Source: Octopus vulgaris (taxonomy: Eukaryota). Taken from it: 64,000 nucleotides of DNA. Shown in pieces: positions 1 to 64,000 of the stretch. The notes beneath the pieces are model-generated. The model did not search any database and had not been told where the DNA came from. It was given only the letters and a program-made list of their open reading frames with translations. Every line of letters begins with the position of its first letter. The stretch's first letter is position 1. The DNA lies in contig OX597814.1 in the NCBI GenBank assembly GCA_951406725.2, positions 198,648,001 to 198,712,000 on the forward strand, read 5' to 3'. A program made the position numbers and the translations under genes.

Positions 1-384
1 ATATTCCAAACACATTCACTTCCACAAGCATACACACATACACTTGCACAGACATACACGCCATGCCCATAGATGTCCATATCTTATTTCAAATTGTCTC
101 GTACAACTTTACAAGGACATCACAATCCATCAACACGTGGCCTCTGATTATTCTGTCTCTTTCGCTATACGCTACAACCGTAACTCCATCCCCTCAATGC
201 GTTAACCATACACGACAGAACAATTCTGTTTCATAGGTGCGACCGTGACTGTGTAGTTTAACAATTCACTTTGCAACCACGTGATTTCATTCCCCCAGCG
301 CGTTCCCACTCTTCTTTTATGACACTAAGCCGACAACTGCTTTATACATGAATTTAGTAGACAGAAATTGTGTGGAAGCGCGCC

Positions 385-426
<42 letters not shown>

Positions 427-441
<15 letters not shown>

Positions 442-820
442 TGAGGTTGTGTGTCTGTCTCCTACGATTTAGATTCCTAACTACTCCCACATTTTGCGGT
501 GCAGTTTAACCAAAACCGGGTATCTTATAGTCGTGATTCATATCGAGCCCTTCTGGGTATTAGCGCGCGTCTACGATGAGTCTACGATTTAAAAAAAAAT
601 TACCATCATTTTTTTCCATTTTAATGCATTTTTTCGCTATTATATAAGGGAAGTAACTCTCTAAAAATGTCTATGAAGAGTCAACGATTTAAAAAAAAAT
701 TACCATAATTTTTTTTCCATTTTTAATGCATTTTTTTGCTATTTCTTGGCTATAACTCTCTAAAAATGCTTTATAGTTATTTCCCTTACAAACCCGAGCA
801 ACACCGGGCGATACTGCTAG
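427..820 (+). mobile_element. Non-autonomous Helitron, body type 1
   Basis: Ends in hairpin cccgagcaacaccggg + cgatactgCTAG|t. The 5' end is buried in a (TA)n tract. Near-identical to 28053-28348 and 35582-35975(-). Confidence 0.85.
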
Positions 821-845
821 TATATATATATATATAAATATATAT

Positions 846-1138
846 ATTTCACCGCGACCGACCAGGCTACACATCTCTGGTCACAATGCTTCGCATTGTT
901 TTAGTCTTCAAATGCCGCCACCCCGCTGGCTAAGCGAGCAGGCCATCAGAAGAAAGAGTGGGAGAAAGTTGTGGCGAAAGAGTACAGCAGGGATCGCCAC
1001 CACCCGCTGCCGGAGTCTAGTGGACCTTTAGGTGTTTTCGCTCAATAAACACTCAATAAACAACGCCCGGTCTGGGAATCGAATCCGCGATCCTACGACC
1101 GCGAGTCCGTTGCCCTAACCACTGGTCCATTGCGCCTC
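846..1138 (-). mobile_element. tRNA-derived SINE family D, tail T2
   Basis: Minus strand gives the D head gaggcgcaatggaccagtggttaggg (A box)...ggattcgattccc (B box) and the D body, then the tail also seen at 37230-37348. Confidence 0.85.
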
Positions 1139-1170
1139 TTTCTCTTTCTCTCTCTCTCTGTATATATATA

Positions 1171-1292
1171 TTATAATTAAGGGTATCTAATTTTGATAAT
1201 AATTATTACCCAAGAGGTTTTTATTTCCATGCTAGCCACTTGATATGATCGGTAATTAAAAAAAAACGATCTTATCCTTATTTATATAAATT
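1171..1292. repeat. Collapsed copy of the 10366-10630 fold-back repeat
   Basis: Shares tataatt(a/t)agggtatctaa, ataataattattaccc and aacgatcttatccttatttatataaa with 10366-10630 but lacks the hairpin. Confidence 0.7.
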
Positions 1293-1314
1293 TATATATA
1301 TATACATATATAAA

Positions 1315-2192
1315 CGGGGTGCGATGGGTAGATTGTCGCCATTTTATATTTATAATTTCGCGCATCCGGATTGTATGCTTTTAATTTTGTCGACTACACA
1401 GTATAGTAGGGTCAGTTGGGCACCGTATGTGAGAAAAACATCATGACACAATTCACTCTGCCAGAAATTTAGAAACGACATGCTGTACTGCTTGGTATTC
1501 GCGCCGGAAGTTCCAACACGAACATTTCCGAGTATTTGGGTGTCAATCTGAGTGTTTGCCGTGTCCCCGAAAACATGTACCGAGAGTGATTAAAATCAAA
1601 CATCCAGTCAACACGATGGTGTTTGAAGTGATCACTAGTGATCGCGATGTTATGCCTCTATTCATCTTCCCACACGTCGTCAAACTCAACACGGAAGCCT
1701 ACATCAAGTTCCTGGAGAAGGTAGTGCTGCCCTGGGTCAAGAGGGTGACTACTGGAAACCCTATGTCTGGCAACAGGACTGTGCGCCATGCCACATAAGC
1801 AGGAGAACCCAGTCATGGTTGACAGACAATTTCTGCCACCACATCACTCCTAACATCTGGCCATCTAACTCCAAGACTGCAACCCCGTGATTATTTTGTG
1901 TGGGGCGCAGTTGAGTGAGAGACCTACAAAACTCCTTGTAACACCAAAGATGAACTGAAGGCAAGGATTATGGCAGCATTCACCAACTTAAACAAGGAGA
2001 CCGTCCAGAAGAGTTGCAGGAGATTCCGAAATAGTCCGGAGGCCGTGGTTGAAGCCAATGGCAATTTTATTGAATAAATTTACTCTTTAGTATTTCAAGA
2101 CATTTTTGTGTAAATTTAGAAAATATATCTCATAAAATGAGATGTCAGTGATGTTTTTCTTTTTGCGTAGTTTAAACAATTTATTCACCCAC
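1315..2192 (+). mobile_element. Internally deleted Tc1/mariner-superfamily DNA transposon (maT, DD37D)
   Basis: Left end cggggtgcgatgggtagattgtcg next to a TA tract. Degenerate right TIR acaatttattcacccac. Contains the transposase pseudogene. Confidence 0.8.
1443..2077 (+). pseudogene. DD37D transposase pseudogene
   Basis: MTQFTLPEI*KRHAVLLG..., then a deletion, then KHPVNTMVF...YVWQQDCAPCH...WPSNS(P)DCNP(x)DYFVWGAVE. 37 residues lie between the 2nd and 3rd catalytic Asp after correcting frameshifts. Stops and frameshifts are present. Confidence 0.85.
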
Positions 2193-2203
2193 ATATATCT
2201 TAA

Positions 2204-2585
2204 TCTCTCTCTATATAAACGGCAGTTTGTCTGTGCGTTTTCTGTGTGTCTGTTTTCTCGTACCCTCACTCTGACCACGGCTTTCAACCGATTCTGATGA
2301 AACTTGACACACACATAGCCCAATGTCATAATTCAAAACTAACGCAGCGAAAATTTTGAAAAGTTCCCCCAGTTCTGAAAAAATCGATAAATTCGACATG
2401 GGGTCGAGAATCAGAAACCCAAACCACAGACCGTCTAGGGGACGCAACTCCACCTTTTTTAACTCTCAAAAAAATTTACCATCATTTTTTTTCCATTTTT
2501 TTGCTATTTTTTGGCTATAACTCTCTAAAAATGCTTTATAGTTATTTCCCTTACAAACCTGAGCAACGCCGGGCGATACTGCTAG
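2204..2585 (+). mobile_element. Non-autonomous Helitron, body type 2
   Basis: a|TC start, 3' hairpin + CTAG|t, A/T insertion site with no TSD. Near-identical to 28955-29339. Confidence 0.9.
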
Positions 2586-2790
2586 TATAATATGAAACTT
2601 TATAGTATATTGATTTGAATATCTCTGAATACACTGATGTCTATACGTCAATTTCTCCATTTACTTCTTTTACTCATTCATAAATATTTTAAATACCAAA
2701 GTATTTAGCTTTCACTAAACACTGGTGTAAACCGGAGAATTAAGGTACAAACATCCCTTAAAGGATTTTAGGCTCTTGGCATGACCTTAT

Positions 2791-2852
<62 letters not shown>

Positions 2853-2864
2853 GTTATATATAAA

Positions 2865-3195
2865 GGCGCAGGAGTAGGTATGTGGTAAGTAGCTTGCTTA
2901 CCAGCCACATGGTTCCGGGTTCAGACCTTGGGCAAGTGTCTTCTACTATAGCCTTGGGCTGGCAAAAGCCTTGTGAGTGGATTTGGTAGACGGAAACTGA
3001 GAGAAGCCCGTCGTATATATATATATATGTGTGTGTGTGTTTTCGTGTCTGTGTTTGTTCCCCCAACATCGCGGTCCGGCAAAAGAGAACGATCGAATAA
3101 GTACTAGGCTTACAAAGAATAAGTAGTAGGAATTGCTCGACTAAAAGCGGTGCTCCAACATGGCCGCAGTCAAATGACTGACACAAATAAAAGAA
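2865..3195 (+). mobile_element. tRNA-derived SINE family A (CORE-like centre, internal TA/TG microsatellite)
   Basis: ggcgcaggagt...gggttcag...ccttgggcaagtgtc...gaagcccgtcg(TA)n(TG)n...caaatgactga. Many copies in this window. Confidence 0.85.
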
Positions 3196-3202
3196 CTATA
3201 AG

Positions 3203-3266
<64 letters not shown>

Positions 3267-3556
3267 GTATGTGCGTGTATGATTTTGTATTTGTCCTCTA
3301 GTACCGCTTGACTACTAGTATTGGTTTGCTTACATTCCTGTAAGCGAGGGATTTGGCAAAATGACCTAACAGAATAAGTAACAAACCTGAAAGTAATAAG
3401 CACTAGGGATCGATCTGTTTGATCAAAACGCTTCAAGGTTGTGCTCCAGCATGGTCGCAGTCCAAACGAGTGAAACAAGTTAAAAAGAGAGGGTAAAAGA
3501 GATCTTTACACGTCATTTGTGCATCGTCGACTTTGGAAATATTTCTATCACTTTAA

Positions 3557-4140
3557 GGAGGCGAGCTGGCAGAAACGTTAGCACGCTGGGCGAAATGCTT
3601 AGCGGTATTTCGTCAGCCGTTAGGTTCTGAGATCAAATTCCGCCGAGGTCGACTTTGCTTTTCATCCTTTCGGGGTCGATAAATTAAGTACCAGTTACGC
3701 ACTGGTGTCGATGTAATCTACTTAATCCGTTTGTCTGTCCTTGTTTGTCTCCTATGTGTTTAGCCCTTTGTGGGTAGTAAAGAAATAGGTATTCCGTCTG
3801 CCGTTACGTTCTGAGTTCAAATTCCGCCGAGGTCGACTTTGCCTTTCATCCCTTCGGGGTCGATAAATTAAGTACCAGTTACGCACTGGGGTCGATATAA
3901 TCGACTTAATCCCTTTGTCTGTCCTTGTTTGTCCCCTCTATATTTAACCCCCTGCGGATAATAAAGAAATAAGAAACGTTAGCATACCGGGCGAAATATC
4001 TAGCGGTATTTCGCTTATCTTTACCTTCTGAGTTCAGATCCCTTTCGGGGTCGATTAAATTAAGTACCAGTTGCGTACCGGGGTCGATGTAATCGACTGG
4101 CCTCTCCCCTAAAATTTCAGGCCTAGAATAGAAAAGAATA
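3557..4140 (+). mobile_element. SINE family B concatemer (head + ~3 units)
   Basis: Head ggcgagctggcagaaacgttagc. Repeated unit with gagttcaaattcc (B box) and ttcatcctttcggggtcgataaattaagtaccag. Both tail variants are present. Confidence 0.85.
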
Positions 4141-4849
4141 TGTCTAGATATTTGCTTTACCTCATCACACATTTGTTACTCTTGTTCATTGAGTGGTGAA
4201 GGATGTTCACCGTAAGATTAATTTGTACATAACATCTATGCCAAAAGGACATTTTAAGTAGCTGGCTCTTTGACTAACAATTTACTAATACACACACACA
4301 CACATACACACACACACACACACATTCAAGTTAAACTCCACCTGAACTAGACGATATTTGTAAGTCTTAGTCATTTATTCCCGGTGCGACTAAAACCATT
4401 AAGGCTACTGTACATTACTCTCAATAAATCTAATTTTCTTACACATTAAATGAAAAGAAGTTGACAACATGAAAAATGAAATCGAGTTAAGAGAGCCATA
4501 GAAAATAAATTCTTGAGGTGTTATTGTTCGTCTGGCATCAAAGTATCATATAACCCCTTAAGACTATTTTGGAATAATTTAAGTCTCGTGTTGCTTCTCA
4601 CTCAGATGCTACAGATTTATACTTCAGAGTCTTCTCTTAATATCAAACTACATCTTACATTATTGCTGTTATAGAACCGCATTAGACTGCTCTTGTCGTT
4701 ATCTATTGGTTCCATTTTTGTTTTATCTCGATGATATTTCAGTTCATACTTTACTCGCCCTTACCTTCGTTCTGAAATGTCCTGGTATTATTTCTCTAGG
4801 CTGGACTTCTTTCGAGGTAGAGAAACTACTCCAGTTATGAACAGTCGTT

Positions 4850-5237
4850 GGGAATGGAAGCACTCCGTCGGTTACGACGATGAGGGTTCCGGTTGATCCG
4901 AGTCAACGGAACAGCCTGCTCGTGAAATTAACGTGTAAGTGGCTGAGCACTCCACAGACACGTGCACCCTTGACGTAGTTCTCGGGGATATTCAGTGTGA
5001 CACAGAGAGTGACAAGGCCGGCCCCTTGAAATACAGGTACAACAGAAACAGGAAGTAAGAATGAGAGAAAGTTGTGGTGAAAGAGTACAGCAGGGATCAC
5101 GACCATCCCCTGCCGGAGCCTCGTGGAGCTTTAGGTGTTTTCGCTCAATAAACACTCACAACGCCCGGTCTGGGAATCGAAACCGCGATCCTACGACCGC
5201 GAGTCCGCTGCCCTAACCACTGGGCCATTGCGCCTCC
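4850..5237 (-). mobile_element. Full-length SINE family D, tail T1, with 14-bp TSD
   Basis: TSD tatgaacagtcgtt at 4836-4849 and 5238-5251. A box tggcccagtgg and B box ggtttcgattcc on the minus strand. Confidence 0.92.
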
Positions 5238-5333
5238 TATGAACAGTCGTTAGCTGTCTACAAACACATTGGGATACCTGGAACCTATATTAACAGCAGC
5301 TGGGGCTGCTGTTAAATACATAAAAACTCGAAA

Positions 5334-5370
<37 letters not shown>

Positions 5371-5900
5371 AACAAACAAACAAACAAACAAACAAACAAC
5401 AAAAACATGTGGTTAAAGTTTTGCCACCACATAATTACAGAGTTAAGTCCCACTGCAGAGGCCCTTGGGTGTCTTCTAATATAGCCTAAGCCCGACCAAT
5501 GCCTTGTGCATGAATTTGGTTGATGGAAACTGCGTGGAAGACCGTCGTAAATATATATATATATATATATATATTGTGTGTGTGTATGATGGCGCCCCTA
5601 TAAGAAATGAAAGTAGTAACTATACTATACCACCTTTTTAACAAGTTACATCAGTTATTACAAGATCAGTGACTTCCTTTATATTGCGAGCTGGAGAGAA
5701 CTGCTGCTATCTCTAGTAGACGGCACTGAGGATGTGCATAAATAACTGTCTGGTGGTCTCACCGTTTCGCTAGAAGGAGGGGATCTGCTCCTTGCTTGCA
5801 AGATATATCAGGAGCAGATTGCATCGAGAACCAGCTGGAGGACGTCTTTCTCGGGTTAAAAACGGTTAAAAAAATGTTGAAGTAGCGATAAACATTACTG

Positions 5901-5939
<39 letters not shown>

Positions 5940-6136
5940 GAGTGAGAGAGAGAGTGTGAGAGAGAGAGAGAGAGTGTGAGAGAGAGAGAGAGAGAGAGAG
6001 CAGGGGTGGCTGCGTGGTAATAAGCTTGCTTCCACACCAAATGGTTCCGGGTTCAGTTCCACTTCTACTATATCCTAGGGCCGATCAAAGCCTTGTTAGA
6101 GTCAACGGAAAGTGAAAGAAGCCCGTCATATATATA

Positions 6137-6480
6137 TATAGAATAATGGTACAGTAAAGCACCAATGTTTACTGGAAATAACAGTCAATAAATTTACGAG
6201 GCTATAGTAAAGCTTCACTGCATACATCCTGGCAAAGATGTGTGCAGACAGCGAACATAAAAATTTCGTCTTATCGCTAGGAAGATCATTAGATGAATGG
6301 ACAACCCAGAATGGGATAATCTAGTACCTCGGTTTCGGACTCTTCAAATATGTTAGTTATCGTAAATTTGATTAGTCTTATTCAGCTTGATTTACCTGGA
6401 CAATATTCGCCTAGCCGTTAACAGAGCCGAGAACAGTGTAAATCTTTTCAACGAAAAAATTAAATATTGCAATACAGATA
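6137..6480. repeat. Dispersed repeat (second copy 59917-60432) with decayed hammerhead motif
   Basis: Colinear similarity to 59977-60340 (gcaccaatgttt, ggcaaagatgtgtg, ggataatctagtac, cgcctagccgt). Minus-strand CTGAATA...GAAAccgaggTA at 6318-6392. Confidence 0.75.
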
Positions 6481-7048
6481 TATTGCTGTCCGTTATCCGA
6501 ACTCTGTTCTGAATAGCTCGTCGTTGCGGGGCAATTTTTATGATAAAATGCCTCATATAAATCTTTGTTTATTCCATGTCAGACCATGCTTTCCCGACAG
6601 ATAGACCTCTTGATCAGGACAGATTTGTGCAATTTTTCGCAGAAAGCTTCATTGAGGATTTTATCCTTTTTTTTAAATGATTTACGTGTGTGTTCGACCG
6701 TTTCACATTACTTTAATTATTAAAACTTTTTAAAACTTCAGAAGTTCTGGCAACTTTGGTCGTAGCAATGCTTTGCTTTCATTTGTTTAATAACAATTCC
6801 TCCTCCTAATGAGTTTGCTTTCATTGTGTGACAGACAGATATCATTCAGAAAATGCCAGCTTCCAAATCCTGTTTTTTTGATGAGGTAAAAATTATTAAA
6901 CTTTAAAATTCAGTAACATATTTCAGCAATTTATCTGGAACAAATAGATATCAAAATCGGATGTTACGTGGAAAATACCAAATCTCACAACGTGTGACAG
7001 CAACAGGAAAGACCGTACAAAAATAAAGAGGCAGACAGTTATAGGACA

Positions 7049-7093
<45 letters not shown>

Positions 7094-7431
7094 TACACAT
7101 AGGTAATCAGGTGTTTAAAATGGTGTATAGTAGATGTATGTATGCATGTAGGTCTGCATGTATGTGTGTATGTCTGTGTGCGAGTGTTTCTCTGCGATGG
7201 ACAGCAGAAAAGCAACCTACCCCTCTCTCTTTAAAGCTACGTATTTCCCACACCCACCTTTTCCCCCTTCCTGGGTATTTTAAAAGTTACTTATGTGCAT
7301 TTGTGTGTGTGTGTGTGTGTGCATACCCAATGAAGGGATATAAATATCCTAGAAACAGATGTAAGACCTTCTATTTATAAATGTTCTAAAATCTACACAG
7401 CCTTGTTTTTTTATCTCATTACGAAAAAAAA

Positions 7432-7462
<31 letters not shown>

Positions 7463-8264
7463 GCGTATGTGTGTGTGTATACATACGTACATTGCATTAT
7501 GTCAAACAGATGAGGAGCGCTCAATACATGATGTGTACACACACATATATATTTATGTATATATATATATATATATACCCATACATAGGTACATTGCTCT
7601 ATGTCAAACAAATGAAAGAGGAGTGCTCAATACATGATGTGTGTGTGTGTGTGTGTGTCTGTGTTATTCAGTTATTTCTTATAATACTTTTAAAACATTC
7701 ATGTAATATCGGTTAAAATATAATTGAATGTTTACATTACACAGCTGGTTTGTAATCATAATTATCAAATTACATGAAATAAATAATATGAAGTGGACTT
7801 CATTTGAAGAAATGATTTTATAGAAACAGCGTGTCTGCAGCAGACACAATCATAAATAGTTTGGCAGAAAAAGAAAACCAGACCAAACCAGACCAGGCCA
7901 GATCAGACTTAAGTCGACCAGAGCAAATAGTTCAGTTCTATGTTTGCAATAATTTATAACGATATGAACGTATCAGCCACTGAAACAATGTTCATTAGAA
8001 AAATTTAAAAAAAAATATAGCAAGGTAACAAACGCTGATTACATTAGTGTTTTTGAAAGGATTGAAACCTCCAATGAGGATCTGAAGTTCTGGACTACAA
8101 GATGTGTTCCAGTATGCCAGATCATGGACCTTCAACTGGAAGGATTCTCTTCCAAAGCGCAGGCTTCGGAAATTGTTGTATTATGGAAGGTCAAAAGTTA
8201 CCCATGAATGCAAGTTTTTCTCTTATTCTCTACGCTTCTAATATTGTTTAAGGAAAAGATAATA

Positions 8265-8686
8265 GGCGCAGGAGTGGCTGTGTGGTAAGTAGCTTGCTAA
8301 CCAACCACATGGTTCCGGGTTCAGTCCCACTGCGTGGCATCTTCAGCGAGTGTCTTCTGCTATAGCCTCGGGCCGACCAAAGCCTTGTGAGTGGATTTGG
8401 TAGACGGAAACTGAAAGAAGCCTGTCGTATATATGTATATATATATGTGTATGTGTGTGTGTGTGTTTGTGTGTCTGTGTTTGTCCCCCTAGCATTGCTT
8501 GTCAACCGATGCTGGTGTGTTTACGTCCCCGTTACTTAGCGGTTCGGCAACAGAGATCGATAGAATAAGTACTGGGCTTACAAAGAATAAGTCCCGGGGT
8601 CGATTTGCTCGACTAAAGGCGGTGCTCCAGCATGGCCGCAGTCAAATGACTGAAGCAAGTAAAAGAGTAAAAGAGAGTAAAGAGAG
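8265..8686 (+). mobile_element. Full-length SINE family A
   Basis: Complete head (A box tggctgtgtgg, B box gggttcagtccc), internal microsatellite, 3' half ending in (gagtaaaa)n. Confidence 0.9.
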
Positions 8687-9821
8687 TTGATACTACTTAT
8701 CACCATCAGGTGTCGTGGTTGGCTTTGTGAGTGCACAGAGCCGGAACAGACATCGCAACACATCCAATCCGATACTGTAACGATTCCACTAGCACAAAAT
8801 TCAGGACACCTTTATTAATCGACCCTGAAAGAATGAAAGACATGGTTGACCTCGGTGGAATTTGAAACCAGAAAACAAATTTAGAACGAATCTAGGTTGT
8901 TTTGTTCTACACTCTAACCACTCATCCCGTACATCGATCTACTTGTATTACTGTATTGAAAACAGATTCAATGATGTTGTTCACATCCTGACTTTCACAC
9001 ACTTTCAGTTACTGAAATCAATATATTTGCAATTCGTATTGAAACATAGATTTCATTTATCTTGATTTCTATCTTTGTAATAAGGTCACACATATATATA
9101 GGGGAAATGAATGTAATTTTATGCCATTCCAACATGTTTTGAAGGCCATTAGCAACGTAACTGAATTGAAATAACTTCGAATCAGAAATCGAAGTCAACA
9201 TTACTTAGTTTACCTTTGGGTTGTATGCCAATATTAGTTAGATTTTTTGTCTGGTTATAAATGGTTTGTGTTTTGGCAGATGGAATGAAGTAAGGTTTTA
9301 AGAAGTTCTTTTCTTTTCCGAGAGTATTTATGAATGGAGTAATGTGAAATAGTTGACTGCAGCCGCGATTGAAACTACTTCCGAATTCTAGCGAAAAACG
9401 AATTTATTTTTACTTGACGGCATTTGCCAATATTGCTGTCGTATTGCATATTAATTTCTTTATTACCCATAGAAGGCTAAACATAGAGGGAAAAACAAGG
9501 ACAAAGGGATTAAGTCGATCACATTGACCTCCCAGTGCGGTGTTTCGTCTGCCTTTACGTTCTGAGTTCAAATTTCCCCGAGGTCAACCTTGCCTTTCAT
9601 CCTTTCGAGGACAATAAATTAAGTACCAGTTACATACTGGGGTCGATCTAGACGACTGGCCTCCTCCCCCAAAATGTCAAGCCTTGCGCCTAGAGTAAAA
9701 AAGAATATTATATTATATATATTATATATAATATTATATTCTGTCTTAATTTTTTTGAGATAAATTTTCCCCGAGACGCATATACTTACACCCCCATGCA
9801 ATATATCATACCTAATAATCC

Positions 9822-9987
9822 TTTCTAGTAGAGGCACAAGGCCTGAAATTTTGAGGGAGGGGGCCAGTCGATTAGATTGACCCCAGTACGCAACTGGTAC
9901 TTAAATTATCGACCCCGAAAGGATGAAAAGCAAACTATACCTCGGCAGAATTTGAACTCAGAACGTAGCGACGGGCGAAATAGCGCT
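9822..9987 (-). mobile_element. SINE family B copy (tail 2)
   Basis: Reverse complement of the B unit with the ggccccctccc...aaaatttcaggccttgtgcc tail. Confidence 0.8.
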
Positions 9988-10365
9988 ATATCGTAGTTTT
10001 TTTTATATTTAAAATGTTATGTCTTAATTCAGATACTCATCTTCAGTGACTGACTATAAAAGCTCATCATTGATTACAGAAATTGATAAAGTCCCTTATT
10101 TATGCCATGCACATACACGTACATTAAACTATATAGTAAAATGGAAAAACTTTTATTTATGGAAAAAACTTTTATTTATAGGCACAGGCGTGTATTTGTG
10201 GTAAGAAATTTGATTCGCAACCACATGGCTTTGGATTCAGTTCTGTTGTGTGATACTTTGGGCAAATGTCTTCTACTATAAAGTCGGGCCGACCAAGCCT
10301 TGTGAGTGGATTTGATAGACGGAAACTGAAAAGAGCCCGTCATGTATATGTATATATATAAATAC

Positions 10366-10550
10366 ATTATAATTTAGGGTATCTAAGTGACACCACCACG
10401 CTGAAAATAGCAGTCAAATCCTGACTCTAAAACCACATTAAATGTTCATACAGCACCAGGAGCTGTATGAACATTTAATGTGGTTTTAGAGTCAGGATTT
10501 GACTGCTATTTTCAGCGTGGTAGTATCACTTAGATACCCTAAATTATAAT
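10366..10550. repeat. Long inverted repeat (89-bp arms, 7-nt loop)
   Basis: attataatttagggtatc...catacagc accagga gctgtatg...ccctaaattataat, with 2 mismatches. Confidence 0.95.
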
Positions 10551-10690
10551 TTTAATAATAATTATTACCCCTCAAAGTTTTATTTGATAAGATTTAAATT
10601 AACGATCTTATCCTTATTTATATAAATATATACAGGGAGAATTCACAAAAAACAAAAGGCAAAGACAGGTGGTGTAGACAACAAACAGAT

Positions 10691-10729
10691 GTCTTTAATG
10701 TTTCGAGCCTATGCTCTTCCATAGAGAGG
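10691..10729 (-). ncRNA. Degenerate hammerhead-like motif, family F
   Basis: ctct CTATGGA A gagc atag gctc GAAA ca TT aaag. G5 is mutated. Confidence 0.5.
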
Positions 10730-11359
10730 AACACAGAAAGAAACAAGGAGAGAAAATAAAGAATGTGTAGTGGCTATATATATGTGTGTCTTTTGTCCCC
10801 ACCAATCGCTTGACAACCTGTACTGGTGTGTGTACGTCCCCGTAACTTAGCGGTTCGGCAAAAGGGACCGATAAATACTGGGGTTGATCCATTCATCTAA
10901 AAGTTCTGGCCACAGTCTAATAACTGAAACAAGTAAAAATATAAGACACCCAGAATTGCACTGCATAGATTCACTACTAATCTGTATCTTCAGTTTATTT
11001 CTTCTACCTACATTGCAGCAATAACTGCTTCTCTAAAATTTAGATTATTGAGCAAATACCACATCGAAATGAAACGGTCCGACAGCCGAGTCGCATCTTG
11101 CTTGTTTTACCTTTAAACCCCAAAGGAAATAACATGATAACTTTTCTTTTAAGTACATCCTACTAGTGTTTTCTTCTCGGTATTGGCATTTGCCGTTTAT
11201 CCTTTTGGGGTCGATAGAATAAATACCAGTTGAGCACTGAGATCGATATGATTGATTTACCCACTTCCCCAAAATTTCTCGTCTTGTACCAAAATTTAAT
11301 ACCATTGCTTGTAGCTTTATCTACTTCACTCCCCACCATTAAAAACGATATATATATAA

Positions 11360-11560
11360 CGGGAAGCTTTATGAAAATAAACAAAAGACGAAGGCAGGTG
11401 GAATACAAACAAACAATTGTATTAGTATGGCGCTCAGGAATATAAATAAAACAAGTCTTTTACGTTTCGAGCCTACACTCTTCAACAGAAAGATACACAG
11501 AAAAGAAACACGGAGAGAAACAAGGAGAGAAAAAAAAATGCATGGAGAGGCTAGCGAATC
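11360..11560 (-). mobile_element. (TA)-associated Penelope-like terminal-repeat fragment, family F
   Basis: Homologous to 10633-10775, 23965-24134 and 59618-59810. All copies abut (TA)n and carry the same hammerhead-like motif. Confidence 0.65.
11456..11493 (-). ncRNA. Minimal type I hammerhead-like ribozyme, A6U variant
   Basis: tcttt CTGTTGA A gagt gtag gctc GAAA cg TA aaaga: 5-bp stem I, 4-bp stem II, CG stem III, GUA triplet. Confidence 0.65.
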
Positions 11561-12652
11561 AACATGCTTGACCTCCAGACCCTTTCGAATGAACAACAGA
11601 GAATCCACGGCTCCATACATTGAAATGACAAAACATTATTGAACACTCAAAAACATAACATGTTTCCTTTTCATGCAATCAGGAAGTGTATGGCTCCTTC
11701 ACCACAGACTTGGAAAAATCTTCCCAATTTTATACTCTGTAGGTAAGCCAATCATGGTTACGCTAAATGGTGACTAATAGGTATATTTTAAGGTTTAAAC
11801 TCAATGAAAGTACAATGAAAGTACAAGGGTTAATTTGCTTCCCCGATTACTCTCTGTTCGTATAAGAGTTTTGAGTGATAAATGTAGGCCAAAATAGTTA
11901 ATTAACCTCCTCTACTTGATAAAAAAAATATCTATTTAGCACCTCATACAGCATGTCAAATGTGTACAGTTCTAGAAAAAGATAATCATTATTAATCAAA
12001 GTTAATTAAGAAAAAATACAAAGAAGCAAAAAAGAAACATTAAAAATCAAAGAACAAAACTATTCTCTTAACATTTCCTTATTTTTTTAACGGAAAATTT
12101 ATAGAAGGAAATCTAAAAGCAGTAGGATATACATCTTAATTAGCGAATGATTAAAGTTCATTTCCGAGCGATAATTTTCTTTTTAACATGTAGATAACAT
12201 TCACGCTAGGACACAATGCATCTACAGTTGGTTAATCAGTTTCGTTTAGGAAACTACTCAACTAATGTTTTGCATAAAATAACATAGTTATATCCATAGA
12301 ACTTTTCTTCACCTTTACACGCGTTATTATCAGAAGATAATCGAACGCTATCCCAAGGGATATTGCTGTAAACACGCACACACATTATGTACGTCAAAAC
12401 AATTTACAAACTTCGAGAGAGACACGAAATAAATCGCTTTTAACGTTTTTTAACAAAATAAATCGTTTTTGACGGTGAAGCGCGAAGCTATGAATAGTAG
12501 TGTGTAAAGAAATCTGAAGGATTGCTTTGGTACAATATTAGTAAGTCGGTCATGCTTACAAAATATATAGGTTCAAGTCCCACAGTAGCGCTAGACTTTA
12601 TCCATTCAAGGGTGTTTGTAACTTAATATTTATGCACTATTATTGGTAACTT

Positions 12653-13025
12653 GGCAGAATCGTTAGCACGCCGGGCGAAATGCTTAGCGGTATTTCGTCT
12701 GCCGTTACGTTCTGAGTTCAAATTCCGCTGAGGTCGACTTTGCCTTTCATCCTTTCGGGGTCGATAAATTAAGTACCAGTTACGCACTGGGGTCGATATA
12801 ATCGACCTAATCCGTTTGTCTGTCTTTGTTTGGCCCCTTGTGGGTAGTAAAGAAATAGGTATTTCGTCTGTCTTTACGTTCCGAGTTCAAATTCCGCCGA
12901 GGTCAACTTTGCCTTTCATTATTTCGGGATCGATTAATTAAGTACCAGTTGCGTACTGAGGTCGATCTAATCGACTGGCCCTCCACTCCCCCAAAATTTC
13001 GGTCTTTGTTCCTAGAGTAGAAAAG
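12653..13025 (+). mobile_element. SINE family B dimer with 14-bp TSD
   Basis: TSD attattggtaactt at 12639-12652 and 13026-13039. Unit+tail 1 followed by unit+tail 2. Confidence 0.9.
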
Positions 13026-13640
13026 ATTATTGGTAACTTTCAAAAGACGGCGTGCTGGCAGAAACGTTACCGCACAGAGCAAAATACTTAGCACAATTTC
13101 GTCCGTCTTTACATCCTGAGTTCAAATTCCACCGAGGTCGACTTTGCCGTTTGTCCATTTAGGGTCGATAGAATAGATACCAGTTGAGCACTGAGGTTGA
13201 TGATATATAAATTGCTCGTCTTGTGTCAAAATTTGAAACCATTGTTTGTAGCTTTATCTACTTCACGCCCCACCATTAAAAACGATATATATATATACAT
13301 ATATGTTCTTGACCCCTAGCCACAAGTTAAACTTTGTACTTGAGATTTTTATTCACACCACAAGACCCTTTCGAATGAACAACACAGAATCCACGGCTCC
13401 ATACATTGAAAGGATAAAACACTATTGGAACTTACATACCATATACAGGGCCTTTTTTTTACCACTTCTATCACCACTTTCCTCGAAGAATAGAACTGAA
13501 ACTACAATATCTTCATATATTTTATATTCTATTTCTATTTTCATTCTCTTATTTCCCTCTATATTCCCTATCTCCTCCTTTTCCATAATACTTCCTTATT
13601 TCGAACTCAAATATTTACCTCTATTCAATCATCTCACACC

Positions 13641-13688
13641 GTCTCTGATGAAGGGATATCCATAATATCCCAGAAACAGCTGTAAGGC
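13641..13688 (+). ncRNA. Type I hammerhead ribozyme (canonical core) in a Penelope-like repeat at ~13440-13760
   Basis: gtct CTGATGA a gggatat..atatccc a GAAA cagctg TA aggc. Palindromic stem III, GUA triplet. Confidence 0.8.
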
Positions 13689-14612
13689 TACATCTATATA
13701 CTCCTCACAGCCTTGGATTTGTTATCTCATTTTGTCTAATATATATTAGATATATTAATAAAATAGAATATCATATATATATATAAATACACACATATAC
13801 ATGTACGGACACACACACACACGTACATATATACTGATGTTTCTTTTAATAGAAAAATAACGTATCTGAGTTAACAACATGTTCAGCTCTAAATGAATAT
13901 CGGTGTATTATAAAACAAATAAGTTAATTATTTGTTTTATATAATTACAGAGGAAGTTACATAAAAAATATTATTGAACATTTTCTTTCGATCAGTCATT
14001 CTTTTATTCGTTTACAATGATTAATGATTGTTCACAGATTTTAATTGCAACAATTCCTGGCTTATATCGATTTCCTTAAGTTTCTCATCCACCATCAATT
14101 TATCTATTGCATATGTCCGTGTCCCTTTGAATAGAAATTGATTTTAGAAGGAAGGTATAAGAAATTAATGAGAAAGATTTAAATTTGCTCTATTGTGTGA
14201 TACATATAGAACAGCTGAAATTAGTTATCTACGCTGATTCTGTTTAAATTTTCTTCTCGCCATCATGTACCATGCTTTCACTCCGTCTGTAGATGCTATA
14301 ATGAAATACTAATGCTACAGTTAATGTCATTATATACAGCCTAACACAAATTGAAAAAAAATTGCTATACAACAAATTTCTTTTCAAAATTGTCAATAAA
14401 AATAGATGAAAACTGTTTTTTCTTGTTTAGCATTGTGAGAGATCAGAATAATGGGGAAATGTTTCAATCAGAACCATTGTTACAGCTATATTTATTCTTT
14501 AACACTATTAAACAAAAACATACACTGCTGCTACCACAACCGGCCTGTGCTAGCTCCATTAGAAATAGCAACCAAATCTTCGCAAACGATATCGTACATT
14601 GTGGTTCTAGTT

Positions 14613-14870
14613 CACTGGTTCTTAACCGGGGTCCATAATATGATCTGTGGAGGGGTCCCATATAAGATTTTGTTGTTAAAATTTATCTGCAATAAATTGG
14701 TTATACTTCTTCACTACACAAAATATTAGAAAAAGTTTTTAATACAATTCCTAATAATATTTCATTATAAAAATATGCGATTTTTTAAAACACTGATTGG
14801 CTATGAGGGTCCATTCGAGTAAAATAGGAATCAAACAGGTTCGTGGGTAAAAAGTGACTGAGAACCTCTG
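14613..14870. mobile_element. hAT-type MITE
   Basis: TIRs cactggttcttaacc / gactgagaacctctg. 8-bp TSD ttctagtt (14605-14612) / gtctagtt (14871-14878). Confidence 0.8.
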
Positions 14871-14987
14871 GTCTAGTTATACAAATTTCAGGTTGGTTAT
14901 GAGTGGAACGGCTTTGATCCTAGGTATATTCGACCAGAGCTGCTCTGGGAATAAGCAACAACAACTACAACAACAACAACCACTCCG

Positions 14988-15485
14988 TGGAGGCTCAATG
15001 GCCCAGTGGTGAGGGCAGCGGACTCGCGATCTTAAGAGCGCGGTTTCGATTCCCAGACCGGGCATTGTGAGTGTTTGTTGAGCAAAAACACCTAAGCTAA
15101 GTTCCATGAGACTCCGGCAGTGGGTGGGGGTCAACCCCGCTGTACTCTTTCACCACAACTTTCTCTCATTCTTTCTTCCTACTTCTGCCACAAAGTAGAG
15201 GAACCATGGTGTAACCCACTATGGCGTGGTAAACTTTCAGACCCTAGTCTAAATTGCGAATCTTCTGTACCCAAAGATGGTTCAGCTCTCCACCCGTTAA
15301 AAGCCACCGTTTACGGAATGAGGATAACAACGTAGCTTTCGCACCCGAGCAACCGCCAGTCTAACGCGTGTGGTGGGTGGATCTTCAAGTTGCCGCACGC
15401 ATTCTTAGTAGCCTAGACTAGGCTCGAATTAGAGATTATTCTTTGTGGCTAATGGCGTGAGTCCTGATTGGAAGAAGAAGAAGAC
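14988..15485 (+). mobile_element. SINE family D with unique ~300-bp tail T4 ending (GAA)n
   Basis: D head and body to ~15180, then sequence not found in other D copies, ending gaagaagaagaag. Confidence 0.7.
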
Positions 15486-16036
15486 AAGAACCACTCCTGT
15501 CTCCCTCACCACTCACTACAACTGCTGTCATAACTTACAATTACAACTAACATAAACCGAAAGCTAGTTTCCTTCTATTTCCGAGATTGCTGTAAAACAC
15601 CGTCGTGGAGAAATTATCTCGATTAAATGTATTTCGGTAGGTTTTGAAAGTGAGTTAGGCTGGAAGTGAAGCAACAGCTAGTTGTCCTCTAATTACAATG
15701 GTTTACTGTCTTTTCATTCATCATATATATGCTGAAGAGGTTGAAGAGTCACGTGTTATATTTTATACAAAATGATTCTCAAATCACTAAGGAAATCGAG
15801 GTAGTTTTATCCAACAATGCCAGGTTAATCAATAAGATAATTACTCGTAATGAAGTTTAATTTAAGACCAGTGAATATATCATTATACGAAGATTTAAAA
15901 TGATTCCTTATACCTGTGTGGAACAATGCCAAACAACAGGTAAATGTAATTAATATTAATGGATTATAGATAATTAGTTATATATCAGGATGTGTTGTAA
16001 GAAGAAAAGTTTAGAAATCGCGACCATAATGAATAT

Positions 16037-16403
16037 TCTTTTACTTGTTTCAATCATTTGACTGCGGCCATGTTGGAGCACCGCCTTTTAGTGGAACAAA
16101 TCGACCCCAGGACTTATTCTTTGTAAGCCTAGCACTTATTGTATCGATCACTTTTGCTGAACCAGTAAGTTACGGGTTTATACACACATAAGCATAGGTT
16201 GTCAAGCGATGCTGGGGGGGGGGGCAAACACAGACACACAAACATATATATATATATACGACGGGCTTCTTTCAGTTTCCGTCTACCAAATCCACTCACA
16301 AGGCTTTGGTCGGGCCAAGGCTATAGTAGAAGACACTTGCCCAAAGGTGTCACACAGTGGGACTTAACCCGGAACCATGTGGTTGGTAAGCCACTCCTGC
16401 GCC
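16037..16403 (-). mobile_element. SINE family A
   Basis: Reverse complement of the family A consensus, with a partly deleted head. Confidence 0.85.
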
Positions 16404-18042
16404 TATATAATAACAGAATAAAATATAAAATAACAGTGTGGCGCCAACGCTGTTATTCTAAGCATTCGAGAAATTACACTTCACTGGGAATTTATTGTTT
16501 TTTTTAGAATATTATTTCGTGTGTTCTCATCCTCCACTGGCTGCTTTAAGTTTTCTGAATGTTTGAACGTAGTTTCGTTTACTTACCAATGTATTCGGGA
16601 TTGTAGCTATGTTCCACCTTTAAGCTGGAATGAAAGTCTTTGTATTTGCTTCTTTGTTTCTTAGACGGAATGTAGATACTTGCGTTTCCACAGGATCAAT
16701 AATTAAATGATTATCTTTATTACAGTAATAGATTACATTGTTTAAATGCATACACGGGGTCGTCTGGATGTCAATGAAATTTTCCGTTTAGCATACAGTG
16801 TACAGATAAAACGATTAGTGTTATCGTCTTTCGGTTGAACATCTATTCATCCAATACGCTGCACTGAAACAGACCAATTCGTAATTTTCGCGTGCAGCTT
16901 TTGTTATTGCTTATCAGCAGGAAACGTCTATTTCTTATCATAATATCGATAAATCATGTGAGTTCCGTGTCATATGTTAAACTATGTATCTTTTAACTTA
17001 TTTCAAAGTGCACTGAGAACGACAAAATCCGTTCCTTTAATTGTTCCTTTGTTCACGCTCGTCTTGAGCAAGATTGAGTACTTGCCTCATAACTGACCCT
17101 CCAGGAGAGAATTCAGTTTGTTCTTTAAATATTTTCAACGCTGTTGAAGCTCCGCGTGGAATTAATCGATGAGAAATCGTGTAAAGGCAACGAAGGAAGG
17201 AAATCAACCTGACATTCTCCGTTAATGAGTATTATTTCCGAGGTTTCAAAAAAGCTATTCCTTTGCTTTTCCTCCTCACTTTTGGAAATTTGTGCATGAG
17301 AAGACAGTTATTAAAAAGCCTGGTTAGTCCTATTTATCATCTGGTCCGTGAAGATATTATTAAGATAAATTGTTTTCTCAGTTCTTATGATGAGACATTG
17401 ATGGGTTTTTTTTGTATGGGAAGCCTATTATAAAAACGAAATTTCAGTTCATGATTTTTTCTTCAGATAAATCATTTTTGTTATTTGATGCGCTTTACTG
17501 TTTATTACCACTAGGATAGACAGCGAAATAGTAGCATCGTTAGAGTGTTGGATAGACTACCTCGCAGTATTTATTTCCCCTCTCAGCGGTTCCTAGTTCA
17601 AATCTTACCGAAGTGAACTTCGCCTTTCGAGATCGATAACAAAGCATTAGTTCAGGGTGAGTGTTTGGTGGATCGAATAGTATCTTGCGTTATCTCTTTT
17701 GTTCCGGTTTTATACATTCAGTTCAAACCCTGTCGCGTTACCGAAAGATGGGGGATCTTCTTCCAGGCATTGCGTCTGACAGGTAGTATCAGTAAATTAG
17801 AAAACTAATGGAAATGTAATTACTTTTATTTGATGCGAAGATCGATGGAGGTGGTAGTGGTAGCAGTACCACTACCACCACCATCATCGTCACTACCACC
17901 ACCGTTACCACCATCACCACCAGCATCAACCGTCACCACCACCACAAGTTTTTTGTGCAACATTATTGTGATATTCCTTCGGTTTCCCCAAATCAGCACC
18001 TACATTTTGTATGAAGGGGCCATACTTTCTGGCTGTTTCTAT

Positions 18043-18235
18043 TTATCGTATTTGATGACATAAAAGACGCACGAGCATATTAGACGCATCTCAATTTCAG
18101 TAGCACATATTCAGAGAAGACTCTTTTTCGTGCATTCAAGGGAAAGCCCAACGTCGTATGTAGGACCTAGGGTGATGTTTTGAGACATTTATTTGGGACA
18201 AAAAGTGTGGTTTATGTGCCCTGAAGTAACGTGTA
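18043..18235. mobile_element. Possible decayed pogo/Tigger-like MITE
   Basis: Degenerate inverted ends tatcgtattt...aaaagacgcac / gtgtggtttat...aacgtgta. Confidence 0.35.
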
Positions 18236-18256
18236 TTTGTGGATTGCCCTAAATTG

Positions 18257-19096
18257 TTTTATTATTACCCACAAGGGGCAAACATAGAGGGGACAATACA
18301 ACCTGATGTGGGGTCAGATTAACGAATGGGTTTACAAAAAGGCGAATTAAAAAATTTACAAAACTTACAAAAATAGCAAAATCGAATGAGGAACAGACCG
18401 GAAGACATTACGGATGGAGTGGGGGCGGGTTCAGCTCGGACCCCACGAGCCCCGCCTCCCCACTGATACTTTGGTTTCGTCTAGTTTTACATTTATGTGG
18501 TATCATCTCGCAACTTTCGTGCTACATCTTTCCATCGTTCTTCATACCCTCTCTTAGTCAGGCATTTTCTCTCCAGCCCTATCTTCCTTTTCAGGTGAAA
18601 GATGAAGTAATTCATCAATCCAGGGCCGGCGATGAACTTGCCTGACCGTAAACCTTTCATTCTCGTCTTCCATATCACCTCTTTCGCAATTGCTACTACA
18701 ACGAGAAAACAATTCTTACCTTCTTTCGCGAGGAAATCTGGTGGGTCAATTTTTATAATAGACTCAGTCGACAGCTGTACTCTTCGTGTGCTTGACAACA
18801 GCTATTCGGCATAAACCCACACCTCAGACACGACCGAACAATGAACAATAGCGTGCGGGACGGTTTCTCTATCCCGCTCGCATCTTGGACATATCGGACT
18901 GTCTTGGCCACCGTGCCTTGCGAGTTTATCCCGAACAGGTAGAGCTCCTCTGTAGCATTGCCATGCCAGAGACTTCTGGAAGTTGTCCAGTGTCTTCGGC
19001 TCGAACGTACGTCGGAACAGACTGGCCAGCTGATTATCGTCGAGACCTAGGGTTTCCCCCAAGGTATCTTCACATTCCGCCTCTAACTTCTTATAC
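18257..19096 (-). mobile_element. 5'-truncated L1-clade (Tx1-like) LINE
   Basis: ORF2 C-terminus, then a 3' UTR with a GC hairpin (18419-18463), then terminal tail ttgtcccctctatgtttgccccttgtgggtaataataaaa. Confidence 0.85.
18493..19096 (-). pseudogene. LINE ORF2 C-terminal zinc-knuckle (zf-RVT-like) region
   Basis: LAWQCYRGALPVRDKL...CPRCERDRETVPHAIVHC...VW...IAKEVIWKTR...RW. ORFs 18802-19185 and 18493-18798 are in the same frame, separated by one TAG. Confidence 0.85.
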
Positions 19097-19276
19097 ATTG
19101 CTATTTGATTACTAGAAGACGTTATACTGGGGGCTGTATCCACGTTTCCAACATCCAATGTTGAATGATTTTGTATGTCTAGCATTAAGACGAAATAGTT
19201 GCTTTCTGCTCAGGAATAAACTTCTTTTCCACCCGAGTTAATAAGTTAGCAATCCCATTGATTATTATGGCGAGTA

Positions 19277-19410
19277 AAATTTCCAGTGATAAATCCTAGG
19301 TCTGATGAGTTTTTAAGTGGCACTCCAGAAATCCGGTGTTTTATAAAACACCGGATTTCTGGAGTGCCACTTAAAAACTCATCAGACCTAGGATTTATCA
19401 CTGGAAATTT
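19277..19410. repeat. Perfect 134-bp palindrome with no spacer
   Basis: Centre at 19343/19344 (gtgttttataaaacac). The 67-bp arms are exact reverse complements. Confidence 0.97.
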
Positions 19411-19712
19411 GATACATATGATTACGGCTTTTACCAAATCCAACTGCATCTTTACGACAATGTTACTGCCATTGCCATACTTATAATGGAATTCCTGTTT
19501 TTCATAGATATCGCACTTTCATATTCCTTACGTGCTTGATAATTTGCTATAAGCCTTACCTTCATTTAATAATTTACGATCTAACGTTCTGTCGTCCTCT
19601 GCACGTTAGAATCTTATTGCTATATCCATGCCTTTAATTTTATCCCTGTTGTTCAGAAGGCTTTCATGTCTTTCCATCTTTCATAAACTGGTTGTTCAGT
19701 TGTCATAATGTA

Positions 19713-20053
19713 GCGGAGTAAGATCCGCTTGGAGAGGAAGTCCCTGTCTCAAGTTCTGTTTCAAAAACAGATGGACGCATGTAGTAAGAATGATGCGAGT
19801 GGGAGGTGTCGAGCTGATGTAGCCGGTTCTGGGGGAAAAAAGGAAAAGGTATGAAAACAGCCGGCGGGTTGATTAGAACCCCGTACCTGATTTTTATCTT
19901 ACTTCGATTTTCCGACTTTTATTTATCTTCGACTTTTATTATATTCATATTCTTTATGATTTAAAAAAAACGACTTCATTGTAACAAACTCTATGTGTTG
20001 TGGTGTCCATGTTCGTCCCCTCTATGTTCGTCATGTATAGACAAATAAAGAAA
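19713..20053 (+). mobile_element. Second 5'-truncated Tx1-like LINE with 17-bp TSD
   Basis: Encodes RSKIRLERKSLSQVL/FKNRWTHVVRMMRV, homologous to KRKIGLERKCLT...ERWKDVARKLR of the 18.5-kb LINE. TSD tcagttgtcataa(t/c)gta at 19696-19712 and 20054-20070. Confidence 0.85.
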
Positions 20054-21625
20054 TCAGTTGTCATAACGTAACACTTAATTTTAGATCTGATGTTTTTTGG
20101 GCCATTTTGAGTTTCTTGTAAGACTTGTTTTATATGACTTTGTTCCCAAAAGGCTAGAGACCACTGTAGCATGAGGGGCTACAAAGAAGAAAAAGAAAGG
20201 GCCCACAAATTCAAATGATATTGATTAACAGAGAGATAAAAAGAGTGAATATCATAGTCTAGAGGAAACCAAGACGATAGTTGTAAGTTCCAGAGAATAA
20301 TAAAAAAGGTATTAGAATAAAAGAACTTATGACTAACAAGACACTCATCAGAGAAACGATGCACCTGGAAAGGTAAGCGGTGGTGACTCGTTAAAGGTGT
20401 TGACAGAGGGTACTAGACCAGAAGCTTTATTTGAGGAATGACCCTAGAAATACTTATAGGAAAGTAAGTCACGTTGGAAGGTTTTACTTTATTTTGCAAA
20501 TGGATGATGGTATGTATTCTTTCATTAAAGAGCATCCTTCAAAGTTTATTGATAAGACAGTTATCTATGATTTTATTTTGTTCAGAAATCACCAAACAGT
20601 TGCTATTATGTTAAACTGTTGTATGTCCAAATTTGGCCAAATGCATTTTTTTCAGTATTTAATTAGCCCGTTCTTTGGATCAAACTATCGTATCTCCAGC
20701 TGCTTCAGATGCCAAGATATGAAAATTGTCAAAGAGTAGTGCAATGGTTTAGCATTTTTGAAAAGTGTAGTAAGTCTTTCATATGACAATTTTGCAAAAA
20801 TATTTCTGACTAAAAATATCTGAAAATATCATACAAGCATTTTATGTACCCAACAAAGTATAATTGTTAAGCTGAAACTGCTGCTGACGTAAAAAGAAAT
20901 GGATGGTGAAACTATTTTTTCGTTTTCTGAAAAATTAACGTTTTTGACTTACGACACTTTTTGCATAATAGCTACGAATTATTGTTTAGAAAAGAGTTAG
21001 ACTGAAAGAGTGAAAAATATTACACAATTAAGTTTGGTAGAATTCTTTGGAAACTTCTGACAGGAGCAGTGACAGGAATGCTGGAACTGTGACTGCTTTT
21101 AAATTCTATTATAGTATAAGATTGACTGGAATCTTTTGTCACGATATTGGTCTATAAAAATGAGGATTCCAAATCAACTAGATTGATTTACTTGAAATGC
21201 CATCTGTAAGAAATATTCAGTGATTATGTGAGTGAGAACCAGTGTTATAATTCTTTTGGATAAAGCACGAGTGATGCAAGATCTGATTGCTTTCTTAAAA
21301 GAAACCCCCAAAGCGGCAGGCTTCTTACTTGTAGGCGGATTAGAAGTTGACATTGCACAGAGAGACATTGGCAGAAATGTTATAGCGACCGACAAATTAC
21401 GTTACTATCGTTAGTTTAGATTCTTTATTCTACGGGTTAAAATCCCGAAAATGTCAATACATACCCTTAAAATATATGGCCTCAATTAAAAATTAGTATT
21501 GTGGAGAGTTTATGGGATCAGTCTTGTGATGAAATTGAATTCTTCAGAGAAATGGAGGTGTTTTGAAGTAAGAAAGGGCAATTTAAATCATTACTTTAGC
21601 TTATGATTATACATTCTAAAATACA

Positions 21626-21829
21626 TTTCTACTCTAGGCACAAAGCCCGAAAAATTTGGGGGAGGGGGGCCAGTCAATTAGATCGACCTCAGTACGCAGC
21701 TGGTACTTTATTTAACGACCCCGAAATGCAAAGTCGATCTCGGCAGAATTTGAACTCAGGACGTAAAGACAGACGAAATACTGCTAAGCATTTTACTCGG
21801 CGTGCTAACAATTCGGCAAGCTCACCGCT
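21626..21829 (-). mobile_element. SINE family B monomer (tail 2) with TSD
   Basis: Flanked by tacattctaaaa on both sides. An older copy follows at ~21850-22075. Confidence 0.8.
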
Positions 21830-22731
21830 TTATACATTCTAAAAGTTAATTATTGGTTTCAAATTTTGATACAAGGCCAGTAACTTTGGAGAAGGAGGTA
21901 AGTCAATTACATCGACCCCTGCCCCCGGTACTCAACTGGCACTTATTTTATCGACCCCGAAAGAATGAAAGCGAAGTTTACCTCGGCGGAATTTGAATTC
22001 AGAATGTAAAGGCGGACGAAATACCGATAAGTATTTGTCCCCGCATGCTAGCAATTCCGTCAACTCATCGTCTTAAGTCATAAAGTTAATTATTAGTATT
22101 ATTACCTTTTTTTGCAACACTGGTGTGGCAGACAGTAGAGAAAACAGGCGAAATGTGCAGCAGTATTTAATTATAATACTTTACATATCGTGTTCAAATT
22201 CAACAGAAGTAATCTTGTTTTATCTTCTAACCAGAAAGGAAGACAGTGCCCTTGACTCTGCACAAGGTCTCCAAAGAAGGATGGAGATATTCTCAAATCA
22301 AAGACATGGCCTGAAAACTTGCAAAAGAGTGCGTTTTGCTAAAAAACATGGAAGGTGTCAGGCGGTGGTTGTAAGCAGCGACAGGTTCTGCTAATTATAC
22401 AAATGATCTTAATTCATGGCAAAATTTCAACTAAGAACACAAAAAGCTTTAACAAATCCAACCACAATATATTAACTCCCAAATCCTTGCAGCTCCGCTG
22501 ATCTTCTATCCTTTCTTCCCGATCCCGAAAGGACAAAATTCAATGGTGACCTTGGTGGGATTTGAGCTCAGAGAGTCGTTAGGGACAAATAACTCGAGAA
22601 AGTCTATCCGATGCTCAAATGATTCTGCGAGTTTGCAGCTTATTACATGTGTCCCTTCCAGAAATTATAAAATAAGTACCTTGTTGTAAGGTTAGTATAA
22701 AATTGTACCATGTTACGTACAATAAATAAGA

Positions 22732-23330
22732 TTTGTCGACAAATCTTTCTGCTTGCTCACTTGACCTCGAGTGGTAAGGTGAGGTAAAGAAAGATGTGCT
22801 TTATGATATGTATTTTGCAGAAATTTCTTAATTCATATCCCATGAATTGTGTCTCATTATCTAAAACTTACGTGTCTGGAACAACGTATCGAGCAAATAA
22901 CTCGAGTAGGAACTTTATTGCTGTCTTTGCTGTGGGTTTATTACATCAGCATACCTCTGGCCATTTTGTATAGCTATCCACTACGATTTGATAGTATGCC
23001 TCGTTCACTGGTCCAGCGTACTCAATATGTGTCCTGGACCATGGGCTCTCATTTCGCGTAATCCACATTTTCAATGATTTCGTTTTTTTCCAATTTGTCC
23101 AGCACATCGTCCACTTGCTTTATTGCCGAAAAATCACTTTCCTATTTGGCTTGAACTCAGGCGTAACGTTATCATATAATTCAAAGCACCCTTCAGTCTT
23201 TGTGCATAGACCTAATTTGTCCGAAATTACTTGCGGAAACATTTAAAAAGATTTCTCTTTATCTTTTTACTATAAAGATTTATGGGACCACCCCATGGGT
23301 GGTCCCATAAATCACTATACTTGTAACATT
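22732..23330 (-). pseudogene. Ty3/Gypsy LTR-retrotransposon pol remnant (pre-RT region fused to integrase core)
   Basis: FPQVISDKLGLCTKTEGCFEL...PEFKPNRKV...LDKLEKNEIIENVDYAK* is joined to PWSRTHIEYAGP...VVDSYTKWPEV...LFARYVVPDT*VLDNETQF...PYHSRSSEQAERFVD (rve motifs). Confidence 0.85.
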
Positions 23331-23454
23331 TCCACATTCGGAAAATGCTTACAATAGTAAACCATCAAATTGATATGAAGAATGTTTATTAGAAATCTAA
23401 CTTTGGAACCCGCCAAAGTAAAGGATGAAATAGAACTTAACCTTTTCTCACATT

Positions 23455-23965
<511 letters not shown>

Positions 23966-24055
23966 GGGAAAGTTCACGAAAAAAACAAAAGACGAAGACA
24001 GGTGGTGTACAAAACAAACAGGTGTATTAGTATAACGCTCAGGAATAGAAAAAGT

Positions 24056-24091
24056 CTTTTACGTTTCGAGGCTACGTTCTTCTACAGAAAG
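24056..24091 (-). ncRNA. Hammerhead-like motif, family F (A6U), stem II damaged
   Basis: cttt CTGTAGA A gaac gtag cctc GAAA cg TA aaag. Confidence 0.55.
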
Positions 24092-24132
24092 GGACAAAGA
24101 AAAAACAAGGAGAGAAAAAATGTGTGTAGTGG

Positions 24133-24183
<51 letters not shown>

Positions 24184-24490
24184 CATATATATAATTCTTT
24201 TAAACTGAAGAAAGCTTGCTGCACGGAACATCTCGCTGCAGTGTTTACCTCTATGCTCGATGACTTAAGTTGAAATCGATAAAATAAGAACTATTGATTT
24301 TACTGGTATTGATTTAATCGATTACGTTGTTATCCCGCTAATTTGTCGTTTCTTGCAGAACTTTCTTTCCACTTAGTTGTTGGACCAACAAAAAATATCC
24401 AAGTAGCCACTCAATCGTACAAAAAATAGCAGCCAACCATCATATTCAGTATATATATATATATATACACATACACATGCATACATACAA

Positions 24491-24521
<31 letters not shown>

Positions 24522-24524
24522 TCT

Positions 24525-24572
<48 letters not shown>

Positions 24573-24957
24573 CATACACTGCTTTATTTTGAGATTGCTA
24601 ATGTAAACAACACTCGCGAATATAATACAGACTGGAGTTGTAGTGCTCCAAGTGAGCTATATTCCGCTTAATAATCTGAATGGAGGCAATATAAGCAGAA
24701 ACTAGAGGAACATAAATAATATCCACACTCAAAATCAAATATATGCATATCTTCTTCTACATTTATAAAACGGATATAAAAATCCCAAATATATAGATAT
24801 AAAAATACATATAAATAGATAAATATTGATATATAAAACAAAGTGAATTTTAGATTTAAAATTTAAAATACAATGGTGTAATACAAATTTGGCATGATAA
24901 AACATTAAAAGGACATACTAAAATACCACGAAAATATTACAAACATTTAAAAATTCT

Positions 24958-25038
24958 ATCTGTAGGCCGTTTCAGAGACGTGCCAAGTAATATGGTATAT
25001 TTCGTATTTTTAAAACTGACACTCCCCTCGTCAGGATG
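24958..25038 (-). ncRNA. Degenerate hammerhead motif with long stem II
   Basis: catc CTGACGA ggggagtgtc...ggcacgtctct GAAA cggcc tac agat. The cleavage-site region is imperfect. Confidence 0.5.
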
Positions 25039-26325
25039 TTTTAACACAGTGTTTTTTTCTGTATTTGATTTTTCTATATACAGCGTATCAATCACTCATC
25101 GACATCTCAAAGATATTAATGTTTTTTGTCAAATTGCTTAGATTTCATATCCTACGAGCTTTAGATCACGAATAACAAAAACGATGTGACCTCTTATGCA
25201 CTGTACAAAACAAACGTCACATTTAGAACTTGAGAGAAATTTTGTATATTCTTATTTATTCCGCTTACAAATTGTGTTTGTAACGTGTGTGTTACCTTGT
25301 TGATTTCTCTTTCTGTAAGCCTCAATTGTCTCGATTATCACTTGGATATTTACTCACAGACCCAAGTGCACTAGTTGTTACTAGTAAATATGTATCTTGA
25401 AGTTTTGTATGTAAACGAGTAGCGAAGAGGGAGAATCGGTAGCACGCCGAACGAAATGTATAACGGCATTCTGTCCGTCTTTAAGGTAGCGAGCTGGCAG
25501 AATCGTTAAGCACACCTTTTTCTATATTATGAGATATTAAATTTAAGTTTATTCGTAAGATACTACTTAGCGATAGATTTGTTGTTTGATAGCAAGTATA
25601 AGAGGTGTCTAAAGTTAGGCTTTTGTATATACATGTATTTATAGTATTAATTGTAGTTTTAAATTTCTTATAATTAAAATTAGATAAACTTTGATAAACT
25701 TAGATGTTTCAAATAAAGATTGGTCCAGGCCATGTATAACTTAATAGCATAACTTAGTTATTGTCTTTTAGAATTGATATTCGCTAGTTATTCCCATTGA
25801 TAATTATATTTATAGTATTTATAGTAATTATTCGATACTATATAACTACGAATTGATTATTTCTATAAGTATTTTACATAAGATTTCCGAAAGTTCGTTT
25901 AAGTTTGTTTGTTTGTATTTTTGAAATTAGCTATTTCATCTTTAAATATGAAAAATTAATTTATTAGGTTTTTATTATATGTGCATATATATTTATTTAT
26001 AGAGATTATTTTAGATCTTAATTATAATATTTATATACATTTATAAATTTTCATTGATAATTTATATATAATAGTTTTTTTGTTTTTTTAAAAATATTTA
26101 TGTAATTAGATATAGACTATTACCGATATTATATTATTGGTGGGTTTCCTACCTTATAAATTAAAATTAATACTTAACATTATAATCGATTTTGATATAA
26201 TCATAATTGTTAAGTTTTAAGTTTCTAGTTTGATAATAGAGTTCATTATAAGTAAAATTATTATATTATTTATATCTTAAAAATATTGTTTAAATATTTC
26301 TGATTATTTTAAAATTATTTCAATT

Positions 26326-26420
26326 AACCTGAAGATTGACTGTAACCATAACTCGAATTATTAATTGAATTCAAATTATTGTTATTCGAATTGGTACAGC
26401 CATGAAACGATCGTAGTGTT
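26326..26420 (+). ncRNA. Type I hammerhead ribozyme with extended stem II
   Basis: aac CTGAAGA t tgactgta-acc...ggtacagcca t GAAA cgatcg TA gtgtt. Stem I is weak. Confidence 0.7.
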
Positions 26421-26792
26421 TTACTCTTTATCTTTTATTAAACTTTTAATACTTTTGATATATATTTATAAAATAAATAAATAAATTAATTAATTAATAA
26501 ATAAAATAATATATAAATATAAAAATATACATACATATATATATATATTTGTATATATATATAAAATTTAGAAGTTTAAATTATTTAAATAGTTTTTTAT
26601 TTTTAACTTTTATATTTTAAAATTAATTTTATGTGTTGGTTTATGTTTTTCACTGTTTGATTTGCCTAATAGTGGTTTAATCCCTAATTTAATATAATAT
26701 AATATAATATATTTATACTATAAAATTGGATTTAATCCTAAATCTAATTTTTCCCTGTAAGTTTGGATTTATTCCCTAATATTATTATTATT

Positions 26793-26814
26793 TATATATA
26801 TATATAATGAATAT

Positions 26815-26896
<82 letters not shown>

Positions 26897-26902
26897 GAAT
26901 AT

Positions 26903-26954
<52 letters not shown>

Positions 26955-26990
26955 GAATATGGTATATATATATATATATATAATGAATAT

Positions 26991-27033
<43 letters not shown>
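26793..27033. repeat. Minisatellite of (TA)n + atgaatatgg units, resuming at 28349-28470
   Basis: Repeated taatgaatatgg(TA)n on both sides of the Helitron composite. Confidence 0.9.
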
Positions 27034-27038
<5 letters not shown>

Positions 27039-28348
27039 TGTAGTTGAGTGAGTGTCTGTCCCCTTCGATTTAGATTCCTAACTACTCCCACATTTTGCGG
27101 TGCAGTTTAACCAAATTCGAGTATCTTATAGTCGTGATTCATATCAAGCCCGTCTGGGTATTAGCGTGCGTCTACGATGAGTTTATGATTTTAAAAATAA
27201 TTTAACATCATCTTTTTCCATTTTAACGCATATTTTTTAAATTGGCGGCGGAGTTGGCGTCCATGCTCACACCTGCACCTGCGTTGCTTCTCCCCATTCT
27301 TCCCTCCCTCGTGAAGCTGTGGGGAAGGGAGTATAAGGAAATCAACGTCGTAAAGCGTTGTCAAGGAGACCAGCGTTCTTTTAGAACAACGACTTCATGG
27401 CTTGAAGACACCAAAACAGAAATGGCTAAGAAAGCCCGAAAGCAAATTCTACAAAATCGGGAAACACGCCACACAGGTCGTGGTGGTCGTGGTGGTCTTC
27501 GTGATGGTAGTGGCGATGGTGGTCGTCGTGTTTGTGGTGGTGGTGGTTCGTCGTGTTTGTGGTGGTGTTGTTATTGTTGTTGGTGGTGGTGGTGGTGGGG
27601 GTGGTAATGATGGTGGTGGTGGTGGTGGTGATGATGATGGTGGTGGTCGTGGTGGTCGTGGTGGTCTTCGCGTTGGTGGTGGTGATGGTCATGGGCGTAG
27701 TGGTGGTGGTGGTCATGGTGGTAGTGGTGGTGGTGGTGGTGGTGGCTGAAGCTGTCGTCTGGGTTCTTCCAATTTTTTCGTGTGTTGGCGTTCATGCTCG
27801 CACCTGCATCTGTGTAGCTTCTCCCCTCCCTCGTGAAGCTGTGGGGAAGGCAGGGTAGGGAAATCAACGTCGTAAAGCGTTGTCAAGGAGACAAGCATTC
27901 TTTTAGAACAACGACTTCATGGCTTGAAGTCGCCAAAACAGAAATCGCTAAAAAAGCTGAAACAGATCCACGAAAACGGCAAAAACCGCCACACAGGGCA
28001 GGTTTCCTGTCCAAACAATTTGCACAACCGAATGTTTTAGTTGTTGCACAAATCTTTATATATAAAAGTGAAGTTGTGTGTCTGTCTCCTACGATTTAGA
28101 TTCCTAACTACTCCCACATTTTGCGGTGCAGTTTAACCAAAACCGGGTATCTTATAGTCGTGATTCATATCGAGCCCTTCTGGGTATTAGCGCGCGTCTA
28201 CGATGAGTCTACGATTTAAAAAAAAATTACCATCATTTTTTATTCCATTTTTAATGCATTTTTTGCTATGTTTTTGCTATAACTCACTAAAAATGCTTAT
28301 ATAGTTATATCCCTTACAAACCCGAGCAACGCCGGGCGATACTGCTAG
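27025..28348 (+). mobile_element. Composite Helitron (5' end + captured duplicated cassette + complete type 1 unit)
   Basis: Type 1-like 5' part at 27025-27240, ~220-bp direct repeats at 27253-27476 and 27784-27996 around (GGT)n, a second a|TC start at 28053, and one hairpin-CTAG end. Confidence 0.8.
27476..27745. repeat. Imperfect (GGT)n trinucleotide tract
   Basis: Direct inspection. It produces the poly-G/V/H/T ORFs in the track. Confidence 0.95.
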
Positions 28349-28368
28349 TATATATATATTATGAATAT

Positions 28369-28412
<44 letters not shown>

Positions 28413-28418
28413 GAATAT

Positions 28419-28481
<63 letters not shown>

Positions 28482-28954
28482 GGTGTGTATGTGTATGTGT
28501 GAATAGAATGATAGATATCTAGATAGATTGAACAAATTGATAGATAGGTAAATAGATATCGATATATATATACACACATAATGTCTGAATATTTGTGTAT
28601 AAATTACTAAGATGAAATATTTCTCAGTCAGTAGATGACATATTAACTCTATTTTTGTATCGGGATTTGAGTTTTGAACTTCACACTACTTCTAAACAAT
28701 TTCGAAAAGCACTCTGATAGCATAATTACGATGTGGATAATAACTACACCTAGTAAGCAACAAGATGAAGAACAGTCTTTTTTATACCTGATATTTTATT
28801 CTAATTTAAATGTTTTTGTTAAAAAAGTAAAAAGAAAAAAGAAAAAAAAAACTCCTGGATTAAGACGTAGTTTGTTATCAGAAATGGCTTTTATCTTGTC
28901 TGTTAGTCGGAGGCCGTCATGATTATTTTAAAACGATTTATAGCTATTTTAGTA

Positions 28955-29339
28955 TCTCTCTCTATATAAACGGCAGTTTGTCTGTGCGTGTTTCTGTGTG
29001 TCTGTTTGCTTGTACCCTCACCCTGACCACGGATTTCAACCGATTCTGATGAAACTTGACGCACACATAGCCCAATGTCATAATTCAAAACTAACGCAGC
29101 GAAAATTTTGAAAAGTTCCCCCAGTTCTGAAAAAGATCGATAAATTCGACATGGGGTCGACAATCAGAAACACAAACCACCGATGGTCTAGGGACGCAAC
29201 TCGACCTTTTTAACTATAAAAAAAAATTTACCATAATTTTTTTCCCCATTTTTTTGCTATTTTTTTGGCTATAACTCTCTAAAAATGCTTTATAGTTATT
29301 TCCCTTACAAACCCGAGCAACGCCGGGCGATACTGCTAG
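28955..29339 (+). mobile_element. Non-autonomous Helitron, body type 2
   Basis: a|TCtctctctatataaacgg...cccgagcaacgccggg...CTAG|t. Confidence 0.9.
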
Positions 29340-31828
29340 TCGGAATATAAAACGAAGAAACGCAACACTTCAAAAGTGTCGGTCCAGATTTAACTTAAAA
29401 ACTAAATGAATCCCAGCCATCGTCTTTAATGAATCAAAGATATAACTTTTAAGAAATCTTAGATCATTTGTTTTGTTTATCGTCTCAAGTTGACAGTTCT
29501 CTCTCAATTATGTATCAGATGCTTGTCGCAATGTATCGTAGATATCTCTTTAATAACCAGACTTATATATCTGCTGTTGGTGGAGTCAGTGGTTCGTATC
29601 ACGTTCATGCGACGCTCTAACCAACTGATAGAGCTAGATATCATAGCTAAAGGACGTAAAATTGGTAAATATTTGTCGTTGCTATTGTTGTTTAGCTTCA
29701 AGGTTAGTCTCCTTGAAGTTGACAGGATTAACGGTAAATCAATCGAGGCTGTTCGATCTTTTGTTGTATGTTCAATAGATCAATTTTCAAAAGAGAAAAT
29801 AGTATGATTTGTGAAAGATTTTACTGCCATTTTTATAGAATAGACGGCCAATTAATTAGAGGCTCCTTCGTTGACAGACTGGTGAGCAAATATCCTTTTA
29901 TGTCTGTAGAAAGAGAAATGTTAACGATTCCTCTTATTCTCGTATGTAAATATTACAGTAAGTCTTCTATTCTTTGCCAATGACCCGATATGTTAGACAG
30001 TATTATTAGCCATTAACGTATTAAATTAAAGGCTTTTATAGGCTTTAGATTATAAGTTCGGGCTATAGAACAAAGTTTATTCCCCCAAGAAGCGAAATCT
30101 CACTCTTCGGAAAGACTCATTCACCAAATGATATGTTCTACTGGGGTTGCAGGATATAAGGCTCTCCTTCTTCCCCACAGTATAATGTATATTCCATTAT
30201 TTGAACTCTTTTTAGCATTTACTGACTTGGATCGTCAATAGTTTCTTCGTATTTCATTACTTTAGAACTACAGTATGTGACAAAATCGCATGTTGCCACA
30301 CAAAGAAAACCTTTTGGATGTTTGACTCAAATTTCCTTAGAGAAAGAAATTAAGGAATGTCCATCAGAACTTTATCCGAAATGTGTCAAGTGTTATTTCG
30401 GGTACCACAAGGTACCATATTGCAACGGTTTTCTTCCACTTTTCTCCTCATGTAGTTGGCTGTGTTAAAATGCCCAATTTTCTAAGCTCAACAATTACGA
30501 TTAAATAACTAACACATTTCCTTCATATTACTGATGAAACATCTAAACGCCATTATAAACGCTGTACCATACCATAAGTGAAGATCTCTTAGCTAATACT
30601 TAACATAAACAAACCTGTCCCGCATAAATTAACAACTACGAACTCTCTTCAAGGCAAAGGTGGCACCTATAATGGAGCACCGTTGCTACATCTGAGATAG
30701 TGCAATTAAACACCTACATGCACTATTATCAGCCCTCTGTTCATAAACAGTTTTGGATTTAAAGGCATAAAAGACAGAATTGCTATCGAAAAGACCACCG
30801 AATAATCGTTTTTCTTCGAATGTTCAAAGAAGATTTCTCAATATATTCTTTACAAGTGTGTTTACCAGGAAATTTAGTTCTATGCAATAATCGCGCTGCT
30901 ACATTCACATGGATATCAGAATGGTAGAAAAGATATTGTATCCCATTAATATAAGAGGATAATATTTGTAGTATCATATTAAATATATTAATATATCAAA
31001 TATGGCAAAAATGGAATTGATAAGAAAATCGCGGTCTTTTTTATTGACTTCTATAATATTCAGAAAAAAAGGAGTATTCGTGAATTCTGTAAAGTTTCCT
31101 TATAAAACATTAGAGATTTGGTAAATATATGAACTGTAAATCCAATAAACATGGAACCGTTTTTGATTATTCTGTAGAGAAAGAAAAAATAAGTTTCCGC
31201 GTAAAATTCTTGCGACAGATCTTTGCACAAACAATTATATGCAAACATTTGGGATGTTTTAAATATCAATACATTTTAAAGGTTTGGTATTTTCAGTAGA
31301 ATTGTGTCACAATCAATAATAGCACGAGGTTTCTAGTCATCTTGAAGAGAAATTCTCCTTTATGGTTAAACGCTCTGATATCATTGCTAGCTTCACTAAC
31401 TGGCCATAAACCAAATTATCGGTATGTGATCGATTCGGCAATTAAGTTTATTTTGATTTCTTTTCGAGACTTAAGCTGGAATGTATACATAATGGATGGC
31501 ATCGATCTTGCAAATTTATAAAGGAACATACTTTTGACAATACTGTGTAAATCTGATAATTCTACAGTAAAGCTAATGCGTATTGTATTCACTAAAATAT
31601 AATTTGATGCATTACATTAAACATGGTGTTCATGAATTCAATAAGATTTTGAGCCTTTATATTTCCAACAATATATTTATATATCACGGCGGGGTTTTAT
31701 GTTTGATTTTGCCGCTAATTTTTTAAAATTCGTATAGAATGCTTTTTGTGCTGTTTTTCACGATAGATTTGTCTCGGGTTCGTAATATTATCAGGGAGAA
31801 ACTATTCTTAATATTGGTTTCGAATTTA

Positions 31829-32413
31829 GGCGATGAGCTGGCAGAAGCGTTAGCACGCCGGGCGAAATGCTTAGCTGTATTTCGTCCGCTTTTACGTTCT
31901 GAGTTCAAATTCCGCCGTGGTCGACTTTGCCTTTCATCCTTTCGGGAGCGATTAAATAAGTACCAGTTACGTACTGGAGTCGATGTAATCGACTTAACCT
32001 GTTTGTCTGTCCTTGTTTGTTCCCTCTGTGTTTAGCCCCTTGTGGGTTGTAAATAAATAGGTGTTTCGTCTGCCGTTACGTTCTGAGTCCAAATTCCGCC
32101 GAGGTCAACTGTGCCTTTCATCCTTTCGGGCTCGATAAGTTAAGTACCAGTTGCGTACTGGGGTCGACTGGTACCCTCCCTCAAAATTTCGGGCCTTTTG
32201 CCTATACTGGAAAAGAAACGTTAGCACGCCGGGCAAAATGCTTAGCGGTATTTCGACTGTTTTTATGTTCTGAGTTCAAATTCCACTGAGGTCGACTTTG
32301 CCTTTCATCCTTTCAGGGTCGATAAATTAAGTAGCAGTTAAATACTGGCGTCGATCTAATCGACTGGGTCTCTCCCACCAAAAATTTCGGGCCTTGTGTC
32401 TAGAGTAGAAAAT
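31829..32413 (+). mobile_element. SINE family B trimer
   Basis: Three B units. Flanked by the imperfect duplication tattg(g/t)tttcgaat. Confidence 0.85.
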
Positions 32414-32774
32414 AATATTGTTTTCGAATATTGGCACAAGGCCGACAAATGCATGGGAGAGGATACGTCGCTTACATTTTATCGACCATAAAAAGATGAA
32501 AGGCAAATCGACTTCGGTGGAATTTGAAACCAGAACGGACGAGATGCCGGTAAGCATTTTTCCCGTTTGTCAGCTCGTCCCCTGAAGGTAGTTCTTATTA
32601 TCGATTTCTAAAATTAATGTCTTATTTATCACCTTCGAAAGGATGAAATGCAAGGTTGAGCGTGACGGGATTCGAAATAAACATGACGGTACAAAATATT
32701 ATAAAGCAGTTTGTCCGATGCTCTACAGATTCTGTCACTTGGTTTCATTCCACTATTTTTAATGTAAATAAATA

Positions 32775-33389
32775 AAGGTCAAGACTATTGAAAAGGATGC
32801 AAGATGCAACGAAAATTTGGGGAAAATAAGAAATAAGTGGAAATTTTACCGCTGAGTGTGTTAATGATTCTTCCCAGACACAACAAATTAAAGGTTCTGT
32901 TGTACTTTTACAAGAAGAGTGCTGACAATGACTTCGAGATTCCGTAGTTTCGAAGTTTCGACCTGCTAGACAACATCGGACTGTCCGTTTAAAGCCAGCA
33001 GACTGAAACCACGAAATCACTTCGTCTAATTGTATAACAAATGTGTACTCTACAAAGAGTAGTGAGCAATTGATTAGTTTAATGTAAAAGTGTTTTTATT
33101 CTGTTGTGTCTGGGGAGAGTCATTTTCTTTTTGTGCCTTATTATGTAACACAATCACCGGCAAAATTTCTACTTTTTTCTTATTTTTATTGTCCTAAAAT
33201 TTTCGTTGCGTCTTGCAACCTTTTCAATAGTTTTGACTCTGTCCGTTATTTACACTGCATTCCCTTTTGTTTGTTTCAAACAAAAATTTTAGGGCAATAA
33301 AAATAAGAAAAAAGTGGAAATTTTACCGGTGAGTGTGTTAAATTATAAGGCACAAAAAGAAAATGACTCTCCCCAGACGCAACAGAATA
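32775..33389. repeat. Inverted repeat pair (33099-33204 / 33283-33389) plus a third copy at 32775-32885
   Basis: attctgttgtgtctggggagagtc... vs ...gactctccccagacgcaacagaat. The upstream copy has the same orientation as the right arm. Confidence 0.85.
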
Positions 33390-34096
33390 TGCTTCAACAC
33401 ACGAACTCGTATAAAGAATCTTGCAAACTAAATCTAAAAACGAAATGTTTTTATTATAACTCGACATAAAAACAAACATTAATATGAATAAATGTTCTGG
33501 CAATTTCATTGATCGTGTGATAAGGAGAGATATGATACTAAAGAAATGATCTTCTTGTTCGGAAGTAGCATGTGATACACCATTAGAGTCATATCAATAC
33601 AAGTTCGAACATAATTTATTTTTATGTCCATATTCAAATTTTAATTCTTACATTAAATAGTTTCCGGACCATGGTGCTGCTGTTGCCTTCGCTTGGCGAA
33701 TTACCTAGTCAAGCATTTTGGAAGATTTGTTTGTGTAAATCTGAAGAAAAAAAGATACTTCCGGAGGTAATCTGAAAGGCTTCAGTGGACTTGATTTGGA
33801 AAAAGAAAATCTTTCCATTCTTATGTTTCAGACTGAGACCATTCTGGGGCAACAGCTTTCAGCGTTCAAATTAAACAAATCAACCTTAGTACTTACTTAA
33901 AAAAAAAATCTGGTACTTATTGTATCATCTTTTTTCTCAAACCGGGAATGTGCGGAAACGTAAACAAACCAGCGGTTGTTGTCATGTGGCCGTGGTGGTG
34001 GGAAGAAACACAAAGACACACACACACACACACACACGCATCCCTACACATACATATGTGCGTTTGTGTGTATGTATAAATATATAAAAGTATATA

Positions 34097-34513
34097 GGGC
34101 GGCGAACTGGCAGAATCGTTAGCACGCCGGGCGAAATGCGTAGCCTTACTTCGTCTGCCGTTACGTTCTGAGTTCAAATTCCGCCGAGGTCGACTTTGCC
34201 TTTCATCCTTTCGGGGTCGATTAATTAAGTACCAGTTATGTACTGGGGTCGATATAATCGACTTAATCCGTTTGTCTGTCCTTGTTTGTTTTCTCTGTGT
34301 TTAGCTTTTTGTGGGCAGTAAAGAAATAAGTATTTCGCCTGCCTCTACGTTCTGAGTTCAAATTCCGCCGAGGTCGACTTTGGCTTTCATCCTTTCGGGG
34401 TCGATTAAATAAGTACCAGTTACGTACTGGAGTTTGATGCAATCGACTTAATCCCTTTGTCTGTCCTTGTTTGTCCCCTCTATGTTTAGCTCCCTGTGTG
34501 AAATAAAGAAATA
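34097..34513 (+). mobile_element. SINE family B dimer
   Basis: Head + two units, each with tail 1. Confidence 0.88.
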
Positions 34514-34750
34514 AAAAAAAAATATATATATATGTATGTATAGATATACACACATATGTATGATGAGATTCCGCACAGTTTCTCACAAAGTATTGGTTGG
34601 CTAGGGGCTATAGTAGAAGACACTTTCCAAAGTTGTCGCATGCTGGAACTGAACTCAAAACCAGGTGGTTGTGAAGTGAACTCTTACCCACACATCTACG
34701 TTCTGCACCAAGCTACGTCAACAATGCATTTAAACATTCCTAGGTATATA

Positions 34751-34964
34751 CTCTTTTACTCTCTTTTACTTGTTTTAGTCAAACTGCCGCCATGCTGGAG
34801 CACCACCTTTAGTCGAGCAAATCGACCCCGGGACTTATTCTTTGTAAGCCTAGTACTTATTCATTCGGTCTCTATTGCCGAACCGCTAAGTTACGGGGAC
34901 GTAAACACACCAGTATCGGTTGTCAATCGATGTTGGGGGGGGGGGGACAAACACAGACACACAA

Positions 34965-34997
<33 letters not shown>

Positions 34998-35160
34998 CGA
35001 CGAGCTTCTTTCAGTTTCCGTCTATCAAATCCACTCACAAGGCTTTGGTCGGCCCGATGCTATAGTAGAAGACACTTGCCCAAGGTGTCACGCAGTGGAA
35101 CTGAACCCGGAACCATGTGGTTGGGAAGTAAGCTACTTACCACAGAGCCACTCCTGCGCC
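34751..35160 (-). mobile_element. Full-length SINE family A
   Basis: Reverse complement of the consensus, ending ctcctgcgcc on the plus strand. Confidence 0.9.
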
Positions 35161-35581
35161 TATGTAACTAAATTTAATCGAAATTGTAATTGTTTCGCTG
35201 TGCTTCTTTCAATTACATGCAAGTCTGAGGCAATTTTATGAACATTATTTAATGTTTTTGTTCCATTGATTTCTATCTAATAAATAGTTTTGATCCCAAT
35301 TAGCGACTTTTAATAACTGTTTAACACGATATTTTGTCACGGAAGGAAGATTTTTATCGGCTTACCATAACATTTGTAAAATAACAAAATATCGTGGCAC
35401 GGAAATATTAAGATACGTTCGTGTGATTATAGTTTTGAAAGATTTATTGCACAATTAAATATTAATTTCCTTGATGATTGGCTGTCTCCCTCGATAGTTC
35501 CATTATTTTGGATTTGGAATGATATTTTTTCCGAATGCCAGAGACTCTAACCATCTGTTAGGTTTTCATTCGTATTAAGTA

Positions 35582-35975
35582 CTAGCAGTATCGCCCGGCG
35601 TTGCTCGGGTTTGTAAGGGAAATAACTATAAAGCATTTTTAGAGAGTTATAGCCAAAAAACAGCAAAAAATGCATTAAATGAAAAAAAAATTATGGTAAA
35701 TTTTTTAAAAAATCGTTGACTCATCGTAGACATTTTTAGAGAGTTACTTCCCTTTATTTAAAAAATATGCTTTAAAATGGAAAAAAATTATGGTAAATTA
35801 TTTTTAAAATCGTAGACTCATCGTAGACGCGCGCTAGTACCCAGAAGGGCTCGATATGAATCACGACTATAAGATACCCGGTTTTGGTTAAACTGCACCG
35901 CAAAATGTGGGAGTAGTTAGGAATCTAAATCGTAGGAGACAGACACTCACACAACTTCACTTTTATATATATAGA
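35582..35975 (-). mobile_element. Non-autonomous Helitron, body type 1 (complete)
   Basis: Minus strand a|TCtatatatataaaagtg...hairpin...CTAG|t. Confidence 0.92.
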
Positions 35976-36334
35976 TATGTTCACTGAGAAAAATTCCATA
36001 CAATGAGAATTAATGTACAACTCCCTGATGGGAACAGTTTTCTCTGTTTAACAATAGCCGATAAAAATGTTAATTGGAGGGTTGATTGGTTGGTTGGTTT
36101 GAGGGTTAGTTGACTGGGCCAGCCATGTTGTACATCGTGTATTGAGAGAGAATGAGAGGGAGAGAGAAAGAAAGAAAGGGAAAGAGAGAGAGAGAGAGAC
36201 AGACAGTGAGCAAATGAAAACAAAAAAACAGAGAGAGAGAGAGAGAGAGAGGGAGGAAAAGAGAGAAAGAGAGCGAGAATTAGTATAAGAGGATGAGTAC
36301 ACATACTAGACTCGTGGTAGACAATGACAATATG

Positions 36335-36730
36335 TTTCTTTATTACTCACAAGGGTGATAAAGGGGACAAACAAGGACAGACAAACGAATTATTACATCG
36401 ACCCCAGTGCGTAAGTGGTACTTAATTTATCGACCCCAAAAGGATGAAAGACAAAGTCGACCTCGGCGGAATTTGAACTCAGAGCGTAACGGCAGACGAA
36501 ATGCCTATTTCTTTATTACCCACAAGGGGCTAAACATAGAGGGGACAAACAAGGGCAGACAAACGAATTATTATATCGACCCCAGTGCGTAACTGGTACT
36601 TAATTTATCGACCCCAAAAGGATGAAAGGCAAAGTCGACCTCAGCGGAATTTGAACTCAGAACGTAATGGCAGACGAAATACGGCTACGCATTTCGCCCG
36701 GCGTGATAACATTTCTGCCAGCTCGCCGCC
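36335..36730 (-). mobile_element. SINE family B dimer with TSD
   Basis: tagaca(a/t)tgacaata at 36318-36332 and 36734-36748. Confidence 0.88.
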
Positions 36731-36962
36731 TTATAGACATTGACAATAGGAACGATGCACACAGGGGGAAAGAAAGATTCATAAAGACAGGTGAAGAGAA
36801 GAAAGAGGCGTAATTGACAGTAGTTTTGGGTGGGGAATTATAAATTAGGGATTTGTTTTATTCAATTTATTTTAAGGCACTAAATATTTTGGCCTTGAAA
36901 ATATACATTCACTTCATTATTTTGTATAAACACCAAGAAATCTGGATGAAATTTAAACTATA

Positions 36963-37117
36963 GGCGCGGAAGTGGATTTGTGTGGTAAGTAGCTTGCTTA
37001 CCAACCACATGGTTCCGGGTTCAGTCCCACTGCGTGGCACCTTGGGCAAGTGTCTTCTACTATAGCTTCGGGCTGACCAAAGCCTTGTGAGTGGATTTGG
37101 TAGACGGACGGAAACTG

Positions 37118-37188
<71 letters not shown>

Positions 37189-37599
37189 TGTGTGTGTGTG
37201 GAGGTGTAATGGCCTTTCTCTCACTCTTTCTTCTGTTGGCCTGCTCGCTTAGCCAGGGGGGTGGCGTCATTTGGAGGCTAAAACAATGCGAAGCGCATTG
37301 TGACCAGCGATGTGTAACAACATCTGATGGCCTGGTCGGTCACGGTGATATATATATATATATATATATGTGTGTATGTGTATGTACATGTTTGTGTGTC
37401 TGTGTTTCTCCCCCCAACATCGCTTGACAACCGATGGTGGTGTGTTTATGTTCACGTAATTTAGCGGTTCGGCCAAAGAGGCCCTAGAATAAGTACTAGG
37501 CTTACAGAGAATTAGTCCTGGGGTCAATTTTCTCGACTAAAGGCGGGGCTCCAGCATGGCCGCAGTCAGATGACTGAAGCAAATAAAAGAGTAAAAGAG
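36963..37599 (+). mobile_element. SINE family A containing a deleted family D copy (37200-37348) in its microsatellite
   Basis: A 5' half, (TA)n, then ggaggtgtaatggcc|tttctctcactc + tail T2, (TA)n, A 3' half. Confidence 0.85.
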
Positions 37600-37937
37600 T
37601 ATAGAACTTCCCAACCACAGAGTTCAGGGTGCAGTCCCACTGCGTGGTAAAGTGGGGGAGTGTATTCTACTACGGCTCCCCTATCTTCGAGCCACCAAAG
37701 ACTTGTAAGTTGAGATTTGGTAGACGGAAACTGAAAGAAGCCCGTTGTGTAGAGCTCTGTGTGTGTGTGTGTTTGTCTATGTTTGTACCCTTTCACTGAT
37801 TGACAACCGGTGTTGGCGTGCTTACGTCCCCATGACCTAGCGATAGAATAAGTATACTGGAGTTGATTAGTTCGACTAAAATTCTTCAAGGCTGTGCCCC
37901 AGCACGGTTGGAGCCTACTGACTGAAAGAAGTAAAAG

Positions 37938-37988
<51 letters not shown>

Positions 37989-38144
37989 CATACTCATACA
38001 TACATACGTACGTACGTACGTATGTATGTATGTATGTATGTATGTATGTATGTATGTATGTATGTATGTACGTATGTACGTATGTATGTATGTATGTGTG
38101 TGTGTGTGTTTTGGAAAATTAAGGTAAACACGAGCATAAATAGT

Positions 38145-38228
38145 TAGTCCCTACGTACGTTTCACCATTGCGGTTATTTGGACGTCATCATTGGGTACCT
38201 AGCCAGATCGGGTCATCAGGGCAACTAG
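38145..38228 (-). ncRNA. Type I hammerhead ribozyme (canonical core)
   Basis: tagttgcc CTGATGA ccc...ggt GAAA cgtacg TA gggacta. Stem I of 7 bp with a bulge, palindromic stem III, weak stem II. Confidence 0.7.
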
Positions 38229-38823
38229 TATACTGCATTCTGTTACAGAGATATAACACACACACGCACACACACACACACACACACACACCCACACACA
38301 TATATATATATATCACCACTCACATACATATACTTGATTAAGTGGTGCCTGGTTGCGATACCCGTGATCTTGAGGTTTGCGTAGTAGCCGGAGCTCTTTT
38401 ACACAGTTATCAAGATTTTGCTATTACATCGTCTAAACGTATTAATTAAATTTTCGAATATTAATTGAAATATGAATATTCATTTATATTCCGATGTAAA
38501 AGACAACCTGTCATTCACAAGCAATTTTCACTTTTCAATAATATGTCCTATGTTATCTTGGCGGTGAGCTTGAAGAACTGTTACCGCGACAGAAAAATGC
38601 TTCGCAGGTCTTTTTCTGGTTTCATGCTCTAGTTCAATTCCGCCGAGGCCGATTTGCCTCTCATCCTTCGGGGTCAATAAAATGAGTACCAGTTGAACCC
38701 TGAGGTCGATGTAATCGCCCCTCCTCCGAAATAGTTGACATTGTGTCAAAATTTGAAATTCATATGTTATATGCTATCACTAATTGTTTTAGGTGCCTTT
38801 GTAGTTACCTGCATACTCTTTGG

Positions 38824-39080
38824 GTGGATGCGCGTGGCTTAGTGGTTAGGGTGTCAGCATCATGATCGTAAGGTTGTGGTTTCGATTCCTGGACCGGGCG
38901 ACGTGTTCTGTTCTTGAGCAAAACACTTCATTTCACGTTGCTCCAGTCCACTCAGCTGGCAAAAATGAGTAACTCTGCGATGGACTGGCGTCCCGTCCAG
39001 CTGGGGAACACATACGCCATAGAAACCGGGAAACCGGGCCCATGAACCTGGCTAGGCTTTAAAAAGGGCGCAAGAAGAAA
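38824..39080 (+). mobile_element. Full-length SINE family E (tRNA head, CORE-like centre, tail T3) with 13-bp TSD
   Basis: TSD gcatactctttgg at 38811-38823 and 39081-39093. A box tggcttagtgg, B box ggtttcgattcc. Confidence 0.92.
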
Positions 39081-41307
39081 GCATACTCTTTGGAATTCCC
39101 ATTCTTTACCCAGGGAACATCGCGGATGCGACAGCTGGTGGGAGGGAAAGAAAGATAGCAGAAACAGCAGTCGGATAGTACTCCGCATGAGCAACATAAA
39201 ATTAAGTGCTTTGGTCAAAGGCACTACCCGGTTAAGGAATCGAACCCTCAACATAACCCTTATGATTGTGAAGTGAACGCCTCTACCATGAGGCCAAGCG
39301 GCTTCAATATAACTTCAGTCTAAGGACTAATAACTGTTGAATCTTGCAATCTTTGTCATTTGTAGACAAGATTTTGATAAAAACAATTATGTTAGAACCA
39401 GAAGTTTATTCCGAAAGAGGAAAAGGCTGTAACTACGAATGTCACCGACATTAGACGGGCTGGATGCGATATAATCTTAAACCTCTTGAAAAATTTTCAT
39501 AACGTGGTTAATATATCACAGATTGGAATATAATATCATGTTTATTACCTTGGCTTATTTCCTTCTATAAAGAGAATTTGCTTCTTCCTAATTTGAAATG
39601 AAATTTACAATGAATAAATGTTTCTTATTTCAGGTAGTTCCAATATACGTTGCAGTAATACGTACTAGAACTTAAAAATTTCTACGCGGCCTCTTTTCGC
39701 CGAAAGTAAAACCAAAAAAACAAGGTAAGAAAGATAACTCTTACAATTCATAATTAAATTCCACTAACAATAAAGTTTCACTTTAAATATAATAAAATAT
39801 TTTAATGCTCATGAACACCTCTTAAACAGAATTCTTCTTTTAACAGCTGCTTGACAATCCGAATAATAATCAAGTGTTTTACAGTGTGTTGCGCTTGTAA
39901 CATTTTACGGCTAAACTTAAAAACATGCGCTATAAGACTTGGACAAAAGCTGGCTTTATATTCTCTATTCTGTCGCTGAGTCCAGTCACTGAATTACGAT
40001 CAGGTTGGGTTTCAAAGGTTTTAATCACTTAAATTACCGTTAGGAATTATTTCAGTTTTGCATTTATTTTTATCGATCTCTATTTAATTACTAAATCACG
40101 CGTTCGACATATAAGAACACAACTTGACATTGGTTTACTCTGGCGTATTGGATACTCGTCCTTTCGACGAATGAGGGTTCAACAGGACACAGCTGAACAG
40201 TATTCTTAGTTCTGTGTCTTGTCCTGTCGTCTCATACAGAAATTCGAACTGATCCAGGACTGGCAAACTCGTTTGCATACGTTGCTGCTGTGGTCTCCAT
40301 CACTCATGGGTAAATTGGACCCTGCTCCACGCTAGGTTCTTCTCTCCTTCAGAGCGTTGATCATGGCTAACTCCTAGTCGGAGATGGTTGGCTACCAAGA
40401 TCCTCTTCACCGGACTCTATTCAGTGATATCGATTCTCAAGAGTGTCTTTATAAAAATTCCTGGCATCAAAATTACACTCGTGTACCACACTTATATGAT
40501 GTGGATTTGCACAGTTTCTGTCGACTACCTTCCGTTGGTTTACCGGTGGTTACTGCAGAAGGCACTTACCCCACTTCAATGTCAATGGCTTATATCTCAA
40601 CTGCCACCCAATCGAGCAACCAAATGCTGATTTTTTGTATCTGGAATACAATGTTCTTAACTGTCACATTCTGCTGACATTGACATTCTTATTGCGCATT
40701 GTTAAAACAATGAAAATTAATTTTCACTTCCTTAACTATACCTGTTGGGATCCATTATTTACAATAATAAAAGATGTATTTATTCACAACCGTAATGTTA
40801 TTTACAGCAATAAATGATATTATTTTTAATATCTGTTGCATCAGCGATTAATCCTTTACTTTACTACTAGAAGTGGCTTTATTTGACATCGGTTTTAATT
40901 CTTATCGTATTCGACCAGAATCACTGCTTGACTTGTAAAGGTTCGCATTTGCTGATAAGCAGTGACACCGTGACAATCACTGCTAGACTTAGCTATTGCT
41001 TGCCTCATACAGCGGTCTTGGGGTTGTCCAATAGATAATGTTATCCACTGATTGCTTGTATGGAGAGAGTTCTGAGGCTTGTATTTTACCACGTTTTATA
41101 AATAGGTAAGGATGCTTCTCCTTACCCAAATTCGATCCTTATATTATTTGTGAATGGTGTAACTAGTTCAATGCTGTTCTTCGTATATGTTTTTGTTATC
41201 AACAGATGTCATGCAGTAGGCTGGTGTCTCTTTCCTCCTCCAGAACAAATGACATTCCATTGAGACATCTTCAATAGCATAAGGCGATTCACTAAAAGTA
41301 TATATAC

Positions 41308-41353
<46 letters not shown>

Positions 41354-41355
<2 letters not shown>

Positions 41356-41618
41356 AATGGCCCAGTGGTTAGGGCAGCGGACTCGCGGTCGGAGGATCGC
41401 GGTTTCGATTACCAGACCGGGCGTTGTGTATGCTTATTGAGCGAAAACACCTAAAGCTCTACGATGCTCGGCAGGGGGTGGTGGTGACCCCTGTTGTACT
41501 CTTTCGCCTCAACTTTCTCTCACTCTCTCTTCCTGTTTCTTGAGTAACGCTGCAATGGACTGGCGTCCCGTCGAGCTGGGGGAACACATACGCCATAGAA
41601 ACCGGGAAACCGGGCCCA
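41354..41618 (+). mobile_element. SINE family D head/body with family E tail T3
   Basis: After aactttctctcactctctcttcct it switches to gagtaacgctgcaatggactggcgtcccgtc...gaaaccgggaaaccgggccca, as in 38968-39042. Confidence 0.88.
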
Positions 41619-41718
41619 TATATTGTTCGAATTTATGTAAATGTGTATAGAATAATATATAAGTTGAATAAAGTTAAAACATAGTCTGGTTTTCACGTTT
41701 TTTATTATGGTATTTTAA

Positions 41719-41760
41719 CAAAATTAGCGCTTTCATACATAGTGTACTCATCAGATTTCA
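41719..41760 (-). ncRNA. Minimal type I hammerhead ribozyme (canonical core)
   Basis: tgaaat CTGATGA gtaca cta tgtat GAAA gcgc TA attttg. All three stems are formable; CUA triplet. Confidence 0.85.
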
Positions 41761-41971
41761 AATATGTCTAACTGATAGTTGAGTTCTTGACAACTTCTGT
41801 GTCCCTTAGAACCCCCCAAGAAACTGAACTTTTAAAATACATTTTTGATCAATCCGCATGCTCTTAAACATCACAGTTCACCAAGCGTACCGATATTGTG
41901 TAACTTGTTTATATTTATTAATCCATTAATCCACATTATTAACTGGTTGTTATATTATTGCTGTTATTTCC

Positions 41972-42198
41972 GTTCAGAACAGGTTTGGACATTTTAATCA
42001 ATCATTTTTCTTTTATCTTTCTTCCAACCTCACTTGTATCATGTAGTTGGTGGAAAGGAAAATTAGAAACATTTTCTAACCACATGTCTCTATATGTTCG
42101 CTCAAAGGAATTTGGCGAACATTGATGTTCTGGATTTGCTGTCTCTGGACCCGTGAGCGTTCCGATAATGCATTCTCGGTTTCAACCATATATAATTC
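41972..42198 (-). pseudogene. GIY-YIG endonuclease C-terminal remnant (Penelope type)
   Basis: ELYMVETENALSERSRVQRQQIQNINVRQIPLSEHIETCG*KMFLIF/PFHQLHDTSEVGRKIKEK*LIKMSKPVLN fits the YIGET..R..H..H..C..R..KE..I..P.LN pattern. Confidence 0.8.
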
Positions 42199-42699
42199 AA
42201 TTACCTAAGCTCTTTTGTGTGTTGGCGAAATACGTACTACAACTTAAAACCATGGGTGTGTGGCAAAATGTTTGCTCCCCAACCACATCGTCCCGGATTC
42301 AGTGCCTCTGCGTGACACCTTAGTTGAGCGTCTACTACTGTAACCTCAGGCCGACAAAAGCTTTGTGAGTGAATGTGGATTTGGTAGATGGTTGCTGAAA
42401 TAGGTCCGTTGCGTGCGTACATTTATATGTGTCTGTGTCTCTGTGTATGTTTCTATCTGAGATTGTCCCACTACCATTACTTGACAACCGGTGTTGGTGT
42501 GTTTACGTCCCCGTAACATAGCCGTTCGGCAAAAGAAGCCGATAGACTATGTACCAGGCTTTAAAAAAAGTCCTGGAATCGATTCATTCGACTAAAACGT
42601 ATTCCAGCTGGTCAACTAGCATGAAAGCAGTCAAATGATTGAAACAATTGAATATAAATAAATAAATATATATATATATATATATATCTGTGTATATAT

Positions 42700-42955
42700 A
42701 AAATGCAAAATGGGACAAGAACGCAAAACATCCGGACAGTTAGGTGATACAAAAAGGGACAACAAAACATCCAGATAGACGATACAAAGGAAACAAGGAC
42801 AGGTCATTCGAAGTTTTCTATCTTCAGTCAAGCACCAGATTATCCTCGCAATTTCGGTTGATTATTCTTGAGTTTGCTCCAATTTGGCCAGCCACTAAGC
42901 GAAGAGTATTAGATTCCTTGGAAGAAAGCAGCAGCGAATGTATACAAAAATACCG
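42700..42955. repeat. (TA)-embedded dispersed repeat (second copy 62100-62220)
   Basis: Shared tgggacaa, aacgcaaaacat, gacgatacaaa, cattcgaag, atcttcagtcaag and atcctcgcaatttcgg. Confidence 0.75.
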
Positions 42956-42956
42956 C

Positions 42957-43017
<61 letters not shown>

Positions 43018-43978
43018 CATACACGCATGCACATACACAGACACTACAGACAAGCCCACACGCACATATATATGCGTGAGCATGTTTACTTCCATGATGT
43101 AGATACGTAGATAGGCACATACAAAACATTCAGTGCTCTAGTAGCATTCTGATTTCATTGAATGCCTGGCAATCTGTAATGTTTTTTTTTCTTCTTCCAT
43201 TCAGGCGTCAGAATGCTACTTCTTATAATAAATCGATACTCGTACCATCTGCTGATCAACAGAGAAAGTTCAGTTAATTATCTTAACCTCAGGCGCAACA
43301 CAACGAAAGCAACAATCTACAACCTTACTATCTATTCGGTGTCATGGTCTGCTGCATTACTCTTTCATCCATTCCTTTTCACAACTATACACATAAACAT
43401 ACGACAACACACTAAACAGCTTAGTTAGGTAATTGAATGAAGTAGTCTTGCTTTTATGATATAATTATTTTTCAATGAACTTCTATAAATGCAAAATTAC
43501 AATTATTTTCAATTCCACCAATTGAGTCTGGAGGGTAAAATAAAAAAAAAAGATGTATATTTATATATTTATAACATTTATCACTCTTCGCAACTTGATT
43601 ATTGTATCTATTTATTACAGACATCGTAATAGAGTTCGTTGATTACAATATTCAAAAGTACTTAGCGTTAGTCGGCTTAACACATCTCAAGTCTTTGTGT
43701 CTTTATAGAATCTACAAGTGAATGCGCGTTTTATACAACCTTGTGTCTTTAATAGAACTAGCAAGTCTCTCTGTCTTTATACGATGCAAAATTGTATGAG
43801 TCTTTGACAGAACAAACAAGCGATCGTGTCTTTGATACAATGTACAAGTATATGTGTCTAAAATCCTGCGTCTTTTAAATATCTACTTGTGTATGTGCTT
43901 ATAATTCTCCATCTTCTTTTCACCTGCAAGTGGATGTGGCAGTAATACAAGTGTTTGTGCTTTTAATACAATGTACTA

Positions 43979-44017
<39 letters not shown>

Positions 44018-44346
44018 TGTGCTTATAAATCCGTGCCTTTATGCAATCTACAAGAGCATGCGGTTGCAGTACAAGTTTCCGTGTCTTCAACTCAACTTAC
44101 AATTCTTGTCTGATTCAATCTCCTACTGTATGTGTCTGTAAAACCATTTAAACAACTGTTTGTGTCTTTATATAATCTGCTACATTATATCTTTAACAAT
44201 GCAATTCTGCATGTTCACGCCAACTTACTAGTCTCTGTGCCTTAATAAATTTACAACTGTATGTGACTTTAATAAAAGTTTGTGTGTATTTAATAAAACT
44301 ACACAAATCTTTGTGTCTTTATGCATTATACAAGAGTATCCACTTT

Positions 44347-44570
44347 GAGCTGGCAGAAGCGTTAGCGCGCCGGGCGAAATGCTTAGCGGTATTTCGTCTG
44401 TCGTTACGTTCTGAGTTCAAATTCCGCCGAGGTCAACTTTGCCTTTCCTCCTTTCGGGGTCGATAAATAAAGTACCAGTTACGCACTGGGGTCGATGTAA
44501 TCGACTTAACCCGTTTGTCTGTCCTTGTTTGTCCCGTCTATGTTTAGCCCCTTGACGGTAGTAAAGAAAT
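44347..44570 (+). mobile_element. SINE family B monomer
   Basis: Head + unit + tail 1. Confidence 0.88.
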
Positions 44571-45440
44571 ATATATATTTAACATACCTTGCGATTATCT
44601 GTGATTTTATAAAGTCTACTAGTGTATGTGTCGTTAATAATATATCTCCTCGTCTTTGATATAGGCTTTTGCAGTCATTTTCGTACGTTTATCACTCAAT
44701 TTGATAATCGGGTCATTCAAAGTCACGAAAAAAATTAGCGCCATGAAGTTAGGCCATTCAAATTAGTTTTATGATCATTAAATTTCGCACTTCGGTCAAA
44801 ATAACTAGTATTTACATCATTCAAATTAAAATGTCCGTCGAGAGCATTCAAACGATTCGGAATGCGAGGAAGCGTCTTTTCGAGCATTCTAATTTGTTTC
44901 GGAGCTATCTGCTTAACACTTAGTACAATAGCTATTTTGATTTTATCTCATGCTCATTGTTATCATCATGTGTTTTCATCAATTGTGTATATGTATTTAT
45001 TATTAAAGACTTCACGAAATCACATTCCAATCTTTTCACTCTTTTTAAAGAAACACACAACTACAACAAATGCTCATTTTCTTTGATTTTGAATACTAGG
45101 CTTACAAAGAATAAGCCCTGGGGTCGATTGCTCGACTAAAGGTGGTGCTCCAGCATGGCCGCTGTCAAATGACTGAAACAAGTAAAAGAGTAAAAAGAGT
45201 AAAGATCATATCTTAAAAGTCTTTTTGTATTTATAAAATCTATGAGTTTATGTGCCTTTAATATAAGTCTCGAGTCCGTGTGTATCATAAGTTGAAGACG
45301 GGAAGGATGACTTCCCTTCACAAATACTGATAGGGCACAGAAAGTGTGTCTATAGCCAGCTGGAGGAGGTGTCTTCCTGGGGCTACAAACTACAGTAGCA
45401 TCCACCCTTAGGGGTTAGCCATATTCAAATGGCAAATATA

Positions 45441-45674
45441 TATTTCTTTACTACCCACAAGGGGCTAAACACAGAGGGGACAAACAAGGACAGACAAAGG
45501 GATTAAGTCGACTACATCGACCCCAGTGCGTAACTGGTACTTAATTTATCGACCCCGAAAGGATGAAAGGCAAAGTCGACCTCGGCGGAATTTGAACTCG
45601 GAACGTAACGACAGACGAAATACGGCTACGAATTTCGTCCGGCGTGCTAACGTTTCTACCAGCTCGCCGCCTTG
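45441..45674 (-). mobile_element. SINE family B monomer with 13-bp TSD
   Basis: aatggcaaatata at 45428-45440 and 45675-45687. Confidence 0.9.
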
Positions 45675-46024
45675 AATGGCAAATATACGTCACGATGTGT
45701 TGCCGCTACTGTTTATAACTCGCTCTGAGATTTATCATTGTTAATATAAGTCTGTCATTCATAATATAACACCATGTCTTTTGTACAACATGCTCGTTCC
45801 TGTTTCTTTAATGCAGCTTACTAATCTCCGATGTTTTAATACAACTTGCTGGTCTGTCTCTCTTTAATACAATGGGAGTAGAAGCTAGCTTCCTAGTACT
45901 TGATTGTTACTGGCAGCCATGTTCTGGGACACGATGCAGGACTAAAATCGCTTTTAAGAGGAACGAAGACATTTTAATTAATTTATCCCGCAAATAACTT
46001 CAGAAAGGCAGAGTTAATCATTCC

Positions 46025-46226
46025 TCTTTTACCTTTTACTTGTTTCAGTCATTAAACTACGACCATGCTGGGGCACCGCCTTGAAGAATTTTTAGTCGAA
46101 TGAATCGACCCCAGTGTTTATCTTTTAAGGCCTGGTACTTATTCTATCGGTCGTTTTTGCCGAACTGTTAAGTTACGGAGATGTACATTCATCAACACTA
46201 GTTCAAGCGATGGTAGGACACCCACC

Positions 46227-46264
<38 letters not shown>

Positions 46265-46486
46265 CACACATGCACACACACACATACACACACACACACG
46301 CATACACACACACACACACACATACACACGACGGGCTTCCAGTTTCCGCCTACCAAATCCACTCAGGGCTTTGGTCGTCCCGAGGCGATAGTAGAAAGAC
46401 ACTTGCTGAAGGTGCCATACAGCGGGATTGAACTTGGAACCACGTAGTAGGAAGGAAGAATATTACCATACAGTCACGCATGCGCC
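46025..46486 (-). mobile_element. Older SINE family A copy
   Basis: Diverged reverse complement of the consensus, with a (CA)n linker. Confidence 0.8.
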
Positions 46487-47075
46487 TGACAATATTTATA
46501 AAATCCCTCTTAAGCCATAATTGTGTGCTTCATTTCGTATTTATTACTCAATTTGCTGGCAAATAGGTTGCAATAATAAATATATTTTAGTGTTTTCTAT
46601 TAATGGTTTCTTATTGCTCGTCAACCCGAAAGAGATTTTATTTTCAAAATCTGAAAGAAATTTCTACTTCTTGAACTGGTATACATATTTAATCTCGAGG
46701 TTATGAAACTGGTATTTTATGTGATACATGAACAAAGGTTTCTTCTACTAGCATCTTTCATAAAATTTCTGACGAATTTAATAAGTAGCTCATAAGCTTT
46801 AAACTAAAGTGAAAACGAATTCAGCTGGATGGGGGAACCACCACTAGTTGAGCGAGCTGTTCATTGTGGGAATAACAATAAATATATTACTCGAGTTACT
46901 TACTGACATTGTATCAGCTGCAGACGACATTTACAATTCAACAAAGTATTCAAGAATCAACTATGAATAGATTTCAAACAATGTCCCAGACTTTCGTAGG
47001 GAATATGTGGAGACTGTGCGTTTCTTAATATGTTGATGGAAAATAACGTCGATTTCTTAGATTAAAGTTATAAAT

Positions 47076-47240
47076 GGCACAGGAGTGGCTGTGTAGTAAG
47101 TAGCTTGCTTACCAACCACATGGTCCCGGGTTCAGTCCCACTGCGTGGCACCCTGGGCAAGTATCTTTTACTAAAGCCTCGGGCCGACCAAAACCTTGTG
47201 AGTGGATTTGGTAAACAGAAACTGAAAGAAGCCTGTCATG

Positions 47241-47280
<40 letters not shown>

Positions 47281-47505
47281 TGTGTATATGTTTGTGTGTC
47301 TGTGTTTGTCCCCCCAACATCATTTGCCAACCGATGCTGGTGTGTTTACGTCCCCGTCACTTTGCGGTTTGGCAAAAGAGATCGATAGAGTAAGTGCTAG
47401 GCTTACAAAGAATAAGTCCTGGAGTCGATTTGCTCGACTAAAGGCGGTGCTCCAGCATGGCCGCAGTCAAATGGCTGAAACAAGTAAAAGAGTAAAAAGA
47501 GAGAG
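47076..47505 (+). mobile_element. Full-length SINE family A
   Basis: Matches 8265-8686 end to end. Confidence 0.9.
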
Positions 47506-48465
47506 TAATGGGAAAATCGCTACTGCCATCGCCATATTGTTACCTAGAATAAATATTCTGAAAGATTACTTCTGATATAGGCTACCTTATCTAGCACCCC
47601 CAGCGCAAATTTTCTTATAGCAGTGGACTATAGGAGACTCAGGCTTGGCTGTGTGGTAAGAAAAGATCCATTCAAAGCACTAATGATGATTAAAATAACC
47701 ATCTATGTACCATAATTAACGTATATATATTGTTGACTGGCAAATTATTGCGATATTCGTCCGAGATAATATCTCTTGTTGGGCGTACTCGGAAGGAGAC
47801 TAAAAGTCGTCCCAGCAGCAACTAACGTGAAAATCAGCAACTAACCTGATACTGCATTACTTGCCTATACTGGAGTAATGATAAATGTTTTATCGACTGA
47901 AAATGTAAGAAGAGAAGGCAGTACCTTTAGCATTGGAACACGGAACAACAACGTAGGTAATTTGTAACAGTATACAAATTAATAAAAAAAAACAACCCCC
48001 TGAAATATTCTCACTATAATCACTTCATCTTAAATTTCAAAACATTATTATCAAACTAAATTTATTAAATGTAAGAAGCACATTATAAAAGCATATTTTA
48101 AAGGAAATTGAAGCTATTTTATCTCCCGGAACTACGGCTGTGTTCTTCCATTAAGACCTCTATTAGTTACTTATCTTATATGCTTACAAACTAAAGATGT
48201 TGTAAAATCATTTCCGAGAAGATATTACTACTAGATATATCGCTAAGGTTATTCATTGTGTCGGCTAAAATTAGTGGAATTAGTAGTGTATTAACGAAAT
48301 AAAATTAAAAGAACAAACGAATCTGAAAGTAAATTTTAGAGTTTAGTAACTTAGTTAATTTTTCCCTTTCTTATTGTACCGTTTTCAATCTCCATTAACA
48401 ATGTAGCAGTTGTTGTTATTATTTTTATGCAGGCACAGTTTGACAGAATGGTTAGGGAATTGTTA

Positions 48466-48878
48466 GGCGGTGAGTTGGTAGAAACGTTAGCTTGGCCGCG
48501 AGCTAGCGGTATTTCGTCTGCTGCTACGTTCTGAATTCAAATTCCACCGAGGTCGACTTTGCCTTTTATCCTCTCGGGGTCGATAAATTAAGTACCAGTT
48601 ACGCACTGGGGTCGATATAATCAACTTAATCCCTTTGTCTGTCCTTGTTTGTCCCCTCTCTGTTTAGCCCCTTGTAGGCAATAAAGAAATAGGTATTTCG
48701 TCTGCTGCTACGTTCTGAGTTCAAATTCCACCGAGGTCGACTTTGCCTTTCATCCTTTCGGAGGTTGATAAATTAAGTACCAGTTACGCACTGGGGTCGA
48801 TATAATCAACTTAATCCCTTTGTCTGTCCTTGTTTGTCCCCCTCTATGTTTAGCCCCTTGTGGGCAATAAAGAAATAA
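48466..48878 (+). mobile_element. SINE family B dimer with 15-bp TSD
   Basis: aatggttagggaatt at 48447-48461 and 48880-48894. Confidence 0.9.
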
Positions 48879-49631
48879 CAATGGTTAGGGAATTCAATTC
48901 GCAACCACGATATTTGAGGACAAATATCCTTCAAATGTAAATAATATAGAAATATTCGTTCATTATGTGTAATTGTTATGAAGAATCTAGGTTAGCTCAC
49001 TCCAAGAATAACGTTTGATGGAAGTCACTGAATGTATGAATATCCCATCTTTTATTATACTAAAGAGGTACATTTTCGCGTCCTTCCCTTTACAAGAATG
49101 TATATTATTAGTGAAAAGAGATTTGGCTGTAGTTTCTTGCAAGTCCAGAGAAACTTTCTTCCTTATATGTTGGTATTTGGGAAGGAATTTCGAAGAATGC
49201 AAGCAATAGAAATACCAATCTTCAAACATATGTATCAATATTTTAAAAGACTGGAGTATTTCTAGCATCATCGATTTGTGATTCTTTATGAGGGGAGTTT
49301 CAGATATTTTAAAGAGTAATTCATCAATATTTATGGTAATAATCAATATTAATCAACACTAGAGTGGTTAGGAAAACATCCATCATGATGTTGAAGTGTC
49401 AGTTCTCAGCGAAAACAGATATCGTATAACTTTCGGTTGAGTTTCATGACAGAATATTATTCCATAACGGTGGGAGAAGTAACTAATCACTCGACTCGAA
49501 AATATCGAAACTGTTATTAATACTCTATTGGAAATAGCGAGACACGCACACAAGTATATGCATGAGAAAATTTAAGCACACACATACTCAGATATGCGTA
49601 CACACACACACACATACACATATCTATATAT

Positions 49632-49695
<64 letters not shown>

Positions 49696-50563
49696 AGACG
49701 ATGAGCGATGGTTAGAAGAATACTGAGCTTTATTTGATAACCAGTTGATCTAGAAAGCGGGGCCGCATATCAATGAAGGGGGGGGGCGCATTGATGCCGT
49801 CGAGAGGTAGGCCCCGAAACGGCGCGCATTCTCTCCTGATGACCCCATACATTTGCTGGCTTCCGGTATGCGGAGTTCTTGACTGGTAATACTTGCACCT
49901 GCAAGTTGTTTGCAATACACACACACACAGACATAAACACGAGTAATAACGAATGTGAGAAAACGAACTCTATGCAAGAGCTAGAGTACACTTAATTTAC
50001 TATAGTAAGATAAGTAGAATCAGGTGAAACTTGAGGTTTCGCGTGAGATGATAGCATGTTAGTTATGGAAGAATGAAAATATTTCCTGCTCAATACAGGA
50101 ACTAAGAATTCGTTACACAATTTATTAAGTCAATAGAGAAAATACATAAGCTATGAGTAGTAGTATAGTTTCATTATGGGTTTCGTATAGTCTTCATACA
50201 TACTCTGTTGTTTACAGTTTATCAGGGCCCCAGCACACATCATCAAATGTTTTTCTGTTTCCTTGGTGGTTTACAGATAAAAACAGAGGTTGGGATCAAG
50301 CAATGAAAAGGGAAACAATGACTGCCACTGAGGAGGCGTGATAAAACCGAAACACATGATCGGCAGTCCATTGGTGTCGTTCAGATGCTGGCTTGTCGCG
50401 TTTTTACACGGAAAGGCTATAAGGAAAAATTCTTCCCTGTAGAGCAGCGAATGTCTCTGTAAAGGAGTGTTAAATATAATTGTCAACAATGTCATTTTGC
50501 TCGTCTCAGTCTCTTACATACACAAATGCACAAATATACATACATACATATGCATGTTTGTGC

Positions 50564-50621
<58 letters not shown>

Positions 50622-50658
50622 AATAAGCGGAGTAAGAGCACAGACGAAGAGGGGAAAA

Positions 50659-50703
50659 TGTCGCTGAAGAGATCACAGATGTGTAACGAAAGATTTCCGG
50701 ACA
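50659..50703 (+). ncRNA. Candidate hammerhead ribozyme, slightly decayed
   Basis: tgtcg CTGAAGA gatcaca ga tgtgtaac GAAA gatt TC cggaca. Lies just after a (TA)n tract. Confidence 0.55.
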
Positions 50704-51362
50704 ATGGACATGAGTTAGAATAAGAACAGTAAAGAAAATCGAGTGAAGAGCAAAAATATATAGTGTGTGTGTTTATTTGGCAAAAAGAAAAAGAGAAGAA
50801 AATGACCATTCCGAAATATAACAAAGTATGTGTGTGTGTGTGTAAATCGGAAAGTAGAAATGTGGAATTACGATTAGTAAAGATTTCAGCTTCGAATAAA
50901 CATATAAATTCTGTATTTGGTATTGAGTATTCTCCGTTGTTCCCTGCAGATTGCTTCGCGATTAAAGCATTTACTTATACATACATGAAACACACGAATA
51001 TATGATCTAAGCATATTACAATCGAATAGGTCTGGAAAAAAAGCGTTGATCGATAATTCAGAACATGGAGTTGGTTGGATGAAGACAATGTAGGATATTC
51101 ATGTAGTTTTGTTGGCATATATCAAAGGCAAAACATATATCTCAAATACATGTCCGTGATCAAACTGTTGATAGGCTCATTAATATCACTTTGTTAGTCA
51201 TATAAAATACACTAAGGGAGAAAAGAAACAAACATACCATAGTGAAAACAAGCCTATGTACATGTATATATTTGTATGTATATGGATATGTGTCCATGCA
51301 TATATATATCGACATTCATTTGCATAGACATTTCACACACATACAGATACACAGACACACCA

Positions 51363-51522
<160 letters not shown>

Positions 51523-51574
51523 CTGTATAAATATATCCATACACACACATGTTAATATTCGTATATGCAATTAT

Positions 51575-51621
<47 letters not shown>

Positions 51622-51827
51622 AGTACTACAAAGTACAAATATAAGTTTTTCTCTCAGCAAGGGGGTCATAAAGTGTTTTTCTTTGTATATGCATACATTT
51701 GTACGTGTGTAGCCATCGAAATTTTCACTATATAGTCAGTATCATCATCGTTTCCTTGTCTTTCAATTATACTATTTGGTTATACATGCATATATACACG
51801 AACACACATATAGCTATAAACATATTC

Positions 51828-51877
<50 letters not shown>

Positions 51878-52993
51878 CACGCGCTCACACGTATATATAT
51901 ATATGTGTGTATCTATGTATGTGTAAACTTTGTAGTATTAAATGTCATGAATTTAAGTTTGTTCCAGTTTATGATTACTCTGAGGCATTTCCGATCTTCA
52001 GTAATTAAGACACATTGTATTTCCAATAAAAAAATTGATAAACAGTTTTCTATCTTCTAAACTGTCGTTCTTGACTTGTGACGAGATCACTAGACTCGTC
52101 AGAAGAAACACTGACATAACCAAACAACAATTACAAGTAAATTCGTAAACTCTTTCTCTCCTGTATTCGATTGAACCATTGACATTAAATTCTGTTTTCT
52201 TTATATTTTCCTTTAAATATTTCAGGATCGCCTCGCCGCCTTCTCTAAAGCATTGCATATGTTCGTTATCTTCAAAAACTTGTTAACATTTATATATTAA
52301 GGATATTCATTTTTTATCTATAACTATGCAGATTAAATATTACTTTGTACATAAAATAATATTAAAAAAATTACTTGAAATTCAAACACGAATTTAACTC
52401 GTCATTAAGAGCATTTTATTATTCGAAAATATAACATTACTTTGTCGGGGAGATAATATTGTAAGTGTTAATGTCATATTTACATTCAGATATTTAAAAA
52501 TGTATGAGCTGATACTATATGACGAAAGTAACAGAGAACAATCTCGTTGTAGTTTACCAAACACGCAAATATGAATATACACACCGTTGTCTATCAAAAA
52601 TTTACACATATTCACATCACTCGTTACTATTTTTATCGTTTGAGTTCAAATACCGTTGAGGTAAAATCTATTTTACATTCTTTAGTGGCCGACAAATTAA
52701 AATATCGGGGAATCGACTAACAATCGTCCTCAAAATTGCTGGCCTTGTGCCCAAATTAGAGAGTTATTATAATTATTGAGTGAGACAACAGCACGTACCA
52801 TCACAGTGACGTTGGATCATCATCATTATCCTCCTCCTCCTCCTCCTCCTCCTCCTCATCATCATCATCATCATCATCATCGTCATTGTTATTACTATTT
52901 TGGTTTGGATCAGGTTCGATCTTACTCCTGGTAGGATTTATGTGTGTAGTGGGCTACTACCTGTATCATTAGTTACCCGCAAGTTTTCAGCAA

Positions 52994-53352
52994 TGGTTCC
53001 GGGTTCAGTCCCACTGCGTGGCACCTTGGGCAAGTGTCTTCTACTGTAACCCCGGGCCGACTAAATCCTTGTGAGTGGATTTGGTAGACGGAAACTGAAA
53101 GAAGCCCGTCGTATATATGTATATATATATGTATGTGTGTGTTCGTGTGTCTGTGTTTATCCCCCCCCCCAACATCGCTTGACAACCAATACTGGTATGT
53201 TTACGTCCCCGTAACTTAGCAGTTCGGCAAATGCGGCCGATAGAATAAGTAGTAGGCTTACAAAAGAATAAGTCCTGGGGTCGATTTGCTCGACTACAGG
53301 TGGTGCTCCAGCATGGCCACAATCAAATGACTGAAACAAGTAAAAGAGTAAA
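52994..53352 (+). mobile_element. SINE family A, 5'-clipped
   Basis: Matches the consensus from atggttccgggttcag onward. Confidence 0.88.
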
Positions 53353-54265
53353 ACAAGATTTGGTTGGTACTTCTAGTACGTCGGTCGAGTCTGTTGAGGC
53401 TCCATCGTTGGTTCACAGAGGTTCTTTATAGCGTCGAAGTTAGACCAAAATTTACTTTACAACAGAACAAAGCGGATCTCAAAAACCATACATTGGTAGA
53501 AGAAAAACGAAATCCGTTAGGCATTGATGCTAACTGTTAGAATGGATACTTTGAGTAGCACAGCTAAAAATAAATAATGTCGAGTGGTATCTCTATTGCA
53601 TGTAGCTGAGAGACACACATGTGCTTTAGACATATATTGTTTCTCCTCTTTTCCTTTTCCTTTTTTCTTCCTTGTTTCTTTCTTACTAAACATCGGATCG
53701 ACCATAATGCCAAACTCCTTTTTCTCCGCTTTTCTTTTCCCTACACTGTGCACAATTTTTATGTTATTTTTTTTTTGAGCCTTTACCTGTTGTCCACCAA
53801 CTACTCCTGAAATTTTACCTATCTTGTGTAACCTCTCACGTTGTCCTTGAGTCCGTCTCTTATCTCCTTCGTTTCCTTTGTGTTAATTTTATCCATCATG
53901 TACCTCTAAATGATGTATTCACTAGAGCTCCAATTAGGAACTGGTGGAGGAAAAATATGGGACAGTTTACCAGATGGAAGAGTAGCTTTCTAAGTTTTCA
54001 TACTTAGGGCCAGGCAGTTATCTCCAATGACAGCGAGCGTCTGTCACAGAAAACCCTTTTTATACACATTCTTTGAAATATATGCTCAACGCAAAATGAC
54101 TTGCATTGAGGGGTTGTATTATCCATAAATCAGAAATCTGGTCCGAATACCTTCGGTCAAATACTTATAAGACACCTGCGATGGTCCTAAGCCGAGTGGC
54201 GTATTATCTAAGCTTAAGTTTCTGCTTCCTGTTTTAGTCTTACAAGTTCCCACTAAACTAAGTAA

Positions 54266-54485
54266 TTATGGTTTCAAATCTTAGCACTGGGCCAGGAATA
54301 TCACGAGATGCGGTGGGTAAGTCGATTACATCGACCCCAGTGTTTAACTGGCATTTATGGTATCGATTCTAAAAGGATGAAACACAAAGTCATCCTCAGC
54401 GGAATTTAAACTCAGAACGTAAAGACAGACGAAATGCTGCCAAGCATTTACTCGGCGTGCTTGCGACTCAATCATCTCGCTGCCC
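54266..54485 (-). mobile_element. Older SINE family B copy
   Basis: Diverged reverse complement of head + unit + tail 2. Confidence 0.75.
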
Positions 54486-55503
54486 TGCAAAGTTTAGTAA
54501 TTTTGAAATGACTTCTGCTTGTCATCAAAACTGCCGATGCATTATAATACTTTTTTTTTAATTCTATATATTCGCCTTTAATATTCTTGAATGTACGCTT
54601 GAGATTCACCTCACGTTTTCTAACACATCTATCTAGCTCAATAATTGGCCAGTGTACGATAGATTTTACACAGAGTAGCTCTTTGCTTGATAGATGTCAA
54701 CCATTGTGCATTTTGTGGTATCCATTTAATCCAATTAATTTTACGCCAATTGAAAAGAATTGACTTCAGAATGCTTGAATATTAAACATTGCATACGTGT
54801 TGATCCTTTTAATGATGCTCCTGGAATATGGAGATGTTTTTAAGATCATCATGACCCTATGCATATATTCCTCATCCCGTTTTACTTAGAATTCCTTCTG
54901 GTTATTCCATCGCTCTATTGTACAATCGAATATTTATATCCGAAAATCTCTATTCATTTCGAGTGATGTAATTGCTTTGCTATTGATATAAGTGTTTCCT
55001 TTAGACTGTATTCGCTTTCTTCTATTTATCATATACTTGATGTACTTGTTAATCATACAAAATACATTCAAATTTCTTTATGAAGACTTCACAGAGTTTA
55101 TCAAAGAATACGCATGCTCCTCATATTTGTAGGAAAGTTTATTGTCACCCACCAACATTAAATAGTTATTTTTTTTTTCATTATCTTCGGCATGAAGGTA
55201 CCAGATTTTCGTGCTTTACACACGCAAGTACTCTCTCTCTTTCACACACATACACACACGCAAGTACTCACACACACACACACACACACGCAAATACTCA
55301 CACACACACACACACACACACACGCGCACGCACGTACACACAGAGACTCACATATATATATATGAATGTTAAAATTGTTATTTTAAAGGTTGTTTAAGAA
55401 AAATACATTTACTGATTATGTAACCCTGCACAGAGAATAGAGTCAACTATATTGTGAAGAGAAACTTGATTGGACTTATACATACATATATATATATATA
55501 TAT

Positions 55504-55559
<56 letters not shown>

Positions 55560-55899
55560 GCATAAGTATGTGTGAATACGTTCATATGCGTACTTGTATA
55601 GGTAAGGTGAGGTGCATCGAAATAAAGTAATGGAAAATGAACAAAATGAGACGAGTGTAAATACCTTCTCGTTTGAATTGCAAGCCATTATATTTCCCTC
55701 ACATTTAAGTTTGGCCTACAAAAAAGCCCTTCCGTATCAATGAAGTTCCGTCCTCTAACACAATGAAACAATATTTACTAACTATAATGTCCCTGAAAGT
55801 GAATACAACAGTAAATTATACGGGGAGAGATTCTGATAAAATAGTAAGGTTAGAATTATATATGGGCATAAATCAACATATTAAACGCTACTGGAAACA

Positions 55900-56286
55900 G
55901 GTTCAGGAGTGGCTGTGTGGTAAGTAGCTTGCTTACCAGCCCTATGGTCCAGGGTTCCGTCCCACTGCGTGGCACCTTGGGCATGTAACTTCTACTATAG
56001 TCTCAGGTCAACCAAAGCCTTGTGAGTGGATTTGGTAGACGGAAACTGGAAGAAGCCTGTTGTATATATGTGTGTTTGTGTGTGTATGTGTGTTTGCGTC
56101 CCCCTACCATCGTTTGTCAACCGATATTACTGTGTTTACGTCACCGTAATCTAGCGGTTTGGCAAAGGAGACCGATAGAATAACTTCTCGGCTTGCAAAG
56201 AATAAGTCTTGGGGTCGATCTGTTCGACTCAAGCGGTGCTTCAGCATGGCTGCAGTCAAATGACTGAAACAAATAAATGAATAAAG

Positions 56287-56288
<2 letters not shown>
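55900..56288 (+). mobile_element. SINE family A
   Basis: Full-length match to the consensus. Confidence 0.88.
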
Positions 56289-56356
<68 letters not shown>

Positions 56357-56360
56357 TATA

Positions 56361-56556
56361 CCGGAGTAAGCACATAAATGTGAAACAAGGTGGAGAAAAA
56401 AAGTACTCAAATACCAGAGGTAGAGTAATATGCTTTATTTAAAAGCAGCAGAAATATAACAAAAGCTGTTACTCAGAGTTTCATGTTCCGACGAACGGGA
56501 ACGTGAAACTCTGAGTACCATCTTTAGTTATATTTCTGCTGCTTTTAAATAAAGTA
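56361..56556. mobile_element. Fold-back Penelope-like terminal repeat, family G, with hammerhead-like motif
   Basis: Arms at 56431-56489 / 56497-56556. Plus strand CCGACGA acg ggaa cgt GAAA ctctgag TA at 56488-56517. Embedded in (TA)n. Confidence 0.7.
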
Positions 56557-57108
56557 AATATATATATATATATATATATATCATGATATATTCGGAACGT
56601 GAAAGTAACATGACTGAATCACGTCATGTGGGAGGCTTTGAAGAGCTTATATTGCAATCTGAATTATCCGCAAGTTGATAGAATTCAGCTTGTTTAAACT
56701 AAACGAAAATACAGACATCATCTCTTGAAATGCAATGAAAAGAAATAGATGCGAGACATATAATATAATATGAAACAAGGATTGAAGCAATAAACTAGAA
56801 ACGCTACAAATCGTTCTGTGAAATTATGACATAAAGATGTGATAGATGTACCGTATGTGTCATCCCACCTCCGATGATGAACAGAAACGGGTGTTAGAAT
56901 ATCTCTCCCGAACTTGCTGGCCTTGTGCCAAAAGTTGAAATCGAATATACGAGCAATGTCGTCTAAGGCAGTTGACCGAAAGCCTGTGGGGTTCCAAACT
57001 GGCCTTCGTAGTAAAGACTGGTTATGAAGGCAACCGTTAGTCCCACGATGCCATGGGTCTGCGTCAGGGAAATGTTGATTCAGTGTTGTTAGTAAAAAGG
57101 TGTCTTCT

Positions 57109-57523
57109 TATTTCTTTATTGCCCACAAGGGGCTAAACTTAGAGAGGACAAACAAGGACTGACAAAGGGATTAAGTCGATTATATGAACCCCAGTGCGCA
57201 ACTGGTACTTATTTAATCGACTCCGAAAAGATGAAAGGCAAAGTCGACCTCGCCGGAATTTGAACTCAGAACGCAACGGCAGACGAAATACCTATTTCTT
57301 TACTACCTTCAAGGGGCTAAACACAGAGAAGACAAACAAGGACAGACAAACGGATTAAATCGATTACATCGACCCCAATGCGTAACTGGTACTTAATTTA
57401 TCGACCCCGAAAGGATGAAAGGCAAAGTTAACCTCGGCGGAATTTGAACTCAGAACGTAGCGGTAGACGAAATACCGCTAAGCATTTCGCCCGGTGTGCT
57501 AACGTTTCTGCGAGCTTGCCACC
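57109..57523 (-). mobile_element. SINE family B dimer with ~27-bp flanking duplication
   Basis: agtgttgttagtaaaaaggtgtcttct (57082-57108) vs agtgtttttagtaaaaaaaagtgtcttct (57530-57558). Confidence 0.88.
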
Positions 57524-58003
57524 TTAATTAGTGTTTTTAGTAAAAAAAAGTGTCTTCTATGACTGTGGAGAGACGCACGGTGGATGGTTGGAGTTGCTGC
57601 ATTCGATGGCTGGAACAAACTCAATAACAGGCAGGAAATAGCAGCCTAATTGTCCTTCATTCACAGCCTGGTAAGTCTTTAAAGATGATGCTATCTATGC
57701 GTAAGCATGGCTGTGTTGCTAAAAGGCTCGCTCTACAAATATGGGGTTTCGAGTTCAGTACCACAGCGCGGTACCATGGGAAATTATCTTCTGCTATAAT
57801 CTCGGGCCAGCCAATGCCTTGTGAGTGAATTTGCTAGACGGAAACTTTGTAGAAGACAACCGGGATCCATTTGTTTGAGTAACTCTTTCAAGACATAGCA
57901 CCAGCTTGGCCGCAATCTAGTTATTAAAAAAGTAAACAATAAAAACTATATAATATAATGTAGCATCAGATACATGGTACCTGAAAGAGAAGACAGGATG
58001 ATT

Positions 58004-58312
58004 TTTTTTGTTTGTTCCTTCTCGAGCCATGCCTAGCTCATAAGGGCCGGTTTCCCGGTTTCCTTGGCGTATAGGTTCCCCACCTAGACGGGAGGCCGGT
58101 CCGTCGCAGGTGAGCTGCAAGATGCAGGAGGAAAGAGTGAGAGAAAGTTGTGGCGAAAGAGTCAGCAGAAGTTCGCCATTACCTTCTGCTGGAGCCGTGT
58201 GAAGCTTAGGTGTTTTCGCTCATAAACACACACATCGCTCGGTCTGAGATTCGAACCCGCGATCCCTCGACCGTGAGTCCGCTGCTCTAACCACTAGGCC
58301 ATGTGCCTCCAC
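58004..58312 (-). mobile_element. SINE, D-related subfamily with T3-like tail and TSD
   Basis: aagacag(g/a)atgatt at 57990-58003 and 58313-58326. A deleted copy lies at 62524-62691. Confidence 0.88.
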
Positions 58313-59300
58313 AAGACAGAATGATTGTGGTTATGAGATAAGCCTGCTCGACCAGATCTGACCTGGGGGCGAAGGAACAACAACAACAACAACAACATTT
58401 GCCACAACAATGAAAATGAAACTTTTTCGAGCAAAGTTTATTTCTAAATGAAATATGAAATTACCAAACGGCTGAGTTAATTTTACTCGGAAGATAAATA
58501 TCGATATAATGAACCGGATGAATGAAGATTTACATTTTGTCTCTTCAAATGGACATTCATGGTGCTGTGATCATATATAATGTAGCGTACAAGAAATAGG
58601 AAACGGTTTTGCAGACGTTGAATGCATTCTTGTAAATACTTATTGATTTGTCCTTAATATACCGAGCTGCCTCCTGTTTGTAGCTGTGTCGTATTCTTAT
58701 CATGAACGATTCATAAATCTTTTGCATTTCAAAATACTTAAAATACTGGAATTAATTGTCTTCGGAAATGGAAGATTTGTTTCAAAGATATGTGCTATGT
58801 GCTTTAGAAGCAGTTCTGTTTTATGGTCGCAAATATACGTAATAATTACATAGATATATTCATATGGAAAAACACCCACACGCGAACACACTCTCGCATT
58901 TTTATATATATATATATATATATACATGCATAAATCCACCTCCCACATATATCCATACACTCGCTGACAAATATAAATTCATATTTTACCAAGATACGAT
59001 CGGGAAAAATTGCTTTGCGTTATATCTTCCGACTCATTACATTTTGAATTCAAATCCTGCTGATTTCAAATTCGCCTTTCATCTTTTCAGGATCGATAAA
59101 ATAAAGGGCCAGTGAAGCACTGGAGTCGTTGGGATCGACTTACTCCCTCTCCCCTCAAAATTGATGTTTTTCTGCCTAAATCAGAAAAAAATACTATTAT
59201 TAGTAAGCTAAATAGGCGGCGAGCTGGCAGAATCGTTAGCACACCGGGCGAAATGCTTAGTGTTATTTCGGCTGTCGATACGTTCTGAGTTCAAATTCTC

Positions 59301-59604
59301 CGTAGAAGAAAAAATTCAAATCGGACCATTTTAAGATCAAAAATGATTTACATCAAAAAGGTGTTTTTTTTCTATGAAAATCCCTATTTTTTACGATTTT
59401 TTGACTGCTGTGTCGCCATTTTTCGGTGTCTTTCAACCAGAAACATGTTCACGTAAAGAGAATAACAAGCTTTATAATATGCAAAATTTTTACTTTTCCA
59501 AAAAGATTGAAACTATGTCAAAACTTTGTTAACGCGACATCAAAGTCTGCCGTTTTAAGCGCAACTAAAAAACAAACCCGAGCAACGCCGGGCTATACTG
59601 CTAG
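59301..59604 (+). mobile_element. Helitron 3' part, body type 3
   Basis: Unrelated body ending in the same acaaacccgagcaacgccgggc(t)atactgCTAG|t. Confidence 0.8.
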
Positions 59605-59707
59605 TATATATATATATATAGTTCTAATTTACAGAAAACAAAAGACGAAAGCAGGTGAAGGGACGACAAGTGGGTGTATAAATTTGACGCTTGGGGAAAA
59701 TGGAAAA

Positions 59708-59746
59708 GTTTTTGATGTTTTGAGCCAACGCTCTTCGACAGAAAGG
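59708..59746 (-). ncRNA. Hammerhead-like motif, family F (A6U), G12 mutated
   Basis: cttt CTGTCGA A gagc gttg gctc AAAA ca TC aaaa. Confidence 0.5.
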
Positions 59747-59810
59747 AATGAGAGGGAAAAATCGGAGAGAAAACGAAAGATAACAACCGCGAGAGAAAAA
59801 ATGTGTAGGG

Positions 59811-59867
<57 letters not shown>

Positions 59868-59916
59868 ACATATATATATTTATTTATTTACATACATACA
59901 TTTATATATATAACTT

Positions 59917-60432
59917 AAATATTATTGCAATACAATTATATTCTTGTCCAGCTAAATAAAGCACCATAAGGCAAACAAAGCACCAATGTTTGATGGAAAT
60001 GACAGTTGATAACTGTACGACGCCTTGTAAAACTTTAATAAATGTATATTGGCAAAGATGTGTGTGGGCAGCGAATATAAAAAATGTTCGTCTTATCTCT
60101 AGGAAGAACATCGGATAGATGGACGACATAGAATGGATAATCTAGTACTCGAGTTTCGGTCTTTCCTAAAACGCCTGTTATCGTAAATTCAGTTAGTCAT
60201 TGTCAGCTAGATTCACTGAATGACGAAATTTGAAATATTCGTTACATCAATGACAGTATATACGACTAAACGCCTAGCCGTAAGCAGGACCGAGAGCAGT
60301 GGAGTCTTATATAAAAATTATAAATATTATTGTAATACAATAGTATTATTTTCCAGCTAAATAAAGCCTCGTACGGTTATCGACTGTTACTTCCAGCAAA
60401 CATTGGTGCCTGGTTGTGCCACATTTTCCTAT
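59917..60432. repeat. Repeat with inverted ends, an internal direct repeat and a decayed hammerhead
   Basis: gcaccaatgttt...tgtacga (59980-60020) is inverted to tcgtacgg...aaacattggtgc (60369-60409). 59917-59962 is duplicated at 60323-60367. Minus strand aatctag CTGACAA...GAAA ctcgag TA ctagatt at 60139-60213. Confidence 0.8.
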
Positions 60433-60436
60433 TTAC

Positions 60437-60492
<56 letters not shown>

Positions 60493-60748
60493 TTGTGTGT
60501 GTTTGTGTGAGCATGTTTATCTTTGTTCACATCACGGTTAGACAAACGGTTTTGGTTTCATTACGTCTCTGTAGCCTAGCGGTTCAGCAATAGTGCCCGA
60601 TAGAATAAGTTACAGGCTTAAGCAAAAAGTGCTTATGTCGATTTGCTTGTGATAATAAGACGTTGGGTTCGATTCCTAGGTTGAGAAGCACGTTGCTCAT
60701 GTCTACTCTGTGGAAAATGAGTATCACCCAAGCGACAGCGTCAGCTTA

Positions 60749-60780
<32 letters not shown>

Positions 60781-60972
60781 CGTGTGTGTGTTTGTATGAA
60801 ACATATGTGTGTGTGTGTGTGTGTGTGTATGTGTGTGTGTGTGTGTGTGCATAAAATAGTCATCTATATTTTATGTTTAACGTTACATACACTGATGGGA
60901 GGTAAGATATTACGGTTTTCGAGAGAGATAAAATCTGCCATAGACGAAATAAAATCTCGTATATCATCTTCG

Positions 60973-61054
<82 letters not shown>

Positions 61055-61352
61055 GTGTGTGTGTAAGTCACACAAATCTACTCTGGAAGGAAGAGGACAT
61101 CGGAGATTTTAATCTCACCTATGAGAGATATTCATCTTAGGCAAAAACTGCAGTAACTTGCCTGTCAACAGTGTTTATACGTTAGAGATGATGCTTAGAT
61201 AGCTCCTTTGATTTATTGCTGCTTCAGCTCCGTACAATGACTTTATGTATCTGTATACATATGTGTATATATATACATATATATGTATGCTTATATATGT
61301 GTATGTATATATGTATGTTTATATACATTCATATGCATATACTTATATGTAT

Positions 61353-61585
61353 GCGCATGGCTCAGTGGTTAGAGCATCGGGTTTACAATCGTGAGGTTGT
61401 GAGTTCGATTCCTGGACAGGGCTCTGCGTTGCATTCTTGAGCGAGACATTTTATTTCATGTTGCTTCAGCTCACTCAGCTGTAGAAATGAGTTGCGACGT
61501 CACCAAGCTCTATCGGCCTTTCCCTTTCCCGTGGATAACATCAGTGGTGTGGAGAGGGGAGGCTAGTATGCATGGGTGACTGCTC
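61353..61585 (+). mobile_element. SINE with family E-like head/CORE and a different tail
   Basis: tggctcagtggttagagc...gagttcgattcc...ttcttgagc...cactcagctgtagaaatgagt, followed by a distinct tail. Confidence 0.75.
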
Positions 61586-62222
61586 ATGCAGAGCACGGAG
61601 GCTCGATTATCTGCATAGAGGTTAAAGTATTATCAACACATAGAACTGGCACGACACTTAGATCACAAAGGCTACACACATAGGAGTAGACAGACCGAGC
61701 CTCAATAGAAAACACGAAATGAACAGTAACACCTACCACCACACCACACCACACCACACCACACCACACCACATGACTAAAGACAGACTAAAGACAGAAG
61801 GGATGAGAAGGGATGGGAAACAATATTGTAAATAATACACAGAAACATACAGGGTAATACACACATGCAATAGACATATATGATCACTTACCTGTGATAC
61901 TTATGAGAAATAGAGATTTATAGAGGTAGGAGTGGCTATGTGGTAAGTAGCTTGCTTACCAACCACTTGGTTCCGGGTTCAGTCCCTCTGCGTGGCACAT
62001 TGGGCCTCGGCCCTACCAAAGCCTTGTGAGTGGATTTGGTAGACGGAAACTGAAAGAATCCCATCGTGTATATATATATATATATATATAAATGTATGTA
62101 TAAAAATACAAACTGGGACAACAACGCAAAACATTTAGAAGACGATACAAAAAACACAGACGAGACATTCGAAGCCTTCAATCTTCAGTCAAGAACCGGA
62201 TCATCCTCGCAATTTCGGCTAT

Positions 62223-62526
62223 ACCGGAGTCAGCACATAAATCTGAAACAAGGTGGGAAAAAGAGTACTCAAATACCAGAGGTAGAGTAATATGCTTTAT
62301 TTAAAAGCATATTAATTTATTTAAAAGCATTTAAAAATGTAACAAAAGCTGTAACTCGGAGTTTCATGAACCCGTTCGTCGGGCAGTTTTGTTAAAAAAA
62401 AAGTGAAACTCCGAGTAACAGCTTTTGTTACATTTCTGCTGCTTTTAAATAAAGCATATTACTCTACCTCTGGTATTTGAGTACTCTTTTTTCCACCTTG
62501 TTTCACATTTATGTGCTTACTCTGGT
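62223..62526. mobile_element. Fold-back element, family G (arms ~125-145 bp)
   Basis: Arms at 62223-62367 / 62403-62526. Minus strand ctgc CCGACGA acgggttcat GAAA ctccgag TT acag at 62349-62386. Confidence 0.8.
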
Positions 62527-62704
62527 CCGTCACAGGTGAGCTGCTTGATGCGGGAGGAAAGAGTGAGAGAAAGTTTTGCCGAAAGAGTCAACAGAAGTTC
62601 GCCATTACCTTCTGCCGGAGCCGCGTGGAGCTTAGATTCTGAGATTCGAACCCGCGAGTTCGCTGCTCTAACCACTAGGCCATGTGCCACCACACACACA
62701 CACA

Positions 62705-62746
<42 letters not shown>

Positions 62747-62751
<5 letters not shown>

Positions 62752-62902
62752 AGGAGTGACTGTGTGGTAAGTAGCTTGCTTACCAGCCACATGGTTCCGG
62801 GTTCAGTCCCACTGTGTGGCACCTTGGGCAAGAGTCTTCTTCTATAGCCTCGGGCCGATCAAAGCCTTGTAAGTAGATAGATGGGAACTGAAAGAAGCCC
62901 GT

Positions 62903-62957
<55 letters not shown>

Positions 62958-63102
62958 TTGCTTGACAATAATACCACCTTGGATTCAGGACCCCTATCAT
63001 TGCTTGACAATCGATGCTGGTGTGTTTACGTCCCCGTAAACTAGCGCTCCGACACAAGAGACCAATAGAATAAGTACTCGGCTTACAAAGAATAAGTCCT
63101 GG
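62747..63102 (+). mobile_element. SINE family A, 3'-clipped
   Basis: Consensus match, with a duplicated tatcattgcttgacaat inside. Confidence 0.8.
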
Positions 63103-63199
63103 TGTTGGTTTTCCTGATCGTTTCGAGTATGTCCCAAGAATATTTGAACAGGCATCACTCTCTCTCGCTCTCTGTATATATATATATATATGTGACGAT

Positions 63200-63545
63200 C
63201 GATAAAGTGATTCACAACGACCTTTTTATGTGCACCGTTTTTGACAGGCCATGTCTTTCTTTTGTTAGGCTCAAATATAATAATCTGCCTATATGTCTGT
63301 GCACACTTTTCAGTGTAATGTATGGCAGGTCTGCAAATCTAACAGAGGCCTCAAGAGATATTATAAGATCCACAAAGATCAGACAGAATTTAACTTAAGC
63401 TCTTGGGGGTCCAAATCGGATATGCAATCTATGTGGGTGTCTTTTCAAAACATTGGTTTAAAAAGCCACATCAGATGCCATGATGGTTTTAAGGTGTAGG
63501 TACAGGAGATGGTCTTGAACCTTACAAAGGTCCTGACAATTAATT
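63200..63545 (+). pseudogene. Probable RTE-clade LINE 3' end with three decayed C2H2 fingers
   Basis: FMCTVFDRPCLSFVRLK, FQCNV..VCKSNRGLKRYYKIH and ICNLCGCLFKT/GLKSHIRCH resemble the CxxC..C.S..GL.SH.R.H motif at RTE ORF C-termini. Confidence 0.6.
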
Positions 63546-63633
63546 TGTCGTATTTACATACCGAATTTTACCGGTAAATAATTGTTGGTTACATGAAAAA
63601 CCACAGGAAAATTATTTACCATTTTTATTGCAT

Positions 63634-63667
<34 letters not shown>

Positions 63668-63687
63668 GAGGGAAATAGAGATACATA

Positions 63688-63797
<110 letters not shown>

Positions 63798-63799
63798 AT

Positions 63800-63879
<80 letters not shown>

Positions 63880-63884
<5 letters not shown>

Positions 63885-64000
63885 GTATATGTGTATCTGT
63901 GTTTTTCCCCACCAACATCGTTGACAAGCGATGCTGGTGTGTTTACGTCCTCGTAACTAGCAGTTCGTCAAAAGGAACCAATAGAATAAGTACTAGGCTT
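63880..64000 (+). mobile_element. SINE family A 3' half (runs off the window)
   Basis: ccaacatcgttgacaagcgatgctggtgtgtttacgtcc...aagtactaggctt. Confidence 0.85.

Follow-up and report, generated by a model that had tools for sequence, protein, structure and literature searches.

The sequence comparisons presented here support well the view that SINE B, an abundant SINE of Octopus vulgaris, takes part in a variant of the stringent SINE-LINE partnership in which the LINE partner is Tx1-like. Two LINEs of the window (the whole 64,000-nt stretch of O. vulgaris DNA that was analysed) end in the tail of this SINE, and to judge from homology both are 5'-truncated members of an L1-group (Tx1-like) radiation that comprises many families. 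The initial annotation had put forward such a partnership, and the proposal has held up: most LINE copies end in the shared motif, and their ORF2 is of the L1 group. The mobilisation itself is what we infer.

LINEs and SINEs of the window

The features compared are collected in Table 1. LINE 1 (833 bp) has kept an ORF2 remnant with one in-frame stop; a TSD was sought for this element, and none was found. We rejected an extension of LINE 1 to position 19277, as its matches to family copies end at 19085. The genome search gave no other match for the DNA between the two LINEs (19090-19700). LINE 2 (~340 bp) consists of ~36 codons, interrupted by a frameshift, and UTR. It had been described as bounded by a 17-bp TSD; the duplication is there (19696/20054), but it is not exact, with 16/17 nt identical. 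The families of LINE 1 and LINE 2 have ~55% amino-acid identity, measured where the relatives of LINE 2 extend upstream.

Both LINE ends quoted in the initial annotation are present in the sequence and match the SINE tails, over 39/41 nt for LINE 1 (E 2e-10) and 23/25 nt for LINE 2 (E 7e-4). The SINE tail quoted with them is indeed the majority form of tail 1, but the copy at 48821-48876 carries one extra C. That the terminal motif is selectively kept does not emerge from the two window LINEs alone, whose last 40 nt before AATAA are identical at 0.60 of positions, against 0.50-0.62 in upstream windows by a crude window measure. The claim does hold over 25 family ends, with a tail identity of 0.64 versus 0.52-0.57 upstream, and in comparison with the SINE tail, to which the tails of LINE 1 and LINE 2 are identical at 0.78 and 0.71, respectively (upstream windows, 0.47-0.62).

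Table 1. LINE and SINE B features, in positions of the window
Feature	Positions	Strand	Remarks
LINE 1	18255..19085	-	5'-truncated copy of a 5.1-kb Tx1-like family; ORF2 end, 3' UTR and tail
LINE 1 ORF2, C-terminal part	18496..19085	-	CCHC (zf-RVT) motif; translation and zf-RVT match
LINE 1 ORF2 stop codon	18493-18495	-	
LINE 1 tail	18256..18308	-	pyrimidine box, GCCC/GGGT stem, CTTGT loop (18279-18267), AATAATAAAAC
Perfect 134-bp palindrome	19277..19410	.	flank DNA between the LINEs, outside both
LINE 2	19713..20053	+	short 5'-truncated copy, second Tx1-like family
LINE 2 left TSD	19696..19712	+	
LINE 2 right TSD	20054..20070	+	16/17 identical to left
LINE 2 tail	19999..20053	+	stem 20030-20042 with one mismatch
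SINE B dimer	3557..3970	+	tails 3732-3785 and 3914-3970
SINE B tail 1	9455..9508	-	
SINE B tail 1, shortened	12815..12856	+	within dimer ending in tail 2
SINE B tail 1	32005..32057	+	within multimer ending in tail 2
SINE B dimer	34098..34511	+	tails 34274-34326 and 34456-34511
SINE B dimer	36335..36730	-	tails 36561-36508 and 36384-36335; 15-nt TSD
SINE B monomer	44347..44569	+	tail 44516-44569
SINE B monomer	45443..45671	-	tail 1 (AGTAAA variant); 13-nt TSD; young subfamily
SINE B dimer	48466..48876	+	both units tail 1 (48635-48690, 48820-48876); 17-nt TSD, one mismatch
SINE B dimer	57110..57523	-	tails 57348-57295 and 57166-57110

The SINE B monomer is a short, non-coding element of 229 nt, present in high copy and flanked by TSDs. 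Motifs resembling A and B boxes were recognized by eye in its head; no tRNA was detected there with ARAGORN or Rfam. SINE B might belong to the octopus OR1/OR2 SINEs, and it may resemble these or the Deu/Nin-domain SINEs. A 21-nt piece of tail 1 has at least 80,825 exact occurrences in the 2.8-Gb assembly (control, 0); the count includes some LINEs, and dimers enter it with each of their units. Of 67 matches to the SINE body in the fetched DNA, 26 carry tail 1, 19 tail 2 and 16 other tails, and 6 are truncated. The monomer at 45443-45671 has at least 40 near-identical copies. This young variant carries AGTAAA, so an intact poly(A) signal is dispensable.

The tail as the normal 3' end of the LINEs

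The tail is the LINEs' own normal 3' end. It follows the end of ORF2 in all 30 LINE 1 loci, retrieved with a query devoid of the tail, and in 12/14 loci of the LINE 2 family, several of which have a repeat inserted before it; in the other two (L036 and L042), no tail was detected within the DNA fetched. The question raised at the outset, whether LINE copies end in the motif, is thus answered positively for most of them. Eleven distinct classes of 3' flanks were distinguished by eye among the LINE 1 loci. In 19 of the 30, LINE 1 occupies the same site of a Helitron-like host of ~740 bp, and these are therefore not independent ends. Seven of 12 long loci with the right part of this host also contain its left part, and hence some LINE 1 loci are copies of a composite. 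Truncated LINE 1 copies in the host possibly reflect read-through past the tail.

The search with zf-RVT, in which the best 150 of 25,801 candidates were scored, yielded 30 loci, 26 of which are recognized by the LINE-tail profile. Further families came from this search, from 40 further fetched loci and from two family searches; the LINE searches scored the best 40-150 candidates each. In two further families the profile scores on 29/30 (26/30 by eye) and 30/30 loci. In nearly all families the end lies 170-340 nt past ORF2 and is formed by a pyrimidine box followed by a short stem-loop and AATAAAGA(A)AT. The same order of box, short stem-loop of varying letters and AATAAAGAAAT, without poly(A), recurs across the 25 family ends sampled. 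Of the 124 ends that could be called among 134 loci, none is followed by a run of 10 A; the calling pattern is loose, and 89/172 random chunks also match it. The family-1 tail also closes ORF1-only elements of ~2 kb. None of the sequencing runs listed as containing the sequence is of RNA. Contigs of four sequencing runs cover LINE and tail; transcript ends are not readable from such contigs.

SINE B is abundant, with 15 tails in the window, and single LINE copies might have caught fragments of it by chance. The tail counts across loci contradict this explanation: the tails come as family-specific variants 170-290 nt past ORF2 in nearly all copies, no SINE body precedes them, and they lie inside the TSD. 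We consider the probability of such chance ends practically negligible.

Specificity of the shared tail and its donor

A profile built only from the 25 LINE family ends recovers 15 tails of SINE B, together with LINE 1 and LINE 2, from the window (E 4e-12 to 9e-4); the reversed window gives no match. Conversely, a profile of 13 SINE tails of the window reaches at least 10 bits on 18/25 LINE family ends, the remaining 7 scoring below 10 bits, and this threshold is attained by 0/25 CR1/RTE ends (25 of 30 loci having a usable end) and by 0/25 shuffles. The R4/Dong-like loci (n=30) have another UTR and terminate in (TAA)n, and their single profile match is an adjoining SINE. Among the four LINE types sampled (Tx1-like, CR1-, RTE- and R4-like, with L2, I/Nimb, Hero and R2 outside the sample), the tail is thus confined to the Tx1-like clade.

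The longest exact runs in common with the SINE tails were found in L266 (28-30 nt, 5' half) and in L095/L092 (24 nt, 3' half), versus 18 nt in LINE 1 and 14 nt in LINE 2. Since other Tx1-like families match the SINE tail better, the window families are probably not its exact donors. The whole SINE tail was not found in any one sampled LINE; its 5' half fits one lineage and its 3' half another. The donor would be a relative of the window LINEs, or else the tail would be a mosaic.

Affiliation of the LINEs

From 20 longer loci, the full element of family 1 is 5.1 kb long and codes for ORF1 and an ORF2 of ~1130 aa harbouring Exo_endo_phos (APE, N-terminal), RVT_1 and zf-RVT domains. The best match of ORF2 among solved structures is human L1 ORF2p (E 5e-65, residues 4-870), R2 giving only 3e-25; in the same comparison with human L1 ORF2p, the CR1-like and RTE-like proteins of this genome gave 2e-18 and 1e-22, respectively. 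The closest named protein is from Argonauta hians. The ESM Atlas and cluster look-ups returned no clade name for the LINE protein. We discarded zf-RVT as a clade marker because an R4-like protein matches it too.

The RT tree has 43 rows, 18 of them from this genome, uses 21 of 120 homologues, and includes three rows that fill less than half of the columns. The 18 genome rows, the Argonauta protein and P0001 form one clade (98/98), which is split from the CR1- and RTE-like rows (96/97). The tree is devoid of reference Tx1 elements (Tx1L, Keno, Kibi/Koshi) and of vertebrate L1 sequences, its sole TX1-labelled row being P0080, an automatic name on a long branch with 39% identity. The window LINEs and their relatives also have the separate ORF1, the 5' truncation and the TSDs (~10-20 nt) of L1-group elements, and by these comparisons they are placed in the L1 group of non-LTR retrotransposons. 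The L1/Tx1-clade RT of the initial annotation is therefore borne out as far as the closeness to L1 rather than to CR1 or RTE is concerned, the Tx1 placement being tentative.

ORF1 of the Tx1 clade has a CCHC zinc knuckle, unlike the mammalian-type ORF1. In the octopus elements, zf-CCHC is above cut-off in the ORF1 of L103, L095 and L045 and weak in that of family 1 (E 0.06). Tx1-type target preference, namely for repeats, microsatellites and RNA genes, is present in the sampled LINE families: (ATT)n follows F111 in 30/30 loci, L128 sits immediately before a U1 gene (125 bits), and the 19 LINE 1 loci share one Helitron-like site, in part maybe through copying of the host. We call the elements Tx1-like on account of the zinc knuckle, the target preferences and the annotation of O. 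vulgaris, which, in the part covered, lists L1-Tx1 among the active LINE groups (PMC13282606).

A predicted stem-loop in the tail

A hairpin is predicted near the LINE ends. In 16/25 family ends, a stem of four or more Watson-Crick pairs closes no more than 3 nt from AATAA, as compared with a mean of 3.6/25 and a maximum of 9 in 500 shuffles, and 2-6 at upstream positions; the counts are not independent, since the 25 families were selected by hand and are mutually related. The letters of the stem differ between families (GCCC/GGGT, AACC/GGTT, ACCT/AGGT, GATT/AATC, GATC/GATC, CCTT/AAGG), and the stem of LINE 2 is GTCT/AGAC in its sister copies L032, L033, L034 and L039. As the layout is conserved while the stem letters change, recognition is probably part shape and part sequence. 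In a MAFFT alignment of 24 tails the stems are out of register, and base pairs were not counted on it. By folding energy, six tails did not do better than their shuffles (z -0.07 to -1.45); for one of the SINE tails another fold is favoured.

Insertion sites

The LINE duplications are 13-25 nt long, one mismatch being allowed, and start 0-3 nt past AATAAAGAAA. TSDs of at least 10 nt flank 9/16 incidental tail-1 SINEs (null, 19/400) and 27/30 young tail-1 SINEs; the latter lie within (TA)n, for which the null is high (158/400). They also flank 12/14 tail-2 SINEs (null, 6/300; 16 of 30 loci were dropped, no head having been found). As these copies have the same range, TSD length is not specific to tail 1.

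The tail might instead be an RNA 3'-processing or stability signal, i.e. AATAAA with an upstream U-rich box, which the SINE inherited once, with ORF2p taking any suitable 3' end in a relaxed mode. The similar TSDs of tail-2 SINEs, whose tail is different, the near invariance of AATAAA in LINE ends and the weakness of the hairpin in folding would all fit this explanation. However, no poly(A) is copied, the copies stop at the short distance given above rather than at a more distant cleavage site, and the letters of the stem vary with pairing kept. Moreover, a Pol III SINE keeps ~50 nt of the tail at those 80,825 or more places, AGTAAA variant included. We therefore find a mere processing signal unlikely, and prefer recognition of the tail itself.

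Duplications tend to start with a motif of the family's own: CAGT in 3/3 clear LINE 2 copies, TCT in several of the L259 type, CAATT in family 1, ATT in F111 and TAT in the young SINE. Such motifs are compatible with an endonuclease preference as well as with base pairing between the RNA end and its target. TATAT follows 27/30 young tail-1 SINE copies, a site preference that was not seen in any sampled young LINE family. The comparison of TSDs and targets with SINE B that had been called for at the outset has therefore a mixed outcome: the TSD range fits, that of tail-2 SINEs being alike, but the sites of the young SINE are unmatched.

This mismatch, and the fact that the searches scored only the best 40-150 candidates, might mean that the SINE took its tail from a Tx1-like LINE but that its present copies are made by an unsampled LINE of another clade or of a (TA)n-targeting lineage. 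Against such a driver, the three other LINE types sampled end differently, intact ORF2 frames of 1132 aa carrying the 3' half of the SINE tail are present, and TATA follows the older relatives L271, L281 and L283. It appears to us quite improbable, even more so than a processing signal.

Proposed mechanism

Human L1 recognises a poly(A) run. For the octopus elements, we consider it quite likely that the Tx1-like ORF2 protein recognises a tail without poly(A) and hence would copy SINE B in trans. The SINE would have gained this tail from a Tx1-like LINE by template switching. ORF2p would bind the pyrimidine box and hairpin of the tail, its APE domain would nick the target DNA, and reverse transcription would set in a few nucleotides beyond AAAGAAAU. 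Elements with ORF1 alone that end in this tail would be carried along by the same route. We have good confidence in this combination of tail capture, box and stem binding by ORF2p and target-primed reverse transcription, in trans, of the RNAs of the SINE and of ORF1-only elements, all of it deduced from the sequences. More speculatively, TSDs might start with family-own motifs because a few RNA bases past the tail anneal to the DNA at the nick.

In a broader reading, which we regard as possible rather than probable, an animal L1-group enzyme would pick its templates by a tiny hairpin-and-box tail without poly(A) and prime by base pairing past the tail. The 3' end of the passenger would steer its landing, and a single Tx1 radiation would be behind the spread of both the ORF1-only passengers and SINE B, whatever the tail form of the latter.

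Relation to known systems

The statements below refer to the covered parts of each source. L1-clade pairs that share a tail are ZmSINE2/3 with LINE1-1_ZM in maize and sorghum, and SINEX-3_CR with L1-1_CR in Chlamydomonas (PMC3747384, PMC3472496). As in octopus, an L1-clade LINE and a SINE have ~50 terminal nt in common; the SINE there is of the tRNA type, the hairpin shows compensatory changes, and stringent recognition was deduced, not assayed. In contrast with those pairs, which end in (A)n or (T)n, the octopus system is an animal Tx1-like radiation without poly(A), with many families and ORF1-only passengers. The plant and algal sequences have served to argue the question of whether L1 derived its poly(A) recognition from recognition of a tail (PMC3472496).

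Crocodilian SINEU has been attributed to Tx1-Mar by their common targets, no LINE with the 3' end of SINEU-1 having been found; as in octopus, insertion of Tx1 families favours other transposons as well as microsatellites and snRNA genes (PMC4494074). SINEU has poly(A) and snRNA heads and is linked to its LINE by targets, whereas the link of SINE B is a shared tail. Stringent pairs of the L2, CR1 and RTE clades, such as eel UnaL2 and bivalve SINEs (PMC3747384, PMC4824008, PMC11481361), also have a shared 3' tail with a stem-loop and one SINE body with exchangeable tails, but their LINE clades differ. The partners named for mollusc SINEs are CR1, L2, Nimb and RTE (PMC4758252, PMC4824008, PMC11481361, PMC5786205); those of bivalve SINEs are CR1, CR1-Zenon, L2 and Nimb, and the word Tx1 does not occur in the covered text of PMC11481361 and PMC5786205. 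The latter mentions HAL1 (half-L1) elements, which are likewise ORF1-only, non-autonomous LINE derivatives; in octopus the structured tail of a Tx1-like family is retained.

Octopus has the tRNA-derived SINEs OR1/OR2 (Ohshima and Okada 1994, as cited), abundant like SINE B. SINEs make up 11.6% of the O. vulgaris genome, and the parts of that report searched name no LINE partners (PMC13282606). The covered parts of PMC8967140 and PMC3531059 hold nothing on a Tx1-SINE pair, and the literature searched contains no such pair sharing a tail; one may be described in Repbase Reports, in the OR1/OR2 paper of 1994 or in supplements, all outside that scope.

Tx1-like LINEs are candidate drivers of a large part of the SINE load in octopus-type genomes. 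This animal relative of L1 has young copies that are intact (frames of 1132-1145 aa), a tail of 50 nt with natural variants of the stem, and a SINE as passenger, and it makes the question of tail versus poly(A) testable in a standard cell assay. If the proposal is true, a 'stringent' state would be alive within animal relatives of L1 and directly comparable with the solved structures of human L1 ORF2p.

SINE B tails and dimers

The CTTGT loop in the tail of window LINE 1, a tail that Tx1-like LINEs have in common with SINE B tail 1, is also found in two other 3' ends of this SINE, tails 2 and 3, but with a reversed stem (GGGC/GCCT and GGC/GCC). These tails are seen in two window segments and at loci L195-L224 of the same assembly. 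Tail 2 terminates in AAAAGAAT, as does a further Tx1-like family, F111. Tails 2 and 3 may also be Tx1-related. In five SINE B dimers of the window, the second unit always starts at monomer position ~49, the units are spaced by 184 nt and a single target-site duplication encloses the entire dimer.

Coordinates of SINE B and other features
Feature	Location	Positions
SINE B dimer	window	3557-3970
SINE B dimer	window	34098-34511
SINE B dimer	window	36335-36730
SINE B dimer	window	48466-48876
SINE B dimer	window	57110-57523
SINE B tails 2/3	window	12859-13010
SINE B tails 2/3	window	32214-32400
Palindrome	window	19277-19410
U1 snRNA gene	L128	3896-4059

The two head-to-head LINE fragments of the window are separated by a perfect, spacer-less 134-bp palindrome that occurs only once in a genome search; it may represent fold-back repair or an assembly artefact.

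LINE ends and insertion sites

The Tx1-like family F111 (1145 aa; L111, L285-L314), which is very young, with identical C-termini in many copies, forms tandem arrays spaced by ~5.87 kb and is followed by (ATT)n at 30/30 loci. Among LINEs of other types, a CR1-like family (949 aa; L161 and other loci of the same search) terminates in its own hairpin and (ATT)n, and an R4/Dong-like family (L317-L346; 69,052 candidates) in (TAA)n.

At L128, a Tx1-like copy terminates immediately ahead of a U1 snRNA gene that is full-length and scores 125 bits with Rfam. Every copy of a young 1140-aa family (L100-L104, L116, L117, L121), tandemly arranged around 73.05 Mb of C2, precedes one constant sequence, for which Rfam gave no match. 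Similar repeat-like sequences follow related families (L012, L086, L099, L114, L118, L120, L130), which suggests further transposon targets.

Copies of family 1, the 5.1-kb family of window LINE 1, adjoin a Penelope-like ORF, recognized by eye, at L060 and L062; these loci have common flanks, and a Pfam search with the ORF gave no match. Family-1 LINEs and ORF1-only elements, frequently in tandem, also occupy one site of a ~740-bp element (L045, L046, L049, L053, L057, L059, L064), which is Helitron-like and has TC...hairpin-CTAG ends. This nesting is reminiscent of Tx1L within Tx1D, and some composites look as if they had been copied by the Helitron-like host.
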